This document shows, piece by piece, positions 1 to 64,000 of a stretch of 64,000 bases of DNA. This stretch comes from a virus, in IMG/VR virus record IMGVR_UViG_3300012009_000091, positions 103,070-167,069 of that record; one strand, written 5' to 3'. Each line of letters begins with the position of its first letter. Within the stretch, counting starts at the first letter, position 1. Position numbers and translations under genes: made by a program. The notes under the pieces were generated by a model. That model worked only from the letters and a program-made list of their open reading frames with translations. It did no database searches and was not told where the DNA came from.

Positions 1-127
1 AATGCACAGAATGCGCCGGGACAGGAAAGCTAGTAACCGCTCACGATAGTGATTTGAACGCCGCACGAGACGAGCTACATGCGAGCGATGAGGACCCGGT
101 AGACATTCTCGAGAGAAGGGAGGGGGA

Positions 128-478
128 ATGTATAAAGACATGAAGAGTAAGATTCGAGAATTCGATGGGATTCCTGGGTCACCGGAACCCGGTAGACCAT
201 TTATGTTCAAAACCTCGTGCCTATACGCCAGAGGGAAAGACATTCTCGATATGCGCGACCATCCAAAGTGCCAAAGAGTTACATATAAAACGTTCCGAAA
301 ACATTGTTCACACGTTCTGAAGTGGGCAGAATTGATGGGGTATGACCGCAAGATTCCGCTCTCTCGAGAGGAAAATGCGGTGTTTTATAAATCGTTCTAT
401 TGTGGCCGGCCCTGCTACTACATAGAACATTCAAGGATAGAGTTCATATGGGTCAAAAAGCGCGCGTTGTTAAGATGA
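128..478 (+). CDS. hypothetical protein
   Basis: 116-aa ORF with a purine-rich RBS upstream. Confidence 0.6.
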   Translation: MYKDMKSKIREFDGIPGSPEPGRPFMFKTSCLYARGKDILDMRDHPKCQRVTYKTFRKHCSHVLKWAELMGYDRKIPLSREENAVFYKSFYCGRPCYYIEHSRIEFIWVKKRALLR

Positions 479-660
479 CCATGCCAACGGGTCTTGACGT
501 TGGCTAAACTAAAAGGAGGTCGTACAGCGAAAGACTGGTCTATACTCGTGATGAGATGAGTACAGATTCTCCCATCAAGACTCATCTCCCTGTAAGTACG
601 TGCCCGTTTCCCTCAGCCGTTACGGGCACGTGCTCATCCACACCTAGCTATAAATAGACA

Positions 661-951
661 ATGAACGACAAAGACTTAGAAGAGATTGCCGAGTGGTCTT
701 GCGTCGGCGTCGAGACCGCTACGCATGTTTTGAACCAGCAACAGCAAATGACATACACCACCTATGAGATCCCGGTTTATACAGGGAGACGGGCACGCAG
801 GGGCCTGACGCGTATGTGGGGGCTACCTAATGCATGTCCCCGGCTCGGAGAGCCGTTATTTGGGCGGAGTAGAGTCGTCTTCGTAGACGACGATCAAGAT
901 GGTCAGCCTATGGCCTATTGGGTGCCGGAAAACACAAAGGAGAAGACATGA
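661..951 (+). CDS. hypothetical protein
   Basis: 96-aa ORF, ATGA-coupled to the next gene. Confidence 0.55.
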   Translation: MNDKDLEEIAEWSCVGVETATHVLNQQQQMTYTTYEIPVYTGRRARRGLTRMWGLPNACPRLGEPLFGRSRVVFVDDDQDGQPMAYWVPENTKEKT

Positions 952-1550
952 ATAGAAATGACGAACTGTTCCCCACACCACGTGAATTGTTATTAATCGC
1001 GGACACCAGCTGCTGGGGCCTAGAACGCTTATGTCGTAATCTCGGATGTTCGGCGGACGAAGAATCCAGTTGGATACAAATTGTTCGGCTGGGTGTGAAT
1101 TTCAGCACAATCCAATTAAGCAAATGGTACGAATGGTTGAGGTTCGTGAATAACCGTGCATTTCGGCGGCCGATGTCGGAGGAAGATCGTCAACTCGTCC
1201 GTACTGCGCATCCGAAAGGAGAAGACGCGTGTCTGGCTCACGCGCAGGTGCGTGACTGGCCGCAAGAATTCGTGGCCGTTAACCTGGAGATCCCAATCGA
1301 TCTTCTGGTCGAGCTCGACTTTGAGGACTGGCATCAGCAAACATGGCACGACCGACTGGATGAGGTCGAGGGCCGTCCTGACCTGCTCACTCTCAGCGCT
1401 GCCTACCGTTTGCACACTGCAGACATGATCGATAACAGTGCCCTACGCTATATCGAGAATTTGGTCTGGAGTATCTCGGGACCTGCTGAATGGCGACAGC
1501 GAGTGCGCCAACGCCAATTCTCGGAACTAGGCAAAGGAGACCAGCCATGA
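948..1550 (+). CDS. hypothetical protein
   Basis: RBS AAAGGAG before ATG 948; ATGA overlaps at both ends. Confidence 0.65.
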   Translation: MNRNDELFPTPRELLLIADTSCWGLERLCRNLGCSADEESSWIQIVRLGVNFSTIQLSKWYEWLRFVNNRAFRRPMSEEDRQLVRTAHPKGEDACLAHAQVRDWPQEFVAVNLEIPIDLLVELDFEDWHQQTWHDRLDEVEGRPDLLTLSAAYRLHTADMIDNSALRYIENLVWSISGPAEWRQRVRQRQFSELGKGDQP

Positions 1551-2038
1551 TCCATAACGAGAACGAGTATCGTGAAGCGGTGCAGCGGCTTCACGAGGAG
1601 CAAGAGCGGCTCGCGGAACACCGCAAGCGCCTGGAGGAGACGGGTCTCGCTGCTGACGAAGTGAAGCGAGCGCTCGATCCGCTTCGTTCCTTCCACGAGC
1701 AGCTTTCCGAGGAAATAGAGAGCTACAAGCGCCTGAAGCGCGGAGAGATTGATGAACTCCTGAACCTCCACGGGCTCGGGACCGCGTTAGTGGCTCTACG
1801 TATTGCACTCGGGCTAACGCAACGCGAACTCGCCGAGCGCCTGGGTGTTCATGAGTCACAGGTATCGCGCAGTGAGCGCAATGAATACCGCGCGATCACT
1901 GTAGACCGCGCCAGCCGGATCCTCGATGCACTCGGCGTCGAGTTACGGCTTGTGTTCGATCAACCAATTATCCGATTGACGCAACGCCAGCCGGATGATG
2001 CAACGCCATCCGAATGGGGGCAAAAGAGGACTAGATGA
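1547..2038 (+). CDS. XRE-family HTH regulator (HigA-like antitoxin architecture)
   Basis: LVALRIALGLTQRELAERLGVHESQVSRSERNEY HTH_3 motif; N-terminal MIHNENEY coiled segment; RBS AAAGGAG. Confidence 0.85.
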   Translation: MIHNENEYREAVQRLHEEQERLAEHRKRLEETGLAADEVKRALDPLRSFHEQLSEEIESYKRLKRGEIDELLNLHGLGTALVALRIALGLTQRELAERLGVHESQVSRSERNEYRAITVDRASRILDALGVELRLVFDQPIIRLTQRQPDDATPSEWGQKRTR

Positions 2039-2493
2039 AAGGCAAAAAGTTCGCGAAAGACTGGATGGGGAAGATTGTTGAGGTCACTCGTACATTCAAC
2101 TTCAACCCCAGAAGTGGATATTCCAACCCGCTTGAAACACTTCGAGGAGAACATTTCGGTTGGATCCATGTGCTCGATGAGCCGATCGTGGGCTGGGTAG
2201 TTGGTTACACGTACCGGCGCCAAGGGCACACTACATTCTACCCCGAGGAAGGATATGAATGGCGAAGTAGAGGACGTTCTCAACTCGTTTACCTCGTGCG
2301 GCCTTGGCCGAGTGCAAAAACTATCGACGCTATGCCGGATAGCGTGATGTTGACTGATCTTGAACCATACGCATGGTACTACATGACGGAGTACCAGCGG
2401 CAAGAGGCCAGGAAAGACATGGCGCGCACCATGGAAGATCAGTGTAGAGACGGCCGGGGTCAATGGGCTTCGCTTGTAACAAAAAGGAAGTAA
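2035..2493 (+). CDS. hypothetical protein
   Basis: ATGA-coupled 152-aa ORF. Confidence 0.65.
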   Translation: MKGKKFAKDWMGKIVEVTRTFNFNPRSGYSNPLETLRGEHFGWIHVLDEPIVGWVVGYTYRRQGHTTFYPEEGYEWRSRGRSQLVYLVRPWPSAKTIDAMPDSVMLTDLEPYAWYYMTEYQRQEARKDMARTMEDQCRDGRGQWASLVTKRK

Positions 2494-2497
2494 GAAA

Positions 2498-2746
2498 ATG
2501 AAAGAAGGACCAGCAGTTCTCGGAGAACCATGCCCAGAATGCATGGGAGATGATTGGATTATCACAGCGACAATGATCAGTTGCCGTGCTTGTGGATCAA
2601 TGTGGGGACGGGTTAATGGACAGTGGATTGGTCCAGTTAGCCAAGATAAGATTGTGTACGCTCGTGAGCTAATAAGTAGACCTTACACAACCCTCGATCT
2701 GATTGTGTACGCACTTGGAAAAGAGAAGGCAGAAGATGGAGAATAA
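2498..2746 (+). CDS. Zn-ribbon hypothetical protein
   Basis: CPEC...CRAC motif. Confidence 0.6.
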   Translation: MKEGPAVLGEPCPECMGDDWIITATMISCRACGSMWGRVNGQWIGPVSQDKIVYARELISRPYTTLDLIVYALGKEKAEDGE

Positions 2747-3143
2747 ACAACGGCACAAGTGGACGGAACAAGAAGATGAAAGTCTCTTGGAAGTGATCGA
2801 GTCATTGCGCTCAGTCCAGGACCAATACCCGCACAAGAAAGATTTCTGGAACGGGGTAGCGGGGGGAATGGCGCATCTCTGCGGCCTCGTGGTCAGCGGG
2901 AATTCATGTCGCCATAGGTGGCGGAAGATCAAGCCCGTAGACAAGTGGGAAGAAGTGACCGAAATAGTAGATGCCCACGAGCTCATGTTGTCTGGAGACA
3001 TTGAACATGATCTCAAACTGCTGGCCCAGCTGATCAACAATCATCTGATTGATCTTCGGTTAGAGTTGGAAGCGGTACGCGTCAAAGTCGACTGGCTGGC
3101 TAAAGAACTCGGATACCACGAACATCATGAAGGAACAACATGA
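2736..3143 (+). CDS. Myb/SANT-like (RsfA-like) DNA-binding protein
   Basis: WTEQEDESLL...W..VA...SCRHRW Myb-type Trp pattern; C-terminal coiled coil. Confidence 0.7.
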   Translation: MENKQRHKWTEQEDESLLEVIESLRSVQDQYPHKKDFWNGVAGGMAHLCGLVVSGNSCRHRWRKIKPVDKWEEVTEIVDAHELMLSGDIEHDLKLLAQLINNHLIDLRLELEAVRVKVDWLAKELGYHEHHEGTT

Positions 3144-3721
3144 GACATAATCCACTAGAACACTGTTGGGATGAGATGTGTGGGCCTGGAAGGGGGTGGA
3201 CCTGGTCATGCAACTGTAACTGTCCTAGTTGTCGAAGCGCTGATGCCAGATCCTCAATCAGCAAAGAAGATGTTGAGCTCAATCGCGTTATGACGAAAGC
3301 CGCTGACATGGGTAAAGACCCGTTTGAAGCGGCTAAGACGTTCAAACAGTTAGTCCACGATCATTTGACGGATATTCGGATTCGGGCTGAGTTGGAAACG
3401 TTAGGTCTCGACGTCGACTGGATGGACAAAGATCCGTTTGGAGTGGCTAAGAAGACCCAAACTTTGGATGAGGTAAACGAGCAACAAAGGGCGGGAAAGG
3501 AAGAGAGAAAAGAGAGAGCAGAAGACCTTGGGGCGGCAGCGCCAATCGAGTTTCAGACTCGCTCCTTTTTCGTAGATGAACATCATCTAGCTCAGACACT
3601 AGTAGCAAGTTTGAGCAGAAATCGTCTACTCAACATCATCAAGGCCATTGAAAACAAGGTTAATGATAATGGTTTCACGAAAGCAATTCGTGATTGGATA
3701 GCCTACGAATACAGGTATTAG
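3140..3721 (+). CDS. hypothetical protein
   Basis: ATGA-coupled; Cys cluster; internal repeat MxKDPFxxAK. Confidence 0.6.
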   Translation: MRHNPLEHCWDEMCGPGRGWTWSCNCNCPSCRSADARSSISKEDVELNRVMTKAADMGKDPFEAAKTFKQLVHDHLTDIRIRAELETLGLDVDWMDKDPFGVAKKTQTLDEVNEQQRAGKEERKERAEDLGAAAPIEFQTRSFFVDEHHLAQTLVASLSRNRLLNIIKAIENKVNDNGFTKAIRDWIAYEYRY

Positions 3722-3786
3722 TGAAAACTCATATAAGTTTGTGTAATCACTAGATTAAAACTACGGAGGAGAAAACGGAAAGGAAT

Positions 3787-3966
3787 ATGAGTGTTGTGAC
3801 ACCTGACAAAGAAATGGAACTCGATGAGGCCATTGATCACGCCAAAGAGGCGGCACACCGACTAGCCAAAGAAGGCTGCGATGAATGTTCAAGAGAACAC
3901 GCACAATTGGCCGAGTGGCTGGAAGAACTACGTCGCCTCCGACAAGGACGAGAGGAGTGTGGATGA
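3787..3966 (+). CDS. small phage protein (59 aa, below track cutoff)
   Basis: MSVVTPDKEMELDEAIDHAKE...CDECSREHAQLAEWLEELRR; RBS; ATGA overlap with the next gene. Confidence 0.7.
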   Translation: MSVVTPDKEMELDEAIDHAKEAAHRLAKEGCDECSREHAQLAEWLEELRRLRQGREECG

Positions 3967-4187
3967 CTACATTGACGGTAACGCGGAAGGATCAAGAATG
4001 CGTCGTCTTGGTTCTTCCTTCTGGAAAGTACATCACTGTCCGCGTTTGTGCGCGGGTCAAAGGAGGAACACGGCTCGTTATTTCAGCGCCAGAAGATGTG
4101 CGAATTTGGCGTGAAGAAGTCCTCGTGAAAGCAACTGAACAACAGATGGAAGAATCATGCAAACTAATAGAAAACCCCAAGACCTAA
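3963..4187 (+). CDS. csrA: CsrA/RsmA-like RNA-binding protein
   Basis: MTTLTVTRKDQE...ITVRV...TRLVISAPEDVRIWREEV matches the CsrA pattern L.LTR..GE....I.V.V....VRIG..AP..V.I.REE; RBS GAGGAG. Confidence 0.7.
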   Translation: MTTLTVTRKDQECVVLVLPSGKYITVRVCARVKGGTRLVISAPEDVRIWREEVLVKATEQQMEESCKLIENPKT

Positions 4188-4372
4188 AGCCGCTGATTGA
4201 AGAGCAGTTACAAGAACTTCTGGACTGGGCTGAGTCCACAGATAACTGGGAACTTGTGGAATTGTCCACGTTGGCCCTTCAGGAAAATGAATTGGCGCAA
4301 AATATCTGTGCCGTATTCGTACAAACGCTTCGAGAGCGCTTGGAAAAGGAGAACATAGACGGTGAAGACTAA
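4157..4372 (+). CDS. hypothetical protein
   Basis: acidic helical 71-aa ORF in operon. Confidence 0.5.
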   Translation: MQTNRKPQDLKPLIEEQLQELLDWAESTDNWELVELSTLALQENELAQNICAVFVQTLRERLEKENIDGED

Positions 4373-4586
4373 GCTGTACATCCCCATTGAGTGTGGAATC
4401 AAAACCTGCGCTACGATGGAGGGCAAGATGTGCAAATACGTGCGCGTGAGGCGTCTCGGTACCGTATGGTATTGTGAGCTCTTCCCCAAAGGTGATCTGA
4501 AAACCACGGAGATCGAAGATCGGGGGTGGCTGTTACGCCATCCTCGGTGTATACAACAAGAACAGGAGGAAGAACGTGACATGTAA
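4362..4586 (+). CDS. Cys-rich hypothetical protein
   Basis: 74-aa ORF in operon. Confidence 0.55.
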   Translation: MKTKLYIPIECGIKTCATMEGKMCKYVRVRRLGTVWYCELFPKGDLKTTEIEDRGWLLRHPRCIQQEQEEERDM

Positions 4587-4809
4587 GCACACTCTATACG
4601 AGAGATCCAAGGACATGCCGTTCATGTACTGTGTGGCCGGCGAGAATTGTGACCCCGCTAGTCATGGTGGGTACAGCGTACGTTACACGTGTACAAAATG
4701 CGGTGCGACTCGCCTAGTCAACATCAACCAGACGTACATCGAAAAGTCCCCATGGGAACGGCCTTGTCAAGAAGGGGACAACGATAACTCACTCGGCCGT
4801 AGAAGCTAG
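4576..4809 (+). CDS. Zn-binding hypothetical protein
   Basis: CKH...CTKC; RBS GGAGG. Confidence 0.55.
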   Translation: MTCKHTLYERSKDMPFMYCVAGENCDPASHGGYSVRYTCTKCGATRLVNINQTYIEKSPWERPCQEGDNDNSLGRRS

Positions 4810-4823
4810 GAGGTCTACAATCG

Positions 4824-5789
4824 TTGATTGATGTTTATGGACCCGGTGTCCGCGAGTTAGCACGAAAAATCTGGCCATATGATAGGTCCGACGCCTTTGA
4901 CTATGAACACATTATCTGGGCAGCTGCATTGGTTTGTCGTGGACAGAACTGGATCATTATCTCGTTGAGGAACGGCTTCTTCGGTCCTCCACGAGATGTC
5001 CAGGATGTGTCGGATGCCCTCGGCCTGAGCCCTGAACATCTTCGAGCTGTTGAACACCAGCTGTATCATACGCTAAGAGTCTTCCTCGATGGGGACCCGA
5101 AACCGGGAGATCGGCCTGAGCCGATCAACCTCATCGAGGAAGACCGACATCGGTTAATGCGGAACAAGGATCTCCTTGCATGGCTGCAGATTGGAGAGAG
5201 CATCAAGGACCACTTTTTAGATCTAGGTATGCCTCACATTCGATTACCCAATCGACGGCGATGGATTCGCTATCGAAAAGTCGATGTAGAGCGCTGGCTT
5301 GCGAGATATAAAAAGCCTCGCCCTAAGCCACGGGCGAAAGGAGTGTTTGTGAGATTCACCGTACTGAAACCGCACTACAGAACGCAGCCCTGTAGATTCT
5401 GTGCAGAGATCAAAGAGCGTGGAGGAGATCTTCCATGCATACCTTTGTGCGATGGAACAGAGCAAGAGCAAATTGAACCGTATGTCAATTTCGCCTATGT
5501 GAATGCGTGTGATATTTTGGATATGATCGAGGAGTCGTACGACCATAACATCTATGGGCATTGGCCCTTGGACAAACTCCCCATAATTCGCCGCAAGATC
5601 ATTCACGCCATCAATGTGCCCGCAAATAGAGCACCCTATCTACGTGATCCCCATGTTGAAACCGGGGCTTCGGGAACGAAGTCGGTTATTGTCGGAACTT
5701 CCGAGGAAGCTGTTCTTCGACGGTTGTGGGATCTTTTGTCACTGGTGGACTGGGCTCAAGAGCATGGACGTGACCTTTACTATGGATAG
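4824..5789 (+). CDS. sigma70 region-4-like HTH + Xis/HTH_17-like fusion protein
   Basis: IISLRNGFFGPPRDVQDVSDALGLSPEHLRAVE resembles sigma r4; LMRNKDLLAWLQIG...IRYRKVDVERWL resembles HTH_17. Confidence 0.55.
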   Translation: MIDVYGPGVRELARKIWPYDRSDAFDYEHIIWAAALVCRGQNWIIISLRNGFFGPPRDVQDVSDALGLSPEHLRAVEHQLYHTLRVFLDGDPKPGDRPEPINLIEEDRHRLMRNKDLLAWLQIGESIKDHFLDLGMPHIRLPNRRRWIRYRKVDVERWLARYKKPRPKPRAKGVFVRFTVLKPHYRTQPCRFCAEIKERGGDLPCIPLCDGTEQEQIEPYVNFAYVNACDILDMIEESYDHNIYGHWPLDKLPIIRRKIIHAINVPANRAPYLRDPHVETGASGTKSVIVGTSEEAVLRRLWDLLSLVDWAQEHGRDLYYG

Positions 5790-6117
5790 AGAGATGAAAG
5801 AACAACTACAAAAAGCATTTCCAGCCGCTCAATTTGAGTCGGATGGAGAAGACGGGCTGGTATTGGTAGTCGATCAGATCCGACTGCGAGTCCAACGTGA
5901 TTCAACAGACGGATTCTACACGGTAGACATATTCCTCAATGCTGTAGCTGGTCAACAGCCTTTTCGGCTGTCCACTACGCGACCCGGAGAGCTCATAGAA
6001 GCTGTGCATTGTGCTCTGGCGTCGATACTGAGTTGGAACAGTCAGATCTGTACAATGTGTACGACGCTGCACAGCATTCTGTGTCCGGATCTTTATATGG
6101 ACCCCGCTGATCGCTAA
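5782..6117 (+). CDS. hypothetical protein
   Basis: ORF overlapping the end of the previous gene, followed by a terminator. Confidence 0.55.
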   Translation: MDREMKEQLQKAFPAAQFESDGEDGLVLVVDQIRLRVQRDSTDGFYTVDIFLNAVAGQQPFRLSTTRPGELIEAVHCALASILSWNSQICTMCTTLHSILCPDLYMDPADR

Positions 6118-6122
6118 GACAC

Positions 6123-6154
6123 GAAGACGGGAGGCCGCGCTCTCGTCTTCTTAG
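6123..6154 (+). terminator. intrinsic terminator
   Basis: GAAGACGGGAG/CTCTCGTCTTC stem followed by TTAG. Confidence 0.6.
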
Positions 6155-6240
6155 TATAAGGTCGCACGTTGTTCAGTCGTGTAAACCGCGATATACTCTC
6201 GCCATCCTCGTAGAGGGTCAAATTCATTTCGGAGGAATTC

Positions 6241-6954
6241 ATGTCGTATAGTGTTACGATCGTTGAAGGGATCATCGGCGTTGGAAAGAGTACTGTCAGC
6301 CAAGAGCTGGGCAAAGCGCTCGAAAAGATCTCGGAGAAACCGTCTTTGGTTCTTATGGAACCTGACGAGAAAGACAATGCCAATCCCTACTTGGTCGATT
6401 TTTACAAGAACCCCGCTCGATGGGCATTTACCATGCAAATCCACCTCCTGAGTCGAAGATACCAGATGCATGAACGAGCCCAATGGGCCTGTCTAGACGA
6501 AGCTGGCCATGTCGTCTTGGATCGTTCATACTTTGGAGATACTGCTTTCGCTCGTCTTCAGATCAAGAATGGAGATATGGAAGAACGCGAGTTCGAGACC
6601 TACACCAAGCTGTACCACAATATGCAGGCGCATGTTCTGAAGCCTACTGTCTGTCTTCGGTTGTTGGTGAGTCCAGAGACTGCCATCGAACGCATTAATC
6701 GGCGTCTTTTTGAACGCGAGGGACGACAATGTGAGTCCGGTATTACGATTCAGTATCTTCAAGATCTCGACGATGAGATCACCCACATGGCCAATGTTCT
6801 GCGTCAACAGGGTGTGCTGATCCTAGACGTCCCCTGGGATGTGGAGCGGGACAACGCCGATGCACGCGAGAAAGCCGTTCAGAGTCTTGCCCGACGTATC
6901 CACAGTTACCGGCCCGTTGATCCTTTTCTCGATCTTCACCGGAAAACCGTATGA
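6241..6954 (+). CDS. deoxynucleoside kinase (dNK family)
   Basis: VEGIIGVGKST P-loop, EP, FY.NP.RWAF..Q, LDRS, RINRR..R..E lid. Confidence 0.9.
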   Translation: MSYSVTIVEGIIGVGKSTVSQELGKALEKISEKPSLVLMEPDEKDNANPYLVDFYKNPARWAFTMQIHLLSRRYQMHERAQWACLDEAGHVVLDRSYFGDTAFARLQIKNGDMEEREFETYTKLYHNMQAHVLKPTVCLRLLVSPETAIERINRRLFEREGRQCESGITIQYLQDLDDEITHMANVLRQQGVLILDVPWDVERDNADAREKAVQSLARRIHSYRPVDPFLDLHRKTV

Positions 6955-7493
6955 GCAAAACGCATTCATTTACCGGGAGGGAGATTCGATTTGACCACCC
7001 CGAACAGATTGATGTTTGCATTGAAGACATTGCCCACTCCCTGTCGTTGATCTGCCGGTTCAATGGCCATTGCCACGAGTTCTATTCTGTAGCGCAACAT
7101 TCTGTATTCGTCAGTTCTCTACTTGATGATGAGCATGCGCTACCTGGCTTGATGCACGATGCTGCAGAGGCGTATATCGGGGACATCATTGTCCCTGTTC
7201 GAGAGACATTTGGCGCTCATCGAATCGATCAAGTGGAACAGGCGATAGCCTGGAGAATCCAGGAAGTGTTAGAGATTTCTGATTGGACCAATAATCCCGT
7301 TGTCTACGCCGCAGATAAGCAGATGTTGGCCATTGAGGTGCAATCGTTGATGCACTCTAACGCGTTGAATTGGCCAGATGTACGTAATGCTCGAGTAGAT
7401 CCAACACGTCAATGCCGGTCCTGGCATCCAACTCATGCTGAGCATCAATTTTTGATCAGGTACAAGCATTTGAAGTCAATCACAAGAGTATAG
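6951..7493 (+). CDS. HD-domain nucleotide phosphohydrolase (YfbR/YfdR-like)
   Basis: IEDIAHSLS..CRFNGH...FYSVAQHS...LMHDAAEAYIGD. Confidence 0.9.
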   Translation: MSKTHSFTGREIRFDHPEQIDVCIEDIAHSLSLICRFNGHCHEFYSVAQHSVFVSSLLDDEHALPGLMHDAAEAYIGDIIVPVRETFGAHRIDQVEQAIAWRIQEVLEISDWTNNPVVYAADKQMLAIEVQSLMHSNALNWPDVRNARVDPTRQCRSWHPTHAEHQFLIRYKHLKSITRV

Positions 7494-7641
7494 AGCAGTC
7501 TATGTTTATGCAGACGTGCCCAGTGCATAACTAGTTCTGAGAGCGAGGTCTGTTCCACGGATCTCGTCTTAGCGTCTGTTGCAGATGTCATTGAAGCCAG
7601 TGTACACTTTCGCTGAGTAGTTGTGGGACGCGGAGAATCAC

Positions 7642-8784
7642 ATGTCGTTGCCAGAGTTCTTATCCAGGAAGGTCGATTCGGAGTCCCTTGTTCAAAAACT
7701 AGCTCGAGCTGCTCGTACTTCAACACCGGTCTATCATGGATCTCCAGTTAGGGCTGATATACTTCAGCCCAGACTTGAACACGGTGATCCGATGGTTCCT
7801 GACGCGGTCTTCGCTTCCCCGTTTCGAGATTTTGCGCTCGCCTATGCTGGTCGAAAGTGGAGCGATCGTGATTTCAATCAGAGCATACGACGGAAGAGCG
7901 GACAACATGAAATGATCATGCGGGAGATGCGACCGAATGCTATCGAGGACACTTATAAGAATGTTCCAGGCTATCTCTATCATTTGGCGCCACAGGAATT
8001 CGAGCGAACACAGAGACCAGGATCTACATGGGAGGTCATCAGTACCAAACCTGTTAAACCGCTCCGCGTAGAAAGCGTAACAGATGTTCTTCAAGCATTA
8101 GAGAGTGAACCATCGGTTCGATTAGAGAGGTATGATCCTGGCCATCCTGATACTCGGGCCGCGATACGAAGAATGGTCGCCCGGATGAACGAGATGGAAG
8201 ATCCGTCCGAATATCGTGATTGGCGTTTGGAGGGGGCTCCGGATGAGATTCGTCGCCTCTTAGAGGAAGAGGAGGCACGGCTCAAGACGGCGAAAGCTCC
8301 TGTTATTCAAGCCACATCCTTGGACGATCTGCGAGATGCCCTGCAGCTCGAGCAAGATCAATGGGGTGATGTGGTATGTCCCAGTCCTCGGGATAAAGTT
8401 TTCGTGATCAAGGACAACGATGGTATCGTCGGTTCTGTACGAGTTAATACTAAACCGCGTGAAACTTGGGATGATGAAGCTGATAAAGTGATGTCGAAGC
8501 TGGACCCTCAAGTGTGGGTAACTTCTATTGTAGTCCGAAAGGATCGGCGAGGCGAAGGTGTCGGTACTGCTTTGCAGCAGAGCTTACAGCAGAAGTATGA
8601 CCGGATCGCTTTAGGGACAGGGGAGAGGTCTGACGAGTCAATGAAGCATCTGAGCAAGAGACTCGGATTCAAAAAGGTTCTGTTCCGAAACACAGGAGAT
8701 GTGAAAGACGTTCATTTCTGGGAACGGGACAAGACGGCTTCAATTATCAAAAGGGTTCTGTATTCCAAACTTCACGCCGTATGA
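7642..8784 (+). CDS. ADP-ribosyltransferase-like domain + GNAT acetyltransferase fusion
   Basis: N-terminal VYHGS...VFAS....ALAYA...E..S; C-terminal IVVRKDRRGEGVGTAL acetyl-CoA motif; RBS GGAG before ATG 7642. Confidence 0.6.
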   Translation: MSLPEFLSRKVDSESLVQKLARAARTSTPVYHGSPVRADILQPRLEHGDPMVPDAVFASPFRDFALAYAGRKWSDRDFNQSIRRKSGQHEMIMREMRPNAIEDTYKNVPGYLYHLAPQEFERTQRPGSTWEVISTKPVKPLRVESVTDVLQALESEPSVRLERYDPGHPDTRAAIRRMVARMNEMEDPSEYRDWRLEGAPDEIRRLLEEEEARLKTAKAPVIQATSLDDLRDALQLEQDQWGDVVCPSPRDKVFVIKDNDGIVGSVRVNTKPRETWDDEADKVMSKLDPQVWVTSIVVRKDRRGEGVGTALQQSLQQKYDRIALGTGERSDESMKHLSKRLGFKKVLFRNTGDVKDVHFWERDKTASIIKRVLYSKLHAV

Positions 8785-9035
8785 CGGCTTTTTTGTCTTC
8801 AACTATCGCTTTGATTTTGCTTCTTGGATCACGTGCTAGTTCTTTTCTGTCGCTTTCTGTGAATGGAGAGGCGTCTCTTGACTTTCCAAGTATAAGACCT
8901 AAACTAGCTCTTCCAGCTAGATACCAAGTGGGCTATTCAGCCCGATGAGACAGCTGGGGCTGAGATCACGATTTCCGATGGTGTGGAAAGAATCTCTAGC
9001 CCCAGCTGTCATAATTTTGAACAGAAGGAGGAAGA

Positions 9036-9302
9036 ATGCACGTGCTCATCCATTGTTTACACTGTCTCCAAGAGACGAGAGAGAATCCTCGAGAAGACGC
9101 ACGATTGGAGGTCGAACTCGAATTCGAAACTGGCGCCGATGTCGGAGTCTTGCACTTACGGTGTGTTCGATGCAACCGTTCGATCAGATCGTTTTCAACC
9201 GTTGTACCCTCGGAAATACGAGATCTACCAAATATGGCTGCGAATCCGTCCGACGGACAGGACGAAGAGGATGAGGGTAAACTAAAGAAGTATCTCAACT
9301 AG
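9036..9302 (+). CDS. Zn-ribbon hypothetical protein
   Basis: CLHC...CVRC; RBS AAGGAGG. Confidence 0.65.
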   Translation: MHVLIHCLHCLQETRENPREDARLEVELEFETGADVGVLHLRCVRCNRSIRSFSTVVPSEIRDLPNMAANPSDGQDEEDEGKLKKYLN

Positions 9303-9310
9303 GAGGTGAA

Positions 9311-9535
9311 GTGAATTTCGATGACCTGATGAGTCGAATCGAGCGACTTCAAGAACAGTGGCAAGCTGTCGAAGGTGATTACAAGCCCGCGAAGAAGCGA
9401 CGTCAGCGCTTGAGTAAGCGGATCTCCAGACTTCATGCTCAATTGAAGGATGGATTGGCAAATCAACAATTTGTCGATCAACAACGTTTCCATTCCATGG
9501 AAGAGAATCTCCGTTCACTGGGAGTGATCAGTTGA
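9311..9535 (+). CDS. coiled-coil hypothetical protein
   Basis: RBS AGGAGG, GTG start. Confidence 0.6.
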   Translation: MNFDDLMSRIERLQEQWQAVEGDYKPAKKRRQRLSKRISRLHAQLKDGLANQQFVDQQRFHSMEENLRSLGVIS

Positions 9536-9553
9536 ACATAGGAAGGTGACTAG

Positions 9554-11539
9554 ATGAAAGCTGAGGAGTACTTCGGGCCAGAAGGTCTTCTGTCAACAGC
9601 GTTCGATGGATACGAATACAGGGAGGGCCAAGAAGCGATGGCGCAGATGGTCTTGGACGCTATAAAAGACCGTCACCGCGTCATCATAGAAGCGGGAACA
9701 GGGACAGGGAAGACTCTGGCCTATTTGATTCCCGCCGCCGTGACGGGCTGTCGAACGGTTGTTTCGACCGCCACGAAAGCCCTCCAAGGTCAATTGATCA
9801 ACAGCGATGTTCCCAAAGTGCATGCCGCAGGGCTACCCCTCTCGGCTGCTGTTCTGAAGGGACGAGACAACTACGTCTGTAGACGTAAGCTTCGCCAGTG
9901 TCGAAAGAACCCGCCCATTTGGGCTAAGAAAGATGAGCGCTTGTGGAAGAAATTACAAGTGTGGGTACGTGACGACAAAGGATTTCGAGATCGTGCGACA
10001 TTCCCGTATCTAGGAGACGACGCATTGGAGTGGGCTGACGTAACTGTCAGTAGTCAGAACTGTTGGCGAAATACGTGTCCGCTTAAAGACGGGTGCTATG
10101 CCGACCAGGCCAGAGGTCGAGCGGCCTCGGCTCAAGTTCTGATCGTCAACCACCATCTTTTCTTTGCAGACTTGATGTTAAAGTCCGAAGGTGCGCCTGG
10201 GCTTCTTCACAATGTGGATTTCGTTGTGTTGGACGAAGCGCACAAGATGGAATCGGCAGCGACGGGCTTTTTTTCGATTGCTGTTTCCCATGCTCGAGTG
10301 AAGCGGCTAATCCGCTCTATCAATTCTCTCGTCCACACTTACCCTCCTGGTTTTAGAACCAAAATCCAGGAGATGCAAAAGGCTTCCGAAACCTTCTTCG
10401 AGCTGCTCTCAAAGGAAGTTCAAGATCGAGTTGGGAGTGGGTCAATTGAGTGGAGTCGAATTTGTGACGATCGCCTTGCTTCACTCAGTCAAGAGGGGCT
10501 AGAGCGAGTGGAAGAGGTGCATGTCCGGCTTCGAGATTTGAACAATTCGGACATTAAACAGTTCGATGACCCGCCGTTGACAGCGCAAAAGGTGTCATCT
10601 ATTTTGCGCACAAAGACGCAGCGTTTGATGGATGAGTGGGAGGACGTGCTCTGCGATGCGACGGACAATTACGTACAATACGTTCAAGGCCGTCAGTATG
10701 GAGCACGTCTGGTTTCCAGCCCAATCTGTCCGGGCGATGTTCTAGAGCAAGAGATGCTTCCGATCTATCCGGCCATGGCGTTTGTCAGCGCTACGTTGGT
10801 AGTAGGAGAGTCGTTCGATTATTTTCGTTCTCGGGCGGGACTGAGAGACTCGAGCTCTGCTCAAGAATATTGGGTTGAAAGTCCGTTCAACTACGAGAAA
10901 CAAGCAGCTACCTACGTGCCTACTGCCTTTCCGGTTCCTAGTAGCCGGGATTTCATTCCGAATGCCGCGGATGTCATTGAAGAGCTAGTCAAGATTACAG
11001 GGGGTCGGGCATTTGTTCTGTGTACCAGCTATCGGAATATGCACGGGCTGCATAAGGCGCTATCCAACCGGCTCCCTTATCAGATCTTGGTACAGGGAAA
11101 AATGGCGAAAGAAACGATTGTCAAGAAGTTCCAAGAGGAGCCGTCTGTTCTCTTTGCCACGGCCAGTTTTTGGGAAGGAGTCGATATTTCTGGTGAGGCG
11201 TTAAGTTTGGTTGTCATCGACAAGATCCCTTTTGCACCACACACCGATCCTCTCGTCAATGCTCGTGTCGAGCTTCTCAAGGCTGAAGGGAGAAATGCAT
11301 TCATGGAGTACCAAGTCCCGACGGCCGCACTGACTTTGAAGCAGGGATTTGGCCGTTTGATTCGTCGAAGAACGGATCGTGGCATAGTCGCTTTTCTCGA
11401 CACTCGTCTGTTGACCGGACATTACGCGGCACAGCTATGGGATGCGCTCCCTCTCTGTTCCGATTGTGAATCAATCGAACAGTTACAGGGGTGGTACCAC
11501 GATCCTGACAAGTGGATCGACAAGCTGTTGAAGATGTAA
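9554..11539 (+). CDS. dinG: DinG/YoaA-family ATP-dependent DNA helicase
   Basis: REGQ Q-motif, EAGTGTGKT, Fe-S Cys, DEAH, SATL, FWEGVD, KQGFGRLIR. Confidence 0.95.
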   Translation: MKAEEYFGPEGLLSTAFDGYEYREGQEAMAQMVLDAIKDRHRVIIEAGTGTGKTLAYLIPAAVTGCRTVVSTATKALQGQLINSDVPKVHAAGLPLSAAVLKGRDNYVCRRKLRQCRKNPPIWAKKDERLWKKLQVWVRDDKGFRDRATFPYLGDDALEWADVTVSSQNCWRNTCPLKDGCYADQARGRAASAQVLIVNHHLFFADLMLKSEGAPGLLHNVDFVVLDEAHKMESAATGFFSIAVSHARVKRLIRSINSLVHTYPPGFRTKIQEMQKASETFFELLSKEVQDRVGSGSIEWSRICDDRLASLSQEGLERVEEVHVRLRDLNNSDIKQFDDPPLTAQKVSSILRTKTQRLMDEWEDVLCDATDNYVQYVQGRQYGARLVSSPICPGDVLEQEMLPIYPAMAFVSATLVVGESFDYFRSRAGLRDSSSAQEYWVESPFNYEKQAATYVPTAFPVPSSRDFIPNAADVIEELVKITGGRAFVLCTSYRNMHGLHKALSNRLPYQILVQGKMAKETIVKKFQEEPSVLFATASFWEGVDISGEALSLVVIDKIPFAPHTDPLVNARVELLKAEGRNAFMEYQVPTAALTLKQGFGRLIRRRTDRGIVAFLDTRLLTGHYAAQLWDALPLCSDCESIEQLQGWYHDPDKWIDKLLKM

Positions 11540-11647
11540 TGTCAAGCCCCCAAAAGTGGGGACGTGTACTTGGTTCGGGATGTGCACACATCTGAATCAT
11601 TACGTTACAAAGAACTATGTGTTTTAAGGGACACATGTAAAAGGAGG

Positions 11648-11875
11648 ATGATCATGGGTTGGATCGGACCGACAGAAAGGGTTCAAGATTGTCTGAAGAC
11701 CCATGCAGATCGTGATGAGTACGGGCAATACATGATACGAGGGTCGCAAGTCGTATCGTTTTTGGGTGCCGGTGAAGAGTATGTTCTCGGAGACGGCACT
11801 GAAATTCGTGTTCAGGGAGAGTGGAAACCGATCATCCCGTTATTGTACGGCGGTATACGGGTAACAGTCATTTAG
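11648..11875 (+). CDS. hypothetical protein
   Basis: RBS AAGGAGG adjacent to ATG; start uncertain. Confidence 0.5.
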   Translation: MIMGWIGPTERVQDCLKTHADRDEYGQYMIRGSQVVSFLGAGEEYVLGDGTEIRVQGEWKPIIPLLYGGIRVTVI

Positions 11876-11883
11876 GAGGATCA

Positions 11884-12612
11884 ATGGACTTAAGCACAAT
11901 AGACACAAGCAAATTAGAGGCGATCGCAGACTTGCTTCAGCACCAGTTCAGCAAACTGTCTGACAAGTGGACCAAGTGCCAGTGGACCAAGAAGATGGGA
12001 ACCTTGGGTCTCATTGACCTGAAGAACAGGACGGCAGCTGATGTCTATGATCTGATTGTCGGGGCTCGATTTCGTGTCGAAAAACTTCTCTCTACCCTTG
12101 CCGATGCGGGGTACGAGTACAAACTTGTGGTATCTCTGGCTGATGCCGCAGAGTGGGAAAAATATGGGGAGCAAGTTGACGCTTACCTTCGAGATGTTGA
12201 GCGGAGAGCCTATGAGGCGGCGAGGTGTGCTGGAGAACTTATAGAAGGTATCCAGGACCGTGAACTTGCTTCTGCTTCCATAAAGGCGGCGGAAATTTTG
12301 AGACTGGAAAGTGTGCGTCCTTCGGGTCAGTTCGTTTGGAAGAAGTTCTGTCATACTGTCCAAGAGATCATTCGAGCACTTCAGAGAGGGTGGATACCGC
12401 GTTGGACAATTCGAACAGACGATCAACATGTCATTCTCGGAAATCGTCAAGAAGGAAACAGGTCGGAAGAGGTCTACACGGCCTATGAGTGGAATCGAAT
12501 GGAAGGAGGTTTTCCCAGTCCATGTAGTTGGACGATGAAGTTTGTGGGCGATACGGTTCAATGGCTGTTCAATGGCCAAATTCAAGTCGATCCGAAGGTC
12601 GAAGCAGTTTGA
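11884..12612 (+). CDS. hypothetical protein
   Basis: RBS AGGAGG before ATG 11884. Confidence 0.7.
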   Translation: MDLSTIDTSKLEAIADLLQHQFSKLSDKWTKCQWTKKMGTLGLIDLKNRTAADVYDLIVGARFRVEKLLSTLADAGYEYKLVVSLADAAEWEKYGEQVDAYLRDVERRAYEAARCAGELIEGIQDRELASASIKAAEILRLESVRPSGQFVWKKFCHTVQEIIRALQRGWIPRWTIRTDDQHVILGNRQEGNRSEEVYTAYEWNRMEGGFPSPCSWTMKFVGDTVQWLFNGQIQVDPKVEAV

Positions 12613-12761
12613 CTTGCGCTTCTATTTTCAGGAGCTCAGGGTTGTCGGCTTTTGTATAGAAGAGAGCGCTAAATAGCGCTCGTTCTTTTGGGGTCGCGTT
12701 CTGCGGCCCCTCTCTTTACCTTCGATTGTATAAGCAGGTATCACCACGACGAGGAGAAATT

Positions 12762-13142
12762 ATGCGACCGATTCCACAGTGTCTACCACGTTTCTTTTGT
12801 GTCAACATTCCATATTCTGTGCCTAAAGAAGAGATTCCGGACGAGTTTTGGGAGCCCGATCATCCATATCGGCAACCGATGGATATTTGGTTCTTCTTCG
12901 GTGGAGAGACACTGGAGACGGGCGAGAACGGAATACTGCTAACGCTCCAAGATCATACGACGAAGATTTGGCTGGCTCCGAAAAGCGAACTCTCAGAACA
13001 GGACGCCAAGTATGCTACTCACGCCATTGGAAACATTCTGTCGTCATTCGACTTCAACCATGAACACAAAATGGCGATGGCGGCCTATTTGACGGCGGAG
13101 TGGTTTGATCTCATACCGAAGGAGGAAGAGGAGATAGATTAG
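12762..13142 (+). CDS. hypothetical protein
   Basis: GTATAAG at 12728 and RBS GAGGAG precede ATG 12762. Confidence 0.7.
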   Translation: MRPIPQCLPRFFCVNIPYSVPKEEIPDEFWEPDHPYRQPMDIWFFFGGETLETGENGILLTLQDHTTKIWLAPKSELSEQDAKYATHAIGNILSSFDFNHEHKMAMAAYLTAEWFDLIPKEEEEID

Positions 13143-13375
13143 CGCCCTACTACATGCGGCTTCGGAGGTGCAGGCGGTTGTGGTGCTGCCTTTGATTTGA
13201 GTAAACTAGGGCCTGCCAAAGATCCGGCAACAGATCCTCCGATCGCTCCGATTTTGGGTGCTTTCTTCAACAAGGTCTTGCCCGCCAATCCTCCTGCCAT
13301 TCCCCCGATTAGTGATCCAAGCGCGCGCTTCTCTAGAGCTTGTCGCGCCAATTTGATGTACAGTGGGTTAACCAT
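13139..13375 (-). CDS. small Gly-rich putative virion protein
   Basis: RBS AGGAGG; KLA/EKRA motif followed by Gly-zipper segments. Confidence 0.6.
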   Translation of the reverse strand: MVNPLYIKLARQALEKRALGSLIGGMAGGLAGKTLLKKAPKIGAIGGSVAGSLAGPSLLKSKAAPQPPAPPKPHVVGR

Positions 13376-13436
13376 AATTCCGACCTCCTATCGGGATTAT
13401 AATATACTGAGCACATGACGTATACAAGAGGAGAAC

Positions 13437-13661
13437 ATGAAAGTACAACTACATCCGGTCGAGACACGCGTGGTCTGTCCGGTTTGTGTTCGCGAGATTC
13501 CGAATCCTGATCATACCGGAACAGTTTGGACTGAGTACGACTTAACTCGCACCAATGGCGCGTTCTACTGTGAGGTCTGTCGGACTCGATTCACCGAAGT
13601 TCACGTATCCATCGATATGAAGGATCAAGCAGAACATCCTTATTCCGAAGAGAACAGGTAG
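13437..13661 (+). CDS. Zn-ribbon protein
   Basis: CPVC...CEVC; RBS GAGGAG. Confidence 0.65.
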   Translation: MKVQLHPVETRVVCPVCVREIPNPDHTGTVWTEYDLTRTNGAFYCEVCRTRFTEVHVSIDMKDQAEHPYSEENR

Positions 13662-13683
13662 TCAATCAAGAACCAACTTACAA

Positions 13684-13720
13684 GAGTGCGCAGAGGGAAA
13701 CTGCGTACTCTTTCTTTAGC
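13684..13720 (+). terminator. intrinsic terminator
   Basis: GAGTGCGCAG/CTGCGTACTC stem followed by TTTCTTTAG. Confidence 0.65.
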
Positions 13721-13798
13721 TCGTGTGTAAATTGTTTACACAGGCAACTGCGCTATCTAGAATTAGCGGTGGATTTTACATAACTACGGAGGACCCCC

Positions 13799-14764
13799 AT
13801 GAGTGACACTATCCCTTACGGATTTGATTTGGACAGCGCCGTTGATTACAACCAACGTAGAGCAAAGGCTTTAGGTTGGTACGACGCCATCCCTGATCAT
13901 GCTGTTTCAGACCATCCGTGTTTCTTTCATGATCCGGTAGAGGGGAACAATGAAGAGAAGAGGAGGTTTGCCCTCGAGGTTCTCAACTTCCAGAGAAAGG
14001 CTTTCTCAGACACAGCCGAACATGACGGCAAACTGGGACAGGATACGTGGACCCGTTTGCTACAGATCTTTGACAATGTAGACGATGCAGAGAGCTTTGT
14101 TCTCTGGAGTGGCCGGCGATTTGCCACTCCTGAGGCGCACGTGATCTCCTTTGAAGAGTCGAATGGATTCGATCTCCATCGTGCTGGCAATTTCTCTCGG
14201 CGCCCAACGGATATCCGCCTGATTGTCCTCCACTGGGGAGGAAGCACTGTTCATAATCTATATCGCTACTTCAATACTCCTGAACGAGATTTGTCGACTC
14301 ATTTCGGCATTGGCCCGATAGGCGCGTACCAGTTTCTTGATCTCAAACATCGAGCATGGCATGCAGGGTATGTCAATGACTACGCTGTAGGTGTAGATAT
14401 TTGTCAACAGCCGACTATTGAGTATCGCGACTACTATTGTCGCCGCCAAGATTATGACGTTTCGGTTGTACAGAACCCAACGGATCGGGGGAGGACAAAA
14501 ATCTTGTCGCTGGACGTTGCTATTTGCGATCAGACGTGTTGGTTGGTCCTTGAGCTATGTAGAGTCTTGAATATTCCATTGAGGGCTCCTAGAGGCGCTG
14601 ACGGGCTCTCAGAGGACGGGCCGATTTGGCATGGAACTTTCGATCGCGATGTTCTCGATAGTGGTCAGTTCCAAGGTGTAGTGGGTCATCATCATGTCAA
14701 AGAGACGAAGTGGGATATGGCCTGTTGGTGGGATATGATTTTCAAGGGTACAGAACTTAGTTAG
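13799..14764 (+). CDS. N-acetylmuramoyl-L-alanine amidase (Amidase_2), probable endolysin
   Basis: IVLHW...STHFGI...AWHAG..N..AVGVDI...GHHH; upstream FQ..DGKLGQDTW PG-binding-like motif. Confidence 0.85.
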   Translation: MSDTIPYGFDLDSAVDYNQRRAKALGWYDAIPDHAVSDHPCFFHDPVEGNNEEKRRFALEVLNFQRKAFSDTAEHDGKLGQDTWTRLLQIFDNVDDAESFVLWSGRRFATPEAHVISFEESNGFDLHRAGNFSRRPTDIRLIVLHWGGSTVHNLYRYFNTPERDLSTHFGIGPIGAYQFLDLKHRAWHAGYVNDYAVGVDICQQPTIEYRDYYCRRQDYDVSVVQNPTDRGRTKILSLDVAICDQTCWLVLELCRVLNIPLRAPRGADGLSEDGPIWHGTFDRDVLDSGQFQGVVGHHHVKETKWDMACWWDMIFKGTELS

Positions 14765-14939
14765 CTTTGTCCACCTTCTCTACTGCCTCCATTATCTCGT
14801 CTTCCTCTCAAAAGTACGTATAAGCAAGCATACTCGCGTGTCCTTCCGTTCGTTAAGAGAATTGGGATAACGGAGACATCGAATGTCCAGTGCGCGGCAA
14901 AGAGTGGCGTACTATAACTGAGAAGACAAGGAGAAGTAC

Positions 14940-15848
14940 ATGATTAATGACAAGAAGATCTGTTTCTATCACAAGGTAGATCCTGACGGCTGGTGTTCGG
15001 CTGCGATTCTCTATGACTACTGGGGTCGTCGGGATCACGTGTTCTACGGTATTAACCATGGAGACAGATTTCCGTGGGCGCGTATTGACTCGGAAACCGA
15101 GGTCTGGATGCTGGATTTCAGCCTGTCTATTAGCGGTATGATTCGTCTTGCCGAGAAGTGTAAGAGGCTCGTGTGGGTAGACCACCACAAAACGACGCTG
15201 GAAGACAAGCACATCTATGAACCGGGATTCGAGGGCCTGCAACGAGAAGGAGATGCCGGGTGTGAACTACTCTGGGAATTCCTTTACGGCGACGAAGAAA
15301 TGCCGCAAGCCGTGCACCTCATTGGGCGTTATGACGTTTGGAAATGGCATGACGTTCCTGGGTCGCTCGAGTTCACGACAGGACTGCGTAGCAGAGAATG
15401 GGCTTCTCGACCCAAAGACTCTTTTTGGACGGCGCTAATCTCTTCTGAACACCCCGGTCACAATAGTATCGTGAACCACTACATTGAAGATGGAAAACTT
15501 CTACTCAAGTGTCGGAATCGTGACTGGCGGATATACGTTTTGGGACACGCATTTGCTACTACGCTTATCTTGCCGAACAAGTTTGCAGAGTACTCAGTGG
15601 TCGCCTGTAACCGGGGCGGAGTAAACAGCCAGTTCTTTGACTTCAGAGAACTCGAATCCCTGTTTCACTACGTTGATTTTGCAGTGAATTTTGCGTGGAA
15701 ACGCGGACAGTGGAAAGTCGGGCTCTGGAAACCTGATTGGATTGACAACGATATTCACTGCGGAGACATTGCCAAAACCTTCGGCGGTGGCGGGCACGAA
15801 GGAGCCGCGGGTTTCCGGTGTAAGTCCTTACCATTCGAGATCGTCTGA
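14940..15848 (+). CDS. DHH/DHHA1 phosphoesterase
   Basis: YH..D.DG, LDFS, VDHHKT, GGGGHEGAAGF. Confidence 0.9.
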   Translation: MINDKKICFYHKVDPDGWCSAAILYDYWGRRDHVFYGINHGDRFPWARIDSETEVWMLDFSLSISGMIRLAEKCKRLVWVDHHKTTLEDKHIYEPGFEGLQREGDAGCELLWEFLYGDEEMPQAVHLIGRYDVWKWHDVPGSLEFTTGLRSREWASRPKDSFWTALISSEHPGHNSIVNHYIEDGKLLLKCRNRDWRIYVLGHAFATTLILPNKFAEYSVVACNRGGVNSQFFDFRELESLFHYVDFAVNFAWKRGQWKVGLWKPDWIDNDIHCGDIAKTFGGGGHEGAAGFRCKSLPFEIV

Positions 15849-15881
15849 TAACTCTGACACAGCAGTAATAGGAGAAACAAC

Positions 15882-16934
15882 ATGAACGTACATTTCATCT
15901 ACAAGCCGCGCAGTGGAGACCGAGTTTTTGCCATGCGACCGACTCCCGGAATCGCGGTCGTCAAATATGACAACGGCTGCCGGCATGCGGCCGGTGGAAT
16001 TTTGCTCGGGTGGGATGCCGCCCAACCAGGCGAATGGTGGAGGTCCACCGCAAAAGCGGTGGTCAGTGCCGTGGTGGAGTGCTGCGGCGGCCTTGCTTGG
16101 GACGAGCAAGGAACGATCTGGATGATCATCCCGGAGAATGGTGCAGACACCGCCCTACGCCTTATCGAGGAAATCAGGGAGATCGATGTGTCTGGCCAGA
16201 GCGCTGGGTGGCTTGGCAATCGAGTGCGTCTCGGCTTGTGGGTAGAAATCGTCGGTACCCGTCTCGGGTGGGCGGCCGATAGCGGGCCAGCTCCAGTCAC
16301 TCGCCGTCGACACGATGACGGCAAGTGGGAATACATCGCCCGCCCCCCCGGGGCGGTGGTGGTCTGGACGGCTCCGTGGGCGTCCGAGGATGCCTGCGAG
16401 GAGGTCGAGGCGGAGGTCGAGGCGGAGGCGGAGGTCGAGGCGGAGGCGTTGGTCGTTACTCCGACCCTGTTGGAGATGGCGGGCGGAATAAACCTCTGCG
16501 GGCATCATGCCTACGTCACAATCGACATCCTGCATGATCTGCTGTCCCGAGGCATCAATCTCCGGGGCGCAATCCGTGTCTTGCGCGTCGACGCATCCAC
16601 TCCGCAGGAGTGGCGCGATCGCGCTCGAGCCGAAGACGCGGTAATCCGCGAAGCGAGAGAGGACGGCCTCCGGGTTTCCCCGGAACATCTTGCTGCCCAC
16701 CCTGATATCTGCTGGACGGTGGGCACGATACGATCTGAACTGGCCAAAGCTCCGTCCAGCGACGGACTGATCGGCTGCCAGGAGGTCGAGGCGGCGGCGA
16801 ACATTATGCGCGAGGATCGAGTCCGGGCGGTGACGGTCCTGGCACTGCATCAGTGCCAGTCGTACGCCACGTGGGTCGAGCACGCCATCCATGGAATGGC
16901 CGATCTCGCGGCTCCCATGCCAGAAAGGTGGTAG
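15882..16934 (+). CDS. hypothetical protein, paralog A
   Basis: N-terminus nearly identical to the next gene; EVEAEVEAEAEVEAEA linker. Confidence 0.8.
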   Translation: MNVHFIYKPRSGDRVFAMRPTPGIAVVKYDNGCRHAAGGILLGWDAAQPGEWWRSTAKAVVSAVVECCGGLAWDEQGTIWMIIPENGADTALRLIEEIREIDVSGQSAGWLGNRVRLGLWVEIVGTRLGWAADSGPAPVTRRRHDDGKWEYIARPPGAVVVWTAPWASEDACEEVEAEVEAEAEVEAEALVVTPTLLEMAGGINLCGHHAYVTIDILHDLLSRGINLRGAIRVLRVDASTPQEWRDRARAEDAVIREAREDGLRVSPEHLAAHPDICWTVGTIRSELAKAPSSDGLIGCQEVEAAANIMREDRVRAVTVLALHQCQSYATWVEHAIHGMADLAAPMPERW

Positions 16935-16976
16935 GCATGATGTCGCCCAAAGGTAACATAAATAAGGAGACAAAGC

Positions 16977-18650
16977 ATGAATGTACACTTCATTTACAAG
17001 CCTCGTAGCGGAGATCGAGTTTTTGCCATGCGACCGACTCCCGGAATCGCGGTCGTGCAGTACGATAATGGGTGCCTGCATGTGGCAGGCGGCTCGTTGC
17101 TCGCGTTTGAGACAGCAGTTCCCGGTAGTTGGTGGCGGGACAAAGCACGGAAATTGTTTTCGACCGTAGTGCTGTATACCGGTGGAGTTGCATGGGACGA
17201 CCGGGGCAAGGTGTCTGTGGTTCTCCCGGAATTTACGGCGCCGGTCGTACTCGACATCGCGGAAGCGGCTGAGGCCATGGAAGACAATGCACCAGGCTGG
17301 TTTGCTAACCGGGCACGTCTTGGAATGTGGTATGAAATCATATCCCAGCGTGTGGAGTGCGGCTTAAATGTTTATGAATGGGCGCCTGTGACGCGTCGTG
17401 AGGTAGACGGAAAGTGGGCATATACTGCGAAGCTACCTGGATCCGACGCTCATTGGACAGCCCCCTGGCCGTCTGATGACGCTGACTGCTCTGAGACGAC
17501 GTCGGTGTCGGATACGGAAGACACCGAGGACGTGCCCCGCGTGCCCGAAGACATAGCCGAAGAGAAGACCCTGGGCGTCAAGAGGGGAACGATTTTGACC
17601 GTGACCCCGACCCATCTTCTTGGCCTGAGCAACCTCGATTTTAGAGGAACTTTTACATACGTGGATATAGATACTCTACGAGACATTGAACACGAAGATT
17701 GGGGGAATGATTCCGTCATTCGAGCCCTGTACCAAGATGCGAATACCCCGCGGGAATGGTTGACGCGGGCGCGAGCCGAGGACCAAGTGATTCGACGGGC
17801 TCTCGACGACGGGCTTCGAGTAACTCCGAAGCATTTGGCTCGACACCCGGATATTTGCTGGGATGAAGAGCTCATCGAAAAAGAATATCGGCAGGCAGGA
17901 GGGTCTTCTGACGGTCTGATCGGGCGGCCTGAAGTACGGCAGGCACTTTTGTCGGAAAGCGAATCTGATTCCGCCATCAGGGCTTTGAAACTAGAAAAAT
18001 GCCTGCCTACCGTTGAGGGGGTCGAGTGGCAAGAACAAGCCATCCACACAATGGCGAATCAAAAATCTGGCTGTGAGAACTGTGCTCAGTCGACCTCTGA
18101 AGACAATGACGCTGGCAACAAAGAGAAGAAGGACTTGAAAAACATTGCGGGCGAACTCATTTTGAAAATGACGCCAACCCATTTCAATAAAGTGTGTGAT
18201 CGTGATTTGCGGGGGAGTCATGCATATGTGACGGTAGACATTCTAGAAGAAATCGCGTGTACGGCTCTGCCGTCTGATGTGCTCACGAGAAAGGATTGGT
18301 TGCCCCGCGCGGGAATCGAAGACCAGGTGATAAACCAAGTTCAAAATAGCGGACTCCGAGTTACTTTGGACCATTTGTTCCGCAATCCAATTATCCGGTG
18401 CTATTGGGATGATGATGACGAAGACGAACAATTGGCCGCGATCTCGCGCGTTAATAGGAGCCCGGATGGCCTGATCGGTATTCCGGAGGTGTTTCAGACA
18501 CGCCTCAGTGAAGCCAACCGCACGAAAGTTCTCGAGGCTTTGAAGCTGGAACAGAGTCCGGGTAACGCTGAGCAGGTGAGGTGGATCGAGCAAGCTATCT
18601 GCGAGATGGCGGACTTTATTGAGCAAAAAGTCATTGAGGAGAAGAAATGA
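16977..18650 (+). CDS. hypothetical protein, paralog B (C-terminal domain duplicated)
   Basis: two copies of the TPT...AYVTxDIL...RAxxED.VI...GLRV...DGLIG.PEV domain. Confidence 0.8.
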   Translation: MNVHFIYKPRSGDRVFAMRPTPGIAVVQYDNGCLHVAGGSLLAFETAVPGSWWRDKARKLFSTVVLYTGGVAWDDRGKVSVVLPEFTAPVVLDIAEAAEAMEDNAPGWFANRARLGMWYEIISQRVECGLNVYEWAPVTRREVDGKWAYTAKLPGSDAHWTAPWPSDDADCSETTSVSDTEDTEDVPRVPEDIAEEKTLGVKRGTILTVTPTHLLGLSNLDFRGTFTYVDIDTLRDIEHEDWGNDSVIRALYQDANTPREWLTRARAEDQVIRRALDDGLRVTPKHLARHPDICWDEELIEKEYRQAGGSSDGLIGRPEVRQALLSESESDSAIRALKLEKCLPTVEGVEWQEQAIHTMANQKSGCENCAQSTSEDNDAGNKEKKDLKNIAGELILKMTPTHFNKVCDRDLRGSHAYVTVDILEEIACTALPSDVLTRKDWLPRAGIEDQVINQVQNSGLRVTLDHLFRNPIIRCYWDDDDEDEQLAAISRVNRSPDGLIGIPEVFQTRLSEANRTKVLEALKLEQSPGNAEQVRWIEQAICEMADFIEQKVIEEKK

Positions 18651-19357
18651 TTCAAGAATCGTACGATAGTGGACTACGCAACTTCTCATATACGCATTTT
18701 GCGGGTGTGAATTTGAGAGGCGCGAATCTACCGGGTGCCAATTTCACGGGGGCCACACTCACGTATGTGAACTTCGTGGGTGCGTACCTACCGAATACCA
18801 ATTTCACGAGTGCTAATCTCTCGAATGCGGATTTTACGGGGGCCAGGCTCACAGGTGCCCGTCTTTCTGGCACTAACTTCACGGATGCCGTGTTAATACA
18901 TACCGCGTTCAAAAATGCTAATCTCGTGGGTGCTAACTTCACGGGTGCCACGCTCACGAACACGAGTCTCATAGGAGTCGATTTTAAGGATACCGTACTC
19001 ACAGGTACCTGCCTCGACCCGGCGGCGATTGTTCCGCCTCTCACCGATGAAGAGATTCTTGCCGCTGGTCTAGAAATAGACGGTGAGTGGGTATGCGGGT
19101 GGAGGACAGAGAGATCAAGAATCGCAGGAGGCACAAAGTACGTTCCGCGCACAGAGCCGTATGTGGCTCCCATCTTCAGCGTGGATCAATACACTTCCTG
19201 CCATCCTGGCATCTACTTGGCTGATCGTAAGTGGCTTGCTGACCATTATGGGAAACACGAGCCCGTTGTCCGCTGTCGTTGCAGACGTGATGAACTACTT
19301 CACTCCGGATATAAGTGGAGGGCAAAAAGACTCTGGATCGAGGCGGAGAAAGAATGA
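18647..19357 (+). CDS. pentapeptide-repeat protein 1 with conserved C-terminal domain
   Basis: A(N/D)(L/F)xx repeats; C-terminal GWRTE...CHPGIYLA...KWRAKRLWIE. Confidence 0.9.
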   Translation: MIQESYDSGLRNFSYTHFAGVNLRGANLPGANFTGATLTYVNFVGAYLPNTNFTSANLSNADFTGARLTGARLSGTNFTDAVLIHTAFKNANLVGANFTGATLTNTSLIGVDFKDTVLTGTCLDPAAIVPPLTDEEILAAGLEIDGEWVCGWRTERSRIAGGTKYVPRTEPYVAPIFSVDQYTSCHPGIYLADRKWLADHYGKHEPVVRCRCRRDELLHSGYKWRAKRLWIEAEKE

Positions 19358-19983
19358 CTATTCAGGAAGAGTACGATAGAGGGCGACGAGATTTCAGGGA
19401 CCTTGATCTCAAGGACGCTGATCTCACAAGCGCTTATCTCGTTAGCGCAGAACTCATGGGCGCGACATTCACGAGAGCATTTCTCAGATATGCTGATCTC
19501 ACGGGCGCGAATTTCACAGATACTGATCTCACAGGCGCGCAGCTTGAACATTCAAAACTCGCGGATGCCGACTTCACAGGAGCAATTCTCACGAATACAA
19601 ATCTCATGGGAACTAGGCTCACGGGTACCGTACTCACAGATACCTGTCTCGACCCGGAAGCAATTATCCCGTCTCTCATCGATGAAGAGATTATGGCCGC
19701 TGGTCTAGAAATGGATGGAGAGTGGGTATATGGGTGGAGGACAGAACAATCACAATTCGTAGGAAGCACAAAGTACGTTCCGAGAGAGGAACCGTATATT
19801 GCCCACGTCTTCAGTGTAGACCAAAATACTCCTTGTCACCCTGGAATTTATCTGGCTAGTCACGGGTGGCTTGATTACCACTACAAGAGGAGAAAACCTA
19901 TTGTCCGCTGTCACTGCAAAAGAGATGAGTTGATTCATGCCGGAGACAAATGGCGGGCAAAAAGACTCTGGATCGAGGAGTAG
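19354..19983 (+). CDS. pentapeptide-repeat protein 2
   Basis: same architecture; ATGA-coupled. Confidence 0.9.
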   Translation: MTIQEEYDRGRRDFRDLDLKDADLTSAYLVSAELMGATFTRAFLRYADLTGANFTDTDLTGAQLEHSKLADADFTGAILTNTNLMGTRLTGTVLTDTCLDPEAIIPSLIDEEIMAAGLEMDGEWVYGWRTEQSQFVGSTKYVPREEPYIAHVFSVDQNTPCHPGIYLASHGWLDYHYKRRKPIVRCHCKRDELIHAGDKWRAKRLWIEE

Positions 19984-19988
19984 AAAGA

Positions 19989-20681
19989 ATGACTATTCAG
20001 GAAGAGTATGATGAGGGGAGACGCAATTTCTCGTATATGCGTTTAGAACACGCATTCCTGAGAGGCGCAAATCTATCGGGTGCAGATTTCACGCATACCG
20101 ATCTCACGGATGCCATGTTCACGGATGCGGACCTCACGGATGCGAACTTCATGAATACACGTTTGATAAACACGATCTTCAAACGTGTTACGCTCACGAA
20201 CGCGGATTTCAGGGGTGCGGACTTAAATGGCGCAATCCTCGTAAGTACAAACTTCACGGGAGTCAATCTCACGGATGCGGACTTCGGGGGTACGCACTTG
20301 AGGGACATAATTTTCACACGCGCCACGCTCACACGTACCTGTTTCGATCCGGAGGCAAGTATCCCGACTCTCACCGATGAAGAGATTCTTGCCGCTGGTC
20401 TAGAAATGGATGGAGAGTGGGTATATGGGTGGAGGACAGAATGGTCGTCTATAAAGCAGGAGAAGTATGTTCCGTGTAAAGAGCCGTATGTGGCACCCGT
20501 CTTCAGCGTGAGTCAAAATACTCCTTGCCACCCTGGAATCTATCTGGCTGATCGTAAGTGGCTCGTGAGAGAGTACGGAAAGTACGTACCTGTTGTTCGC
20601 TGTCGTTGTAAACGATACGAATTAATTCACGCCGGAGATCAGTGGAGGGCAAAGAGACTCTGGATTGAGGAGGAGAGATGA
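19989..20681 (+). CDS. pentapeptide-repeat protein 3
   Basis: same architecture. Confidence 0.9.
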   Translation: MTIQEEYDEGRRNFSYMRLEHAFLRGANLSGADFTHTDLTDAMFTDADLTDANFMNTRLINTIFKRVTLTNADFRGADLNGAILVSTNFTGVNLTDADFGGTHLRDIIFTRATLTRTCFDPEASIPTLTDEEILAAGLEMDGEWVYGWRTEWSSIKQEKYVPCKEPYVAPVFSVSQNTPCHPGIYLADRKWLVREYGKYVPVVRCRCKRYELIHAGDQWRAKRLWIEEER

Positions 20682-20800
20682 GTATTCAGGGTGAGTACGA
20701 TAGAGGGCGACGAAATTTCACGGGCGCCTGTCTTGATCGGCGGTGGCGGCATCTTCACCCGCCAACGAATAGATGATTCTGGACTGAGGAGGAGAAATGA
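20678..20800 (+). pseudogene. internally deleted relic of a pentapeptide-repeat gene
   Basis: MSIQGEYDRGRRNFTGACLD... stop at 20776, then in-frame FWTEEEK* matching the family terminus LWIEEE. Confidence 0.75.
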
Positions 20801-21603
20801 ACATTCAAGAGGAGTACAACGAGGGAAGACGAGACTTCTCGTATATGCGTTTAGAAGGCGTAAATTTGAAAGGCGCAAATCTATTGGGTGCAGATTTCAC
20901 GAATGCCGATTTCACGAATGCCGATTTCACAAATGCCGATTTCACGGGTGCCTACTTCAATGGTGCGTACTTAAAAGACGCGATTTTCACCCGCGCCATT
21001 CTCGATGATGCGGACTTCACGGCTGCGTACTTACACGGCGCAGTTCTCACGAAAACGAATTCCAAGAGCGCGAATTTCAACAGCGCGAACCTCGAGAATT
21101 CGACGATCAACGAAGCTAAGTTCAGACATTCTGAACTTGTGGGTACAGATCTTGAAAATGCGAATCTTGAGGGAACAGATTTCACGGGTGCCGACCTCAC
21201 GTGGGCCAATCTCATAAAGGCGAATTTCACGGGTGCCATACTCGATGGCACCTGTATCGATCCGGCAGCACCATTACCGCCTCTCACCGATGAGGAGATT
21301 CTTGTTGCTGGCCTATACCCAGAAGGTGAGTGGGTGTATGGGTGGCGAACAGAGATGTCGGCTATGAAGTGCGAGAAATATGTGCCGAGAGAGGAGCCGT
21401 ATGTGGCTCCCGTCTTCAGCGTGGATCAGAGAACTCCTTGTCACCCTGGAATCTATCTGGCTAGCCGCAAGTGGTTAATCGAGGCCCGCTGGGATCTTGT
21501 TGTTCGCTGTCGCTGCAGGCGTGATGAGCTGGTTCACGCCGGAGACAAATGGCGGGCAAAAAGACTCTGGATTGAGGAGGGGAGAAATGAATATTCAAGA
21601 TGA
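20797..21603 (+). CDS. pentapeptide-repeat protein 4
   Basis: includes a 15-nt tandem (ADFTN)x3. Confidence 0.9.
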   Translation: MNIQEEYNEGRRDFSYMRLEGVNLKGANLLGADFTNADFTNADFTNADFTGAYFNGAYLKDAIFTRAILDDADFTAAYLHGAVLTKTNSKSANFNSANLENSTINEAKFRHSELVGTDLENANLEGTDFTGADLTWANLIKANFTGAILDGTCIDPAAPLPPLTDEEILVAGLYPEGEWVYGWRTEMSAMKCEKYVPREEPYVAPVFSVDQRTPCHPGIYLASRKWLIEARWDLVVRCRCRRDELVHAGDKWRAKRLWIEEGRNEYSR

Positions 21604-22438
21604 ATACGACAATGGACGGCAAGATTTCAAGGGCCTTGATCTAACGGGTACGTTTCTCGTTGACGCGGAGCTCAAGCGCGCCGATTTCACGGACGCGAAT
21701 TTCACGGACGCTGATCTCACAGGTGTGTGTCTCAACCAGGCAACCTTGATGGGCGCGACATTCACGAGAGTACTTCTCAGATATGCTGATCTCGTGGACG
21801 CGAACTTCGCGAAAGCTGATCTCACGGGCGCGCGTCTTTATCGCGCCGACCTCACGGGTGCCACGCTCACGAATGCGACGCTCACGGACGCGAATTTCAC
21901 GGATGCGAGTCTTGCACGTGCCACGTTAGCGGGTGTCGTTCTCGCGAGCACAAATCTATCGTATGTGTCCTTTATGGATGCTGATCTCACGGACGCCGAC
22001 TTCACAGGAGCAATTCTCGCGAATACAAATCTCATGGGAACTAGGCTCACGGGTGCTGTGTTCACGAGTACCTGTCTCGACCCGGAAGCAATTATCCCGT
22101 CTCTCACGGACAAGGAGATTTTTGCCGCTGGATTGCAGCCGGTAGGTGAGTGGGTGTATGGGTGGAGGACAGAGAGATCAAAAATCGCGGGAGACACAAA
22201 GTACGTTCTGAGAGAGGAGCCGTATGTGGCGCCTGTCTTCAGCGTGAGCCAGAATACTCCTTGCCACCCCGGGATCTACTTGGCTAGTCGCAAATGGCTT
22301 GCTGACCATTATGGGAAACACGAGCCCGTTGTCCGCTGTCACTGCAAAAGAGATGAGTTGATTCATGCCGGAGACAAATGGCGGACAAGAAGACTTTGGA
22401 TTGAGGAGAATCAGACATGGGAGCACAGTCGTTCATAG
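21587..22438 (+). CDS. pentapeptide-repeat protein 5
   Basis: same architecture; start MNIQDEY. Confidence 0.9.
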   Translation: MNIQDEYDNGRQDFKGLDLTGTFLVDAELKRADFTDANFTDADLTGVCLNQATLMGATFTRVLLRYADLVDANFAKADLTGARLYRADLTGATLTNATLTDANFTDASLARATLAGVVLASTNLSYVSFMDADLTDADFTGAILANTNLMGTRLTGAVFTSTCLDPEAIIPSLTDKEIFAAGLQPVGEWVYGWRTERSKIAGDTKYVLREEPYVAPVFSVSQNTPCHPGIYLASRKWLADHYGKHEPVVRCHCKRDELIHAGDKWRTRRLWIEENQTWEHSRS

Positions 22439-22734
22439 TAGAAATTTGGGCGCGCTCGGAACACCAGGCGTTTAGAAAGGCTCGAGAAGATGCGCACTGG
22501 GAACATGGACAAGGAGGGTATACGGGGTCCATCGCCGAGAAAAATCGGTTCCAAATGGTTTGGACCTCCCCTGAAGAGGAACCGGTCGACTTGGCAGAAA
22601 AACTTCTTGAAGATGATGATTCCGAATTCAGCAAGTGGGGTCCAGCTGGGTGCATTATGACTCCGCATAAACGGGTAATAGACAGCGGTAGAACCGAGTA
22701 CAAGTACCTGTTTTTCGGGTGGGCGTCATGCTGA
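22417..22734 (+). CDS. hypothetical phage protein
   Basis: HGQGGYTGSIAEK...KWGPAGC...YLFFGWASC. Confidence 0.7.
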   Translation: MGAQSFIVEIWARSEHQAFRKAREDAHWEHGQGGYTGSIAEKNRFQMVWTSPEEEPVDLAEKLLEDDDSEFSKWGPAGCIMTPHKRVIDSGRTEYKYLFFGWASC

Positions 22735-22979
22735 AAACCGTAATGGAAAGATTGACGCCTGAGTCCCGTGCAAACGTGTTATGCACAGGATGTAGCTGGA
22801 TTATTCGGGAGCGGGGGGCAGAGCATCTACCTGACCATTGCCCTCAATGCGAAAAAGAGAGGTTAGAGTCAGATTGGGAAGGGCTGGCCAGGTACGATGC
22901 AGCTCGCCGCCTCTTCCAGGACTTCTGTGAGATCTATGCTCCAGATTGTGCTGAACCTACGAGAGAAAGAGGAGAATGA
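22728..22979 (+). CDS. Zn-ribbon hypothetical protein
   Basis: CTGC...CPQC. Confidence 0.6.
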   Translation: MLKTVMERLTPESRANVLCTGCSWIIRERGAEHLPDHCPQCEKERLESDWEGLARYDAARRLFQDFCEIYAPDCAEPTRERGE

Positions 22980-23788
22980 GTACAAATAAAAATTGTCCAG
23001 AAGGGTTTGTTTTGATCAACGCGGGACGGTTTACGATGGGATCGCCGAGTAGTGAACTGTATCGATACGACGACGAGGACCAACACGGGGTACTGATCAC
23101 TCGAGACTTCTATTTACAGGCGACGCCGGTGACACAAGGTCAATGGCGAAGAGTAATGGGAACTAACCCATCGCCATTCACGAGCTGCGGCAACGTGTAC
23201 CCGGTAGAGAGGGTGAACTGGTACGAGGCATTGGCGTACTTGAATGCACTATCAGAGTCAGAGGGGCTAGAGCCGTATTATTGCCTGACGGGCTGTCGAG
23301 GGGTATTGGGCTATAACTACGAATGCGACGAAGTGAAGACAAAAGGATTGGAGTGCGAAGGATACCGTTTGCCGACGGAAGCCGAGTGGGAGTACGCGGC
23401 GCGAGCAGGCACGGAGACGGCTTACTACAGCGGAGAGAACAGAGCGGCATGGAGCGGCTCGGACCCAAACCTGGAGCGGATAGGGTGGTACTATGGAAAC
23501 TCGAAGAACAGATCCCATCCAGTCGCGTGCAAAGAACCAAACTCTTGGGGTTTATACGATATGCTGGGGAATGTGTGTGATTGGGTGTGGGATTGGTATG
23601 GAGAATATCCTAGCTGTTCCGTGACAGACCCAGAAGGGCCGGAAACGGGCAAGTATCGAGTATTTCGAGGGGGCGGCTGGTGTAACGGCGCTCAGTACGT
23701 CCGGTCTGCGACTCGCCTCAGGCATGACCCTGCGGCCCGCAGCATCTTCCTCGGCCTGCGGCCCGCTAGAACAGTAAAATCTAGCTAG
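22976..23788 (+). CDS. FGE-sulfatase (SUMF1/CLec-fold) domain protein 1
   Basis: FTMGS, PVT.GQW, YRLPTEAEWEYAARAG, N.WGLYDMLGNV, RGGGW, GLRPAR. Confidence 0.9.
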   Translation: MSTNKNCPEGFVLINAGRFTMGSPSSELYRYDDEDQHGVLITRDFYLQATPVTQGQWRRVMGTNPSPFTSCGNVYPVERVNWYEALAYLNALSESEGLEPYYCLTGCRGVLGYNYECDEVKTKGLECEGYRLPTEAEWEYAARAGTETAYYSGENRAAWSGSDPNLERIGWYYGNSKNRSHPVACKEPNSWGLYDMLGNVCDWVWDWYGEYPSCSVTDPEGPETGKYRVFRGGGWCNGAQYVRSATRLRHDPAARSIFLGLRPARTVKSS

Positions 23789-23802
23789 GACAGGAGAGAA
23801 GA

Positions 23803-24645
23803 ATGATTACGGCCGAAAATTGTCCGGAAGGATTCGTTTTGATCAAAGCAGGGCAGTTTACGATGGGTTCACTGCCAAGTGAGCAGCATCGCGGTAGTGA
23901 CGAAACCAAACACCTGGTGGAGATCACACGGGATTTCTATTTGCAGACGACGCCGGTGACGCGGGGCCAGTGGCACCACTTGATAGGGAACAACCCATCG
24001 TATTTCACGCAGGGCGGCGACGAGTGCCCTGTGGAAAGCGTGAACTGGTATGAGGCATTGAGCTATCTGAATGCGTTGTCGGAGTCAGAGGGGTTAGAAC
24101 CGTATTATCGCCTGACGGGCTGTCGAGGAGTGTTGGGTTGGGGCTGCGGAGGTGGGGGGTATTATCCTGATGGCTATGTATGCTACAGCGTAGAGTCAAA
24201 AGGGTTGGATTGCGAAGGGTACCGTTTGCCGACGGAAGCCGAGTGGGAATATGCGGCGCGCGCGGGATCCTTGACGGCTTACTACAGTGGCGGGAACATT
24301 AAAGATTTAAGCCGCACAGATCCGAATCTGGCGCAGATAGGGTGGTATTACAAGAACTCGAAGAACAAAGTTCATCCAGTCGCGTGCAAAGAACCAAATG
24401 CCTGGGGTCTGTACGACATGCTGGGGAATGTGTTTGAGTGGGTGTGGGACCGGTATGATTATTATTACCCCTCTGAACCCGTTACGGACCCAGAGGGGCC
24501 AGGAACTGGTGCCCGCCGAGTGTACCGGGGAGGCAGCTGGATCAGCAAGGCGCCGCGTGCTCGGTCTGCTGCTCGCGGCTGGGTTGGCCCTATATACCGC
24601 AGCAACGTCATCGGCTTTCGGGCTGCCAGGACGGTAAAATACTAG
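23803..24645 (+). CDS. FGE-sulfatase (SUMF1/CLec-fold) domain protein 2
   Basis: tandem paralog; RGGSW...GFRAAR terminus. Confidence 0.9.
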   Translation: MITAENCPEGFVLIKAGQFTMGSLPSEQHRGSDETKHLVEITRDFYLQTTPVTRGQWHHLIGNNPSYFTQGGDECPVESVNWYEALSYLNALSESEGLEPYYRLTGCRGVLGWGCGGGGYYPDGYVCYSVESKGLDCEGYRLPTEAEWEYAARAGSLTAYYSGGNIKDLSRTDPNLAQIGWYYKNSKNKVHPVACKEPNAWGLYDMLGNVFEWVWDRYDYYYPSEPVTDPEGPGTGARRVYRGGSWISKAPRARSAARGWVGPIYRSNVIGFRAARTVKY

Positions 24646-24706
24646 AAAAAGATAGCGCCGTCCTAGATCCTGTGCGGCAGCTCGACCCGTAACTTGGAGA
24701 TAGATC

Positions 24707-25741
24707 ATGATCACGCGGCTGGACCTCACGGACTTTACCCTCTTCGCCCGGGCGGACTTCCAGTTCGGTGCCCTCAACGTAATCCACGGAGCCAACAGCA
24801 GCGGCAAGACCCATTTGCTCAAGCTGGCCTATTGCGTGACCTCCGCGATTACGCCACGTCCGAACGAACCCGTGTCCGGTCAACCAACCAAGACCAGGCT
24901 CGAACCCGCGCTCGGAGCCAAGCTCGCCGCGGTATTTCGGCCCGACCAGGGCAAAGTCGGGCGCCTCACCCGACGGGTGCAGAGAACGAAGAGGTCCGAG
25001 GTTCGGGTCACGCTCAAGGATGCAGGGAACCTCAACTTCTCATTCAGCACCCGAAGTGACCGTGCCGTCGCCACGTCGGAGGTTCCGACGGCTTGGCTCG
25101 ATCAGGCGCCGATCTACTTCCCTACACGTGAGCTTCTGTCTGTGTACCCGGGATTCGTCAGCCTGTATGAGACTCAGGCTGTCCCGTTCGACGAGACGTG
25201 GCGGGATACCTGCCTGCTCCTGGGGGCACCCATCGCGAGAGGTCCGAAGAAGCGTGAGATCGCCGAGCTTCTTCAGCCTCTGGAAGAGGCTATCGGATGC
25301 AGAGCGGTGCTCGAAGGAGACCGCTTCTTTCTGCAGATGCAGCAGCCCAACGCCAAGGTCGAGGCGGATCTCGTCGCTGAGGGGTACCGGAAGCTCTCGA
25401 TGGTGGCCAGGCTCATCGCGAACGGCAGTCTCGATGACAGAGGCTACCTGTTCTGGGACGAGCCGGCGGCGAATCTGAACGCTCGCCTCGTGCGAAAGCT
25501 GGCGCCACTGTTCATCGATCTCGCCGATGGAGGTGTGCAGGTGTTTGTCGCGACGCACAGCCGCTTTCTGATGCGAGAAATCGAGATCGAACGCGCATCT
25601 CGGAAGAAAAAGGCCAGCGTGCGCTACATAGGGCTGCATCCATCGTCTGGTGGGGTCGAAGTCGCCCAGGGCCAAAGTGTGGGCGACTCAGGAGACATCA
25701 CCGGGAACGGGATCGACACCCGGGGCCTAAAGTGCTATTAA
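24707..25741 (+). CDS. AAA_15/AAA_21-type (ABC/SMC-like) ATPase
   Basis: GANSSGKT Walker A, AEGYRK signature, FWDEP Walker B, VATHS H-loop; GC-rich. Confidence 0.85.
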   Translation: MITRLDLTDFTLFARADFQFGALNVIHGANSSGKTHLLKLAYCVTSAITPRPNEPVSGQPTKTRLEPALGAKLAAVFRPDQGKVGRLTRRVQRTKRSEVRVTLKDAGNLNFSFSTRSDRAVATSEVPTAWLDQAPIYFPTRELLSVYPGFVSLYETQAVPFDETWRDTCLLLGAPIARGPKKREIAELLQPLEEAIGCRAVLEGDRFFLQMQQPNAKVEADLVAEGYRKLSMVARLIANGSLDDRGYLFWDEPAANLNARLVRKLAPLFIDLADGGVQVFVATHSRFLMREIEIERASRKKKASVRYIGLHPSSGGVEVAQGQSVGDSGDITGNGIDTRGLKCY

Positions 25742-25753
25742 CAATTGAGTCGT

Positions 25754-25804
25754 GATGGGGAGTCCGTGGGATGTTCCACGGACTCCCCACTATCCATTCT
25801 TTTT
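25754..25804 (+). terminator. intrinsic terminator
   Basis: TGGGGAGTCCGTGG/CCACGGACTCCCCA stem, T-run downstream. Confidence 0.65.
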
Positions 25805-25830
25805 ATGTGTGGGAAAGGAGGTTATGTATT

Positions 25831-26412
25831 ATGCAGAAGTCGATCACGCTGCTGTCTGTTTTCTTGTCTCTGTCTTTGTTTATGCTGTCCAGTGCGTCGG
25901 CCGAAGGCGACAGTGAGCCCGGTGACGGTAATCGGACTCTAGTCGAGGAGTGTACTGCGCTGTGCGGTGAGTACGAGGCGGCAACGATTGACATCGATGC
26001 CGCTGGTAATCTGGTGGCCTGTACCTGTGACGTCACTGACCCGAGTAGGGTGTGTTGCACTCAAGGTACTTCTGTGCCGTGTGGTGATGCCTGTATTCCA
26101 GAAGGCAGAACCTGTAGCCATGTTGAAGATGGACGAGCCAGTTACTGTGATATCGAGATCTCGGGGCCTAATGTCGAGTATGCTGCCGAATGCGCTGTGC
26201 CCTGTTCTCCGTACACAGTTGGGACCTTGAAGTTGGGGACTGACGGCGCGCTAGTGGCTTGTGGGTGTCATGTTAGTTCTTTGGCCCCGGTTTGTTGTAC
26301 GCCGGGGACGTCGCGTCCTTGTGGCGACGCCTGTATCTCGCCAGACCATAATTGTCAGCGTCCCACCGGCAGGGCGATGTTCTGCGATCCCGACACAGAA
26401 CAAGAAGAATAG
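25831..26412 (+). CDS. secreted Cys-rich protein with two internal repeats
   Basis: signal peptide ending SASA-EG; 2x C..C...G.LVAC.C...VCCT.GTS.PCGDACI....C. Confidence 0.75.
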   Translation: MQKSITLLSVFLSLSLFMLSSASAEGDSEPGDGNRTLVEECTALCGEYEAATIDIDAAGNLVACTCDVTDPSRVCCTQGTSVPCGDACIPEGRTCSHVEDGRASYCDIEISGPNVEYAAECAVPCSPYTVGTLKLGTDGALVACGCHVSSLAPVCCTPGTSRPCGDACISPDHNCQRPTGRAMFCDPDTEQEE

Positions 26413-26593
26413 TAAGCCTATCCGCTCTCCTCACTCCTCTTCACATCTAAGACAATTCAGCCCTTTATCTCATATAAGTCTGGTACACAGGTGAGAACGG
26501 TTCTCACCATTCGCTAACTGGGTGTTGTGCACGCGCACGCGCGCGCGCCTCACCCCCATCAAAGACGCCAAGCGCGTCGGAGAGGATAAGAGC

Positions 26594-26896
26594 ATGAAAT
26601 TCAAGATGGACAATGGGACGGTGATCGACACACGACTCAGCCGCCGCACGTGGGAGGAAGACAGTTTTTGGGACGGAAGCAACCACATCTCGGTGGCTAC
26701 CGGGAGCCAGTTCGACCACCAGCAGCTGTATGAATCGAGGCGAGGCCGCTACTACCTACGGCATTGGTCCAACTGGCAAGGAACCCGTGACCACGTAGAG
26801 TGGGTGTCCCCGGAAGAGGCAGCTCGTTGGCTTATTGCCAACGAACATGAGCTTCCCGAAGAGCTTGTCCAATTCGAGGATGAGATCGTCGAATAG
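26594..26896 (+). CDS. hypothetical protein
   Basis: RBS GAGGA; ATATAAG motif variant at 26472. Confidence 0.65.
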   Translation: MKFKMDNGTVIDTRLSRRTWEEDSFWDGSNHISVATGSQFDHQQLYESRRGRYYLRHWSNWQGTRDHVEWVSPEEAARWLIANEHELPEELVQFEDEIVE

Positions 26897-26973
26897 GTTC
26901 AAAACTGTAATACACACTGGGTGTGATTCACTCACCCGGTGTTTCGTTCATTCCGAACTCTTCAGGAGCCAAT

Positions 26974-27309
26974 ATGAACTCTGAAAACAACACCGAGGCC
27001 GAAGCCGTGGTGTCCAAGCTTCAAGACGAGGTGCAGATTCGCAGGCTCGGCTTGCGACAGTACAAGGTGCCTGTTTGCGATCCAAGGCTGCCTATCGAAT
27101 TGTCTGGGAGGTGCCCACAGTGCGAAAACATCGTGACCCTCGCTATGTACCGTAGCTGGATCACGAAAACGTGGATGGTTGCGGCCCATAGCGGGTCGGA
27201 CCACTGGGAAGAACGGGATCTACAATGCCCCTACTGTGGACGCTTCGTGAACATAGAGTTCCGGGTCGAAGTCGACATCGTGACACGAGAGAAGGAGCAG
27301 AGCCTATGA
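26974..27309 (+). CDS. Zn-finger hypothetical protein
   Basis: CPQC...CPYC; RBS CAGGAG. Confidence 0.65.
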   Translation: MNSENNTEAEAVVSKLQDEVQIRRLGLRQYKVPVCDPRLPIELSGRCPQCENIVTLAMYRSWITKTWMVAAHSGSDHWEERDLQCPYCGRFVNIEFRVEVDIVTREKEQSL

Positions 27310-27407
27310 AGCAGCGGAATGAGAAGTGTCCTCGTGCAGTCTAGCCACGGGGACCCGATGGAAACTGATTCGTCGATGTTTAGACGGTCATACGTAGAGG
27401 AAAAAAA

Positions 27408-27620
27408 ATGGACTCAATTGAAGAACCCGAACCCGGCATTGATGTCGGACAAACAGAAATCAAGAAGGAGACAGTGCGAGCGATTCTGGTCGAGATCGAG
27501 GGTACAGAAATGTGGTTCCCGAAATCTCAGATCCACGACGACTCGGAGATCTGGCAAGAAGGGGATGTAGGTCATCTCTACGTCACAGAGTGGCTAGCTA
27601 AGAAGAGGGGTTTTGCTTGA
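27408..27620 (+). CDS. small phage protein
   Basis: ET.RAILV......WFPKSQI...VTEWLAKKRG. Confidence 0.7.
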   Translation: MDSIEEPEPGIDVGQTEIKKETVRAILVEIEGTEMWFPKSQIHDDSEIWQEGDVGHLYVTEWLAKKRGFA

Positions 27621-27885
27621 TCTGACTTACTAACACAGCGAGCGCGTATCCGGGTACAAGCAAGCAAGCGGTTTTTCTGTACTTGCTTTCAGGTGATGTG
27701 TACTTTTTACGCGCTCTCTTCTTTCCCTCTGAGGTACCATACCCCTTCGGGGTTTTGTCCAGTTTATGAGCCTGTTGGGTGGCGGTTGCAAACGCCACCT
27801 GACGGGCTTTTTCTGGTCCGTAGGTTCCAGATCTATTGAGACTTTTTTCGATCCGTCGCGCTCGATCATGAATCCAAGCTGGCAT
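27598..27885 (-). CDS. basic putative virion protein
   Basis: RBS GGAGGTG; MPAWIHDRA...AFATATQQ...KTA. Confidence 0.6.
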   Translation of the reverse strand: MPAWIHDRARRIEKSLNRSGTYGPEKARQVAFATATQQAHKLDKTPKGYGTSEGKKRARKKYTSPESKYRKTACLLVPGYALAVLVSQIKQNPSS

Positions 27886-27926
27886 GAGATCACCTCCAGT
27901 AAGAAGATAGCAATAGGAGCGAGACT

Positions 27927-28178
27927 ATGGCAATAAGAACGATGTGCATCAATTGTGCACAGCAGTGGCCCCTACACTCAAGCAGGGATTTCCAAATGAA
28001 AGGGGTAGCGATTGTTCACTGTCCGATGTGTGACCAACTTGAGCCGGTGGAGTCAGTCGATCGTAAAGTCTTGGAAGATATCGCTGCTGGATGTTCTACT
28101 GTCGAAGAGTTTGCTGTTGCGCTGGAAGATTTCGGACTCATCATGGAGATACTATGTCCCACAAGATCGAACAGGTGA
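27927..28178 (+). CDS. Zn-ribbon hypothetical protein
   Basis: CINC...CPMC; RBS AGGAG. Confidence 0.6.
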   Translation: MAIRTMCINCAQQWPLHSSRDFQMKGVAIVHCPMCDQLEPVESVDRKVLEDIAAGCSTVEEFAVALEDFGLIMEILCPTRSNR

Positions 28179-28414
28179 AGCGGCTTTTACAGGAGTCGCT
28201 GGCGAAGATCAACACATTAGAAAAGCAGATCAACAATCTCATTCAGGCGTACACACAAGTGATGCTGCATGGAGGGGCGGATCCAGACCAGTTGATCGAC
28301 GATCTTTATTTTTTACTGACCTATGAAGTGCCGGGAGAGCCGTCTCCGATGGTTCGGGAAACAATTCAGGCCATCGTCCGAGCAATACAAGAAATACAAC
28401 AGGAGGACCATTGA
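28154..28414 (+). CDS. hypothetical protein
   Basis: RBS GGAG; coupled to the ligase gene. Confidence 0.6.
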   Translation: MSHKIEQVKRLLQESLAKINTLEKQINNLIQAYTQVMLHGGADPDQLIDDLYFLLTYEVPGEPSPMVRETIQAIVRAIQEIQQEDH

Positions 28415-30321
28415 TGGATGTCGAACAATTGGTGCAAAAGATTCAGTACCATCGAGTGAAGTATTGGGCAGGCGAACCCGTGATTTCCGATACAGAGTTC
28501 GATCGGCTCGTCGAACAGCTACGGGAACTCGATCCCAACAATGTCATCCTGAATGAGATCGGGGTGGGGTTCATCGAAGGCCGACGGAAAGTGACTCATG
28601 AAATGCCTATGCTGTCTCTCCAGAAGTGCTACACAGTTGAGGACCTGTTGCGGTGGCGTAACAAGCTGTCGGATCCTGATTTGATTGTTAGCCCGAAGAT
28701 TGACGGTCTAGCTGTGGCGTTGCGTTACCGCAGTGGGACGTATGTTCAAGCCATCACTCGTGGAGATGGGCTAGTTGGGGATGACATCACGGAAAATATG
28801 CGGTTCGTGTCTGGCGTCGCTATGCATATTGATGAAGTTCAGGATATCGAAATCCGGGGCGAAGTGTTTATTCCTCGATCTGTTTTCGAGAACCTGTTTG
28901 CAGAGGAGTATAGCAACCCGCGAAATCTCGCGGTAGGTGCATTGAAACGCGACAACGCCAAAGAGACAGCGAAATTCTACTTGGTTTTTCAGGCCTATGA
29001 TGTTCTGGGAAAAGAGTTTTCTTTCGAGACGACCAAGTTCGACTGGCTGGCTTCAGTCAATTGCGTACCAGTTCCGGTAGAACTCGTTACGTCAGAAAAG
29101 GAGATCCGCGCTTTCCTTTTGACAACGCCTGATCAGTACCTTTATGAGATAGATGGCTTTGTGTTCAAAATTGCGAAGTGCTCTCTTCAGAAAGAGCTCG
29201 GCGCTACACGACATCATCCTCGTGGATCAATGGCGTACAAGCTTCAGGGGGATACCGGTGTGTCGTCAGTCAAGGCAATAGAGTGGCAAGTCGGCCGTAC
29301 AGGGGTGCTGACACCGGTCGCTCAGATCAAGACGATTACACTCTCTGGTGCAGTAATCAACCGAGTTAGTTTGCACAACACCAGTATCATGCGAGAGCTG
29401 GACAGCGATCTCCGGCTCTTGAATGCTTCGGTTCAAATTACGCGGCGCGGCGGGGTGATTCCCTATATCGAAAAGATGTTGACCCCTGGGGAGCCTCTTC
29501 AGGTCCCTCTGTATTGTCCGGAATGCAACGGCATCACATTCTTCGCAGACAGGGACCTGCTGTATGCAGAACACGCAATCGATTGTGCTCCGATTCTCTT
29601 GGGGACTCTGCAGCACTTCCTCAAGGTTCTTCGAGTCAAAGGATTCGGTCCTGCGATTTTGGAATCGTTGATTGAAGGCGAGTTCATTCAAACACCTGCA
29701 GACCTCTTGGGATTGACGGAAGACGACTTGCTATCCGTTGATCGGATAGGCGGAAAGCAGGCGAAGAAGCTTCTCGCTCGACTTCAAGAGGTGCGGCAGG
29801 TCCCTTTGTCAACTTTCCTCGTAGCACTAGGGATTCCCAATCTTGGGATTCAGCTCGCTTCGACATTGGCTGACCGCTACCCAACTTTGGGGGATTTGGC
29901 CAAAGCTAAAGAAGAAGATCTCCTTCAATTGCCTGGGGTAGGTGAGGTGGGATGCCGGATCGTCCAAGAGTGGCTTCCAGCTAAGAAGTACCTTATTCAG
30001 GACTTACTTAGACATATCCAAATCGAAGAAAATGTAAAGGACGAGGAGCCGATTGGGTCACTTCCCCTTGCAAACAAGTCTTTCTTGTTCACCGGTAAGC
30101 TACAGTACGCTACTCGATCTAGCGCTGAAGAGATTATCAAAAATCTCGGTGGGTCAATTGTATCTGCTGTGACTCGCAATTTAGACTATCTTGTAGTCGG
30201 AGAAACGTCTGGAGAAAGTGCCAAGCTCAAGCGAGCTCGAATGGTTCAGAGTGCTAAAGGAGCTCTTGAAATCATTGATGAGGATCAGTTTGCGCTTCTC
30301 GTTGGGAAGCGCAACCTGTAG
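28414..30321 (+). CDS. ligA: NAD-dependent DNA ligase
   Basis: PMLSLQK, KIDG, TRGDG, EIRGEV, NPRN, WQVGRTG, HhH repeats, C-terminal BRCT. Confidence 0.97.
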   Translation: MDVEQLVQKIQYHRVKYWAGEPVISDTEFDRLVEQLRELDPNNVILNEIGVGFIEGRRKVTHEMPMLSLQKCYTVEDLLRWRNKLSDPDLIVSPKIDGLAVALRYRSGTYVQAITRGDGLVGDDITENMRFVSGVAMHIDEVQDIEIRGEVFIPRSVFENLFAEEYSNPRNLAVGALKRDNAKETAKFYLVFQAYDVLGKEFSFETTKFDWLASVNCVPVPVELVTSEKEIRAFLLTTPDQYLYEIDGFVFKIAKCSLQKELGATRHHPRGSMAYKLQGDTGVSSVKAIEWQVGRTGVLTPVAQIKTITLSGAVINRVSLHNTSIMRELDSDLRLLNASVQITRRGGVIPYIEKMLTPGEPLQVPLYCPECNGITFFADRDLLYAEHAIDCAPILLGTLQHFLKVLRVKGFGPAILESLIEGEFIQTPADLLGLTEDDLLSVDRIGGKQAKKLLARLQEVRQVPLSTFLVALGIPNLGIQLASTLADRYPTLGDLAKAKEEDLLQLPGVGEVGCRIVQEWLPAKKYLIQDLLRHIQIEENVKDEEPIGSLPLANKSFLFTGKLQYATRSSAEEIIKNLGGSIVSAVTRNLDYLVVGETSGESAKLKRARMVQSAKGALEIIDEDQFALLVGKRNL

Positions 30322-30325
30322 TCAG

Positions 30326-30352
30326 AAAGCCCTCCTGGAGAGGGCTTTTTTA
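30326..30352 (+). terminator. intrinsic terminator after ligA
   Basis: AAAGCCCTC/GAGGGCTTT followed by TTTAG. Confidence 0.75.
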
Positions 30353-30357
30353 GGTAG

Positions 30358-30455
30358 GCTAAAAGAAGAGTACAAATAGAATTGACTCTTCTTTTACGAA
30401 ATAGAACGTCTCAATCCCCATCTGAACGGGGCACGTAGACTAGCCTTTCTCGTTA
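30358..30455 (-). ncRNA. candidate ~100-nt small RNA
   Basis: GTATAAG motif at 30460-30466 (minus); terminator AAAAGAAGAGT/ACTCTTCTTTT+AG; no ORF between them. Confidence 0.45.
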
Positions 30456-30611
30456 CTTACTTATACCTATTTCCAACGCAAAATGCACCCGCATTCTTGA
30501 CGATCACTTTGTCTCTAGAGGACAATCAAATTGCGGTGAGTACGTTCTGGTCCTCCAGTACTCGTCGTCAGGAGCCCTTGGCCCAGGGCTCCTAACTTCC
30601 TTGCATTGATG

Positions 30612-30646
30612 TTAAAAAGGAAGGGGCCTGACGATCCAGGCCCCTT
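30612..30646 (-). terminator. intrinsic terminator of the island operon
   Basis: AAGGGGCCTG/CAGGCCCCTT stem then CCTTTTT on minus. Confidence 0.7.
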
Positions 30647-30692
30647 GGGTTTGAGTGCAGAAGATGACTAGCCTTCTGCACTCGAGACGACC

Positions 30693-31091
30693 TTAGAGCC
30701 ACCAGTCGCCGCGGTATACGCGGATTTCCTGGCGCTCTTCGGCCTCTTCCTCTTCCTCTGTGTCGGTCCACTTTGAGGCCGTCCAGTACTGGTTCGGTTT
30801 CCACCGAACCTGGACGGTCTCGTGAACCTCTTCTTCCTCTTCCTCTTCCACCACCCACCAAGGTTGGTGGCGGTCGAGGACCCGAACCCAGTCCTGGATG
30901 CTTCGGGCCTCGAGCTCACGCGCCACGCGCGTAACGTGCTCGAGTTCCGCAGTCTGGACCAGACCTATCTGATGTAGGTCTTGCGCGATGCAGGACGCGT
31001 CGCGCAACAAGTCCATTCCGTGCATCCAGGCCCGGATACGCCGGGCGCTGATGACCTTGACCTCCCGTCGGTCGGTTACCGTGATATGCAC
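30693..31091 (-). CDS. hypothetical protein with poly-Glu tracts
   Basis: 132-aa ORF overlapping the end of the upstream gene. Confidence 0.6.
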   Translation of the reverse strand: MHITVTDRREVKVISARRIRAWMHGMDLLRDASCIAQDLHQIGLVQTAELEHVTRVARELEARSIQDWVRVLDRHQPWWVVEEEEEEEVHETVQVRWKPNQYWTASKWTDTEEEEEAEERQEIRVYRGDWWL

Positions 31092-32797
31092 AGTAACTCC
31101 CCCAACGAAGGGGTCAGCCCCTCAAGGCGCTTGGGCATCATCTCGTCGTTGAGATGTGCTCGACGCTCATACGCGTCGTCGAAGATCGTTACGGGCACCC
31201 CGTAACGATCTTCTAGCTCCCCCTGATGAGCTGAGTCATCCCAGGGCCGGGTAACCACGAAGAGACGGACGACTACCATCTCCTCGCTTCTCCAGCCCTC
31301 GGGCCCGGACTCTGTTCGCCCGTATCCCCGCACCTCTCCGATCACTCGTGCGTGGTCGGAGAGGCAATTAATGCCCCACTCCGCGTGAAGCCCGCCCACG
31401 TTTCGCACGCGTGCGGACTCCGGGAAGTGGTGGGCGACCATTACCGGCCGCTCCCAAGCAGTTCCCTGCTGGGGGCTCAGTAATATATCGTCAACCAGAT
31501 TCCACACACGCCAACCGACAAGGGACCCGTCTTCCGGGTCCTCTTTTGGGCGTGCAGCACGGATCTCTCTTTCCCTGACGTCCATGGACGTCAGCAGAGA
31601 ATACCATGCTTTATGGATCTGTGGGCGCAGGGAGCGGATCAGATGCCCTCGCTGGGCCCGGACCAACTTGGCGCGCCGCGCCCTTGAACTTCTGGCCCCC
31701 AGCAGAGGGTCTGATCGGAAGGCACCCGACTCAAGGCGATCTCGCCTCGTCCGCTGCGCGTTCATGGTTTCAGCCATGAACGCCACCAAGTCCTTTACGG
31801 TCTTGATGGCGGCCGTGTGCGTCCTTGGGCTGTTTACCGCCCAGGCCACCCACGATCGAGGCGAGGCATACGCCTCGGCTGCCTCGTGGCATATCTTCTC
31901 CAGGCTTACGGGACCGGCGTCCAGCGTCCAAACGAGGCCGCTTTGCGACCACCATTTGGGGTGAAGGCCGCACTGTTTTATGGTGCGAACCTCTTCGACC
32001 CCGATTCGTAGTCTGATTTTGCCCTTGTCATAGGCAACTTTTACGTCGCCATTGACTATTGCAGTCATCAACTTATCGTCGGGGTCCACCCACCGGAACC
32101 ATTTCAGCCACTTTCGGGCGGGCACGAGTGCCTGCTCTAACTGTGGCCGAATCGGCTGGAGACGCACCCACTCTGCGTGGAGACGCTCCAGCCGTGCCCA
32201 GAGACTCTCATCGTTCGGGCATACCAATTCGTCCCAGACGGCGCGGAGGAATGCGCCGCTCATCCGGGACAGCCGCTTCAACCACACGGTCTTAGTGTCG
32301 TGTGGGAGCGGCATAGGCTCACGCGCCCGGAGTTTCCTGCTCAGGCGCAGGATCGCCCGCACGCGCGTGCGGTTTCCGGGCCAGATGGGGCGTTCTGGCA
32401 GCATCGAGGCTAACGCCTTCGGATACTGCTCTGCCTTGATGCCAAGGCAGAACGCCCTGATCGCGGCTGAAGGGTCACAAGTGTACGGTGACCCCAACCG
32501 CGATGAACGCTGTTGAGTGGCGAGCCAATAGGCCACCCACTCATCCCACTTTTGGATGAGTCGGTTTGGCGGCAGCAGATTCCATCCTGCTTTCGCCAAA
32601 GCCCAGTCCACGCGATCCGCCGACCGGATTATCCCCAAACCTCGGAGCACGATCCGACCGTAGTCGGATGCGCTCTTGATTTTTCGGGCGGGCTTTGGGG
32701 AATAGCGCGCTCGAAAGGCCTCAGCGACAGTCCAGTCGCCGACTAGCCAATCCGCCTCTTCCTGGCGGAGCCAGGCGGCGGATGGAGTTGCACTCAT
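31076..32797 (-). CDS. hypothetical protein; C-terminal GWR...GLHA...VIGEV.G.G...GWR domain
   Basis: 573 aa; RBS AAGGAGGAG; GC-rich. Confidence 0.75.
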   Translation of the reverse strand: MSATPSAAWLRQEEADWLVGDWTVAEAFRARYSPKPARKIKSASDYGRIVLRGLGIIRSADRVDWALAKAGWNLLPPNRLIQKWDEWVAYWLATQQRSSRLGSPYTCDPSAAIRAFCLGIKAEQYPKALASMLPERPIWPGNRTRVRAILRLSRKLRAREPMPLPHDTKTVWLKRLSRMSGAFLRAVWDELVCPNDESLWARLERLHAEWVRLQPIRPQLEQALVPARKWLKWFRWVDPDDKLMTAIVNGDVKVAYDKGKIRLRIGVEEVRTIKQCGLHPKWWSQSGLVWTLDAGPVSLEKICHEAAEAYASPRSWVAWAVNSPRTHTAAIKTVKDLVAFMAETMNAQRTRRDRLESGAFRSDPLLGARSSRARRAKLVRAQRGHLIRSLRPQIHKAWYSLLTSMDVREREIRAARPKEDPEDGSLVGWRVWNLVDDILLSPQQGTAWERPVMVAHHFPESARVRNVGGLHAEWGINCLSDHARVIGEVRGYGRTESGPEGWRSEEMVVVRLFVVTRPWDDSAHQGELEDRYGVPVTIFDDAYERRAHLNDEMMPKRLEGLTPSLGELLCISR

Positions 32798-32889
32798 TTG
32801 TGCTCCTCCTTGGGCGCTTTTGCGCCCAGTTTTTGTCTTCGTTTGATACGTATCCCGTTTATACCAAACGTATCCCTCGTCTCACTACC

Positions 32890-33600
32890 GGGGCTTTGAG
32901 TGTGCCTCCACACTCCCACGTGAAACTCGATTGCGCGAGGTAGGACCATCCTATCCTCTGCAGGTCAGCTTCGTGGCCGATAGCTTCCGAGTATGCTGAT
33001 GATTGACCTGATTCACAGTGTCCAATTGTGAATCGCCATCAGCCGAAATGGGCGTGGCCAGCCCTCATGCAGTAAATTAGTGATCCGGCTTTATTGGGCT
33101 CCGGATTACGTTCTGCATATTGTTTCGTCACTGTGGTGCCACTTTCCACAGCTGTTTCTAGGGCAAGCTTCATCACTAGCTTGCAAGGATGCCTGACAGT
33201 GGACTACTGTCAGACTTTCAGAAGGCTTCTCATCTCATTACTAGAAGCAGGCTAGACTCCGTTCATGTAGACAAGTCGCATCTGTCCTTCTGATAGATCC
33301 GGTGATGTCGACTCTATTCAGAAGGCTCTACACTTCTATAAAGACGGGGGGTTAGTCATCCCCCCGGATGTTGCATCTGGGATGCCTCCCATAAACCTTG
33401 TAGGAAGTCCTACAAAGCTTACGGGAGGCACGCCCCCTTTCGGGGGCGCCTCCTTCTTCCTCATGCCCCAAAGGGGCATCTTGTGCAGCGGTGTCAGAAG
33501 CGCCTTACTGCTTCTGGCCTACTGCTTTGGGACAGCGACCTTTGTTCCGCCTCCCTGGGTGCGTAACCACCCGTCCCCCGTTTTAACGGGGGAGTTTGCC
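32890..33600. ncRNA. long hairpin-dense non-coding tract A (candidate large structured RNA)
   Basis: about 18 consecutive stems, no credible ORF; 22-bp stem at 33383-33430 has 3 G-U pairs on minus; GAAA loop on minus at 33431-33448. Confidence 0.6.
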
Positions 33601-33622
33601 TGTGTCGCGTCATCATCGAGCT

Positions 33623-33907
33623 CTACGCGGACGCCACAGGGGACCAATCCCCTGCGGCGAACAGGACCCCAAAAGGGATCCCGGGAGCCCAAATGAGGAG
33701 GCTGCCATCCGTAAGGATGGCGAGCTCCTCCTCGCCGGGCTCCTCTGCCGGCAATCTGCCGGCAGAGTAGAGCATCTCGATGATCAGCTGAGACGCGTAC
33801 TGATAACTCAGCCGCATCTCATCGCTGAACGCGACCTGTGAGAACGCCACTGGGTGGCACTCCCCACAGGTCGCGATTTCAACGATCGCGATCTCAAGAT
33901 TTTTCAT
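33623..33907 (-). CDS. hypothetical protein
   Basis: RBS GGAGG before MKNLEI; CGEC motif. Confidence 0.55.
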   Translation of the reverse strand: MKNLEIAIVEIATCGECHPVAFSQVAFSDEMRLSYQYASQLIIEMLYSAGRLPAEEPGEEELAILTDGSLLIWAPGIPFGVLFAAGDWSPVASA

Positions 33908-34007
33908 GTTCCTCCCGAACATGAGTTTCGTCCCTCACGCGGAACGGCGGATCGGGCGTATTATAGGGCCGCCCAATCTTCTACCCTCTGCGGCATAGCC
34001 GCATATA

Positions 34008-34103
34008 TGCAAGCCCTGGGAATCGAACCCAGGCGACGTTTGTCGCGTCCTTGGCTTGCGGTATGGGATATTGAGTCCCATCAATGCAACTGGGCAGGTC
34101 TGC
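34008..34103 (-). tRNA. tRNA-like element (non-canonical or pseudo-tRNA)
   Basis: T-arm CTGGG-TTCGATT-CCCAG and 7-bp acceptor GCAAGCC/GGCTTGC-A; no normal D-arm; upstream TGGGA-CTCAATA-TCCCA hairpin (CAA). Confidence 0.45.
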
Positions 34104-34423
34104 ATATTCCTTCTACTAGGCCTTGGGAGTGGGGTGGCGCTTTTCACAGCCTCTCGTGACCATATGGTCAACCGCCTGCTCCGTACCGTTCGATTACTCA
34201 ACACGACACGCTACTTTCGTGTTGAGGGCAACTTTTTCTGACGGGGTATTGCCAAGGTCCCCCATTACGCACCCACACCAAGTTACCCCCATTTTCGCTC
34301 AGGATTTCTCTGAACTTAGGGCCCTGGGCCTTTTGGCCTATACTTGTCTTCAGCTGTTAGGGATAGCTGTTAACCAGGGTTGATGGGATGGTTATACTTG
34401 CCGCCGAATATAGTCGGCGGCGG

Positions 34424-35587
34424 CTATGTTGGGTCGACGGCGATGACCGTCCCCAGCTTCATAGCCGGGGAATGGGTCATCGCCACCGTCGCCCCCACCC
34501 CTGGCTGGTAACAGGCCAGCCACGGCGTATTGTGGTACGCCATGGCTAGACTGATCGTCAGCCAATTGGGGCCTCGTCCACTTAGGACGATCCCCATTCC
34601 CGGCTGCACAGCCGGGGGGGTGACGTCGTTCAGATCGTCGACGGAGAATACTCCGCCGACGATCTCAAACGTGACGACGGCGAACTCGTCCCTCTCCTCA
34701 ACGGAGAAGGACAAGTTCGCCCCAGAGCCTTCAGATGAAGGCTCTTGACACCCGATTGGGACTGTGCCCAATCGGGGGTCGTTCACGCTTGCGGCTGCCG
34801 GGTGGCAGCCGTGAACGACGGACAGACCCAACCACGCGGGGCTGGGTCCGTCAAAAACGACGTGGTCGTCGGCCCCGAAGCCCCACCCACGGAGGGTGGT
34901 GTCGATTTTGGGAAGGTCTGTGCCTTCCCAATTGATCGACGAAACCACCCTGCCGTTGGGCAGGGTCTTCGTTATCGGAGCTTTTCCCAGCAGCTCTGAG
35001 AGCTGCTGGGTGGTGATGGTGGTGTCCATCGCCGTCTCCAGTGTCCCGGCGCTGAAATCGCACCGGGACAAGACCCGCTGGGCCAGTCTTTGCATTACTG
35101 GCCCAGCGTTGACCGTTCCCCGGTGAAGCCCGACAACCGTCCCCTCTAGAGGGTGGGTGTCGGGGGAGACGGTCTCCTCTCCGGCTAGCCGGCTTTTTAG
35201 GAGGGCTATACACCGTAGCCCGAGGTCTTCCCCAAAACGCCGCCACTCGTCCATAGCTTCGTCTTTTGACGAAAGTACTACGAACGCGTCACAACGCTTG
35301 AAAATTTCCTCGTTCTGTGGTGTAATTCGTCCCCCCACATCGACCAGTGTCAGAGGTAGGCCGACATTCTCCAATCCTGTCAGGACATAGTCCATGAATG
35401 AATTGGAAAAGTCGCCCTTACGTCTGATACGCTGGACGAGTTCTTGGGGGGCCGAATTGGCCCACGTACCTTCCCCGTCCGGACAAGCCCGGAACAAGAA
35501 GGTACCTTCCCGTGGAAGCAATTGCTTCAGGGAAGCGAAAAACACCGACTTTCCGGAATGAGGAGGACCGCAGATGATTACTTTCAT
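34424..35587 (-). CDS. csx3: P-loop NTPase fused to two Csx3/Crn3 (CRISPR ring nuclease-like) domains
   Basis: GPPHSGKS, ACPDGEG.W, LVDVGG; Csx3 motifs HGCHPAA...DPRLG and GIVLSGRGPNWL...YH..PWLACY.P..G..V..THS. Confidence 0.8.
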   Translation of the reverse strand: MKVIICGPPHSGKSVFFASLKQLLPREGTFLFRACPDGEGTWANSAPQELVQRIRRKGDFSNSFMDYVLTGLENVGLPLTLVDVGGRITPQNEEIFKRCDAFVVLSSKDEAMDEWRRFGEDLGLRCIALLKSRLAGEETVSPDTHPLEGTVVGLHRGTVNAGPVMQRLAQRVLSRCDFSAGTLETAMDTTITTQQLSELLGKAPITKTLPNGRVVSSINWEGTDLPKIDTTLRGWGFGADDHVVFDGPSPAWLGLSVVHGCHPAAASVNDPRLGTVPIGCQEPSSEGSGANLSFSVEERDEFAVVTFEIVGGVFSVDDLNDVTPPAVQPGMGIVLSGRGPNWLTISLAMAYHNTPWLACYQPGVGATVAMTHSPAMKLGTVIAVDPT

Positions 35588-35589
35588 CC

Positions 35590-36485
35590 TACTCCTCTCA
35601 CCAGAGAGTCATTTGCGCTCTACTCTTTCTGCTTGCACCCTACTGCAAGTGGAAATTTCAAGCTCCTGGGAAGACCTCCCAGTCGGGCAATTGACGAAAA
35701 TTGTTTTTACGTGACGCTCGTCAATTTGGTGCGTCACTATAAATACGCGGTTCTCGCCGCGTAAATAAAAATGGTTTAGCATCTGGTCAGGTAGGAAAGA
35801 CCAGGGATCATCAGGAAGATGATCTCCGCAAAGGACTTGCGGACCGTGCCCCGAGGATCGGGGTCTTTACAGAACTCATCCAGCATGTTGCATGCTGGGC
35901 AACCTACAAGGCGGACCGGGTTCTGATTCCAGTCCGACAGGAGTGCATTACGCTGCACAAACGACCACCATAACCTGGCAGTGGAGTCCGGAAATTCGCT
36001 TCCGGAACGGGTGGATCTTACCGAGTAACCACCATCTCGGCCCATGTTTAATGCTATTGGGGTGCAGGGACCTCTACGCGAGGTTGGCGGTGTAGATTTA
36101 GCTCTACACGAACTGATACTTGGTATTTTAGTCTGTAGTACCTTCAGACTATCCAGCTATGGCACTGGATGGCCAACAATCTAAGCCTGATTGCCCAAGG
36201 CAGCTCTTACCCAGAACTTGGGGAGTTCATACCCAGAACTCATAGGGCCTCCCATTGTAAAGGCGGGGTTGGTGCGCCTGCTCGTATAACTCCCTGAGCA
36301 AGGGGTTGGCACTTGGTAATCTGCCTTAGTGCCAGAGGCAGTTCATAACCCTGAACGGGGGCCTCCCATTGTAAAGGCGGGGTTGGTGCGCCTGGGGAAT
36401 ATTCGTGTGCCGAAGGGTGCGCGGTTGGGATCGGTGTTCTCCTTTTGGAGCCGATGTGCGCAAGTGGCACGTGGTAAGTTCCCTT
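35590..36485. ncRNA. long hairpin-dense non-coding tract C (candidate large structured RNA or leader)
   Basis: more than 20 short stems, pseudoknot, 36-nt repeat pair; GTATAAG promoter at 36491 on minus. Confidence 0.6.
36245..36394. repeat. perfect 36-nt direct repeat x2
   Basis: GGGCCTCCCATTGTAAAGGCGGGGTTGGTGCGCCTG at 36245-36280 and 36359-36394. Confidence 0.95.
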
Positions 36486-36490
36486 AAATA

Positions 36491-36497
36491 CTTATAC
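36491..36497 (-). promoter_or_regulatory. GTATAAG phage promoter motif (one of at least 17 copies)
   Basis: recurrent motif, typically 22-37 nt upstream of start codons. Confidence 0.7.
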
Positions 36498-36517
36498 TTA
36501 TCAGAGTCTTTATGGAT

Positions 36518-36572
36518 ACTAAAAGTTCAGGGTGGAGGTTTACAGAAGTTCCCAGATGCCACCCTGAACTTT
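36518..36572 (-). terminator. intrinsic terminator
   Basis: AAAGTTCAGGGTGG/CCACCCTGAACTTT followed by TTAG on minus. Confidence 0.7.
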
Positions 36573-36574
36573 GA

Positions 36575-36781
36575 CTAACGGCGGTTTTTACGCCGCCGGC
36601 GTCGTCGTCGGGAATTGTTTTCGGAGTGCGCATCCTCCCGACTCAAACGCGCACCCTCTTCTCGAAGTGCTTGGCGCTCCTCTGCCCAGAGGTCGCGCGC
36701 CGGTCCCCGCCGGACCGCGTCGATCACGGCAGGGGCGGCGTGCTTCGCCAGGGCGAGAAGCGCCTTCTTCTTTAGAGACAT
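36575..36781 (-). CDS. small basic protein with Arg tail
   Basis: GTATAAG at 36811, RBS AAGGAGG, own terminator. Confidence 0.7.
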   Translation of the reverse strand: MSLKKKALLALAKHAAPAVIDAVRRGPARDLWAEERQALREEGARLSREDAHSENNSRRRRRRRKNRR

Positions 36782-36811
36782 TTAACCTCCTTGGGTTGTC
36801 TCGTTAGATAC

Positions 36812-37519
36812 TTATACGTTTTGCCAACGAACGCCGGCAACTTGATGATCGTTTACATGTTGTGCCTTGAGTTCACATTGTACGCCGTAGAACGTTGCAG
36901 GACATTGATGGATAGAGGGGTCAAAACACGCCCGGCAGCGAGGCTCATAGATGTCCTCGGCACCCGGAAGAATCCGTTCGGAGGAGATTATCGTGCGGTG
37001 ATTGTAGATCGCTTGTTTTCCGCAGACACAGCACTGTGCGTACTTCATGAAGATTGTGTCTGCTACAGCCATCAATCGTAGAATAGGAAAGAAAGGCTGT
37101 CCTATGTAATCGGACATAAGTCCGACAACATAGACGTTGATACCAAGATGGTTCACTAGTGACATACAGACGTTCACTAGATCTTTGGGGAACATGTGCG
37201 CTTCTTCAATAGCGATGGTATTCACGGAAATGGCTCGTTCCATCTCCATGACGCATTTTGGTATTTGGAGTGGGTGTTCGAGTGGGATAGCTTTCCGAAC
37301 ACGTCCGTTGTGTGTTCGGATGACGTCTTGTCCGTCTCTAACATCCTTCTGGGGCTTGAAGATGGGTATGGCTCTATCTTCGAGGCTGTCGAACAGTAAT
37401 TCGGTTTTCCCTCCCCACATGGTGCCTGTGATTACGGTAAGTATTCCTGGAGTCCGCGTAGACGGTTCATCCATGTTGGATGAATCATTGGACTTTCCAT
37501 TTCCTCGCTCTCGGTCCAT
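36812..37519 (-). CDS. tdk: thymidine kinase (type II)
   Basis: GTMWGGKT, IEEAHMF, GL.SDY.GQPF, CCVCG, YEPRCRAC. Confidence 0.92.
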   Translation of the reverse strand: MDRERGNGKSNDSSNMDEPSTRTPGILTVITGTMWGGKTELLFDSLEDRAIPIFKPQKDVRDGQDVIRTHNGRVRKAIPLEHPLQIPKCVMEMERAISVNTIAIEEAHMFPKDLVNVCMSLVNHLGINVYVVGLMSDYIGQPFFPILRLMAVADTIFMKYAQCCVCGKQAIYNHRTIISSERILPGAEDIYEPRCRACFDPSIHQCPATFYGVQCELKAQHVNDHQVAGVRWQNV

Positions 37520-37791
37520 TGTACCTCCGTCTCATTATAACTGATTATGGGATAATTCTCCTTGTCGGGCGTGGCTAGAAAGTACAATAGCCTCTGATTA
37601 CACTCATCAAGTTTTCTGAGGAGAAATTCGCGCTGCTCCCTAAAATCAGCGCGATCTTCCGCATAGCGTTCTTCTAGCCTTTTGTAGTAGACGGTGGCGC
37701 CTCCCCAAACAGCACTTGCAACGACGCCTACAATTCCAAGTACAATGAGACTCTGCTTTCGGGTAACGCTCACAGGTTTTGGTGCTGTCAT
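37432..37791 (-). CDS. membrane protein
   Basis: one TM helix then coiled coil; RBS AGGAG. Confidence 0.55.
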   Translation of the reverse strand: MTAPKPVSVTRKQSLIVLGIVGVVASAVWGGATVYYKRLEERYAEDRADFREQREFLLRKLDECNQRLLYFLATPDKENYPIISYNETEVQWTESEEMESPMIHPTWMNRLRGLQEYLP

Positions 37792-37826
37792 GGGGAGGCT
37801 CCTAGATTTTTGGGAAAGTCGGCTGA

Positions 37827-38615
37827 TTAGTTTTGGAGCGAAGTGGCGAGATTTGGTGGCCCGTTCTGATTCATCAGTTTCTCGATAGCTCCCTCCACAT
37901 ATGCATTTACAGCGCGCGGAAGGAGACCCCCGTCAATGACCTCCACATTCCCTCCTTGATTCTGGAGAGTGGTTGCGAGCTGTCTGTACACGTCCTCAAC
38001 TTCTGTGAGGAACTCGATGTTCTCGTACTTCTCGAACTTCTCTCCCCCTCGTGCATCAATTCGATCCATCGCTACTTTCGGTTCCATCGCCAAGAAGATG
38101 GTGAGATCGGGGAAGGGCGCAAATTGATTGAGTTGGTAAATCCAGTCAATGTTCAACCCGGCAGCTGCATCATAGGCTAAACCGCTCATCACGTAGCGGT
38201 CACAGACCACAGACTTTCCGCTGGTCAAGATCGGGTTGATCTCAGTGAGATAATGATGCAGTCGGTCTGCAGCGAAGAGGAGTGCAAAGATTCGGTTGTC
38301 GGGAGCTTCTTCTTCTCCCATGAGCACCTGCTGAATTATCGACCCTACAGGTCCGTCGGTCGGTTCGGATGTGAAGTGTGTTTCATGGTATCGATCTGAC
38401 ATGAACGCCGATGCATGAACTGCTTGAGTGGTCGTACCAGCCCCGTCGATCCCTTCGACGGCAATCAACTTTCCCCTCGGTGGGGCGTTCGGATCTTTCT
38501 TTTTCTCGATCCTTAACTGGCCAGAGGATTCCATTTTGAGAATGACAGTTCCCTCGGGAGTATCAATTTCGACAAACGGTGTCTCAGTGTCGATTCCTTC
38601 GCCTCTAATTTTCAT
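37827..38615 (-). CDS. tmk: thymidylate kinase
   Basis: EGIDGAGTTTQ, EP, LLFAADR..H, CDRY..S..AY, PDLTIFL; RBS AGGAGG before ATG 38615. Confidence 0.92.
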   Translation of the reverse strand: MKIRGEGIDTETPFVEIDTPEGTVILKMESSGQLRIEKKKDPNAPPRGKLIAVEGIDGAGTTTQAVHASAFMSDRYHETHFTSEPTDGPVGSIIQQVLMGEEEAPDNRIFALLFAADRLHHYLTEINPILTSGKSVVCDRYVMSGLAYDAAAGLNIDWIYQLNQFAPFPDLTIFLAMEPKVAMDRIDARGGEKFEKYENIEFLTEVEDVYRQLATTLQNQGGNVEVIDGGLLPRAVNAYVEGAIEKLMNQNGPPNLATSLQN

Positions 38616-38625
38616 GTAGGTCCTC

Positions 38626-38895
38626 CTAGAATGGAAGTAAAGAGATGTAGTCCATCTCATCGCATGTATGGATCGGCAGATCCTCATAGCCCAGAGGACA
38701 ATAACCGATCCGAAGATAGACAAACTCCCCGAGAATGTTCCAGATCAACATAGCCCAGTGACGGTACGTCTCGGCTGTGTTGCTAATCCATAATCGGTCG
38801 TCTGTCTGGTCGACGCAATAGCCTGCTTCTCGAAGTCCGTGCGCTACGGTGTCTAGACGATCTGGAGCACACGGTAGCTCAACGAGAACGTTCAT
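38626..38895 (-). CDS. hypothetical protein
   Basis: ATGA-coupled 89-aa ORF. Confidence 0.55.
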   Translation of the reverse strand: MNVLVELPCAPDRLDTVAHGLREAGYCVDQTDDRLWISNTAETYRHWAMLIWNILGEFVYLRIGYCPLGYEDLPIHTCDEMDYISLLPF

Positions 38896-39497
38896 ATTTC
38901 GAGTCCATAGAGGTGGTAAATGTGAAAGATTGCCCCCGCTGGGGCGTGTAAAAAAGCGACTCGATCGTTGAGAAAATTACACGGGTAGTCAGTCTGCTCT
39001 TCGTTGTTTTGAATCACCAGTCGATCGGAGCTCATGATCATGTACGTGAGGGAGTCATACTCCACACCAGGTGGGAGTGTTTTTCGATCACGTAACCCGA
39101 GATCTCGATCTCGAGGTAGGAGTCCGCACAACCAGCGGTCGGTATCACGGGTAGGTTCCTGGACCAGTTGAATCTGATACACCAGCATCATCTGGGTATA
39201 GCCGAGTCGGGGTCGTCCGGTAAACCACAGACTGTGGTCGGCGTCCTCGCGAGCGCCAAAAATGATGTAATCTGATTGTGGATCCCAGATACATTTTTTT
39301 GCGTTGGCTGTCTCTCGAGTCCAGTCCGAGAACTTATTCGGGTTGAGAAGGAGGGGTTGTCCGATTTGATCGTAAATCACATTGGCCTTGGCCCACTGTT
39401 TCGGCACCAAGAGCTGTAGATCGCGGTGAACCGTCAATGTTCCTGCTGTCGATTGTGGTGGACTGATATAGGCTCGACGTTTGTCTAACAGGTGCAT
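38892..39497 (-). CDS. hypothetical protein
   Basis: 201-aa ORF in operon. Confidence 0.6.
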   Translation of the reverse strand: MHLLDKRRAYISPPQSTAGTLTVHRDLQLLVPKQWAKANVIYDQIGQPLLLNPNKFSDWTRETANAKKCIWDPQSDYIIFGAREDADHSLWFTGRPRLGYTQMMLVYQIQLVQEPTRDTDRWLCGLLPRDRDLGLRDRKTLPPGVEYDSLTYMIMSSDRLVIQNNEEQTDYPCNFLNDRVAFLHAPAGAIFHIYHLYGLEI

Positions 39498-39500
39498 GGC

Positions 39501-40055
39501 TTATACCGCAGATAACCAACAACGAGAATCGCTACTGACACCGACTTGTAGATCGTCATAGCCGCCGTCCGCTTTCCCTACAAGTGCAAGATGGAAATCT
39601 GCGGCCATATCGCTTAGCAAGATCGCCGCACTTCGGGAATGCGTAGTCTGTGCAGTAGAGGCAGCGACTGTATCCGTTAGGTCTGTGTAGTCTGCAGATA
39701 CAACGTTCCCTTCTCCGACCTGTTTGGTGTCAGGAACGACCATCCACTTGGACAGACCCGTACCTCCGTTTCCGTTGTCGATCCCTTGGGAACGCCATTC
39801 GAGGAACAGCTCCCATGAGTAAGGAGTTGTGATCCATGTTGGCAGAACGATGGCAATCTCTTTCTGGACGAGGAGTTCGGCAGACCCAACGGTTGCACCA
39901 GGAGTCCAGATCGTTGTAGGGTCCGCGGTCATACATCCAAGTGTATTGCCAGGCCAGAGATATCGAGGAGCTCCAAACACAATAGTGTCTCCCTCAACGG
40001 CGGAGACACCATTAACCGTGAGCCGTGTCCCGATACCGTTGATGATGATGTTCAT
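39501..40055 (-). CDS. putative virion protein
   Basis: G/T/V-rich beta-type composition. Confidence 0.55.
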   Translation of the reverse strand: MNIIINGIGTRLTVNGVSAVEGDTIVFGAPRYLWPGNTLGCMTADPTTIWTPGATVGSAELLVQKEIAIVLPTWITTPYSWELFLEWRSQGIDNGNGGTGLSKWMVVPDTKQVGEGNVVSADYTDLTDTVAASTAQTTHSRSAAILLSDMAADFHLALVGKADGGYDDLQVGVSSDSRCWLSAV

Positions 40056-40498
40056 TAGATCAGCTCAGAGTTGTAGGCCCATTTGCGGTAGACCAAATAA
40101 ACATCGAAGTCTATTAATGTCCCCGAAGACCCGTCAAGGTGCATATTGATCTCTTCTCCGTTGGCGATCACCGTACCGACCGTTCCCCCATCAGCGGCGA
40201 TTTGTTTGCCCAGTGCATCGATCCGTTCTCGATCCCCTTCAGTCGAGTCAATGATGAGCTGATTATCACTGTTCCCGCCTTTGATGGCAATCGAACTCAG
40301 ATCCACCGTTGTGGCTCCTCGAGATCGAACGACAGTCCCTAGAAGACTGATATCTCCACTGGCTGTTGCCAGAAGTACCGGCGTGGCGGTGTTGTTGGCA
40401 ACATTCACCCTTACCGGTCCAAAAACTTGTACTGCTCCCGGCATGGTCGCAAGAAATGGTCCGTTGTACATAACGCCCTCCGTTGAAGTCCATCTCAT
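40055..40498 (-). CDS. putative virion protein
   Basis: G/T/V-rich; RBS GAGG; TAATG coupling. Confidence 0.55.
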   Translation of the reverse strand: MRWTSTEGVMYNGPFLATMPGAVQVFGPVRVNVANNTATPVLLATASGDISLLGTVVRSRGATTVDLSSIAIKGGNSDNQLIIDSTEGDRERIDALGKQIAADGGTVGTVIANGEEINMHLDGSSGTLIDFDVYLVYRKWAYNSELI

Positions 40499-40578
40499 AG
40501 TACCGCCTCTCGGGTACCCGAAGCAACCGGATCCAACACCCTCTTCACAGCGCCTGCTCTCTATATCTTCCCGTGTGT

Positions 40579-40778
40579 TTCTATACCTGTCTATACCTGT
40601 CTATACACACGTATTTTCCTTTAGTTTTCTTTCTGCCCTAAGCGAGATAGACACGGGAGCCTGAAGCTCCCGTGTCCATTGTCTCGCGATTGGGCAGATT
40701 ATCTTCTATTTCTTTCTTTATTTATTATATATAGTTGTCTGTCTAGACCTGTCTAGGCCTGTCTATACCTGTCTATAG
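40579..40778. repeat. 10-bp iteron-like repeats flanking a long hairpin and an AT-rich tract
   Basis: CTATACCTGT x2+ at 40581-40606; GTCTA(G/T)(A/G)CCT x3+ at 40741-40777; hairpin 40632-40698. Confidence 0.75.
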
Positions 40779-40920
40779 GGAGTGGATTCATATGAGCTAA
40801 GTTGTATTGATCGCATTGCGATCTAGATCATCTCGACTTGTCTTCTGAATCAACTTTGATTATGGTACGCGTTCTATGCTTCGTGGTATAAGTCGCTGCA
40901 TTCAAAACCATGGAGGTTAT

Positions 40921-41637
40921 ATGAACAAGAGAGGTATTCTGATGGACCGGAACGATCAACCATCGACATTCTGGTTCTATCTATTGATCGTGCTGATTTT
41001 TCTCGTGGTACTTCTAGCCGCCAAGTCTGTAAGGTCAGAGACATATGCACCATTCTGTCCTGAGATCTACCTGGAGTGTCCTGATCGAGATTTCTCTCAG
41101 TCCCGGAATCTCTGGCATCTCCTTGAGGAGAGCGGAGCAGAAAATTGGGAGATCGCAGGTCTTCGAGCCATTACCAACAATCTTGATTCCAAAGATCCGT
41201 TAGATGTGGTCCGTACAGATTGCGGCTCTTCTGGTTGGGCACACAGACGACCAAATGACGGGTGTGATGGATTCAGTATGGGGATTTGTTCCGAACACGA
41301 ATGCCCATATCACGATCAGGAGTGGAGGGACTGGGTTCTAGCTCTATTGATGTGGGACATGGAACAAAATCAGAGCCAGCTTCAGCTACATAAGTGGCGG
41401 CAGATCATGGATCTTGCTATCAATCGAGCCCCTCGTCGATGTCGACATAGAACTCGATGTATGATCTCTCTGGTAGCAATTGCTAATTCAATCCCCAGCC
41501 ATGCGGCTGGAATTGGTTGGCAGACCGAGTGGGATCCAGAAGCTATGATGAATGAATACGTTCAACGTCGTCCAACTCGACATCGACAACGTCGAGTGAG
41601 TAGAGTAAGAGAACAGTGGGCTCTACAAGAGGATTGA
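40921..41637 (+). CDS. membrane-anchored or secreted protein
   Basis: GTATAAG at 40886, RBS GGAGG, N-terminal TM helix. Confidence 0.65.
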   Translation: MNKRGILMDRNDQPSTFWFYLLIVLIFLVVLLAAKSVRSETYAPFCPEIYLECPDRDFSQSRNLWHLLEESGAENWEIAGLRAITNNLDSKDPLDVVRTDCGSSGWAHRRPNDGCDGFSMGICSEHECPYHDQEWRDWVLALLMWDMEQNQSQLQLHKWRQIMDLAINRAPRRCRHRTRCMISLVAIANSIPSHAAGIGWQTEWDPEAMMNEYVQRRPTRHRQRRVSRVREQWALQED

Positions 41638-41638
41638 A

Positions 41639-42127
41639 ATGACAACAGGACCATCGACACATGACAACATCATTCCACGAGGTGCTTTTGGGCGTATTCC
41701 CTGGACAGGGAAGGCCATGCTTCATCGTCAGTGGAATCCGATCAGAACGGTGGTCTCTGGTAATGAGGATCCTACCCCAATCAAAGTCCTTGCGGACAAT
41801 GGAGGGTGGGATCCTCTTCCAGATTCACTCAGCATGATCAAAGCCGCTAGCGAAGTCGAGATTATTGTTAGCCACCGAAATCTTGGTCTGAATGGATTGA
41901 TTCCGGGATCTCCTAGTTGGAAAGGATTGCTTTGGATTTTTGGCGGAGAACCGGAGCGACATGGTTCAGATCAACGGATGTGGACTAAAGCAAACTGTCC
42001 TATTTGGGAGAGGACTGGAGGCGAAACTTTCGCGGAACGTTTTGACGTGGCTGCATACTCCTACATCATGTTTCAGATCTACGAGGTCAGTATAGGTGAG
42101 GTAGAACTTCTCGTTCGTCCGACCTAA
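41639..42127 (+). CDS. putative virion protein
   Basis: distant similarity to the next gene (W.G.LW..G, C.., F.I). Confidence 0.55.
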   Translation: MTTGPSTHDNIIPRGAFGRIPWTGKAMLHRQWNPIRTVVSGNEDPTPIKVLADNGGWDPLPDSLSMIKAASEVEIIVSHRNLGLNGLIPGSPSWKGLLWIFGGEPERHGSDQRMWTKANCPIWERTGGETFAERFDVAAYSYIMFQIYEVSIGEVELLVRPT

Positions 42128-42189
42128 AATAGGTCGGCTAATTGACCGGTTCTTTTAGAACATAGTATTTTAGTCCTGAGGAGGACGAC

Positions 42190-42675
42190 ATGGCCTTTAT
42201 CGATACCGGATTGACGCATCCAGATCAGTTGATGAAAGGGTCTGCACATGACCCTCGTCGGGTCTCTATATATAATCGGTGGGTGGAGTGGCCTGCATGG
42301 AGAAACAACAGTGGAGCTGATGTGTATCCACATACATTGGCATATCCCGCTGATTATCCCCCTGATGGCACTTCTTGGGATGGTCGAATCGTCGACATTC
42401 GGGGGTGTGACCATTTGGTCATCGCGGTAACTGGAGAAGTACTAAACGCTTCCGGGATAATCACGAATGTAACAGCTTGGGAGGGAGAGCTGTGGGTAAT
42501 GGCAGGGCCTCCTGATGTAGCTCAGTGGTGTCTAGTACCTGGATCTGAAACGGGAGCAATGGCGGGTAAGACCTACTACAAGGTCACTGAAGTTCCCGGC
42601 GCTTGGTTTGCGATGTTTCGGATTTCTTCTAGAACAGGCACTGGGGTCATGAAAATTGGACTGCGTCAACTGTAA
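42190..42675 (+). CDS. putative virion protein
   Basis: RBS GAGGAGG; sigma70-like promoter upstream. Confidence 0.65.
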   Translation: MAFIDTGLTHPDQLMKGSAHDPRRVSIYNRWVEWPAWRNNSGADVYPHTLAYPADYPPDGTSWDGRIVDIRGCDHLVIAVTGEVLNASGIITNVTAWEGELWVMAGPPDVAQWCLVPGSETGAMAGKTYYKVTEVPGAWFAMFRISSRTGTGVMKIGLRQL

Positions 42676-43017
42676 TGCCGATCTGGGGTGGAATATGTGG
42701 TCAGTGCGCTACTGGAGGGAGCGTTGGAATTGTCTTCCTCAAGTACAGCGCTTTAGTGACCGCTAACATTCCCGCGGGGACCAACGTGACGGGTGCTGGA
42801 GTAGCACCCAATTTGGATGTGCAGCTGGGAAACTACCTCTCAGTTGACTTTGAGGATGACGTCAACGTGTATTTGAATGGGCAGCTGCTTGAAAATGGGC
42901 CTAACGCAGGCACGCCTGATGAATGTTTATCCCGGAGACAGTCCCGCTAACGGTGACCTGAAATTCGAGTACAGGCTCAAGCAGAATGACGTCATCACGA
43001 TGATCATCTGGAGCTAG
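42675..43017 (+). CDS. putative virion protein, frameshifted near 42921
   Basis: ...VYLNGQLLENG.. continues in the +1 frame as NVYPGDSPANGDLKFEYRLKQNDVITMIIWS*. Confidence 0.55.
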
Positions 43018-43035
43018 AGCTCATAGAGGAGGACC

Positions 43036-43671
43036 ATGGGAACGGAAAAGTCACTAGTACGGATGTCCGTCTTGAAAGAAGATCTTGAGAGGCTGACAGA
43101 CGGCAGACAAGCGGCTATCACGGAACGTTGGAAGATGGAGGGAGGGGCCAGTGCATGTGATTCCTTCATCGCCAATATCCAAGGGTTGCAGATGAGGGCC
43201 CAGAAGCAAGCTGAATCGGAAGGCTGGAGTTTGGAGCGTTTGTCATTCGTCAAGCGTTATCTTCAGATGGCCATTGAGGTTTCTCAAGAGATGAAGCGCG
43301 CGTCTATGATTCGATACAATCAGTATCAGGGTCAAGTACAGGCGTATGAATCATTGATTCACGATACTCGGTCGAAGTTCGAGTTCGAGGATGCGAAAAC
43401 TCGAGGAGAAGTGCAAGCTGATGGTGACCGGCAAGTAGGAGAACATCCTGGACCTACATTGGCTCAGCAGCGACGAGCAGAAGCTGAGGCGTTGGAAGAG
43501 CCGGAGAAGCCGATAGAGACTGACCCTTCGGATTTGACGTGTGTCTGCGGCAAAGTGTGTAAGTCGATCGGCGGGTTGAAGCGGCATCAACGGGCGTGTA
43601 GTATGGTTGTTCAGGAGAAGTCGGAGAGCCACGATGCCGAGGACACCAGACAGATGTCCGGGAGCGAGTGA
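43036..43671 (+). CDS. coiled-coil protein with C-terminal Zn finger
   Basis: CVCGKVCKSIGGLKRHQRAC; RBS GAGGAGG. Confidence 0.7.
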   Translation: MGTEKSLVRMSVLKEDLERLTDGRQAAITERWKMEGGASACDSFIANIQGLQMRAQKQAESEGWSLERLSFVKRYLQMAIEVSQEMKRASMIRYNQYQGQVQAYESLIHDTRSKFEFEDAKTRGEVQADGDRQVGEHPGPTLAQQRRAEAEALEEPEKPIETDPSDLTCVCGKVCKSIGGLKRHQRACSMVVQEKSESHDAEDTRQMSGSE

Positions 43672-44128
43672 CGAAGAGGGCATCTTCTTTGAAGTCGCAT
43701 CCAGTCCTACCCAAAATGGAGAGCTCCGGTATACCGGTACCGGTCTTTTCTTTCGTCATGATGACACAAACTACGATCTTCTAATCGATGAGACGGGACT
43801 GTCTGAGTCCCAACATGCTCTCCTCCGCCAGTTGATTCATTTTCTCGATAGTGGACCTGGTGATGGGTTCGCCTCTGGTCATGAGGAAGTCTATGCGTAT
43901 GACGGCATCAAGCTGACGTCTGCGATTTGGTACACGGACAATACACACTCGACTAAGTTGTATGAGCTGGTCTATACCTACAGTGGAATCTTGGTAGCCA
44001 CTGAGACGGCCAAGATGTATGATAGTGATGGGTCGACGGTATTGGCTCAAGCAGTCGATACCTATTCGTACTCGGGAGTTTTCCCGACAAAACGTGTGCG
44101 TGTAATTACGGTTCGATCTCGGATATGA
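43634..44128 (+). CDS. putative virion or tail protein
   Basis: MPRTPDR start; repeated Y.YSG beta motifs. Confidence 0.6.
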   Translation: MPRTPDRCPGASDEEGIFFEVASSPTQNGELRYTGTGLFFRHDDTNYDLLIDETGLSESQHALLRQLIHFLDSGPGDGFASGHEEVYAYDGIKLTSAIWYTDNTHSTKLYELVYTYSGILVATETAKMYDSDGSTVLAQAVDTYSYSGVFPTKRVRVITVRSRI

Positions 44129-44164
44129 AGATGCTCGCCCATATTTCGGCGAAGAGGTGATCTA

Positions 44165-44575
44165 GTGGCGATTCGGGTTAATGGGCAGAAAGTAGCCGGT
44201 ACGCTAGGGATCATCATCAACGGTGTCGAACTGTCGGTTGAGGCAGGATCTGGAGCAGCATTTTACAGTGTGCTAGCAGATCCGCCTGACATTACTCCGG
44301 GAGAGCCGGACACTCTCCGAGAAGCATTCTCCGCGGTATTACCGCAGCGGTCGGTTGATGATTTGCCTGACGCACTGTCTAAGACAGTGCGTACAGTATT
44401 CTTATCGACTGGGATGGATGTACACGCGGTCGATAGTCCGCTGTCCGATAGTCCGATGCCGACTGTCGAAACGTTGACTTTTCTGTTGCCGAGTAACACG
44501 GTGTATTATCTAGATGATTCTCCCATAGAGACGGTGGATAGTCTAGCGGCTAGCTTGCCGACGCCGTTTGTGTGA
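44165..44575 (+). CDS. putative virion protein
   Basis: GTG start with RBS GAGGTG. Confidence 0.55.
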   Translation: MAIRVNGQKVAGTLGIIINGVELSVEAGSGAAFYSVLADPPDITPGEPDTLREAFSAVLPQRSVDDLPDALSKTVRTVFLSTGMDVHAVDSPLSDSPMPTVETLTFLLPSNTVYYLDDSPIETVDSLAASLPTPFV

Positions 44576-44582
44576 GTTTGAT

Positions 44583-45671
44583 ATGACTGCTTTTACGCCT
44601 CAAGTAGGGCGCATCTTTATTGATCCCAGTTTGTATCCTTCTGGGACCAATAATCAGGCCCTCTATCAGATCCCCAAATTAGAGGATATTGCAGACGTAT
44701 TGGTCACTCTTTCGGCTGGGTGGGCTGAACCGTGGACTCGTGTCTATACGGGTGGCGGTTACTACACACACCAGAAACATACTGTTTTAGAGAGAGCAAA
44801 CGGAAGCAATAAATCTCAGATTATCCTTGCTTATGCGACATCAACTTCCTACATCAGGAGTCCCAATCAAGTAGAAGTGTGGCCGTCGAGTTATGGTTTT
44901 TGGTTGGCTTACAAATCTTCTTTATCTGGGGCGAACATTGACTACGCTGCGTTGGATCCGGAGTATGATGACAGTTTCATCTCGAGCGGAAATGCATTTC
45001 GATTTGCTCACGCGATGGATTCGTCGGTGGAGCATTTCTATAATCAGGAGTGGTATTTCGTTTGGTTAGCCGAAGAGTCTAGTCGGCGTGTAGTATTGAT
45101 CTGCGAACGACCACTTCATTCGATTGGGTCCATTTTGATCATGGGAGAGGATGTGATTAGCGACCCATACAATGTGGGGACAGGTAAGTGGCGGGGTGAT
45201 GGTGATATTTCTCATCCGGAACCAGATGTATATCCAGAGCTCTTTTTGGGGTATTCTCGTGGTGCTGAAGGAAATTGGTATCCACTTGCGTCACGCGTTA
45301 ATACCCTCCAGTGGTACGGTACTGATCATGAGGTGAACTGGAGAGGAACCTCGTCTGGAGGTATTACTGTGCGTGAAGACCTATTGGGACCGAGTCCGTC
45401 TTCAGCACCTCCATATCACCGAGAAGCTATGATGATCTACGACAACCCGGAACGTAGACATGGGACTGTGTGGTCTGGATATGATGCGAGTGCTCCAGAT
45501 ACACCCGTGTCTGGAAATACTCTCAAAGGCTTGGTCGATCCCGATTTTGTCTCACTTGCCGCTCGAAGTGCATTTAGCACCTATGAGCTCTTGAATGGGG
45601 GAGACTTTTTGCATATCAAAGACGGGTTGTGTGTTGGGTGGGATCCTGCTCTCGGCTCAATGCCCACATAG
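44583..45671 (+). CDS. putative tail or receptor-binding paralog 1
   Basis: shares F.P.V..I.ID, L..IAD.LV, WTRV, WLA, KG..D.D, LH..DG..VGWD...G..PT with the next two genes. Confidence 0.7.
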   Translation: MTAFTPQVGRIFIDPSLYPSGTNNQALYQIPKLEDIADVLVTLSAGWAEPWTRVYTGGGYYTHQKHTVLERANGSNKSQIILAYATSTSYIRSPNQVEVWPSSYGFWLAYKSSLSGANIDYAALDPEYDDSFISSGNAFRFAHAMDSSVEHFYNQEWYFVWLAEESSRRVVLICERPLHSIGSILIMGEDVISDPYNVGTGKWRGDGDISHPEPDVYPELFLGYSRGAEGNWYPLASRVNTLQWYGTDHEVNWRGTSSGGITVREDLLGPSPSSAPPYHREAMMIYDNPERRHGTVWSGYDASAPDTPVSGNTLKGLVDPDFVSLAARSAFSTYELLNGGDFLHIKDGLCVGWDPALGSMPT

Positions 45672-45679
45672 GAGATGAG

Positions 45680-46717
45680 ATGGCTACCAATTTTGCCCCA
45701 TCTGTAGGCCGTGTATACATTGATCCAACTTCGTATCCTAACGGATCGAGTATTGAGCAACAGTTCCAAAGTCCTAAGCTCAACGATATTGCAGATGCGC
45801 TCGTTAACACAGGAGAAGGGTGGACCCGCGTTAATACGGTTGGGTATAGTTCTTACATGTGTTACACCATGTTGGAGCGTCTTTCCGGTTCTGATGTCGC
45901 GCAGATCGTGTTAGCGTATACGCAGAGTACTAGCTACATCAGCAGCAATAATTCCTTTTCGCAGGTCAGCACGAGTTACCTACTGTGGATCTGTTATAAG
46001 CCGTCTACGGTTGTGGCTACGCTCGATGATACCGGGTCCACTACTCCGTACCATAGTAATTTTTGTTCGGACGGTAATAGTTTCTTGCTTGCGCCTGTTC
46101 AATATGAGGGCGCGTTTCATGATAACGATTTTCACTTCATGTGGTTGGCGGATGGGGAGCGTGTGGTTCTTGTCGCAGAAAAGCCGCTACATTATCCGAT
46201 CGGTGTTGCGGCGTTTGGCCCTGATTTGATTGATACGTTCTACAATGTTGGCACTGCCAATTGGCAGGGGTCTGGAGACATCGCTCACCCGCAACCTGAT
46301 ACGCAGGCAGAACTGTTCTACGTTCGGTGTTATCCCTCGATGACCCCCGGTCAAGACTATCCGACATCGTTGCAGTGGTACAAAACGGATGGTGTCTGGA
46401 ATGGAACATATGGAGAGGGGGCTGCTGTTCGCGGAGAGTGGATTCAGAATGTTACCCCGAATGGCGTTCAGCCATTCATCCGAGAGCCTATTATCGTTTA
46501 TAAGTCTGAATACGGAGCTGTGTGGCCGGATACAGGTGGTGTTGATGGGAACGGTCTCAAGGGCAGCATAGATATGGACTTCCTTTCTGCTGTCAACGCT
46601 GGGCCGAATTCTGCGAACTTGAAGAGTTACCAGCGTCTAAGCAGCGGAGAATTGCTGCACGTTTCAGACGGTTTGTGTGTGGGGTGGGACGCGATGTTCG
46701 GCCCTGTGCCTACGTAG
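45680..46717 (+). CDS. putative tail or receptor-binding paralog 2
   Basis: paralog of the flanking genes. Confidence 0.7.
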   Translation: MATNFAPSVGRVYIDPTSYPNGSSIEQQFQSPKLNDIADALVNTGEGWTRVNTVGYSSYMCYTMLERLSGSDVAQIVLAYTQSTSYISSNNSFSQVSTSYLLWICYKPSTVVATLDDTGSTTPYHSNFCSDGNSFLLAPVQYEGAFHDNDFHFMWLADGERVVLVAEKPLHYPIGVAAFGPDLIDTFYNVGTANWQGSGDIAHPQPDTQAELFYVRCYPSMTPGQDYPTSLQWYKTDGVWNGTYGEGAAVRGEWIQNVTPNGVQPFIREPIIVYKSEYGAVWPDTGGVDGNGLKGSIDMDFLSAVNAGPNSANLKSYQRLSSGELLHVSDGLCVGWDAMFGPVPT

Positions 46718-46725
46718 GAGAGGTC

Positions 46726-47712
46726 ATGGCTACCGATTTCGCGCCATCTGTTGATACCATCATCATCGATATCGCCACATATGGGTCTCTTAGTACAGGC
46801 GCTGACCAACAGGATAAGCTCGAGGCGTTGGCAGATACCTTAGTTGGGATGGGAGAAGGGTGGACCCGGGTGGCCAGTTCGGATTTTAACGGGGTCAATC
46901 AAGGGTGGTTTGTTGTTCTGCAGCACGGTGCTGGTCCAATCTATACTCAGATTTGTCTGGCGTATTGTAACGCTCTATCGGATTTTGACGGGAACAATCT
47001 TGGCGGCCAATACAAGCCAAGCAACGGCTTGTATATTGCTTACAAGACGTCTACATCCGGTGCGAATTTCGACTACTCTACAGATGATCCGAACGGGTCG
47101 ACGTTCATCTCCGATGCCAACAGTTTCAAGTTTGTCTTGTGTCATGATCAGGGTACAGCTTTCCACAATAACGATTGGAAGTTCACGTGGTTGGCAGACG
47201 CGTCGCAAGTCGTCCTGGCGGCCAGCGACTCGTTGATGGTGCCTAATGGACTTTCGATCATGAGCGAAACGGCCATCGACGAGTATTACAACTCGGGGGA
47301 CACTCGACCCGAACTTCAGCTCAATTGGAGTACTACGGATATGACTCCGGGTGTCGACACGACTCACGGTCATCAGTTTTATCGGTACAACGACGGCACA
47401 ATGATTTCGTCGCACGGTTCAATTTGTAATGGGCTGGCGTGTCATGCGGAGATCATGACGAGTCAGTGTAACCCTGTGGAACCTTGGTTCGTCCAAAAGT
47501 TAGCGGTATGGAATGATGCCGTTGGCTCGTGTAATAATACAGGGTCAGGAGACAATTCGATCAAGGGGAACATCAACATGGACCTCCTGTCATTTATCAA
47601 TCACCATAATTTGGTTGATTGGCAGCAGATTGATTCCGGGAACAATTTGCACATTCATGACGGGATCATGGTTGGGTATGACCCGACAAACGGGCCTGTT
47701 CCGACGTCCTAG
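46726..47712 (+). CDS. putative tail or receptor-binding paralog 3
   Basis: paralog of the preceding genes. Confidence 0.7.
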   Translation: MATDFAPSVDTIIIDIATYGSLSTGADQQDKLEALADTLVGMGEGWTRVASSDFNGVNQGWFVVLQHGAGPIYTQICLAYCNALSDFDGNNLGGQYKPSNGLYIAYKTSTSGANFDYSTDDPNGSTFISDANSFKFVLCHDQGTAFHNNDWKFTWLADASQVVLAASDSLMVPNGLSIMSETAIDEYYNSGDTRPELQLNWSTTDMTPGVDTTHGHQFYRYNDGTMISSHGSICNGLACHAEIMTSQCNPVEPWFVQKLAVWNDAVGSCNNTGSGDNSIKGNINMDLLSFINHHNLVDWQQIDSGNNLHIHDGIMVGYDPTNGPVPTS

Positions 47713-47801
47713 ATCGGTAGATTGCAGGTTGTCTGATTTTCCACTTCTGCGGTATCATTCTACTGAGAAGGGGTGAAAACCTACAGAAGCGGGAGAACGA
47801 C

Positions 47802-48599
47802 ATGAGCGATGAGAAGAAAAAACCAGGGTCGATGGTCATTCGACGTCCCCGCAATACTTGGTCTGAGGATATGGCTGAAACCGTACCGACGTCTCAGCCC
47901 ATCCCAGGTGTTCACGATGTTGGGGATGACACGCCTCCGGAAGTTCCTGTTCTCAGACGAACAGTCGGTGATGTCGATACAAATAGCGTGGTTATCCATA
48001 ATGTGTCTGTGATCGCTCCTGGCCGCGATCTGATGAATGCGCTCAAGCTTATGCCCGTCACTTTGCAGTATCACTACATTTCTCCAGTGAAGGATGGGTT
48101 CGTCGAGCGCGCATTGAAGACTCGGCCTTCAGTCGTAGTGGTTTGTTCTGACGGGTGTTCGGTCATTTCCGGCCATCGAATTTGCGAGGCGGTTAAAGGC
48201 TCTTCGAATACTCCTGTGGTGTTCGTGAATAATGGAGAACTCCCACCGAACTTTTCACATGAGCCCTTCGCTGATGTAGATGTGCTGTACCCTACCAATT
48301 TCGAAGAGCGATTCAATCTTGTCGTCGAATTGGCTCGAATCGCGTACAATGTTCCTGTTCCCAGTGTTCGTGTAGGACCTAGTCCAGCGGAAGTGAAATT
48401 TGTCAAGTATAGGAGCCGAACATGGGCTTTCATCGGGATACCATTCACATCTATCGTATCAGGCGCAATAGCTTTGTGGCTGACGAACGACCCAGAGTTG
48501 GCAGCGCAATTTGCGCTGATTATGGGTTTCGTTATAACCGGGACAGCAGTCAGTCCACGCTTGATCGAAAAGATTATCGAAAAGTGGGTTGGGCGCTGA
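47802..48599 (+). CDS. degenerate receiver-like domain with two C-terminal TM helices
   Basis: RPSVVVV...ISGHRICEAVK..SNTPVVFV pattern; no canonical phospho-Asp. Confidence 0.5.
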   Translation: MSDEKKKPGSMVIRRPRNTWSEDMAETVPTSQPIPGVHDVGDDTPPEVPVLRRTVGDVDTNSVVIHNVSVIAPGRDLMNALKLMPVTLQYHYISPVKDGFVERALKTRPSVVVVCSDGCSVISGHRICEAVKGSSNTPVVFVNNGELPPNFSHEPFADVDVLYPTNFEERFNLVVELARIAYNVPVPSVRVGPSPAEVKFVKYRSRTWAFIGIPFTSIVSGAIALWLTNDPELAAQFALIMGFVITGTAVSPRLIEKIIEKWVGR

Positions 48600-48756
48600 T
48601 CATATTGTTGTGGGTGCTCATGGTTCTGTTTTTTGCAGGGTGTATGGTGGTGTCTTTTATCTAGGGGTGCTGTTGTACGCCTTCTGCATCTCCGGTATTC
48701 TCTACCAAAACGCCCTTCGGGGCAGTGTGAAAATCTCTACCATTTAGGAGGACCGT

Positions 48757-49191
48757 ATGGCTGATTTCGGAATGACCTTGTTATCGTACTTGCTTCCTGT
48801 CATCGCGGCTGTGTTGACTGGGCTCATTTCTTGGGGGCTTTCCAAGCTTTTCAAGAAGTGGGGGATCGACTTGGATCTCACCAAAGACGCGACTGTTCGA
48901 TCTGCGATTCGGACGGCGATCAGTGGCGCTGAAGAGTGGTCTGAGAGGAAGCTCAAGATCGAAGGGAAGAAGCCAGAGGGTGCCGAGAAGGCCAAGTGGG
49001 TACATGCTCAAGTATCTCGTATGTGGCCAAAACTTTTGCCTAACGATCTCGACGGCATGATCGATGAGGAGCTCTCCCTCATGTCTGGAGTCGGGGCCAC
49101 CGGGGATCGAGTTATCGGCGCGCGGCTCTATCCGCCTGTGGGGGCGCTTGATGGGAAGATGCCACTTAATGAGACTACGGTAGAACAATGA
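48757..49191 (+). CDS. holin (LL-H-like)
   Basis: single N-terminal TM, AI..AEE...G.EK motif, directly before the spanins. Confidence 0.7.
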   Translation: MADFGMTLLSYLLPVIAAVLTGLISWGLSKLFKKWGIDLDLTKDATVRSAIRTAISGAEEWSERKLKIEGKKPEGAEKAKWVHAQVSRMWPKLLPNDLDGMIDEELSLMSGVGATGDRVIGARLYPPVGALDGKMPLNETTVEQ

Positions 49192-49592
49192 CGGTCACCG
49201 CTGCTATTCTGGCTATTGTGGCCGCTCTTCTTCCGCTCTTCGTGAAATGGCTTAATACAAAAATGGAGGAGAAGCCGGATGGACTTTCCACCCTCGCTCG
49301 ATTCCATGCACAAGAAATCCGCGACCTTTCTACCGCTATGGAGTCTGGTACTGCTACTGACGTGGCTTTTGTTTGGGCTCGGCATGATCGGATGTTGCTC
49401 GACGCCGGTTTGTCCCCCTCTCGATCCGGAGGTGGTGGTAGTCGACAACTCCGAGATCTCAAAGAACTCCGACGGGACGTACACAGTCACCGTTGGGTGG
49501 ATGTTGCGTCGCCTCGAGTACGAACAGAGTCTCCTCGCCGCACTCGGGCGCTGCGAAGAGGGGATGCAGTGAGTATTCCAATTTTGGATTGA
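49188..49592 (+). CDS. Rz-like inner-membrane spanin
   Basis: N-terminal TM; hosts an embedded lipoprotein ORF. Confidence 0.55.
   Translation: MTVTAAILAIVAALLPLFVKWLNTKMEEKPDGLSTLARFHAQEIRDLSTAMESGTATDVAFVWARHDRMLLDAGLSPSRSGGGGSRQLRDLKELRRDVHSHRWVDVASPRVRTESPRRTRALRRGDAVSIPILD
49306..49572 (+). CDS. Rz1-like outer-membrane lipoprotein spanin (embedded, +1 frame)
   Basis: MHKK-hydrophobic-MIG/C lipobox; Pro-rich; late Cys. Confidence 0.65.
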   Translation: MHKKSATFLPLWSLVLLLTWLLFGLGMIGCCSTPVCPPLDPEVVVVDNSEISKNSDGTYTVTVGWMLRRLEYEQSLLAALGRCEEGMQ

Positions 49593-49596
49593 GTGC

Positions 49597-50979
49597 ATGC
49601 CTGAAGAATATGATCCTAGACTTGATGAGGCTCCCCCTTCGGCGGCTGAAATTGCAACGTTGACCGGGTTAGGCGCGGCATCGATTGCCGCGCCCTATAC
49701 TTCACAGTTTACGCGAGCTGTTCACCATTTGGGGTCGCTTGAATCGGACAAACGTTTGACCAGCAAACTAATACGTCGTCTAGAGGATGCGGCAGACGTG
49801 GCCCGCGGTACTGTGACGCGTTTTTCAGATCTACCGCCTGGCGGTGAGTTTACTGCTACGGGGCTTAACATTTCCCCTAAAGGGGTGAAGGTATTTTCTC
49901 CATATGTGGAGGTTTCTTCTTATACTCCTCCGTTTACGGTGGCCCATGAATTAGGTCACGCCCAGCAGGGAAAATCAAAAGCTCGCATTCTGCTTTCCGG
50001 CTTGTTGAAAAGCAGATTCATGAAGTATGCGCCGGCCTTTGGGGCGGCGGTGGCAGATCCTGATTCTGTCGAAGGTAAATATATCGTTCCTGGTCTAGGG
50101 ATCGCTCGTGGAGTACATACATTAGGCGATGAAGCCGGTGCGTGGGTGCGGGGAAGAAATATCCTTCGTCGGGCCGGATTACCGACAAAAGGATTAGCTC
50201 GGTCAGCGTCTGGGGCGTTGCTGTCGTATTTGCCACAGATGGTGGCGGCCGGATCGATCCCTCTTGCTATTCGAGCTATCAAGAAACGATTGGCTGGAGG
50301 TGGAGGACGCGCTGAAGAACCCTTGAAAGAGGCGGCCCGCAAACTCGACGGCAAGTATCGTTTTCAAGGTTTTCCGATTTCCATTGAAACCGCGAAGGGG
50401 GCCACTCGTTCGGGTATCGATAAAGACGGTCGTGAATGGTCCGTCAAGATGAACTGTGATTATGGCTATATCCGAGGGACGGAAGGGTATGATGGAGAAC
50501 ATCTCGATGTTTTCATCGGTCCCCACGAAGATTCCATCTCGGTGTTTGTGGTCCGGCAGATTCATCCGGACACGAAGAAGTTCGACGAGGACAAAGTGTT
50601 GCTTGGGTTCAAGTCCCAAGAGAAAGCGCTCAAGACCTATCTCGGCAACTATGATCGGAAAGATCATGTAGACGGGATTCGGGAGATCCCCCTCGACGCT
50701 TTCCGTGCTATGATTAAAGTGCACAAGGGGAAAAAATTGACTGACACCGACACGATCCAAAAGGTCGCCCAGTTTCTCCTTCCCGGATTCCGTATTGTTC
50801 TAGCGGCTGAGAACGCGAGTGCACCTCGGTTAAGCGGGGGGTTGAAAGGAACTACCGGCAAGAAACCGAAACCACCCGCGATGAATCTCACACAGGGCAG
50901 TATCAGTGTTCCTGGTATGCGAACCGGATCCACAGCGACTGACACCAACTTGATGCCGAAGATCCGCTCCGATTCTTAG
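49597..50979 (+). CDS. Zn-metallopeptidase-like + inorganic pyrophosphatase-like (InPase) fusion
   Basis: AHELGHA...DEAGAW; ISIE..KG..RSG.D..G..W...M..DYGYIRGT.G.DGEHLDVFIGP...FDEDKVLLGF. Confidence 0.75.
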   Translation: MPEEYDPRLDEAPPSAAEIATLTGLGAASIAAPYTSQFTRAVHHLGSLESDKRLTSKLIRRLEDAADVARGTVTRFSDLPPGGEFTATGLNISPKGVKVFSPYVEVSSYTPPFTVAHELGHAQQGKSKARILLSGLLKSRFMKYAPAFGAAVADPDSVEGKYIVPGLGIARGVHTLGDEAGAWVRGRNILRRAGLPTKGLARSASGALLSYLPQMVAAGSIPLAIRAIKKRLAGGGGRAEEPLKEAARKLDGKYRFQGFPISIETAKGATRSGIDKDGREWSVKMNCDYGYIRGTEGYDGEHLDVFIGPHEDSISVFVVRQIHPDTKKFDEDKVLLGFKSQEKALKTYLGNYDRKDHVDGIREIPLDAFRAMIKVHKGKKLTDTDTIQKVAQFLLPGFRIVLAAENASAPRLSGGLKGTTGKKPKPPAMNLTQGSISVPGMRTGSTATDTNLMPKIRSDS

Positions 50980-51079
50980 TTCACCAGAGTTCCCTCTGTA
51001 CTTTTCATATCAGCTCCTCTATAGTTGCGAAGTCAGTATAAGCTGACACATACATGTGTAACTATATAGGAGAAGAACA

Positions 51080-52099
51080 ATGTCAGCACTGTTGGATTCC
51101 ATGTTTTGGGTCGCCGAAGACGGCGAACCGTGGCATAAGGAAGGAACCCGAATTGAGTATCGAGTCACTACTGGAAAGGAGGCACAGAAACTCGCAGGCT
51201 GTGAATGGGGTGTAGAGTTGCGGCCACTCTACTTTCAATCTAGTCTCAGCATTTCACGACAGGCGGCAGATGGGAGTCAGTATGAAGAGCGGCAGCTAGT
51301 CGAAACTGACCAATGCGCGGTCATTCGGACCGACACGGAGGGGTATTTGGCAACTGTCGGCCGGAAGTTTGAACCGCTGCAGAACGATGAATTCTTTTCG
51401 CTGATGGATGAGATCGTTGGGCAAGAAGAGGCGGACTATCGAACAGCTGGATCTCTGAAAGGAGGCCGCGTCGTGTGGGTCTTGGCGTCTCTACCTGGTT
51501 ATCTCAAGGTCGGCAAAGATGATCACATCGCTCAGTTTCTTCTGGCGTCTAATGCGCATGACGGGTCCCAGTCGTATCGCATCAACCCGACCACAGTGCG
51601 GGTGGTGTGTAACAATACGCTCACCATGGCAAATTCTATTGCAGATCAAACAGAGGCCAACGGGGGCGTGAGTGTGCAGCGGTTCTGGCATACGTCTGGA
51701 TTGCAGAAGAGAGCTTGGGACTACGCCAAAGCTATGGCTCAGATTCGAGTCTTGTTCAAGAAGTCCGAGGAGGTCTATCAGGAGCTCGCCCAGTGTGAAG
51801 TGAACCAAGAGGATGTAGACAACTTCTTGGAGGACGTCTTCCCGATTCCCGAGGATGCCAAGCGTCCGACGCGCATGTTGAACATGCGCGAGTCGGTGCT
51901 TCACAAGTTCGAGGGCGCTGGATTGGGATCTGATCTCATTACAGCTCGAGGAACCGCATGGGGACTTTACAATGCTCTTGCCGAGTTCGTGGATCATGAT
52001 CGTGGCAATAGTGTGGATCAACGACAGTACAACTCGTGGTTTGGTACTGGCGCTTCCATGAAGGAGCGCGGTTTCATTCACGTCGCCAATTGGCTGTAG
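51080..52099 (+). CDS. DUF932-family phage/plasmid protein
   Basis: PWH..G, PLQN.E.F, TAGSLKGGR.VW, NAHDGS, RVVCNNTL, GTAWGLYNA..E..DH. Confidence 0.88.
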   Translation: MSALLDSMFWVAEDGEPWHKEGTRIEYRVTTGKEAQKLAGCEWGVELRPLYFQSSLSISRQAADGSQYEERQLVETDQCAVIRTDTEGYLATVGRKFEPLQNDEFFSLMDEIVGQEEADYRTAGSLKGGRVVWVLASLPGYLKVGKDDHIAQFLLASNAHDGSQSYRINPTTVRVVCNNTLTMANSIADQTEANGGVSVQRFWHTSGLQKRAWDYAKAMAQIRVLFKKSEEVYQELAQCEVNQEDVDNFLEDVFPIPEDAKRPTRMLNMRESVLHKFEGAGLGSDLITARGTAWGLYNALAEFVDHDRGNSVDQRQYNSWFGTGASMKERGFIHVANWL

Positions 52100-52300
52100 A
52101 CCCTAAGTGCGCATTTCTGCGCACAACTCCTTAGTTCATAACAGGAGCTCCGCTAGGAGTTTCTGTTAGCTTACGTAGGCTAAAAAAGTGAGCACGGTTC
52201 TCTAGGCTGATATGGATGAAGGCCAGTATAGAACTTCTTACCGCATACTAAAAATACGCGGGTCCGACTTACTCCTTTTGTCTCGCCGCGTACTGTAGAG

Positions 52301-52456
52301 TTATGGAGTAGACTTCTTCCGGCCGCCGTTCTGCGCTCGCAAGCGCATGCGGCGGCCGGCTCGCCAATCCTCGACGGCCTCTCGGCCGTGTCGGATCAGG
52401 AGCCCAGCCGCCACACCGCTTGCAAACGCAACGGTGGCGGTGATGAACAGTATCAT
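52301..52456 (-). CDS. 51-aa membrane peptide with basic tail (below track cutoff)
   Basis: MILFITATVAFASGVAAGLLIRHGRE...RKKSTP; GTATAAG at 52479 and RBS GGAGG. Confidence 0.6.
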   Translation of the reverse strand: MILFITATVAFASGVAAGLLIRHGREAVEDWRAGRRMRLRAQNGGRKKSTP

Positions 52457-52658
52457 GTTTCCTCCGTTTCTCTAATTACTTATACAGGATACTAAAAAAC
52501 GGGTGATTTCGTTCCCTTCATTGCGTATCCTTGATTCCGGTTCGACTCTCGAACTCTCCTCACAACTCTTGAGTTGGTTTTGGCAACAAGAGTCCTCACG
52601 GACTTCTTAATACCCTTGACGGGTCAACGGGAATCACCCGCTCGATCTCTCAACTGTC

Positions 52659-52850
52659 CTACAGATCAAGCCAGTTCTTGGCCCGATTGATCCGCCCTCC
52701 GGTTCGGCATCTGTCTTTCTGGCGGCTTGCTTTCACCTTACGCGATGCTTTTTGGGTCTTGTACTCAGACTTCAGCTTCCTCAGTGCAGCATCGGTCCGC
52801 TGTTGAACGACTTTCGCTTCTGCCCGACGGGTTTTTCGCGATCTTGCCAT
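52659..52850 (-). CDS. small basic protein
   Basis: GTATAAG at 52884 and RBS GGAG; K/R-rich. Confidence 0.6.
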   Translation of the reverse strand: MARSRKTRRAEAKVVQQRTDAALRKLKSEYKTQKASRKVKASRQKDRCRTGGRINRAKNWLDL

Positions 52851-52957
52851 TGGTTTCTCCGTTAGGTAGTTTCCGATCAAATACTTATACCTATGAAATC
52901 ATTAATTTTTTAGTTCAAATTCATGGTATAAGACGGAGCTGTCATAAAGGAGGAAAT

Positions 52958-53578
52958 ATGAAGCTCATAATTTACACTGATGGAAGTTGCTACCCAAACC
53001 CCGGGCCTGGTGGAGGGTGGGGTGCAGTGATAACCACGCCTGATCATGCTATTTTGGCCTGTGGTCGAACTGCATCCGGATTCGGCTCAGTGATGATGCC
53101 GATGAAAGATGACCCAACTCCACGAATGCTCACCACCAATAATCGGCAAGAATTGATGGGCATCTTGATGGCGCTGAGACTGTTAGAGGCAGAAGGTCAT
53201 CATATCTGGGTTTGGTCGGATTCAGAATGGGCCGTCAATTCGATTTCTGGGAAATATCGATCCAACAAAAACAAGGATCTGCTCGACCAAATTCGGATGG
53301 AAATCAAGCGATTAGGTACAGCTCATTGTAAATTTCGTCATATCAAAGGACATGCAGGTCACCCACTTAATGAGCTGGCTGATAGGTTGGCTGGAAAAGG
53401 GCTACAAGCGGTAGACAGTCTCAAGATTGAGGACGGTAGGTGGCTAGATGATGAACATCAGAGGTTAATAGAAGTCGTTGGTTTTCTTCCCCAAGATATT
53501 TCGGATGGAGGAGGATCTTCGCGAGCCTCCTCCACCCTAGTGACATACCATCACACACTTCGGATCAGTTTTCGTTAG
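52958..53578 (+). CDS. rnhA: ribonuclease HI
   Basis: IYTDGSC..NPGPGG, TNNRQEL, SDSEW, HIKGHAGHPLNELADRLA. Confidence 0.92.
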   Translation: MKLIIYTDGSCYPNPGPGGGWGAVITTPDHAILACGRTASGFGSVMMPMKDDPTPRMLTTNNRQELMGILMALRLLEAEGHHIWVWSDSEWAVNSISGKYRSNKNKDLLDQIRMEIKRLGTAHCKFRHIKGHAGHPLNELADRLAGKGLQAVDSLKIEDGRWLDDEHQRLIEVVGFLPQDISDGGGSSRASSTLVTYHHTLRISFR

Positions 53579-54339
53579 TCGTAGTCGTCTCGGGAGGTAT
53601 AGACCTCCCGAGCGACATTGATCTCGTCTTTTTGGAAGCCTGCTTGTTTTAGCTCTCGCGGAAGATTGACGTGTCCGTACTCATCGATGGACAGATTGAT
53701 CTCAGTTGCGGCGATGTCTGTTCTCGGATTGGCTACACGTACTTTCAGCGACTTTCTTGTATCGTCTAGGACGACAAGGGCGCGATCATCTTCTTTGGCT
53801 GCATGTGGAATCCCTCTTTTTAGTCCTCTCTCGTTCATCATACGCATGACCAGTGTCGCTGTATCTGCAGAGCGGTATCTTGTTCTCATCTTCTGTAGAA
53901 GTGTTTGGATTTCATGCCACCGTTCCAGGCCGTCTTTTTTGGTGAGTAGGGCGTCCAGCGTGTCGATGACCAATAGATCGTAGGATTTTCTTTGTGCAGC
54001 GCGGAGAGCTCTCTCCATCCCGTCCAGATCAATCGTTCGGGCTACGTTGATGGTGCTCAAATTCAAATCCGCGCGGCGCATGAGTTCGAGATCCAACATG
54101 ACGGTAGCGATGATCCCGATTGTCTGATGGCGCTGTTGCGCTGTTCGCAGTGCAGCGAGGAGGAGCCGTTCTGGATCACTCCCCGCGGCAAAGTAAATGG
54201 TCGTGATTTGTCCTCTGAGATACCCTCCGTTTAGTGCTGTGTCCAAGGCGACGCTTCCTGTCTGAAAGTAGCTTGGCTTAGCGCGTTTGGTTTTTCTCCA
54301 CCTTTTAGCTTCTTCGGCTTGACGTCGGAGCGACTTCAT
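53575..54339 (-). CDS. degenerate RecA-like protein
   Basis: TGSVALDTALNGGYLRGQITTIY...DLLVIDTLDAL; Walker A lost (AAGSDPER). Confidence 0.75.
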   Translation of the reverse strand: MKSLRRQAEEAKRWRKTKRAKPSYFQTGSVALDTALNGGYLRGQITTIYFAAGSDPERLLLAALRTAQQRHQTIGIIATVMLDLELMRRADLNLSTINVARTIDLDGMERALRAAQRKSYDLLVIDTLDALLTKKDGLERWHEIQTLLQKMRTRYRSADTATLVMRMMNERGLKRGIPHAAKEDDRALVVLDDTRKSLKVRVANPRTDIAATEINLSIDEYGHVNLPRELKQAGFQKDEINVAREVYTSRDDYD

Positions 54340-54863
54340 AAGTCTTCCTCCTCGAATCCATATTCAAACAATGCTTGACGCAGCTTTCGGTTCTCTAGGT
54401 CCAACTGCTTATTACGCGCAAGGAGCTCAGCGATCTTCTTTGATGCTGTGGCGTGTGAGACAGAATCGATGTGACATATTGGACAGGGCGTGTCTGCTTT
54501 CTGTCGGTCATACCAGACCAAATTACACCAGCCTTCGTCGGCATCTATGAGCATGTATTCCCGGTCCATTAAAGCAAGTGTGTCTGCAATAAAGTACAGC
54601 CAAGATTCGTTTTCGCCAATGCGATCTACTAGTGCATCTGTGATAATGTCTGGGGTCATGTTCAATACATCATCGAGCTGTTGTTCGATCCCCGTAGCAA
54701 TCCGATGTAGGATGGAGATCAGTTTCTTGCGTGAGATCTTCTCCGGTTCTTTTTGTAACAGGCGAATAAGGCTTTTTAGCCGACGGAGTTCGGATCCCTC
54801 ATGGTTCAAATCGCTCGAGATCTGCTTTAGCACCTCCCGCGCGAAGTCTGTGGTCGATATCAT
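54336..54863 (-). CDS. hypothetical protein
   Basis: GTATAAG at 54891 and RBS AAGGAGG. Confidence 0.7.
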   Translation of the reverse strand: MISTTDFAREVLKQISSDLNHEGSELRRLKSLIRLLQKEPEKISRKKLISILHRIATGIEQQLDDVLNMTPDIITDALVDRIGENESWLYFIADTLALMDREYMLIDADEGWCNLVWYDRQKADTPCPICHIDSVSHATASKKIAELLARNKQLDLENRKLRQALFEYGFEEEDL

Positions 54864-54900
54864 AGCAACCTCCTTCGTATTTGTTGTGCTCTTATACAGG

Positions 54901-55310
54901 CTAAAAACGACGCCACTGGACCGTCACGGTGTTGTGTTCGCCCGGTCCCGGCTCCTCCAGTAACCGGAGGAGATGAGACCGGTTACTATTGCAACCGGGG
55001 TCGGCATTCACGTGAGCTCTCCCTCCCCCCGAATGGGGTTGTCCACTCACCACCATGGGCGTCATTTCTTGTGACAATTCTGTACGGTGTACACCAGCCC
55101 CGCGTTAGCGGGTGCTTCACCTTAGCTGGTGCTACCTCTCCGAGCGTACTTCAGTCTAGGGAGCTGTGGACGTTTCCGTCCGGTCCCCATTACCTTTCCT
55201 ACTAGGTACGGAAGGTCTGACTCCGTACAGGTTTGCAAGATCGAACGCTCACGACACGACACTTCGCAGTGCAACTCCCGGATTACGGTATCTGGAAGTT
55301 TTCGATCTCT
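54901..55310 (-). ncRNA. candidate ~410-nt structured ncRNA
   Basis: promoter motif at 55317-55323, TTTTTAG end, GNRA-capped and nested stems. Confidence 0.6.
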
Positions 55311-55705
55311 CATTTACTTATACCTACGAGATTCAACACTTTCCCGACTCTCCTGGACATGCGACTGCTGTGGGTTTCTTCAAGTCCGGCGGCTAGAGCT
55401 CGAGCTTCTAGATCGAGGATTGAATCGCCGAACTCGATCAGGAATTCTTCGGGTCCGATGATCTCTCCAGTATTCTCGCTCTCTAGTTGTCTTTGTGTGC
55501 GCACTTGGTCTATCCTGAGTTGGTACTGGACTAGTGTCCGTACGATTCGTGCTGCAACAAGGTCCGGTAGGACAGACAACGCAGTCGGACATGCGATGAG
55601 CGCATCTCCCACGAGTTGACGAGTGAATACCTCTTGTTTGATCTCCTGGCCGTAGTTCTTGTTGGCGCGATTCATCACATACTGTTTCAAATCGTCTTTC
55701 GTCAT
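55310..55705 (-). CDS. hypothetical protein
   Basis: RBS CAGGAG before MTKDDL. Confidence 0.6.
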   Translation of the reverse strand: MTKDDLKQYVMNRANKNYGQEIKQEVFTRQLVGDALIACPTALSVLPDLVAARIVRTLVQYQLRIDQVRTQRQLESENTGEIIGPEEFLIEFGDSILDLEARALAAGLEETHSSRMSRRVGKVLNLVGISK

Positions 55706-55732
55706 TCCCTTCTCCTGTGGTAGGTTGTGAAT

Positions 55733-56035
55733 ATGGACGCTTCCTTCTTCCAAGATCCGACCATTCGTGATTTCATCGCTCGTGACATTCAACAAGCGGG
55801 CGATGAAGCCACGATGGTCAAGAGTGCAGGTTTTCTCGGCCCAGCTTTGATGGTCGGTGGTTTGGGCGGTCTCTTATACGCCGGAGCGAAAGGGCTCAAG
55901 GGGGTGCGTAAAGCATCTCCTCCTGGTCAGCGCTGGCGTCAGCTTCGTCGTCGAGCGCTTGTGACGGGCCACCCAAGAGCTGGACGTCCACCAACTCCCA
56001 AGGCTGACCCCACTTTGTCTCCAAGGCGGATCTAA
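55733..56035 (+). CDS. small putative virion protein
   Basis: MVKSA then a Gly-rich hydrophobic segment; overlaps the tail of a convergent ORF. Confidence 0.5.
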   Translation: MDASFFQDPTIRDFIARDIQQAGDEATMVKSAGFLGPALMVGGLGGLLYAGAKGLKGVRKASPPGQRWRQLRRRALVTGHPRAGRPPTPKADPTLSPRRI

Positions 56036-56534
56036 TCTTTTTAGGCAGATCTTTCATTCGAGGTTGTGGTTCGTCATACAACTTGTCGACGAGGCCGTAC
56101 AGTCGAAGTTGATCGGATACGATGGCTTTCCCTACTTCTGCAACGACTATTCGTGCATCACATCCACCACTGTGCAGCCTGATTACTAGTCGACTTCCTA
56201 AGCACCAAAGCCCTCGTATTTCTTTCGCAAGCTTGTAGTCATAACGCAATGCGAAGTCATTACTTGAGCTGAAGTGATATGCAAGGATCGGGGTTGGGGC
56301 TGCTTTGTTGTTGATCAAGACGTCGAGAAACCACGCATCGTCGTAGAGCGCCCACTCGAGTTCTAGCTCTTTGTCTTGTAGGGTGTTGTAAACGAGTGTG
56401 GAGTATCCTCGTAGGTCGAAGTAGCCGTCGATCAGAATGATTGGATTGCGTGTGATCAAAAGTTGTCGGTATCCCCACTCTATGGTGGCGGAAGGTGTAC
56501 CGTGCTGTTGTAGATAAGACACAACTGACTCCAT
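55896..56534 (-). CDS. hypothetical protein
   Basis: GTATAAG at 56565 and RBS AAGGAGG. Confidence 0.65.
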   Translation of the reverse strand: MESVVSYLQQHGTPSATIEWGYRQLLITRNPIILIDGYFDLRGYSTLVYNTLQDKELELEWALYDDAWFLDVLINNKAAPTPILAYHFSSSNDFALRYDYKLAKEIRGLWCLGSRLVIRLHSGGCDARIVVAEVGKAIVSDQLRLYGLVDKLYDEPQPRMKDLPKKIRSALETKWGQPWELVDVQLLGGPSQALDDEADASADQEEMLYAPP

Positions 56535-56574
56535 AAAGTCCTCCTTCTCTAGGTTCTGTGCGGTCTTATACGAC

Positions 56575-57701
56575 TTAGGAGGGCTGGAAGATGATCGCGG
56601 TCTGTGTCTCTTGTTCGAGAGCGTGTTTCATGTCAGCAATGGACGATTCTTCCTTGTCGGCGAGATTCTCAGCGATTTTGATGAAGTTTTTCAGGGCTTT
56701 CTCAGCACTCTTGAGCAGCGCCGTTCCTCCCTCTGATGTGAGGTCTCCACCGGCCATTCCAGCGCGGCAGAGGGCGATTGTCTTCAGAATGTCTAGAAGT
56801 TGTCTATGGTGACTGATCAAGGCCATGAAGATCTTCTGTAGGCCAGTGATATTCGGCACGCCGATGTGCGTGTCATAGAACACGCAAGCCCGCGCCCACC
56901 CATCGGGCGTGCCTATGATTTTTTTATTTCTTGTCCTACGAACTGAGCATCGCTGACTGTGCGTCGTACTCGTTGCTCGAACCACGTGATGTTGACCATG
57001 ATCAAGTCTACGATGGCTGGGTTCTTCTGGAGGATCCATTGCAGACGTTTCTCAAAGAGTGTTCCAATGCTTTTCCAATCGCGGGAAAAGGCATTTGGAA
57101 GTTCGTTTGGGATATTCGAATCTCCGGGAATCTCGTTGTCGATTCTTTGAACTGTCAGGGCGTAGAGTAAGAATAGCCGGAGCTTCATCTTGGTGGTGGA
57201 CGTCATCGTATGCCCTACGATCTCGAAAATCCACCGATCGACTAAGGTGACTAATGTGGTTGGGATGGTACGAAGGACCAGTTTGATTTTGCCGGCGAAA
57301 AGGGGGACTTCTTGTTCTGCGAAGTCGTCCCACAGAAGTCGCGTTACGTCAATCGGTTCGAGCGACGCTTCGATTTTCGATCTCAACTGTTTGTTGTCTT
57401 CGAGGATTGGATCCAGATCTTTTAGTTTGGATCCTGCGTTGCCAACCATAGCAGCGATTCGGGAGGCGGTTTTGACTTCCTCTTCCGTTGCCGGTTGTAC
57501 GCTAGGGTTGGGGATTTCTTTCTTCTCTTCCTCTTTTGACTCCTCTACAGGAGTGAGGGGGTCTGCGTCGATCTCCTCTCCGCGGGCGATACGTGCTTGA
57601 CGATCGGCCTCTTCGGGAGTGTAGCCTCCGCTGAGTTTTTGGTTCTCAGAGTATCCGGCCCCGATACCCCGCTGTAACCGATCTTGAATTCTTGTTGACA
57701 T
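56575..57701 (-). CDS. tail assembly chaperone-like G/GT pair with -1 frameshift
   Basis: ORF 57701-56913 ends ATA AAA AAA TCA TAG; the -1 frame reads KKIIGTPDGWARAC... to 56575. Confidence 0.65.
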
Positions 57702-57772
57702 GGGTTCTCCTATTGTTGGTCCTCTGATAGTACGTTATCTTACAGAAGGACGGTACATTATCGAGGTCGATT

Positions 57773-58081
57773 ATGGAAATCGCAAGTATCATTCACGATC
57801 GAATTCGTCGAATGTTAGAGAAGACCGCGGCGCCCCGGTCACGGTTGTCAACGCGGGCGCTATTGCAACATGGAAAGGATATCTATGGAGGTCCGGTGTC
57901 TGCTTCGGGATTGGTGCCTGGTCCGGCTAGTCTGATTGATCCTAGATCGTCTGGTTCTCTGACACGGCGATTGTGGTCCTGGACCGGTCCGACTAGTGCT
58001 GACTCCGCAGGTCCAAGCACCGTCTCTTCTGGTCTTTTGGAGAGACTTCGTAATCGGACTTCTAAGGGTTCTGCAAGCTAA
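57773..58081 (+). CDS. small putative virion protein
   Basis: RBS GAGG; LEKTAA motif. Confidence 0.5.
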   Translation: MEIASIIHDRIRRMLEKTAAPRSRLSTRALLQHGKDIYGGPVSASGLVPGPASLIDPRSSGSLTRRLWSWTGPTSADSAGPSTVSSGLLERLRNRTSKGSAS

Positions 58082-58210
58082 GAAGAACTGGCTGAGGTGA
58101 TGTCGGATGACGTCACCTGGCTCAGCCAGTTCAAGAGATAGGATGTCTGTGCCGGCGATGTGATGCGAGCCCGCCGCCAGTTTGGGCGACGAACCTGCAC
58201 GTAGGGCAGG

Positions 58211-58885
58211 TTAGCGGCGGGACCGCTTCTTCCTGCTCTTCTTCCGGCTCTTCCTCCGGCCCTCGTCCCGGTCCTCGTCCCGGCGGTCGTTCCGCCGGTC
58301 GACAGCACTCTCTAACCTTTCGACCTGTTTGGCCGTCTCCGTGGCGCTCTGGAACGCCTTGGCCAGGTTGGACTGGCCCAGGCCCACGCTCTCGGCGTGG
58401 GCCCTCAGGTGCTCCCCCTGCGTAGCCACCTCCTGGTGGATGTTTGCCAGGAGGGCCTTCTTGGCATCATCACTCTCCTGCTGTCCCAGGAGGTTGAGAT
58501 GCGCCTCCAGACGGTCATGGGCCTTCTGGAGGGTCGTCAGGCCGTCATTGGACGACCCTAAGCGGGTAAATTCCTGCGTTAGCAGGAGCACCCGCTCCGT
58601 CACCAGGTCTGGCATGGCCTCGACGTGCCCCCGGAGGGCCGCCGTCTCGCAGAGGATATCCTCTGCGAGATCATCGAGGTCGTCTACCTTATGGCGGACG
58701 TCCCCGATGACCAACCGGTTCCAGATCGCCAGGCCGACGCCGGCGGCGCTTGTCACGGCGCCGCCGATGAGCAGGCCCTTGTCGAGCCCGCTCAGTTTTG
58801 TGGTTTGGCCTTGCGGCCGGAGGTTTGTTGCTTCGACACTCTCCCCTGCGGAGGGGAGAGCTGTGACGTTGTTAGGATTTCCCAT
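58211..58885 (-). CDS. TM + coiled-coil protein with basic tail
   Basis: RBS AAAGGAG; GC-rich. Confidence 0.7.
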   Translation of the reverse strand: MGNPNNVTALPSAGESVEATNLRPQGQTTKLSGLDKGLLIGGAVTSAAGVGLAIWNRLVIGDVRHKVDDLDDLAEDILCETAALRGHVEAMPDLVTERVLLLTQEFTRLGSSNDGLTTLQKAHDRLEAHLNLLGQQESDDAKKALLANIHQEVATQGEHLRAHAESVGLGQSNLAKAFQSATETAKQVERLESAVDRRNDRRDEDRDEGRRKSRKKSRKKRSRR

Positions 58886-58903
58886 CTTCTTTTTCTCCTT
58901 TGT

Positions 58904-59233
58904 TCACTTCGCCAAGTTGGCGAAGCGATTCTCCAGTTGACGTCTCGACGCGTCGAACTCGTCTCTGAGCTGCTCCCAGCGACGTCTCGACGCGTCTAAC
59001 TCTTCTTGGATGGCCCGGAGAGCCTTGTCGATCTCCTCGGACCATCCTTCTAATTCTTTGACTCGGCTGCGGGTCCCCCCGTTGGACACAAGGGCCCAAA
59101 TGGAGAACCCGACAGCCCCAACACTGGCCATCAGGGCTACTCCTGATGACCAGCCCATTTCTGCGGCGTCGTACGCCGGACGGTGCGGTGGTTGGTGCAC
59201 CACAACGACCGGTCCGCCGCCGTCTTGTTCCAT
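58904..59233 (-). CDS. TM + coiled-coil protein
   Basis: RBS GGAGGAG; GTATAAG at 59301; repeat E.DASRR x2. Confidence 0.7.
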   Translation of the reverse strand: MEQDGGGPVVVVHQPPHRPAYDAAEMGWSSGVALMASVGAVGFSIWALVSNGGTRSRVKELEGWSEEIDKALRAIQEELDASRRRWEQLRDEFDASRRQLENRFANLAK

Positions 59234-59365
59234 AGGCTCCTCCGCGTATGGTAAGTTTTGGTTATGCTACTAAAAATATTTAGCAGCGCGTCTCTACCCA
59301 CTTATACGGCGAAAGACGAAAAACTTCTTGACATTGGCAAGTTTGATAGATTAGGTTTTGCTTTG

Positions 59366-59578
59366 ATGAAGCTGATGGGAATTACTGAGGCAGCGGCCAA
59401 ATTGAATCTCAGCCCCTCGACATTGAGACGGTTAGAGAAGTTGGGTCAGGTTTCGCCCGGTAGAACGCCCGGCGGCCATCGACGGTATACAGAAGAGCAG
59501 CTGGAAGATCTGCGAGTGTATTTGGAGAAGAAAACGCTTCGTCGATCTGTGTTTCGTGGAGTCACACTAGGAGATTGA
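59366..59578 (+). CDS. MerR-type HTH protein
   Basis: GITEAAAKLNLSPSTLRRLE..G...RTPGGHRRY; TTGACA-18-TAGGTT upstream. Confidence 0.8.
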   Translation: MKLMGITEAAAKLNLSPSTLRRLEKLGQVSPGRTPGGHRRYTEEQLEDLRVYLEKKTLRRSVFRGVTLGD

Positions 59579-59579
59579 T

Positions 59580-60419
59580 GTGAAAGGAGATCAGAATATT
59601 CCAGGTGTTCCACCTCCTGGCGTGTCACGAGAAGTTGATTCGCAAACAGGTAGATATGAACAAATCAGTCGGCGGGGGAGTTCCTTTAGCCAAGCACGGG
59701 AGGCGATTGAAATGACAGACGATCAACATCTAAAAGGCGGGCGACGAAGACGGCAGAAGCCCGTAGACCCCCAACGTCAACAGCGGCGGAAACGTCCCCG
59801 ACAGAGCCCCCACCCCCGTAAACAGCAGAAGCGGGTGCAGCGACAACAGCGCGAAGAGCCGCAGCGACCGCCGCGTGAAGAGCCGACATTAGTCCATCGG
59901 CCCCAACATCGAAAATCGGATCTCTTGGTATCCAGATCTTCTACTGCCCACCGACCTCGCTCTGGTCAAGGCGGAGACACTGTTGCTCTTCCTCCGCGGC
60001 GTCGGTCGGGAATGCGTACGTCGTACGCGTTCATCAACGGTGTGGACGGTCGAGAGTTTCAGTTCAAAAAGATGAGCTCGGAGTCCAAGACGGCGGAGGC
60101 GACCAACTACGATTTGGGCATGATGAGTTTGATCGCGTTGGTCCAAATCGCTCGAGGTGCAGATCCGGTGGACGTCCTCCGAGCTTTCAAACTCCGCATC
60201 GTGGATGAGAATGGTCAGGTCTTTTTTGACTTCCGCGATTTGGAAGAAGCGCCGGATCAAGATGCCCCCTTCTACGAAGAAGGCGAAGAAGAGTACGAAG
60301 AGTATGATGCTGTTGTGGACGACCTCTACGCGGAAGAGGCTTATGACAGTGACTACGATAGATATGATGACTACGACGACGACGACTACTATGAAGGGGC
60401 AGGCGGCGTAGGCTATTAG
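59580..60419 (+). CDS. hypothetical protein (R/Q-rich N-terminus, D/E/Y-rich tail)
   Basis: 279-aa ORF. Confidence 0.65.
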   Translation: MKGDQNIPGVPPPGVSREVDSQTGRYEQISRRGSSFSQAREAIEMTDDQHLKGGRRRRQKPVDPQRQQRRKRPRQSPHPRKQQKRVQRQQREEPQRPPREEPTLVHRPQHRKSDLLVSRSSTAHRPRSGQGGDTVALPPRRRSGMRTSYAFINGVDGREFQFKKMSSESKTAEATNYDLGMMSLIALVQIARGADPVDVLRAFKLRIVDENGQVFFDFRDLEEAPDQDAPFYEEGEEEYEEYDAVVDDLYAEEAYDSDYDRYDDYDDDDYYEGAGGVGY

Positions 60420-60430
60420 AGGGAGGACGC

Positions 60431-60670
60431 ATGCTGCAAGTCAATACGGAAGGCATCAAAGTTGAAAGCCACAGTGTGGATGTCGACATTCCCTGGATCG
60501 CGCTGGTTACAGCGGGGGCAGTCGTAGGCCGCGTAATCCAATTCTTCGGGCGGACCTCTCGACGGGACAGGCGTTCGGAGATTCGTGAGGAGAGGCAGCG
60601 ATGGCGTCAAGAGTATGAAAGTATTCTAGACGAGATCCGAACGCAGCGGTCAATAGCCCGTGATTGCTGA
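60431..60670 (+). CDS. small membrane protein
   Basis: RBS GGAGG; TM helix. Confidence 0.6.
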   Translation: MLQVNTEGIKVESHSVDVDIPWIALVTAGAVVGRVIQFFGRTSRRDRRSEIREERQRWRQEYESILDEIRTQRSIARDC

Positions 60671-61449
60671 TGGCTAAGAAAACACGCAAGCAGAGAAATC
60701 GCCCGCGCAGGCGGGTGCCTTATAAAACAGGGCGAGCGGTAGTTTCACAGGATTCTTCGGCGCAATCCGGGACTATTCTGGATGATCGGTCCAGACGGGT
60801 GGGTCAATTTGCACTGAGTGACGGTGTATTTGATCTGGATACTGCTCTACAATCTGCTCAAGAACTTGCGTCCACTGCGCAACAGCAGCAGTGGGAAATT
60901 CGAGCTATCTTTGCTCTTCGCCGGCAAGATTCCCCTGTTCGAGGTGCGATAATCAAACCGATTCGCCAAGTCGGGCTGTTCTTGTTCAAGCCTCGAGGGT
61001 TGACAATCGATGTCGCTGAAGACGTGATTCATCGTCTCGGGTTCGAGGAGGCAGATATGCGTCTCCGAGAAGCGCGTGATGATGCAGGACGCGTTGTCAA
61101 AGATAAGTCGGTCATTTTTGTGGTTGAAGATCCTGCTGGTACAACGGGTGTGTCGACTATCAATCGGAATACTCTCGTTCGCCATCTGTTGAGCATGTGG
61201 AGAAAACCTCCAGTCAACACCAATGGGATCATACAGCTCTGGTACGATCGGATTAATATTCGACTTTCTCGCGCTGATCTGATGAAGACGTCCGCACGCG
61301 ATACTCTTTTTGGACACTTGCAGCATGTCCTCGAGTTGATGAAGCAAGGGTTTCGATACGATCCGTGGGCTGGAGATCAACCGAAAGAGGGTCAACTTCG
61401 GAGAGTTAACGAACAGGGGTTCGGGCCATGGGTGAAGGATCGACAGTAG
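60670..61449 (+). CDS. hypothetical protein
   Basis: TGATG coupling. Confidence 0.65.
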   Translation: MAKKTRKQRNRPRRRVPYKTGRAVVSQDSSAQSGTILDDRSRRVGQFALSDGVFDLDTALQSAQELASTAQQQQWEIRAIFALRRQDSPVRGAIIKPIRQVGLFLFKPRGLTIDVAEDVIHRLGFEEADMRLREARDDAGRVVKDKSVIFVVEDPAGTTGVSTINRNTLVRHLLSMWRKPPVNTNGIIQLWYDRINIRLSRADLMKTSARDTLFGHLQHVLELMKQGFRYDPWAGDQPKEGQLRRVNEQGFGPWVKDRQ

Positions 61450-61685
61450 TTATCCGGGTGGATGCACGAGAGAAGACTCCCGAAGAGCTGCTCATCGCGT
61501 TCAATCCGATCGTGGATCGATTTAGTCAGTGGATGTCTCAACACACCATCGTACCGCAACCGTTGATCCGTAGTGAACGAGAACTCATTCGCCAGTTTTT
61601 ACTCTGGCTATCCGGAGATGGTCATGCAGAAGACCAACCAAGTTCGGAAGATCAAGACCCCTCTCTCCAAGTCTCAGATTCTTGA
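61428..61685 (+). CDS. hypothetical protein
   Basis: 85-aa ORF in operon. Confidence 0.5.
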   Translation: MGEGSTVVIRVDAREKTPEELLIAFNPIVDRFSQWMSQHTIVPQPLIRSERELIRQFLLWLSGDGHAEDQPSSEDQDPSLQVSDS

Positions 61686-62013
61686 GGCGTCTAAGTATCG
61701 CCTGTATCTCTTGGTCAAAGACGCTGTTGTACAACACGCTGATGATGGAGGCGCTATTCTTCCAGCGGGTCGGATGATCCATCTGTTAGATCCTCAGGCT
61801 CCTGAGCTGGAGGACGAATATCTCGCGCTCGAGCTCTATATTGATACTCCACAATACTGCGATCCTCGTTCCGGTCTTCCCGAGGGGGTAACTCACGCCC
61901 AAAACGGTGGGCGAGGGTTCCGTCTTCTCCCAGTTCCACTTGGACAAGAACAGGAGTGGCTGCGGGTCGCTTCTGAGAAGTATCACGCCAAAGATTCTTC
62001 TGTCTCTAAATAG
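61618..62013 (+). CDS. hypothetical protein
   Basis: ORF in operon; start uncertain. Confidence 0.55.
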   Translation: MVMQKTNQVRKIKTPLSKSQILEASKYRLYLLVKDAVVQHADDGGAILPAGRMIHLLDPQAPELEDEYLALELYIDTPQYCDPRSGLPEGVTHAQNGGRGFRLLPVPLGQEQEWLRVASEKYHAKDSSVSK

Positions 62014-62101
62014 ACCCTTCCATACAGTTCCCTCTTCCCGCTTGATGGATTGTGTTGTACCGGCGATACTGTAAGCGGTCCTCTGCCGGAGCAATTTCAT
62101 C

Positions 62102-64000
62102 ATGATGGACAGTCAAGATATCAACGCGATCCTCGACGGCCAACAAGACGAGATGTGGGGAATGTCCGGTATGGGCGCATCTCCGTCGTATGGAGAGGAG
62201 TTCTCTGCCTCCGCTATGAGCGGCGTTGCGGAGATCGGCTTGCCGGCTATGGGATTTGGGGCAGCTGTTACTGGCTGGTCGGCTGCAACCCGCATGGGAG
62301 TCGATCCTGCTTTCGGAGCTCCTCGAGCTGGCTGGCGAATGGGGTCCAAAGTGGCCAAAACCTTTCGTGCGGGGGCCATTGCAAAAACTGCGTTGAGTGG
62401 AGCGGGCCTAGCTGTTGGTATGTTTACTGGCATACTGCCTGGGCTTGCTCTTGACGCTGCTGTGCGCGGGGTAGGTGGAAACATAATTGAGGGGGCTCAA
62501 TCCTATACGGCTACCAATCGATTTATGCAGCAGCTCGGTAATGAAACCGCTGGCTTTGGTGGACAATCCATTCTGGGAGTCGGAGGCGCCGCTTTTCAGA
62601 ACGCACAAGAGTGGACTCTTGAGCATGGGGCCGACGCGATGTCCAGTATGGGGGAAAGTACTGGTTTAGGGACGCAAGGCATTATGCAGATGGGCGGAGA
62701 GATGGCTACCAGCGGAATGCTGGGTGAGGTTCGCAATCCGCAAGAGTTCCTCTCTAAGTTCCGTGAGAAGCTTGGTCAAGTTCGTGAGGTGTCTCGTACT
62801 TTAGACATCTCTCTGCAAGAAGCAACGGCAGTGATGCAGCAGCTTCAAGATGCTGGCATTTCATCCGAAGGGCAGGTCGGCTTGAGTACGCGTGCGGGTG
62901 CAATTTCGGGGCTGACAGGTCAATCACTCGACGTTGTTATGGGCGCTGGTATGGAGGGGGTTCAAATGGGCGCCCAACTGGGCATAGGGGCGGACCGGTC
63001 TTTTCAGGTCGGGATGCAGAATCTCAGTTCGTCGTCTGTCATGTCTGGATTGGGGGCGATTGATCCGCGTACATTGGCTCGTTATGGGGGCGCTACGGGT
63101 CTTGCCCAACAAATGACTCAGATCGATCTGCAGATGGGTATGACCCACGGAGGTCAAGAACTCATCTCGCGGCTTGTCAATGAAGAGGGTTCTGGTTTCG
63201 ATTTTGCGCGTATGGGGACCGCGCGGGGAGGAGAACGTCCTGGGAGTCGGCGAGACATTGACCCGTACGCGATGGCCGATCTTCAAGAGGACTTTCTCGA
63301 TAACCAACGGGGCATTGTTCTGGGACGTATCTCGCAGCTGCGAGGAGAGTACACGGACGATAAGGAGTTCCATCGAGCTCAATATAGCTTTCTGCGAGAG
63401 ATGGGTATTGACGATCCACAGATGCAACAGGCCTACCTCCAAAATCTCCGATCTGCACCGACTATGGATCTGTTAGAAACGGGCCAACAGATCGAGAGTG
63501 ACGAGCAGATGGCCGCTGAGATACGGTCTCAAGCGCGTCAGGCGTTTAGTCGCGTATTTTCGGATATGGGTGATTGGATCAATGAAGCCATCTCTCAGCC
63601 CATCCAAGAGTTTGGCCGGACGATGGCCCGAACATTCGAGGAAGCTGGACAGGCCATCAGTGAGGCGTATAGCGGACGGCCTGATAGTCCTACTGGGATG
63701 ATTGCTCCGGATGTAGCTGCTCTACAAGAATATGGCCGCGGCGTATGGATGGGGAATTTCGATCAAGGATATTCTCGAATGGAGATCGCCGATTTTATGG
63801 AAGGCGGCGGCGCATTTGGTACGTTCCAAGAAGAAGATCGTCGAGGGTTTTTTAGTCGAAGTGGTTTGTTGGCAACGGAAGATAATCGCCTCGCGGCTTG
63901 GGCAGTAGAGCAGGAATCAGAAGGTCGGTTGGATTTGAGTGGGATGGGAATTCGAACAGCTCGGACAGAGGCACAGCGTCGCCGTCTTGAAGATCGTGGA
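62102..64000 (+). CDS. tape-measure-like protein (5' partial, runs off the window; absent from the ORF track)
   Basis: translated by hand: MMDSQDINAILDGQQDEMWGMSG...; G/A/M/Q-rich helical; no stop in the part I translated, and the track omits it, consistent with no in-window stop. Confidence 0.7.
   Translation, partial: MMDSQDINAILDGQQDEMWGMSGMGASPSYGEEFSASAMSGVAEIGLPAMGFGAAVTGWSAATRMGVDPAFGAPRAGWRMGSKVAKTFRAGAIAKTALSGAGLAVGMFTGILPGLALDAAVRGVGGNIIEGAQSYTATNRFMQQLGNETAGFGGQSILGVGGAAFQNAQEWTLEHGADAMSSMGESTGLGTQGIMQMGGEMATSGMLGEVRNPQEFLSKFREKLGQVREVSRTLDISLQEATAVMQQLQDAGISSEGQVGLSTRAGAISGLTGQSLDVVMGAGMEGVQMGAQLGIGADRSFQVGMQNLSSSSVMSGLGAIDPRTLARYGGATGLAQQMTQIDLQMGMTHGGQELISRLVNEEGSGFDFARMGTARGGERPGSRRDIDPYAMADLQEDFLDNQRGIVLGRISQLRGEYTDDKEFHRAQYSFLREMGIDDPQMQQAYLQNLRSAPTMDLLETGQQIESDEQMAAEIRSQARQAFSRVFSDMGDWINEAISQPIQEFGRTMARTFEEAGQAISEAYSGRPDSPTGMIAPDVAALQEYGRGVWMGNFDQGYSRMEIADFMEGGGAFGTFQEEDRRGFFSRSGLLATEDNRLAAWAVEQESEGRLDLSGMGIRTARTEAQRRRLEDRG

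Follow-up and report, generated by a model that had tools for sequence, protein, structure and literature searches.

Does the long, hairpin-rich DNA surrounding a csx3 gene in an uncultured 167-kb phage form, together with that gene, a single anti-defence system? The first-pass annotation of the locus had proposed such a pairing of large non-coding RNAs (ncRNAs) with a Csx3 ring-nuclease fusion and considered it new. The DNA examined here was a window of 64,000 nt (positions 103,070-167,069 of IMGVR_UViG_3300012009_000091), to which all coordinates refer unless the related phage L010 is named. The island is a minus-strand block of ~6 kb, flanked by the genes for NAD ligase (28411-30321, plus strand) and thymidine kinase (36812-37519, minus strand), with dTMP kinase also among its neighbours, and its composition is foreign-like (58-62% GC versus 50%). 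All island features described below lie on the minus strand; the claimed orientation agrees with the genes, promoter motif, terminators and ribosome-binding sites. The ~2.2 kb of DNA said to lack open reading frames (ORFs) corresponds to three gaps (32798-33622, 33923-34423 and 35588-36574), ~2.3 kb in all. Reading TAG as Q or TGA as W does not open them, none of their short ORFs matched Pfam, and a PHROG scan of three of these ORFs (35776-36045, 33935-34204 and 36240-36470) returned nothing. HIP1-type palindromes were considered as well and rejected, with only three copies in the genome.

The GTATAAG motif reported to head the block is present (36497-36491), and its assignment as an early-type promoter was supported. 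The 9-mer GTATAAGTA has eight exact copies in 167 kb, all on the minus strand, compared with ~1.3 expected. One copy (P1, 36809-36817) heads the small gene p68 and another (P2, 36489-36497) heads the island; L010 has a copy at the same position as P1, and one matching P2 before its leader (at 16016). A terminator-like 19-bp hairpin follows p68 (inverted repeat I2, 36517-36577; 120-nt window z about -4 to -5.7). Both terminators said to close the block could be located, namely an intrinsic terminator with an 11-bp stem followed by a U run (30621-30646) and a second site at 30396-30360. The second lies in an sRNA-like, ORF-less promoter-to-terminator unit of ~100 nt (30358-30466), which begins with GTATAAGTA at 30466, has two terminator hairpins and a fold z of -4.9, and is absent from L010.

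The gene for a P-loop domain fused to two Csx3 units is present as described (34424-35587) and was recognized by Pfam, NCBIfam and PADLOC. Pfam PF09620 scored 88.5 bits in two stretches (cut-off 21, E 2.6e-25), NCBIfam TIGR02579 scored 89.9 bits (cut-off 55.4), and the PADLOC model 'AAA-Csx3' covered residues 3-384 of 387 (E 1.8e-67). Unit 2 aligns to A. fulgidus Csx3 (E 1.6e-15), whose cA4 binding and cleavage residues are S44-G45-R46, H57/H60, D69/R71 and H80 (PMC7371418). These residues are present in the phage protein, divided between both units: unit 2 keeps SGRGP, H60 and H80, with Q and G at the D69/R71 positions, and unit 1 has the His-x-x-His and Asp-Pro-Arg-Leu-Gly motifs. The split pattern is invariant across 13 homologues, and the phage protein keeps all family-invariant residues. 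As judged by sequence, it is a full-length member of the known cellular AAA-Csx3/Crn3 family of type III loci (A. fulgidus Csx3, PDB 3WZI/6YUD; PADLOC PDLC01059; PMC7371418), in which tandem units jointly keep the SGRGP loop, His pair, Asp-Pro-Arg motif and late His. With 868 relatives of the same length, the fusion is a known cellular architecture and not a new one. The phage copy differs from these in two respects. First, we noticed neither cas genes nor a CRISPR array in the DNA examined around the island, and in the flanks examined the gene does not lie beside type III cas genes; such absence is expected for a viral copy and has no bearing on enzymatic membership. Second, its coding sequence is massively recoded to form hairpins, unlike three homologue loci tested.

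Ring nucleases are an established viral means of defeating type III CRISPR signalling. The phage Csx3 would share with AcrIII-1/Crn2, phage Csx16 and Csx20 and viral SAVED proteins the expected role of virus-borne cA4 removal, and it differs from them in belonging to Crn3 and having a P-loop domain. The earlier suggestion that it is a signal-degrading protein appears plausible as a counter-defence role, and the protein is likely an anti-CRISPR, as viral ring nucleases are known to be (PMC12409355). A survey of 28,114 phage genomes reported no Csx3 homologue (PMC12409355), and none was found in 50,697 deposited phage records.

With regard to the other genes, p68 (36575-36781) encodes 68 aa with an arginine-rich C-terminal tail and has a strong ribosome-binding site. 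It has no family match; an ORF of 58 aa in the corresponding place in L010 is 48% identical to it, and p68 is a conserved frame gene of the locus. The small gene p99 (33623-33922, probable start 33905) has a ribosome-binding site, a coding-type GC3 of 0.76 and no family match. A ribosome-binding site also precedes the gene for a 573-aa protein (31076-32797; synonymous-shuffle z -11.4), the stop of which is overlapped by the start of a 132-aa gene (30693-31091, GC3 0.75) without family match. Two GC-rich genes of the island had been listed as unknown; that both are orphans does not hold, since a search with the 573-aa protein gave 105 distant homologues (5 at E < 1e-30). The protein belongs to an uncharacterised two-domain family: neither it nor 10 of its homologues had a Pfam match, and a protein atlas search with it gave nothing.

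Whole-tract folding z-scores, taken against dinucleotide shuffles, were better than shuffled sequence for tract 1 (32798-33622, 825 nt; z -12.7), tract 2 (33923-34423, 501 nt; z -4.4) and tract 3 (35588-36490, ~900 nt; z -5.0), all ORF-less. Tract 1 is a hairpin array with a 23-bp stem (33383-33430), a terminator-like site (33366-33345) and a GTATAAA variant at 32864. Tract 2 starts with a hairpin and the promoter-like variants GTATAAC and GTATAGG (34397 and 34343), and it includes a tRNA-like mini-cloverleaf (34008-34059), recovered in the minimum free energy (MFE) fold, with a 7-bp acceptor stem, one 5-bp hairpin and a canonical T arm and without a D arm. This element gave a weak Rfam tRNA-clan match (19.9 bits), and ARAGORN identified no tRNA in the window or the whole genome. 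Tract 3, the leader RNA, has an exact 36-nt direct repeat (36245-36280 and 36359-36394, 78-nt spacing) and repeated small hairpins; an 89-aa ORF within it was rejected as a gene, as three 1-nt indels relative to L010 break the frame. Rfam 15 at gathering scores over the 64 kb gave no match (GOLLD, ROOL, HEARO, group I/II introns and others), and even at E <= 5 the island, tracts included, yielded chance-level matches only, with no family matched, GOLLD and ROOL among them.

The excess folding of the tracts, the tRNA-like element, and the exact repeat and conserved module of tract 3 could be read as signs of stand-alone large ncRNAs, serving as decoys or scaffolds and working with Csx3 as one anti-defence system. 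RNA-based and RNA-assisted anti-CRISPRs have precedents in Racr (PMC10651486) and in AcrIIIA1 with t(m)RNA fragments (PMC11662646), and the tracts resemble GOLLD, ROOL and Racr in being ORF-less structured phage RNA adjoining counter-defence genes. However, they match no Rfam family, and conservation across phages covers only ~170 nt of tract 3 plus the tail module described below. Tracts 1 and 2 had no homologue in the databases searched, and tract 2 none in L010; no tract sequence occurs in the flanks of those cellular AAA-Csx3 loci that were examined. Two further observations, the cargo of L010 and the structure of the genes themselves, make this reading improbable.

L010 was the one relative found. 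Blastn matched the island to none of 50,697 phage records; IMG/VR scans with Csx3, the ligase, the 36-mer, the tRNA-like element, a module A 20-mer and a p68 alignment gave no relatives; and one metagenome scan for the module A 20-mer recovered L010 along with four chance matches within bacterial genes. L010 shares the frame only, that is, the small arginine-rich protein, the ~170-nt leader module and the tail module. Its cargo at the same locus consists of a PcfJ-like gene and others, unrelated to those here and without Csx3. Therefore, the RNAs belong to the locus and not to Csx3, which speaks against the proposal that large ncRNAs and Csx3 form one system.

The leader module (module A, 35775-35940; ~170 nt) comprises six hairpins and corresponds to L010 15218-15386. 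The two copies are 81% identical (~97% over the last 105 nt), whereas the ligase proteins of the two phages are only 56% identical. Because three 1-nt indels separate the phages, the region is non-coding. The covariation and synteny sought in relatives were found here, with five local compensatory pairs, four more one-sided changes to or from G-U and no broken pair; since a single relative was found, the covariation rests on two sequences. On this comparison, part of tract 3 is a real structured ncRNA conserved in a second phage. Module A is followed by a terminator-like hairpin (35744-35763) unique in the window. The conserved 7-mer after the module is reminiscent of how certain type III CRISPR repeats end at the 3' side, a likeness we take to be coincidental. 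A possible H-type pseudoknot with 7-bp and 9-bp stems, read from the sequence ~100 nt upstream of csx3 (35689-35737), is not conserved in L010. At the other end of the island and outside the three ORF-less tracts, the tail element (module B, 30506-30593; ~90 nt) consists of a 9-bp hairpin and a ~12-bp helix, is 79% identical to L010 12061-12149, and has a consensus fold without broken pairs in these two sequences.

Hairpins 3-6 of module A have UCCU loops on the minus strand and AGGA loops on the plus strand, three of the four being kept in L010. This raises the alternative that module A, transcribed from the plus strand, is a CsrB/RsmZ-like sponge whose four AGGA loops titrate phage or host CsrA. 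The likeness to CsrB/RsmZ lies in four tandem hairpins with a common four-base loop motif and in a CsrA-family protein encoded by the phage itself (3963-4187; Pfam E 1.8e-8, above the curated cut-off), and such a cluster of AGGA loops is almost unique in the genome. However, the GGA motif is on the plus strand only and pairing favours the minus strand: over 40 pairs in both sequences, the minus strand has 4 G-U pairs and 0 mismatches, whereas the plus strand has 0 G-U pairs and 4 A-C mismatches. The promoter motif and terminators point to the minus strand in both phages, and a plus-strand promoter was not found. Thus, we regard a sponge as quite unlikely. Apart from module A, a loop motif shared by all 94 island hairpins was looked for and rejected.

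Hairpins are not special to the ORF-less tracts, as had been thought: most 120-nt windows of tracts 2 and 3 had z of 0 to -4, versus -5 to -11 in coding DNA. Over ~975 nt, z was -23.8 for csx3, -13.3 for the 573-aa gene and +0.17 for the ligase gene. The predicted MFE of csx3 (1164 nt) was -712 kcal/mol, and 24% of its bases stayed unpaired. In synonymous-codon shuffles, csx3 reached z -21 (-62.0 observed versus -39.7 +/- 1.1 kcal per 120 nt) and the 573-aa gene -11, compared with -5.8 for p68, -6.4 for p99, -3.8 for the 132-aa gene and -0.3 to -2 for flanking genes. In the 167 kb, the excess is confined to the island and one other small GC-rich unit. In L010, z was -16.6 for the PcfJ-like gene, -3.8 to -5.8 for small genes and about 0 to -3.8 for core genes. 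That csx3 homologues are generally hyper-structured was ruled out for the three closest loci examined (synonymous-shuffle z -2 to -4; 120-nt windows about 0 to -4), and the structured flanks of homologue loci were rejected both as CRISPR arrays and as sharing tract sequence. Since structure is strongest inside genes, it characterizes the transcripts of the island as a whole and not separate RNA genes.

Both strands fold better than shuffles, and hairpins at the DNA level could in principle account for this, either as a template-switch (quasi-palindrome) by-product in a heavily transcribed region or as bait for a spacer-acquisition machinery that favours hairpins, as that of type III-A does with hairpin-forming DNA (PMC8860593); the resulting crRNAs would be directed at targets that are hard to reach. 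However, minus-strand energies are lower, and G-U pairs outnumber A-C mismatches 41:17 in minus-strand helices, which indicates selection at the RNA level. Moreover, a mutational by-product would not be limited to cargo genes in the same slot of two phages, which leaves the DNA-level account highly improbable. Together, the synonymous shuffles and the G-U excess suggest that selection acts on the sense (minus-strand) RNA.

The explanation we prefer, and to which we give about an even chance, is a variable counter-defence island with swappable cassettes, in which selection keeps the messages resistant to single-strand RNases and hard for crRNAs to reach. Its anatomy, family membership, excess structure and strand, and the conservation of modules A and B were computed or observed directly. 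The island would occupy a fixed slot of the phage lineage, from ligase to nucleotide-kinase genes, and would probably serve counter-defence. Its frame would consist of a promoter, the small arginine-rich protein, a terminator, a second promoter, a long leader ending in module A, and the tail element, enclosing swappable promoter-leader-gene cassettes. The cargo here would be an AAA-Csx3 (Crn3) captured from cellular type III CRISPR loci and three other genes, and the ORF-less tracts would be structured leaders and spacers of the cassettes, with no separate decoy system tied to Csx3. Such an arrangement resembles phage morons and anti-defence islands in its fixed slot between conserved genes, cargo varying among relatives, units with their own promoter-like motifs and terminators, and foreign-like GC; it differs in long (0.5-0.9 kb) structured leaders, hyper-structured coding sequences, and cargo enclosed by a conserved frame of RNA and small protein. 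By degrading cyclic tetra-adenylate, the ring nuclease would be expected to switch off type III effectors. Throughout the island, and above all in its coding parts, the sense RNA appears to have been recoded into near-continuous hairpins, for which protection would be the most likely purpose. Single-strand-specific RNases, among them cOA-activated enzymes of the Csm6/Csx1 type, would cut such RNA poorly, and crRNAs would have difficulty pairing with it; structure in target RNA reduces type III detection by as much as 2-3 orders of magnitude (PMC8682760). An RNase- and crRNA-resistant message would therefore allow the antidote still to be made under active defence. Transcription boundaries, ring-nuclease activity and this protective role are what we infer.

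It should be noted that the other island genes and the L010 cargo, which has no ring nuclease, are also structured, and the pressure is therefore not specific to Csx3; it may reflect expression control rather than defence. In that case, p68 would bind the leader hairpins (compare lambda N-boxB and put RNA) and polymerase would read through hairpins and terminators, or the hairpins would keep Rho off long untranslated regions or limit how much of a costly cargo protein is made. Both phages have p68, a terminator, a promoter, the leader with its conserved hairpins, a terminator-like hairpin and the cargo in this order, p68 ends in an arginine-rich tail, terminator-like sites occur within the island (35763-35744 and 33366-33345), and all cargo genes are structured, whatever their product. 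The likeness to lambda N-nut and HK022 put, a small arginine-rich gene upstream, conserved leader hairpins and a long operon containing terminators, is one of synteny and composition, with no sequence relationship. However, antitermination or Rho evasion would explain the leaders and not synonymous sites of well-translated coding sequences at z -21, and p68 lacks a family match; we consider this account rather unlikely.

Ribosomes should be impeded by stable 10-19 bp stems within a coding sequence, and RNase III could be drawn to them. A more far-reaching idea, which we offer tentatively, is that counter-defence messages, especially those for ring nucleases, are built as near-continuous duplex, as 'armoured messages' that dodge collateral single-strand RNases and type III/VI crRNAs, with the leader module and arginine-rich protein as a dedicated expression device. 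The antidote would be translated while other RNA is destroyed, and the device would let polymerase and ribosomes cope with duplex RNA.

Phage-borne Crn3/Csx3 is so far unreported and would make a fourth family of viral ring nucleases. Its gene folds 24 SD better than shuffles without loss of any invariant residue, and in the same slot of a second phage unrelated cargo is likewise recoded. The leader module, the phage CsrA homologue and the arginine-rich protein provide a testable handle on accessory-gene expression. If true, this explanation would have practical relevance to Cas13 and type III tools and to the design of stable mRNA, and if structure shields messages from RNA-targeting immunity, it would represent a new layer of the phage-host arms race.

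The window covers the last 64 kb of a viral contig that is 167,069 bp long and carries direct terminal repeats. Copies with 99.96-100% identity were present in two microbial-mat metagenome runs (ERR2407577 and ERR2407578), which rules out an assembly accident. The block lies between an NAD-dependent ligase gene (28411-30321, plus strand) and the genes for thymidine kinase and thymidylate kinase, and its GC content is 54-62% per kilobase versus approximately 50% genome-wide. It contains five minus-strand genes, all of which have a ribosome-binding site or coding-type GC3: a 68-aa ORF (p68, Arg-rich; 36575-36781), csx3 (34424-35587; 387-aa protein), a 99-aa ORF (33623-33922), a 573-aa ORF (31076-32797) and a 132-aa ORF overlapping the latter (30693-31091). 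The intergenic stretches without ORFs, here called tracts 1, 2 and 3 (32798-33622, 33923-34423 and 35588-36490), measure 825, 501 and about 900-990 nt. Recoding of TAG or TGA opened none of the three, and the short ORFs within them had no family match. The promoter-like motif GTATAAGTA occurs eight times in the genome, each time on the minus strand (approximately 1.3 copies expected); three copies lie in the block area (36817, 36497 and 30466, minus strand), and one-base variants are found upstream of tract 2 and of the 573-aa gene. The island ends in a strong terminator (30646-30621, minus strand). Beyond it, a separate unit runs for about 100 nt from a promoter-like motif to a terminator pair (30466-30358, minus strand) and has no ORF; this unit is convergent with the ligase gene, folds with a z of -4.9 (folding energy relative to shuffled sequence) and is missing from the related contig L010 described below.

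The phage Csx3 matched the PADLOC model AAA-Csx3 from end to end (E 1.8e-67), as well as the NCBIfam Crn3/Csx3 and Pfam Cas_csx3 models, and had 868 length-matched relatives, headed by a metagenomic protein (61% identity) and a protein from a Bipolaricaulota assembly (58%) annotated as ring nuclease Crn3/Csx3. Using the residue roles reported for Archaeoglobus fulgidus Csx3 (PMC7371418), we found the His pair and the Asp-Pro-Arg motif in unit 1, and the SGRGP loop and two histidines, but no Asp/Arg pair, in unit 2 (E 1.6e-15 to the A. fulgidus protein). The same complementary split was seen without variation in 13 homologues, and no invariant residue is missing from the phage copy. On the basis of this split and the model matches, the fusion is a known cellular architecture, and it is its carrier that is unusual. 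No Csx3 homologue could be detected by tblastn in 50,697 deposited phage records, and a published survey covering 28,114 phage genomes lists AcrIII-1, Csx16 and Csx20 and reports no Crn3 (PMC12409355).

In a Bipolaricaulota assembly (contig L006), a GC-rich AAA-Csx3 gene sits amid AT-rich flanks between identical 19-nt direct repeats (7585-7603 and 9483-9501), which suggests a mobile cassette, and the non-coding DNA beside it is strongly structured (z down to -12). Another AAA-Csx3 gene (L004/L005) adjoins a TrmB-family regulator in a GC-rich patch of AT-rich DNA.

With regard to the remaining proteins, the 573-aa protein had looked like an orphan in a word-indexed search, which was overturned by an exhaustive HMMER search that recovered 105 distant homologues (five below E 1e-30) with an N-terminal and a C-terminal domain in common, the latter a widespread domain of about 120 aa. 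None of ten homologues scanned contained a Pfam domain, and the protein defines a family, as yet uncharacterised and without a Pfam model, that has at least 105 members. Both homologues that could be located were on short, very GC-rich contigs. The 99-, 132- and 68-aa proteins had no match in Pfam, NCBIfam or PADLOC, nor did the first two, the only ones run, in PHROGs.

The ORF-less stretches, hairpins, promoter motif and closing terminators seen in the first-pass annotation were all present, and each tract folded better than its dinucleotide shuffles (z -12.7, -4.4 and -5.0 for tracts 1, 2 and 3). These sequence features are real and far beyond chance. However, contrary to the first-pass description, hairpins were no hallmark of the ORF-less tracts, because a 120-nt sliding scan placed the most structured parts in coding regions: z was -5 to -11 in csx3 and -5 to -10 in the 99-aa ORF, and mostly 0 to -4 in tracts 2 and 3 (genome-wide mean -0.5, with 6.6% of windows below -3). 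Against the folding tool's own shuffles, csx3 reached a z of -23.8 over 977 nt (-601.8 versus -392.2 ± 8.8 kcal/mol), and 975-nt segments of the 573-aa gene and the ligase gene gave -13.3 and +0.17, respectively. The signal also stood out against permutations of synonymous codons that left the protein unchanged. In this comparison csx3 had a z of -21 (-62.0 kcal per 120 nt versus -39.7 ± 1.1), the 573-aa gene had a z of -11 and the small block genes -3.8 to -6.4, versus -0.3 to -2 for the thymidine kinase, dTMP kinase and ligase genes and only -2 to -3 for two GC-rich core genes. The csx3 message had a predicted minimum free energy of -0.61 kcal/mol per nt, compared with about -0.32 in core genes, and left 24% of its bases unpaired, compared with about 40%; its 3' half forms stems of 10-19 contiguous pairs. 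The hairpins of csx3 sit in conserved domain segments and are built mainly by codon choice and a few conservative substitutions. Three homologous csx3 genes in their own contigs had synonymous-shuffle z values of only -2 to -4 (energy differences of 2-5 kcal versus 22 in the phage gene); thus, the phage csx3 was recoded after, or apart from, the three lineages tested.

After GC correction, the only outliers in 167 kb were the island (30.5-36.0 kb) and a short GC-rich unit at 58.2-59.2 kb. The latter (58211-59233, minus strand; GC 0.61-0.64; promoter-like GTATAAGTg at 59307) comprises two genes with synonymous-shuffle z values of -7.9 and -5.6, each with a hydrophobic stretch that by eye resembles a membrane helix.

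Single mismatches within Watson-Crick helices comprised 41 G-T and 17 A-C on the minus strand, where base composition predicted parity; it is therefore pairing of the sense RNA that is under selection, most strongly in coding sequences. No loop motif was common to the 94 island hairpins.

The ligase had a single close relative (56% identity), on the 21.8-kb metagenomic contig L010. The order there is syntenic: nucleotide-metabolism genes, GTATAAGTA, a 58-aa p68 homologue whose tail is Arg-rich (48% identity), a terminator, GTATAAGTA, a leader of about 870 nt without ORFs, cargo and ligase. The cargo itself is unrelated to that of our phage, consisting of a PcfJ-like 462-aa gene and small ORFs without Csx3. 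It is also GC-rich and hyper-structured (z -16.6 for the PcfJ-like gene and -3.8 to -5.8 for the small genes), and the core genes are not. In both phages, pairing selection falls on the contents of this slot, which are unrelated between them, and spares core genes, GC-rich ones included.

Only two non-coding segments, modules A and B, are common to both phages. Module A (35940-35775, minus strand) has 81% identity over 169 nt and about 97% over the last 105 nt; three single-base indels exclude a coding role. Its fold consists of six local hairpins: hairpins 1-2 carry five compensatory double changes and further one-sided changes to or from G-U, and hairpins 3-6 have invariant stems with differences in loops only. 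Module B (30593-30506, minus strand; 79% identity) has two conserved helices. Since both modules and p68 are kept around unrelated, Csx3-less cargo, they belong to the frame of the slot and not to Csx3, and the proposal of a single system of RNA plus Csx3 was not supported as such.

The AGGA/UCCU loops of module A raise the alternative that it is a CsrA sponge, and the phage encodes a CsrA-family protein (3963-4187, plus strand; Pfam PF02599, 34.6 bits, cut-off 27) that bears on these loops. The CsrA homologue keeps this reading alive, but strand evidence disfavours it: of 40 pairs examined in both phages, four are G-U and none is mismatched when read on the minus strand, versus four A-C mismatches on the plus strand, and GTATAAGTA is on the minus strand too. 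Within a long plus-strand ORF (62613-62716) there is a second, smaller group of three hairpins, whose loops read GGA on the plus strand and TCC on the minus; it is probably coincidental.

Tract 3 is a leader ending in module A, followed by a terminator-like hairpin (35763-35744, minus strand) and a possible H-type pseudoknot with 7- and 9-bp stems (35737-35689, minus strand), about 100 nt upstream of the csx3 start and not conserved in L010. In its 5' part, a 36-nt sequence is directly repeated without change at a spacing of 114 nt (36199-36394, minus strand), and similar small hairpins with GGGUA-type loops follow the two copies. Neither the repeat nor these hairpins are shared with L010, whose leader has its own, different internal duplication. 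Tract 2 starts with a hairpin and promoter-like variants and includes a tRNA-like element of 52 nt, in which the acceptor stem is perfect, the T arm canonical and the D arm absent; the element was recovered in the minimum free energy fold; ARAGORN did not call it and found no tRNA genes genome-wide. In tract 1, hairpins are densely arrayed and include a 23-bp stem; a terminator-like site is also present, and a promoter-like variant then precedes the 573-aa gene. Most simply, the tracts and genes can be read as three cassettes of promoter, leader, gene(s) and terminator, with inferred boundaries. Expression control is a serious rival for the role of the structure, either with the Arg-rich protein and leader hairpins as an antitermination device or with hairpins for Rho evasion or translational throttling.

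A ring nuclease would be useful only if produced during the activity of RNases activated by cyclic oligoadenylate. That non-ring-nuclease cargo was recoded likewise counts against an explanation specific to Csx3, as does the report that hairpin DNA attracts type III spacer acquisition (PMC8860593) and the expectation that ribosomes would be slowed by long stems. The analysis leaves standing a phage-borne AAA-Csx3 within a conserved expression frame, and an extreme, strand-specific, coding-inclusive RNA-structure signal in predicted folds, of which no published description was found in the literature searched for it. In vitro, target structure can make type III detection up to two to three orders of magnitude weaker, an effect that may matter in vivo according to the authors (PMC8682760). 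We favour a protective role of message structure, which would keep accessory (counter-defence) messages from pairing with crRNA and from attack by single-strand-specific RNases.

Follow-up and report, generated by a model that had tools for sequence, protein, structure and literature searches.

A conserved, hairpin-dense intercistronic tract in a large environmental phage is a candidate new large structured RNA

We describe a stretch of about 750 nt in a large environmental phage, here called Tract A, that is non-coding, structured, conserved, covarying and outside the known RNA families. Judged from its sequence, Tract A is a candidate new large RNA. We infer that it is a structured RNA domain within a minus-strand transcript shared by its two flanking genes, a small ORF and a gene for a 573-aa protein, and that it has a role specific to its fold; the chances stand slightly in favour of this reading as a whole. 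A preliminary description of the same DNA had proposed a large structured RNA or a structured ssDNA element. The structure held, conservation and covariation were added to it, and no known family was matched; of the two forms, RNA seems the likelier.

Genomic context of Tract A

The window analysed here comprises the last 64 kb (64,000 nt) of a 167,069-bp phage record in the IMG/VR virus collection. The record carries a terminal repeat of 55 nt, whose resemblance to an assembly overlap suggests a circular or circularly permuted genome. Assemblies of PRJEB25599, an Andean microbial-mat metagenome, contain the same DNA. Since the contigs encoding an identical 573-aa protein were 100% identical to the window, no variation was gained from them.

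Tract A lies within a block of minus-strand genes that is bordered on one side by the NAD-ligase gene ligA (28411–30321, plus strand) and on the other by the thymidine and thymidylate kinase genes. Between ligA and these nucleotide-kinase genes, positions 30560–36500 (minus strand) form an accessory island with a GC content of about 0.6 versus 0.5. Read along the minus strand, the block has the promoter motif GTATAAG (36491) at its head, followed by an 89-aa ORF (35776–36045), a P-loop-2xCsx3 gene (34424–35587), a second tract (Tract B), a small ORF of 94–99 aa (33623–33907), Tract A, the orphan gene for 573 aa (31076–32797) and a 132-aa ORF, and it ends with a terminator (30646–30621). The gap that holds Tract A (32798–33622) is ORF-free, with the small ORF directly upstream and the 573-aa gene, whose mRNA is itself hyper-structured, directly downstream. 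What the preliminary description had not seen is that the tract sits inside an operon and is not clearly a stand-alone gene.

Pfam and PHROGs gave no match for the orphan proteins of the island. A word-indexed search of 5.8 billion clusters returned the 573-aa protein itself as its sole match, and an Atlas search gave no usable match. The protein is weakly similar (E 3e-6) to a PcfJ-like protein at the same place in L053, a related phage fragment (JGI 3300009149 contig) with the same gene order and a 56% identical ligase. The small ORF has one homologue family, P0244, at 41% identity.

Relatives of Tract A

One diverged relative of Tract A was found, L054 (Logan assembly), together with a JGI contig, L055, that is identical to L054 over the tract; both were reached via family P0244. 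Their gene order is that of the phage: first the terminal part of the 89-aa ORF, next the small ORF, then a Tract A homologue of full length and finally the beginning of the 573-aa gene. The 89-aa ORF is open in both contigs and has a conserved core, NQNPVRLVGCPACN..DEFCKDP. It has no obvious Shine-Dalgarno sequence, its region shares 88% nucleotide identity with L054 and 81% with L053, and paired hairpins lie inside this region at 35806–35843.

The other searches added little. Tract A had no match by blastn against the phage collection, IMG/VR searches guided by the 573-aa, ligase and Csx3 proteins gave no close relative, and an alignment-based scan gave one weak locus. Exact-word scans of JGI and IMG/VR with Tract A segments returned zero hits in viral contigs (two scans) and zero in metagenome contigs (two scans). 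A search with a two-sequence nhmmer profile revealed no additional copy, whether in the phage genome, L053 or the other loci retrieved. When the tracts were compared with the flanks of csx3 homologues by blastn and tblastx, csx3 itself was all that they had in common.

Tract A is non-coding and matches no known RNA family

No ORF spans Tract A under table 11, table 4 or with TAG read as Q, and no open frame is common to Tract A and its L054 homologue. Ends excepted, the indels between the two sequences measure 1, 1, 1, 1, 2, 1 and 1 nt, which shows the tract to be non-coding. Stretches without a stop that reach 101 codons do occur in the L054 tract in minus sense and would suit a decayed gene. 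We nevertheless give next to no probability to gene decay, or to palindromes that follow one another by chance, as the tract is conserved above its intact neighbours, has frameshifting indels and compensatory changes, and folds with a z-score of about -12.

Rfam gave no match at the gathering score in the whole window, noise only at E up to 10 in 32600–34300, and no match in the loci of the relatives. The models for GOLLD, ROOL, OLE, HEARO and raiA returned nothing at E up to 10 in 32600–34300 or at E up to 0.5 in 30300–36900. This cmscan comparison, in which no Rfam match to Tract A was found, leaves the novelty put forward in the preliminary description standing.

Several other kinds of element were considered and rejected. 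A group I or group II intron was dismissed on the lack of any Intron_gpI or group-II match and because the ORFs on either side of the tract are distinct genes and not the exons of a split gene. For an array of intrinsic terminators, the loose consensus was found at one minus-strand and one plus-strand site, and the other stems have no U tails. REP/BIME, MITE and CRISPR-repeat mimics were likewise set aside: the stems all differ, there is no direct-repeat family and no CRISPR-DR match, and Tract A occurs once in the phage genome. The terminator-like hairpin on the minus strand, at 33345–33366, lies inside Tract A and could split it into a 3′ tail and a separate leader.

Tract A folds mainly as a string of local hairpins

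We counted perfect hairpins with stems of at least 7 bp. The gap of 32798–33622 contains 12 of them, or 14.5 per kb, compared to 1.17 per kb on average over the genome and 0.31 per kb once the sequence is shuffled. Its minimum free energy is -335.4 kcal/mol on the plus strand and -357.9 kcal/mol on the minus strand, with z-scores of -11.7 and -12.05, respectively, against dinucleotide shuffles. All stems listed in the preliminary description were found in their places. They include a 22-bp stem at 33383–33430, whose three non-Watson-Crick positions are indeed G.U on the minus strand only, and the next hairpin (33431–33448) does have a GAAA loop on that strand. The conserved element extends over about 32835–33612 (~750 nt), slightly wider than the 32890–33600 first described.

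Most stems are 7–9 bp long, almost all are perfect Watson-Crick, and the loops show no enrichment of GNRA or UNCG. Twenty-one local hairpin modules supply about 90% of the folding energy, and longer-range pairing contributes -32 kcal/mol compared to -21±3 kcal/mol in module-permuted controls (z -3.4). Because the energy comes mostly from local modules, Tract A is mainly a hairpin string with a few enclosing helices. The word 'ornate' in the preliminary description, taken as a multi-junction tertiary fold, fits poorly with this local energy; what stands of it are a few closing helices with compensatory changes.

Tract A is conserved in sequence and pairing

Tract A and its L054 homologue are 76.9% identical over 815 aligned columns. 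The flanking genes are less similar, with nucleotide identities of 55.3% for the small ORF and 61.5% for the 573-aa gene, and their third codon positions, at 45–46%, are close to saturation. The small ORF shows coding-like identities of 0.55, 0.66 and 0.45 at the three codon positions, and the 573-aa gene has an N-terminal homologue in L054 with 59% amino acid identity.

The RNAalifold consensus in minus sense contains 225 pairs, of which 30 are changed on both sides. As this count is biased by construction, we took the structure predicted for one sequence by itself and examined how the other sequence fits it. The minimum-free-energy structure of the phage alone, tested on L054, showed 22 compensatory double changes compared to 7.7±2.2 in the null, and the reciprocal test with the other sequence's structure showed 19 compared to 6.9±2.2; the null consisted of 2000 re-pairings that keep the pair type, with a maximum of 16. 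Broken pairs in the one-sequence structure test numbered 40, compared to 57.6±2.8 in the null. Among 100 pairs common to the consensus folds of both strands, 21 are changed on both sides. The homolog covariation that the preliminary description had looked to as a check on its structured element is thus present in L054, along with conservation. Since two distinct sequences are known, the covariation rests on one pairwise comparison.

Hairpins of the two neighbouring coding regions differ from each other in this respect. Those of the 573-aa gene are not positionally conserved in L054 (17 compensatory changes compared to 12.7±2.9), and those of the small ORF are (18–20 compared to 8.5–10.4). Positional and sequence conservation together set Tract A apart from generic coding-region hairpins. 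With stems and linkers both constrained, Tract A probably does something that depends on its fold and is not mere filler. The equal rate of 0.23 at which its paired and unpaired columns evolve counts against this reading. Identity above that of the flanking genes, the indels and the compensatory changes indicate a selected structured non-coding element. From this single comparison of two lineages, we read Tract A as being under purifying selection on both sequence and pairing.

The consensus of Tract A proper (32835–33612, minus strand) has about 30 helices, mostly local hairpins. The strongest covariation is seen in the hairpin at 33191–33215, where 5 of the 9 pairs are changed on both sides. 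The long stem at 33384–33429 (19–22 bp, with 3 G.U pairs on the minus strand in the phage) has 2 compensatory and 4 one-sided changes, and the 8-bp GC hairpin that follows it (33430–33449) has 3 compensatory changes; its GAAA loop is not kept in L054. Four hairpins are enclosed in a multi-helix domain at 33467–33609, closed by helices between 33597–33609 and 33467–33478. Two compensatory pairs support its closing helix 33605–33609/33467–33471, and two more lie in its inner hairpin at 33495–33516. A nested domain at 33044–33127, with the ATGCAG...CTGCAT stem, an inner CCGG hairpin and a second small hairpin, has 3 compensatory pairs (33066–33119 with the inner hairpin).

Two elements near the 573-aa gene concern expression signals. 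A GC hairpin at 32811–32828 overlaps the Shine-Dalgarno sequence AAGGAGG (32805–32811) of this gene, an arrangement that is the same in L054. The hairpin at 32835–32875 (12 pairs, 1 compensatory and 2 one-sided changes) contains a promoter-like GTATAAA (32858–32864), which reads GTGTGAA in L054 while the surrounding helix is kept. An internal promoter at 32858 is thereby weakened as a candidate: as the motif is not conserved and sits in a conserved helix, Tract A is most simply part of one transcript.

The hairpin excess extends over the whole island, including its coding genes

We counted 50 perfect hairpins in the 6.3 kb of 30300–36600. From 29.9 to 35.9 kb their densities are 6, 6, 6, 14, 7 and 7 per kb; the density in Tract A is about twice that of the coding parts of the island (6–8 per kb). 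We then compared genes with synonymous-codon shuffles that retain protein and codon usage. The z-scores for sense and antisense were -14.3 and -6.8 for the 573-aa gene, -14.5 and -13.6 for csx3, -7.4 and -10.3 for the small ORF (99 aa), and -4.5 and -3.8 for the 132-aa ORF, compared to -0.5 to -2.5 (sense) for most control genes. The thymidine kinase gene, which lies outside the island, has a sense z-score of -3.8, beyond the control range. G.U stems in the phage island show no strand bias (18 versus 18). The structured tract of the preliminary description is real, and what had gone unseen there is that it forms the densest part of an overprint that covers the island and its coding genes.

L053 is informative here. 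At the same locus it has 9, 5, 7 and 5 hairpins per kb and different genes, and its PcfJ-like gene has z-scores of -13.7 in sense and -7.7 in antisense. Its island (12000–16200, after the ligase gene) includes ORF-poor gaps of 0.43, 0.98 and 0.45 kb; the 433-nt gap at the place of Tract A has no detectable homology to it.

The transcripts of the accessory island appear as a whole to be selected for hyper-structure. Tract A could be no more than a generic armour, i.e. the untranslated part of transcripts that are selected for double-strandedness, with no job specific to its fold; such transcripts might live longer, resist single-strand-specific RNases or escape RNA-guided (type III/Cas13) recognition. 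Target RNA structure lowers the activation of type III complexes by orders of magnitude in vitro (PMC8682760), which makes such protection plausible for the coding overprint. The island-wide excess in the coding genes agrees with this account, as do the density of L053 despite its different genes, the 9 hairpins of csx3 compared to 1 each in three homologues that encode the same or similar residues, and the peak of hairpin density in Tract A, where there is no coding constraint. Protection of this kind, however, needs no particular sequence, whereas Tract A, with its linkers counted in, exceeds the flanking genes in identity by a wide margin (77%) and, in contrast to the 573-aa gene, keeps its hairpins in position. 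It would also leave 750 nt of non-coding sequence in a compact genome unexplained. We therefore consider generic protection a possible but rather unlikely account of Tract A and prefer a domain with a fold-specific role.

The overprint was laid over a conserved csx3 gene

The P-loop-2xCsx3 gene (34424–35587, minus strand) is of the AAA-Csx3/Crn3 type (Pfam Cas_csx3, E 2.6e-25). Its protein has 868 homologues, the best being 61% identical, and aligns to the family without gaps. In the codon alignment, the same residues (e.g. TLPNGRV) are encoded in the homologues by non-pairing codons. Because homologues lack hairpins at the same residues, the hairpins were superimposed, within the phage lineage, on a gene for a conserved protein. 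Inheritance of the hairpin density with csx3 from a donor was rejected, given the homologues without hairpins and the hairpin-dense island of L053 with different genes. The csx3 family is GC-rich relative to the host genome in most loci examined. In this phage, csx3 and its neighbours have been rewritten into chains of perfect hairpins with the conserved residues unchanged. This wider result may matter more than Tract A itself; it is a sign that the structure of mRNA or DNA is under strong selection throughout an accessory locus.

The csx3 gene belongs to a cassette (33987–35823, minus strand) that also includes a leader and Tract B. It is absent from L054, which joins the equivalent of 35824 to 33986, so the cassette was either inserted in the phage or lost in L054. 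The upstream junction lies in the 3′-terminal part of the 89-aa ORF, and the C-termini that this ORF encodes in the phage and in L054 are not the same. At the edge of Tract B, 22 nt from the cassette edge, lies a tRNA-like minihelix (34009–34059, minus strand) with an acceptor stem, one hairpin and a T-arm containing GGTTCGATTCC. It has weak, sub-threshold matches to the tRNA-Sec and mascRNA models; a tRNA scan of the window (ARAGORN) found none. Repeats that may mark cassette borders also occur around csx3 homologues: a 164-nt direct repeat (96% identical) flanks the homologue in L010, and the flanks have a 36-nt repeat in L019 and a 19-nt repeat in L004.

Similar islands surround csx3 homologues in Patescibacteria

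Several csx3 homologues are found where MAG contigs labelled Patescibacteria, otherwise AT-rich, become GC-rich and dense in hairpins. The Saccharibacteria-labelled contig L052 switches at 10.5 kb from 31–43% to 53–62% GC, and its hairpin density changes from mostly 0–2 per kb (7 in one bin) to 6–14 per kb. The GC-rich island of L052 (10500–17666) is more than 7 kb long and consists of orphan genes and csx3; within it, several gene starts are immediately preceded by a copy of the hairpin GGCCAGCT-cta-AGCTGGCC. Regions surrounding the rpoB matches in the same Patescibacteria genomes have 0.2–1 hairpins per kb, and we therefore rejected hairpins as a genome-wide trait of these Patescibacteria.

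G.U stems in these islands number 37 versus 9, 20 versus 5 and 21 versus 5 in sense versus antisense, compared to 2–5 on either strand after shuffling. This sense-strand bias points to selection at the RNA level there. The phage island resembles the Patescibacteria islands in its GC richness relative to the genome, its synonymous hairpin chains over coding sequence and its long structured untranslated stretches. It differs in having no sense-strand G.U bias, and the sequence conservation of Tract A is far above the need of a purely structural role. The finding links the phage to the GC-rich, hyper-structured islands of Patescibacteria.

A broader reading would make the phage island a counter-defence locus and a counterpart of the Patescibacteria islands. 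Its transcripts, as nearly continuous dsRNA, would survive or evade type III CRISPR and its collateral single-strand RNases while the Csx3 ring nuclease and its neighbours are made, and Tract A, a new large RNA, would form a particle with the two conserved flanking proteins. We regard this as unlikely. The island-wide overprint makes it possible to test how RNA structure bears on survival when immunity targets RNA.

The strand of Tract A

The preliminary description had been cautious about the strand, and rightly so, since tests based on wobble pairs are symmetric. G.U-containing stems number four on plus and two on minus, non-Watson-Crick pairs flanked by Watson-Crick pairs are of minus type in 17 cases and of plus type in 15, a further strand comparison gave wobble counts of 43 versus 45, and the helix edges of the strand-neutral core show 9 minus-type versus 18 plus-type wobbles. 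An old RNA made from one strand would not usually show such symmetry, and an element that acts as DNA or on both strands would account for it equally well. Context, with both flanking genes on the minus strand, and consensus energy (-309.7 on minus versus -260.5 on plus, a lead of 49 kcal/mol) lean towards a minus-strand RNA. The minus reading also fits the lower single-sequence energy on that strand (-357.9 versus -335.4) and the stronger structure in sense than in antisense in the large island genes (the 573-aa gene and the PcfJ-like gene of L053).

An RNA from the plus strand, or RNAs from both strands, might for example regulate the 99-aa/573-aa operon in antisense. Folding of the plus strand is nearly as strong (z -11.7), several stems have G.U pairs on plus only, and the wobbles at the core helix edges are mostly of plus type. 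No plus-strand promoter motif, however, is seen in or beside Tract A, the plus consensus is worse by the above 49 kcal/mol, and all neighbouring genes are on minus; we consider a plus-strand product very improbable.

Alternatively, the element could work at the DNA level, its inverted repeats forming hairpins or cruciforms when the DNA is single-stranded or supercoiled; it might, for instance, be a signal for replication, priming, packaging or injection, or a site of recombination. Stems that are nearly all perfect Watson-Crick, wobble statistics that are equal on both strands and compensatory Watson-Crick changes, which are strand-neutral, would all be expected of such an element. Yet Tract A is present in a single copy within a block of genes that all point the same way, coding sequence carries hairpins of the same style with a sense bias in the two largest genes, and G.U stems in the Patescibacteria csx3 islands are four-fold commoner on the sense strand. 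The lack of a Tract A homologue in the syntenic L053 speaks against a core signal for replication or packaging in this group of phages. On balance, a DNA-level element seems to us quite improbable.

A possible role and comparison with known systems

As a minus-strand RNA, Tract A would be transcribed as an intercistronic part of a transcript that includes the small ORF and continues into the 573-aa gene, and about 20–30 hairpins with a few enclosing helices would make up the RNA. Our best guess is that the RNA forms a stable domain, perhaps released from the operon transcript by processing, and that this domain acts with the two conserved flanking proteins or controls expression of the downstream gene.

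GOLLD (RF01998), ROOL (RF03087), OLE, HEARO and raiA are large 'ornate' RNAs of bacteria and phages, a class of about 0.6–0.8 kb with many helices and no known function. Tract A is like the GOLLD/ROOL class in its size, phage setting, many helices and conservation of both sequence and structure. It differs from all five in matching none of their covariance models and in having simple perfect hairpins, not elaborate junctions or pseudoknots, and from GOLLD and ROOL also in being intercistronic, not clearly a separate gene, surrounded by a hyper-structured island, and known from two lineages. Only a handful of large structured RNA families of this class have been described, none of them functionally understood. 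If Tract A is an RNA, it would be a new large structured RNA family in a big environmental phage.

Intercistronic hairpins for processing or stability are familiar from polycistronic phage mRNAs, as in the RNase III sites of T7 and stabilisers of the REP/BIME type. Like the T7 sites, Tract A lies between genes, and its 22-bp stem is long enough for RNase III; most of its stems (7–9 bp) are too short. Moreover, it has about 30 helices over 750 nt, not one or two, and no repeat family. The injection-stop region of T5, another large phage, is a kb-scale non-coding region rich in inverted repeats. Tract A is like it in this general character and differs in lying within an operon and in being missing from the syntenic L053. 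For hyper-structured genes such as those of Patescibacteria, engineered 'superfolder' mRNAs are a man-made analogue.

Other features of the window

The leader downstream of the promoter motif GTATAAG (36491) contains a perfect 36-nt direct repeat (36245–36280 and 36359–36394, 114 nt apart). Outside the island, an ORF-poor gap at 52100–52726 folds strongly (z -5.3 and -6.2). An orphan gene at 58211–58885 (minus strand, GC 0.64) has synonymous-shuffle z-scores of -7.2 in sense and -7.9 in antisense, and GTATAAG motifs crowd its region.

Follow-up and report, generated by a model that had tools for sequence, protein, structure and literature searches.

A complete NTPase-Csx3-Csx3 gene in a variable slot of a phage genome

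The 64,000-nt stretch of phage DNA analysed here (the window) carries on its minus strand a complete gene for a 387-aa protein, in which an N-terminal P-loop NTPase domain is followed by two Csx3 units. The features of the locus are collected in Table 1. The original prediction, made from the sequence, was of a phage-encoded P-loop NTPase with tandem Csx3 domains, and all the motifs on which it relied are present in the ORF: GPPHSGKS (residues 7-14), ACPDGEGTW (34-42) and LVDVGG (81-86) in the NTPase domain, DGPSP (246-250), HGCH (259-262) and DPRLG (270-274) in unit 1, and SGRGPNW (336-342), YH (351-352), YQPG (360-363) and THS (371-373) in unit 2. The public gene call for ORF 34424-35587 is 323 aa long, with the P-loop cut off. 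Since at least 868 homologues have the same length as the 387-aa protein and can be aligned from residue 1, and since the Shine-Dalgarno-like GAGAGGAG precedes it, we prefer the longer start, with its ATG at 35587.

Table 1 Features of the locus (positions in the window).
Feature	Residues	Position	Strand	Basis or remark
Accessory island holding the gene		30448..36829	minus	GC-rich (55-61%), about 6 kb
Complete gene, NTPase-Csx3-Csx3 protein	387 aa	34424..35587	minus	ORF and translation; stop codon 34424-34426
Csx3 unit 2, canonical	290-387	34427..34720	minus	phmmer, Foldseek, structural match, column counts
Csx3 unit 1, divergent	186-289	34721..35032	minus	profile, fold, motif register
N-terminal P-loop NTPase domain	1-180	35048..35587	minus	AF2 and structural matches
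Shine-Dalgarno-like GAGAGGAG		35592..35599	minus	4 nt upstream of the ATG of the gene; sequence read
GTATAAG motif, candidate phage promoter		36491..36497	minus	~900 nt upstream of the gene

The genome from which the window is taken is 167,069 bp long, with a DTR, and is 100% complete according to CheckV. Searches of the whole genome found no Cas10 palm, RAMP protein or CRISPR-like array, so that the absence of cas genes and arrays first noticed in the window extends to the entire phage, and the gene is not the regulator of a phage-borne type III system. It lies in an island flanked by two copies of a 31-nt promoter-like GTATAAG repeat (repeat D4); GTATAAG itself occurs 19 times in the window against 3 copies expected. 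This GC-rich, variable slot is situated between the ligase and the TK/TMK (thymidine kinase, thymidylate kinase) genes, and in a related phage the same slot holds different cargo (PcfJ). A defence-like HEC-02 ATPase is encoded ~9 kb from the gene.

Neither an operon partner nor flanking sequence common to the phage island and the cellular loci was found. The 573-aa downstream ORF (31076-32797) was rejected as a conserved partner, having no match in Pfam, PHROG or PADLOC and being dissimilar to the similarly sized neighbours at loci L004, L006 and L088; in the Atlas it retrieved only itself, its structural model is poor, and it may be no more than a chance reading frame in structured RNA of high GC content. 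The best matches of the phage ligase, from Myxococcota or 'Deltaproteobacteria', hint at a host in these groups, but ~40% identity is too weak to name one.

Two diverged Csx3 units share one set of catalytic residues

The Csx3 assignment of the protein is far above chance. Pfam Cas_csx3 (PF09620) matched it in two stretches (E 2.6e-25, 88.5 bits against a cut-off of 21) and TIGR02579 scored 89.9 bits against 55.4, both above the curated cut-offs. Unit 2 has the fold of AfCsx3/Crn3 from A. fulgidus (AF1864; PDB 3WZG/3WZH/3WZI, 6VJG, 6YUD), which it matches with a phmmer E of 1.6e-15, a Foldseek TM of 0.89 and, against 3wzh, a Z of 16.3 and an rmsd of 1.2 Å over 96 aa at 38% identity. Unit 1, too, is a Csx3, though a divergent one: Pfam gives its stretch 23.6 bits, the best PDB matches of its profile are AfCsx3 chains (E 2.6e-5), AfCsx3 came top among 48,161 chains when its own AF2 model (pLDDT 90.5) was searched (Z 6.8, 25% identity), and hhalign relates the two units with 87% probability. 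For the whole protein, an AF2 pTM of 0.88 indicates a fixed inter-domain arrangement, and a homodimer prediction (two copies, alignment A1) scored 0.00, which weighs neither way.

The Csx3/Crn3 fold serves cells in destroying cyclic tetra-adenylate (cA4), the alarm signal of type III CRISPR. AfCsx3 is a stand-alone protein of ~110 aa, encoded beside type III genes, whose two identical chains pair symmetrically into a dimer with both half-sites complete. Both faces are needed, H60 and D69 being essential and the R71A and H80A variants strongly impaired (PMC7371418). The phage protein differs in having two diverged copies per chain, one of each catalytic element and a fused NTPase. By HMMER alignment to AfCsx3, unit 2 keeps S44/G45/R46 (S336/G337/R338), H60 (H352) and H80 (H372) and loses H57 (M349), D69 (Q361) and R71 (G363); unit 1, in which the equivalent positions follow from the register of the motifs and from aligning the unit-1 profile, keeps H57 (H259), H60 (H262), D69 (D270) and R71 (R272) and loses S44, R46 and H80. 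In our count over both units S44, R46, H57, H60, D69, R71 and H80 are represented once each and G45 twice, which bears out the complementary motif retention and single-chain pseudo-dimer proposed at the outset. Neither unit holds the complete catalytic and binding set that each protomer has in the symmetric AfCsx3 dimer, and of the two-fold symmetric cA4 contacts half are retained and half are gone.

Among 119 aligned family sequences the unit-1 HxxH is present in 116-117, the unit-2 SGR in 110-119 and H372 in 114, with the histidines 88-98% conserved across the family; such conservation speaks for a conserved, metal-dependent active site. The D/R pair (equivalents of D69/R71) is wholly missing in 89 of the 119. 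The phage protein belongs to a subclade with a unit-1 D-P-[RK] motif (SH-like support 100, FastTree), which comprises 32 tree rows, namely 30 of the 119 aligned sequences and two added locus proteins.

The N-terminal domain resembles SIMIBI NTPases

The conserved elements of the NTPase domain (AF2 pLDDT 92.5) are Walker A GPPHSGKS, an invariant D37-G38-E39, R55/K57, the Walker B/DxxG motif LVDVGG, N92, W115, S132 and L154/R156. Its top structural matches were MinD (1g3r, Z 13.5), ApbC (13.1), ParA (12.1) and dethiobiotin synthetase (11.9), with GPN-loop GTPases at Z about 10.5-10.9. The best 50 structural matches to residues 1-177 were mostly of the SIMIBI class (MinD, ParA, Mrp/ApbC, dethiobiotin synthetase, SRP, GPN-loop) and included no AAA+ protein names, and Pfam AAA_22 remained below threshold (E 0.018). 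Judged by its predicted structure, the "AAA" domain of AAA-Csx3 is probably a MinD/ParA-like SIMIBI NTPase rather than an AAA+ domain. A KTI12- or PNK-like kinase was rejected for this domain, as Pfam KTI12 reached only E 0.18 and the fold matches are MinD/ParA-like. SIMIBI proteins usually dimerise in a nucleotide-dependent manner.

The architecture is that of a cellular family mostly found without Cas10

The PADLOC model PDLC01059 (C3a67) matched the phage protein over its full length (226 bits, E 1.8e-67; residues 3-384 against model positions 7-379 of 382). The NTPase-tandem-Csx3 architecture is thus that of the catalogued C3a67 AAA-Csx3 family (example Caur_2269), which has the same order of NTPase and then Csx3, and not an invention of the phage. 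A large cellular family, with at least 868 relatives, has this architecture as its ancestral state, and the earlier idea that a phage had repurposed a host protein into a pseudo-dimer does not hold. The family was defined by Shah et al. in 2018 from six genes that adjoin type III-(A)/B cassettes (PMC6546367); the phage gene, in contrast, has no such cassette next to it and lies in a cas-free genome, and its nearest relatives come from genomes without Cas10. In the literature examined the domain is called AAA(+) and a tandem Csx3 pseudo-dimer goes unmentioned.

Another Csx3 fusion, Csx3-AAA (Shah cluster 35; Synechocystis Slr7080; PADLOC PDLC01045), has an NTPase homologous to that of the phage protein: PDLC01045 matched residues 1-171 with 186 bits, and the phage-family NTPase HMM scored 97-139 bits on Csx3-AAA proteins. 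These differ from the phage protein in their reverse order (Csx3 then NTPase), single Csx3, length of ~313 aa, linkage to Cas10 and ordinary RNA folding.

The two orders also differ in their association with CRISPR. Cas10 was present in 12 of 14 genomes with the Csx3-first single-domain fusion, several of the genes being adjacent, whereas only 3 of 60 genomes with NTPase-first genes, which come mostly from Patescibacteria and gut Clostridia, contained it. CD-NTases were found in 2 of 50 genomes with NTPase-first relatives, and the eight phage-clade neighbourhoods (seven cellular or metagenomic and that of the phage itself) held no cas genes within 10 kb or to the end of a shorter contig. Since most NTPase-first genomes are without Cas10 or CD-NTases, the cellular job of these proteins would seem to be something other than resetting endogenous type III signalling, and the description of the phage gene as a captured host off-switch is, with Cas10 so rare and the clade neighbourhoods cas-free, doubtful.

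The recurrent neighbours of NTPase-first genes are DEAH/HA2 helicases, TrmB regulators (12 loci), MYG1, HD_4, CYTH, and bpMoxR+VWA pairs (nine clustered loci and one further context), together with further paralogues of either the NTPase or the tandem-Csx3 module. Some relatives lie on mobile elements, among them a contig of 165 kb that resembles a phage and another, resembling a plasmid, that carries type IV CRISPR, ParB and PemK. No match to the gene was obtained with tblastn or megablast in 50,697 deposited phage genomes, and a scan of IMG/VR with the family alignment confirmed no further viral relative.

Hyper-structured RNA around NTPase-first genes

The sense RNA of the phage island gave folding z values of -5.0, -11.1, -13.4, -20.1 and -14.0, those inside the ORF being about -14 and -20. 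The sense strand folds more stably than the antisense strand, and in a sliding profile the island is hyper-structured relative to its flanks. The Cas10-less islands around the four cellular AAA-Csx3 homologues that were scanned are hyper-structured too, whereas RNA folding was ordinary at the eight CRISPR-linked Csx3-NTPase loci scanned. Hyper-structure in Cas10-less islands, and not at CRISPR-linked loci, points to a biology distinct from that of classical Crn3.

A single conserved RNA element within the gene was rejected, since RNAalifold on six phage-clade genes returned -94 kcal/mol with a covariation term of +10.5 and no conserved structure; the positions of the hairpins in the islands are likewise not conserved between homologues. 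Rfam gave no credible match at the gathering threshold or at E<=1, and ARAGORN found no tRNA.

A possible viral ring nuclease

The best explanation, to which we give a probability of about 0.45 and so slightly less than an even chance, is that the 387-aa protein is a single-chain, single-site oligoadenylate ring nuclease used by the phage in anti-defence. The two Csx3 domains of one chain would together replace the Csx3 homodimer. The 'D69 face', composed of the unit-2 S336-G337-R338 loop and unit-1 D270/R272, would bind cyclic tetra-adenylate or a close oligoadenylate, and a second molecule would close over the ligand head-to-tail with its histidine face (unit-1 H259/H262 and unit-2 H352/H372), as in AfCsx3, with Mn-dependent hydrolysis then opening the ring. 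Since a single D/R pair is left, there would probably be one phosphodiester cut per binding event, yielding linear A4 and not two A2 products. The NTPase may govern the pairing of the two molecules through nucleotide-dependent dimerisation, as is usual for SIMIBI proteins. Its role would then be that of a viral ring nuclease which depletes the cOA alarm raised by the type III CRISPR of the host.

That viruses counter CRISPR with ring nucleases is well established (PMC12409355, PMC13148439). As with AcrIII-1/DUF1874, the viral SAVED protein AcrIII-2 and phage Csx16/Csx20, what we describe is a homologue of a cOA-degrading enzyme, encoded by a virus without cas genes and with the same proposed role. 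Unlike AcrIII-1, AcrIII-2, Csx16 and Csx20, to whose folds its own is unrelated, it has a fused NTPase, and it would depend on metal and on the sandwiching of two molecules. No Crn3 turned up when 28,114 phage genomes were surveyed in 2025 (PMC12409355), so that in the literature examined a viral Crn3-type enzyme is unreported. In favour of the ring nuclease we count the Csx3 membership by profile and fold, the AfCsx3 residue types retained over the two units, the place of the protein in the D-P-[RK] subclade, the conserved histidines and SGR loop, the cas-free phage genome, the variable slot, the relatives on mobile elements, the type III cassettes beside which C3a67 was defined, and the precedent of other viral ring nucleases. 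Against it we count the Cas10-less relatives, the cas-free contexts of the clade, the loss of half of the cA4 contacts, the majority of the family without the D/R pair, and the RNA islands common to phage and cells.

Several of the points against the ring nuclease favour the main rival, an RNA- or nucleotide-directed phosphodiesterase/NTPase with no link to type III CRISPR, which we consider somewhat less probable. It would act on the 3' end of an RNA, on a linear oligonucleotide or on some other asymmetric nucleotide ligand, it would belong to an RNA-centred module with DEAH/HA2 helicases, MYG1 exonuclease, HD_4, CYTH and MoxR-VWA, and the phage would use it in its own RNA or nucleotide metabolism or in host takeover. 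Besides the 57 of 60 NTPase-first genomes without Cas10, as against the Csx3-first set, this reading can draw on the recurrent neighbours (TrmB and the paralogues included), the hyper-structured RNA islands of the phage and the four cellular loci, the asymmetry of a binding face that has a single SGR loop and a single D/R pair, and, in the phage, the surrounding ligase, thymidine kinase and thymidylate kinase genes. The earliest description of AfCsx3, as cited in PMC7371418, was moreover of a Mn-dependent deadenylating exoribonuclease. Yet the residues retained are precisely the cA4 residues of AfCsx3, to which unit 2 is 38% identical, and C3a67 was discovered next to type III cassettes (PMC6546367); the neighbour associations are also heterogeneous, and the phage island has no operon partner in common with the cellular loci.

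It is improbable, in our judgement, that the protein senses cOA or another signal and does not degrade it, with the Csx3 pseudo-dimer as the sensor of a regulated NTPase that provides the output, and with the phage using it as a switch, for example in programme timing or competitor exclusion. For the cluster 35/67 proteins Shah et al. suggested allosteric control of the ATPase by the Csx3 domain (PMC6546367). The NTPase motifs are as well conserved as the Csx3 motifs, the modelled inter-domain arrangement appears fixed, and the HEC-02 ATPase is not far off; but the histidine cluster and the D/R pair argue for catalysis in the Csx3 part, a lone SIMIBI NTPase has no obvious effector output, and no conserved partner effector adjoins the phage gene. 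The same residues make a non-catalytic sponge that sequesters cOA, put forward as a variant in the original prediction, less likely still. The intact unit-2 loop SGRGPNW and the loss of half of the catalytic set from each unit would suit a sponge, and a ligand could be caught between molecules stacked head-to-tail, in the way that inactive AfCsx3 H60A forms filaments with cA4 (PMC7371418). On the other hand each catalytic residue type is still there once, the histidines are conserved family-wide to the degree given above, and a sponge would have no need of a conserved NTPase.

Cleavage of cA4 would make the protein the first viral ring nuclease of the Crn3 type in the literature examined, and would give a first functional handle on the AAA-Csx3 family catalogued in 2018. 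A pseudo-dimer with one copy per catalytic element puts the two-face sandwich mechanism of Csx3 to a natural test, and predicts single-site ring opening and NTP-controlled pairing. The view of the family is redrawn as well: its 'AAA' domain is SIMIBI-like, its NTPase-first form is largely uncoupled from Cas10, and the islands scanned, unlike CRISPR-linked Csx3-NTPase loci, are hyper-structured in their RNA. This raises the question what ultrasmall bacteria without CRISPR, and a phage, gain from encoding such an enzyme on transcripts saturated with hairpins.

One speculative answer, which we regard as unlikely, is that NTPase-first AAA-Csx3 marks new 'hyper-structured RNA islands' that serve counter-defence or recovery in Cas10-less bacteria (Patescibacteria and others) and in this phage lineage. 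The hairpins could shield the mRNAs from single-strand-specific collateral RNases (HEPN, toxin or Cas13-like) or, alternatively, gate translation via the co-located DEAH/HA2 helicases, and the enzyme would be made to be expressed and to work during RNase-based immune shutdown. If true, modules for counter-defence and recovery would be seen to follow a new design principle. Each proposed island is a cassette of several kilobases, and its sense transcripts are full of perfect local hairpins even in the coding regions (z -5 to -20).

A phage-borne member of the AAA-Csx3 family

The csx3 gene, encoding an NTPase followed by two Csx3 units (unit 1, residues 186-289; unit 2, residues 290-387), carries every motif quoted in the original prediction, each at its stated position. 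Profile searches bore out the assignment, with Pfam Cas_csx3 matching in two stretches (E 2.6e-25) and TIGR02579, 'CRISPR-associated ring nuclease Crn3/Csx3', scoring 89.9 bits (cut-off 55.4). In public annotation the ORF is given an internal start, which yields 323 aa and leaves out the Walker A motif, so automated annotation would miss the NTPase. Since Walker A lies at residues 7-14 and the homologue alignments begin at residue 1, 387 aa is the correct length.

The protein also gave a full-length match to the PADLOC model PDLC01059, 'C3a67, AAA-Csx3' (226 bits; residues 3-384 align with positions 7-379 of the 382-position model). In Shah et al. 2018 this cluster 67 derives from six genes adjoining type III-(A)/B cassettes, exemplified by Caur_2269, and its domain order is the reverse of the cyanobacterial cluster 35 'Csx3-AAA' (PMC6546367). 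Later reviews refer to an ATPase 'of unknown function' (PMC12409355, PMC8284326, PMC9676260), and a survey covering 28,114 phage genomes lists AcrIII-1, Csx20 and Csx16 as present and Crn3 as not found (PMC12409355). We found no description of a tandem duplication, a SIMIBI fold or a viral copy in the AAA-Csx3 literature covered. The protein is a phage-borne, new member of a known, uncharacterised family.

The window is the final 64 kb of a 167,069-bp IMG/VR record with direct terminal repeats (an exact repeat of 55 bp), which CheckV puts at 100% completeness. The genes around csx3, a helicase among them, serve replication and nucleotide metabolism and are typical of phages, and the complete genome is without Cas10, RAMP protein or CRISPR-like array, extending to the whole record what had been seen in the window.

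Features of the phage window and of related loci (z, folding of sense RNA relative to dinucleotide shuffles)
Feature	Position	Strand	Remark
344-aa ABC/AAA_21-type ATPase	24707-25741	+	PADLOC HEC-02B 340 bits, HEC-02A 263 bits
213-aa ORF	25771-26412		adjoins the 344-aa ATPase
NAD ligase	28411-30321		phage-typical neighbour
Island with csx3 gene	30448-36829	-	bounded by two 31-nt GTATAAG-containing repeat copies
GTATAAG examples	36491-36497, 36811-36817, 30460-30466	-	three of 19 sites; at both island ends the motif lies inside the longer 31-nt repeat
573-aa ORF	31076-32797	-	
Island segment	32798-33499		z -13.4
Island segment	33500-34423		z -11.1
tRNA-like acceptor/T-arm minihelix	34008-34059	-	7-bp GCAAGCC/GGCUUGC stem around GGUUCGAUUCC T-loop motif
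csx3 gene (NTPase-Csx3-Csx3)	34424-35587	-	single ORF, 387 aa; z -14.0 (5' half), -20.1 (3' half)
Shine-Dalgarno sequence GAGAGGAG	35592-35599	-	precedes csx3 ORF
Island segment	35588-36490		z -5.0
36-nt perfect direct repeat	36245-36280, 36359-36394		114 nt apart
Thymidine kinase	36812-37519		phage-typical neighbour
Thymidylate kinase	37827-38723		phage-typical neighbour; control, z -0.36
Cargo of related phage contig L093	12000-15300	-	PcfJ and small ORFs; z -4 to -9
Structured islands of cellular relatives	L008:4900-16000; L006:2400-6600; L088:8500-13600; L013:9100-13000		z -4 to -13
164-nt element at cellular locus L008	about 9790-9953, 11430-11592		direct orientation, 96% identical

The two Csx3 units retain complementary parts of the AfCsx3 residue set

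An AlphaFold2 model built on an alignment of 119 homologues was confident (pLDDT 92.5, pTM 0.88). The comparison with A. fulgidus Csx3 (AfCsx3, a cA4 nuclease) matched unit 2 with Z 16.3 (rmsd 1.2 Å over 96 residues, 38% identity; Foldseek TM 0.89). Unit 1 is a Csx3 too, though divergent: its Pfam stretch reaches 23.6 bits, hhalign pairs it with unit 2 at 87% probability, its profile has AfCsx3 chains as best PDB matches (E 2.6e-5), and when modelled separately (pLDDT 90.5) its top match among 48,161 chains is AfCsx3 (Z 6.8), with SAVED and CARF proteins ranking behind. The structural matches to residues 1-177 are P-loop NTPases of the SIMIBI class (MinD, Z 13.5; ApbC, 13.1; ParA, 12.1; dethiobiotin synthetase, 11.9; GPN-loop and SRP GTPases, about 10.5), and since none of the 50 listed structural matches bears an AAA+ name, the literature label 'AAA ATPase' appears, on this model, to be loose.

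AfCsx3 sandwiches cA4 between two dimers, one presenting its 'D69 face' (S44, G45, R46, I49, D69 and R71) and the next its 'H60 face' (H57, H60 and H80); H60A and D69A are each dead and complement one another, and strong impairment is seen with R71A and H80A (PMC7371418). Mapping by HMMER alignment and column counts places G45, H57, H60, D69 and R71 at G247, H259, H262, D270 and R272 of unit 1, which has lost S44 (D246), R46 (P248) and H80; unit 2 has S44, G45, R46, H60 and H80 at S336, G337, R338, H352 and H372 and has lost H57 (M349), D69 (Q361) and R71 (G363). The complementary retention proposed originally is therefore correct, the pseudo-dimer holding one copy per element except G45, kept in both units. 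Among 119 family members the unit-1 HxxH is conserved in 116-117, the unit-2 S-G-R in 110-119, H352 in 105 and H372 in 114. The unit-1 D-P-[RK] occurs in only 30, the other 89 having S-P-D-G; the D-P-R sequences form one clade (SH-like support 100) that includes the phage protein, whose sister group contains a Bipolaricaulota protein (58% identity) and the L008 protein (55%).

Most NTPase-first relatives are found in genomes without Cas10

A protein search returned at least 868 proteins of similar length, and a GTDB scan with one genome per species gave 168 relatives; the best 80 loci were taken further. Patescibacteria (Saccharibacteria, Peregrinibacteria, Uhrbacteria and others) and gut Clostridia with small genomes account for most of these. 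Architectures were sorted by domain HMMs, and the Cas10 palm domain was sought in each whole genome. Among these best 80 of 168 loci, a Cas10-sized match was present in 3/60 genomes with the NTPase-first order and in 12/14 with the Csx3-first order (single domain, about 313 aa), counts that rest on metagenome-assembled genomes, where absence is not proof, though both architectures draw on the same kind of data. Several Csx3-first genes have an ORF of roughly 800 aa, taken to be Cas10, about 3.6 kb away. A CD-NTase (SMODS) was found in 2/50 NTPase-first carriers.

Within the phage protein's clade, no cas genes occurred within 10 kb, or up to a nearer contig end, in eight neighbourhoods (the phage and seven cellular or metagenomic ones, L008, L012, P0005, P0007, P0010, P0013 and P0075), nor on the short contigs of P0003, which at 61% identity is the closest relative. 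Repeated neighbours were TrmB-type regulators (12 loci), bpMoxR and VWA pairs (nine clustered loci and one further context), DEAH/HA2 helicases, MYG1 exonuclease, HD_4 and CYTH proteins, stand-alone NTPase paralogues and NTPase-less tandem-Csx3 paralogues. Some AAA-Csx3 copies are on mobile elements: one relative is on a plasmid-like contig with type IV CRISPR, ParB, PemK and SSB, and another on a 165-kb contig dense in small ORFs with PHROG matches.

The gene lies in a compositionally foreign, hyper-structured island

With a GC content of 59% in the csx3 gene and 61% in the 573-aa ORF, against 52% for the window, the island is compositionally foreign. The related phage contig L093 (ligase 56% identical) is syntenic with this phage and carries a different GC-rich cargo between ligase and ThyX/thymidylate kinase, so this slot is a variable accessory region.

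Sense RNA of the island, including the csx3 and 573-aa ORFs, folds far beyond dinucleotide shuffles. In a 300-nt sliding profile the signal spans about 30.4 kb to about 36.7 kb, and flanking genes are ordinary. The 1164-nt csx3 mRNA has an MFE of -712 kcal/mol (centroid -707), against -633 kcal/mol for the antisense; since the sense strand is likewise the more stable in most island windows, the pairing is suggested to be RNA-level, not DNA-level. No Rfam family matched in the island.

Around the AAA-Csx3 genes of four cellular relatives we found structured islands of roughly 4-11 kb with housekeeping flanks at baseline, and 400-nt windows in and around 14 homologous genes gave z mostly from -3 to -14. 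Eight CRISPR-linked Csx3-NTPase loci (L071, L073, L074, L077, L078, L081, L086 and L087) were at baseline, barring a stray window or two upstream of the gene, and also serve as a method control. Homologues shared no position-conserved hairpins: the RNAalifold consensus came to no more than -94 kcal/mol, and its covariation term was positive. The L093 cargo is also hyper-structured. The structure may protect against single-strand-specific RNases, place translation under helicase control, or be a trait of a kind of mobile cassette.

A predicted ring nuclease and its alternatives

The single most likely reading, with a probability of about 0.45, is that the phage protein is a ring nuclease directed against cOA signalling, because all AfCsx3 catalytic and contact residue types are kept, unit 2 is 38% identical to AfCsx3, a proven cA4 nuclease, and the gene sits in a phage accessory island. 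The protein's anatomy would then predict one scissile site per binding event, two molecules having to pair head-to-tail, and control of this pairing by the SIMIBI NTPase. A captured host off-switch, as the original prediction meant it, is not supported: the architecture is old and cellular, most NTPase-first carriers lack Cas10, and these Cas10-less carriers share the RNA property of the phage island, whereas the classical CRISPR-linked fusions do not. The original observation was accordingly confirmed and its interpretation partly supported.

Cas10-independence and the hyper-structured islands are the more surprising part of the finding. Of the alternatives to a ring nuclease, a distinct RNA or nucleotide function is the likeliest, though less likely than the main reading. 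A ligand-sensing NTPase switch is improbable, and a sponge is the least probable of these readings.

Other features of the phage region and related loci

GTATAAG is present 19 times in the window, where shuffles predict 3, and may serve the phage's own RNA polymerase as a promoter. The 573-aa ORF had no Pfam, PHROG or PADLOC match and no Atlas relatives, and its predicted structure was poor (pLDDT 0.46); it could be a gene particular to this lineage or else a spurious ORF within structured RNA. The 344-aa ATPase is defence-like and phage-carried; the adjoining 213-aa ORF had no match.

NTPase-less tandem-Csx3 paralogues (about 210-530 aa) lie near the NTPase-Csx3-Csx3 gene, usually 1.5-3 kb off, in Clostridia (L021, L024, L025, L027, L029, L030, L034, L066, L067, L070 and L075) and CPR (L016, L037 and L048), often with a LysR regulator, a 160-aa unknown protein and MYG1 exonuclease; at L045 a tandem Csx3 of 207 aa stands alone. 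Copies of the L008 164-nt element lie on both sides of its AAA-Csx3 gene and may mark a cassette boundary or act as a regulatory RNA; at L018 the flanking repeats are shorter. In the phage, the minihelix, where ARAGORN called no tRNA, is in the ORF-less tract downstream of the csx3 gene, and the 36-nt repeat is in the ORF-poor leader upstream.
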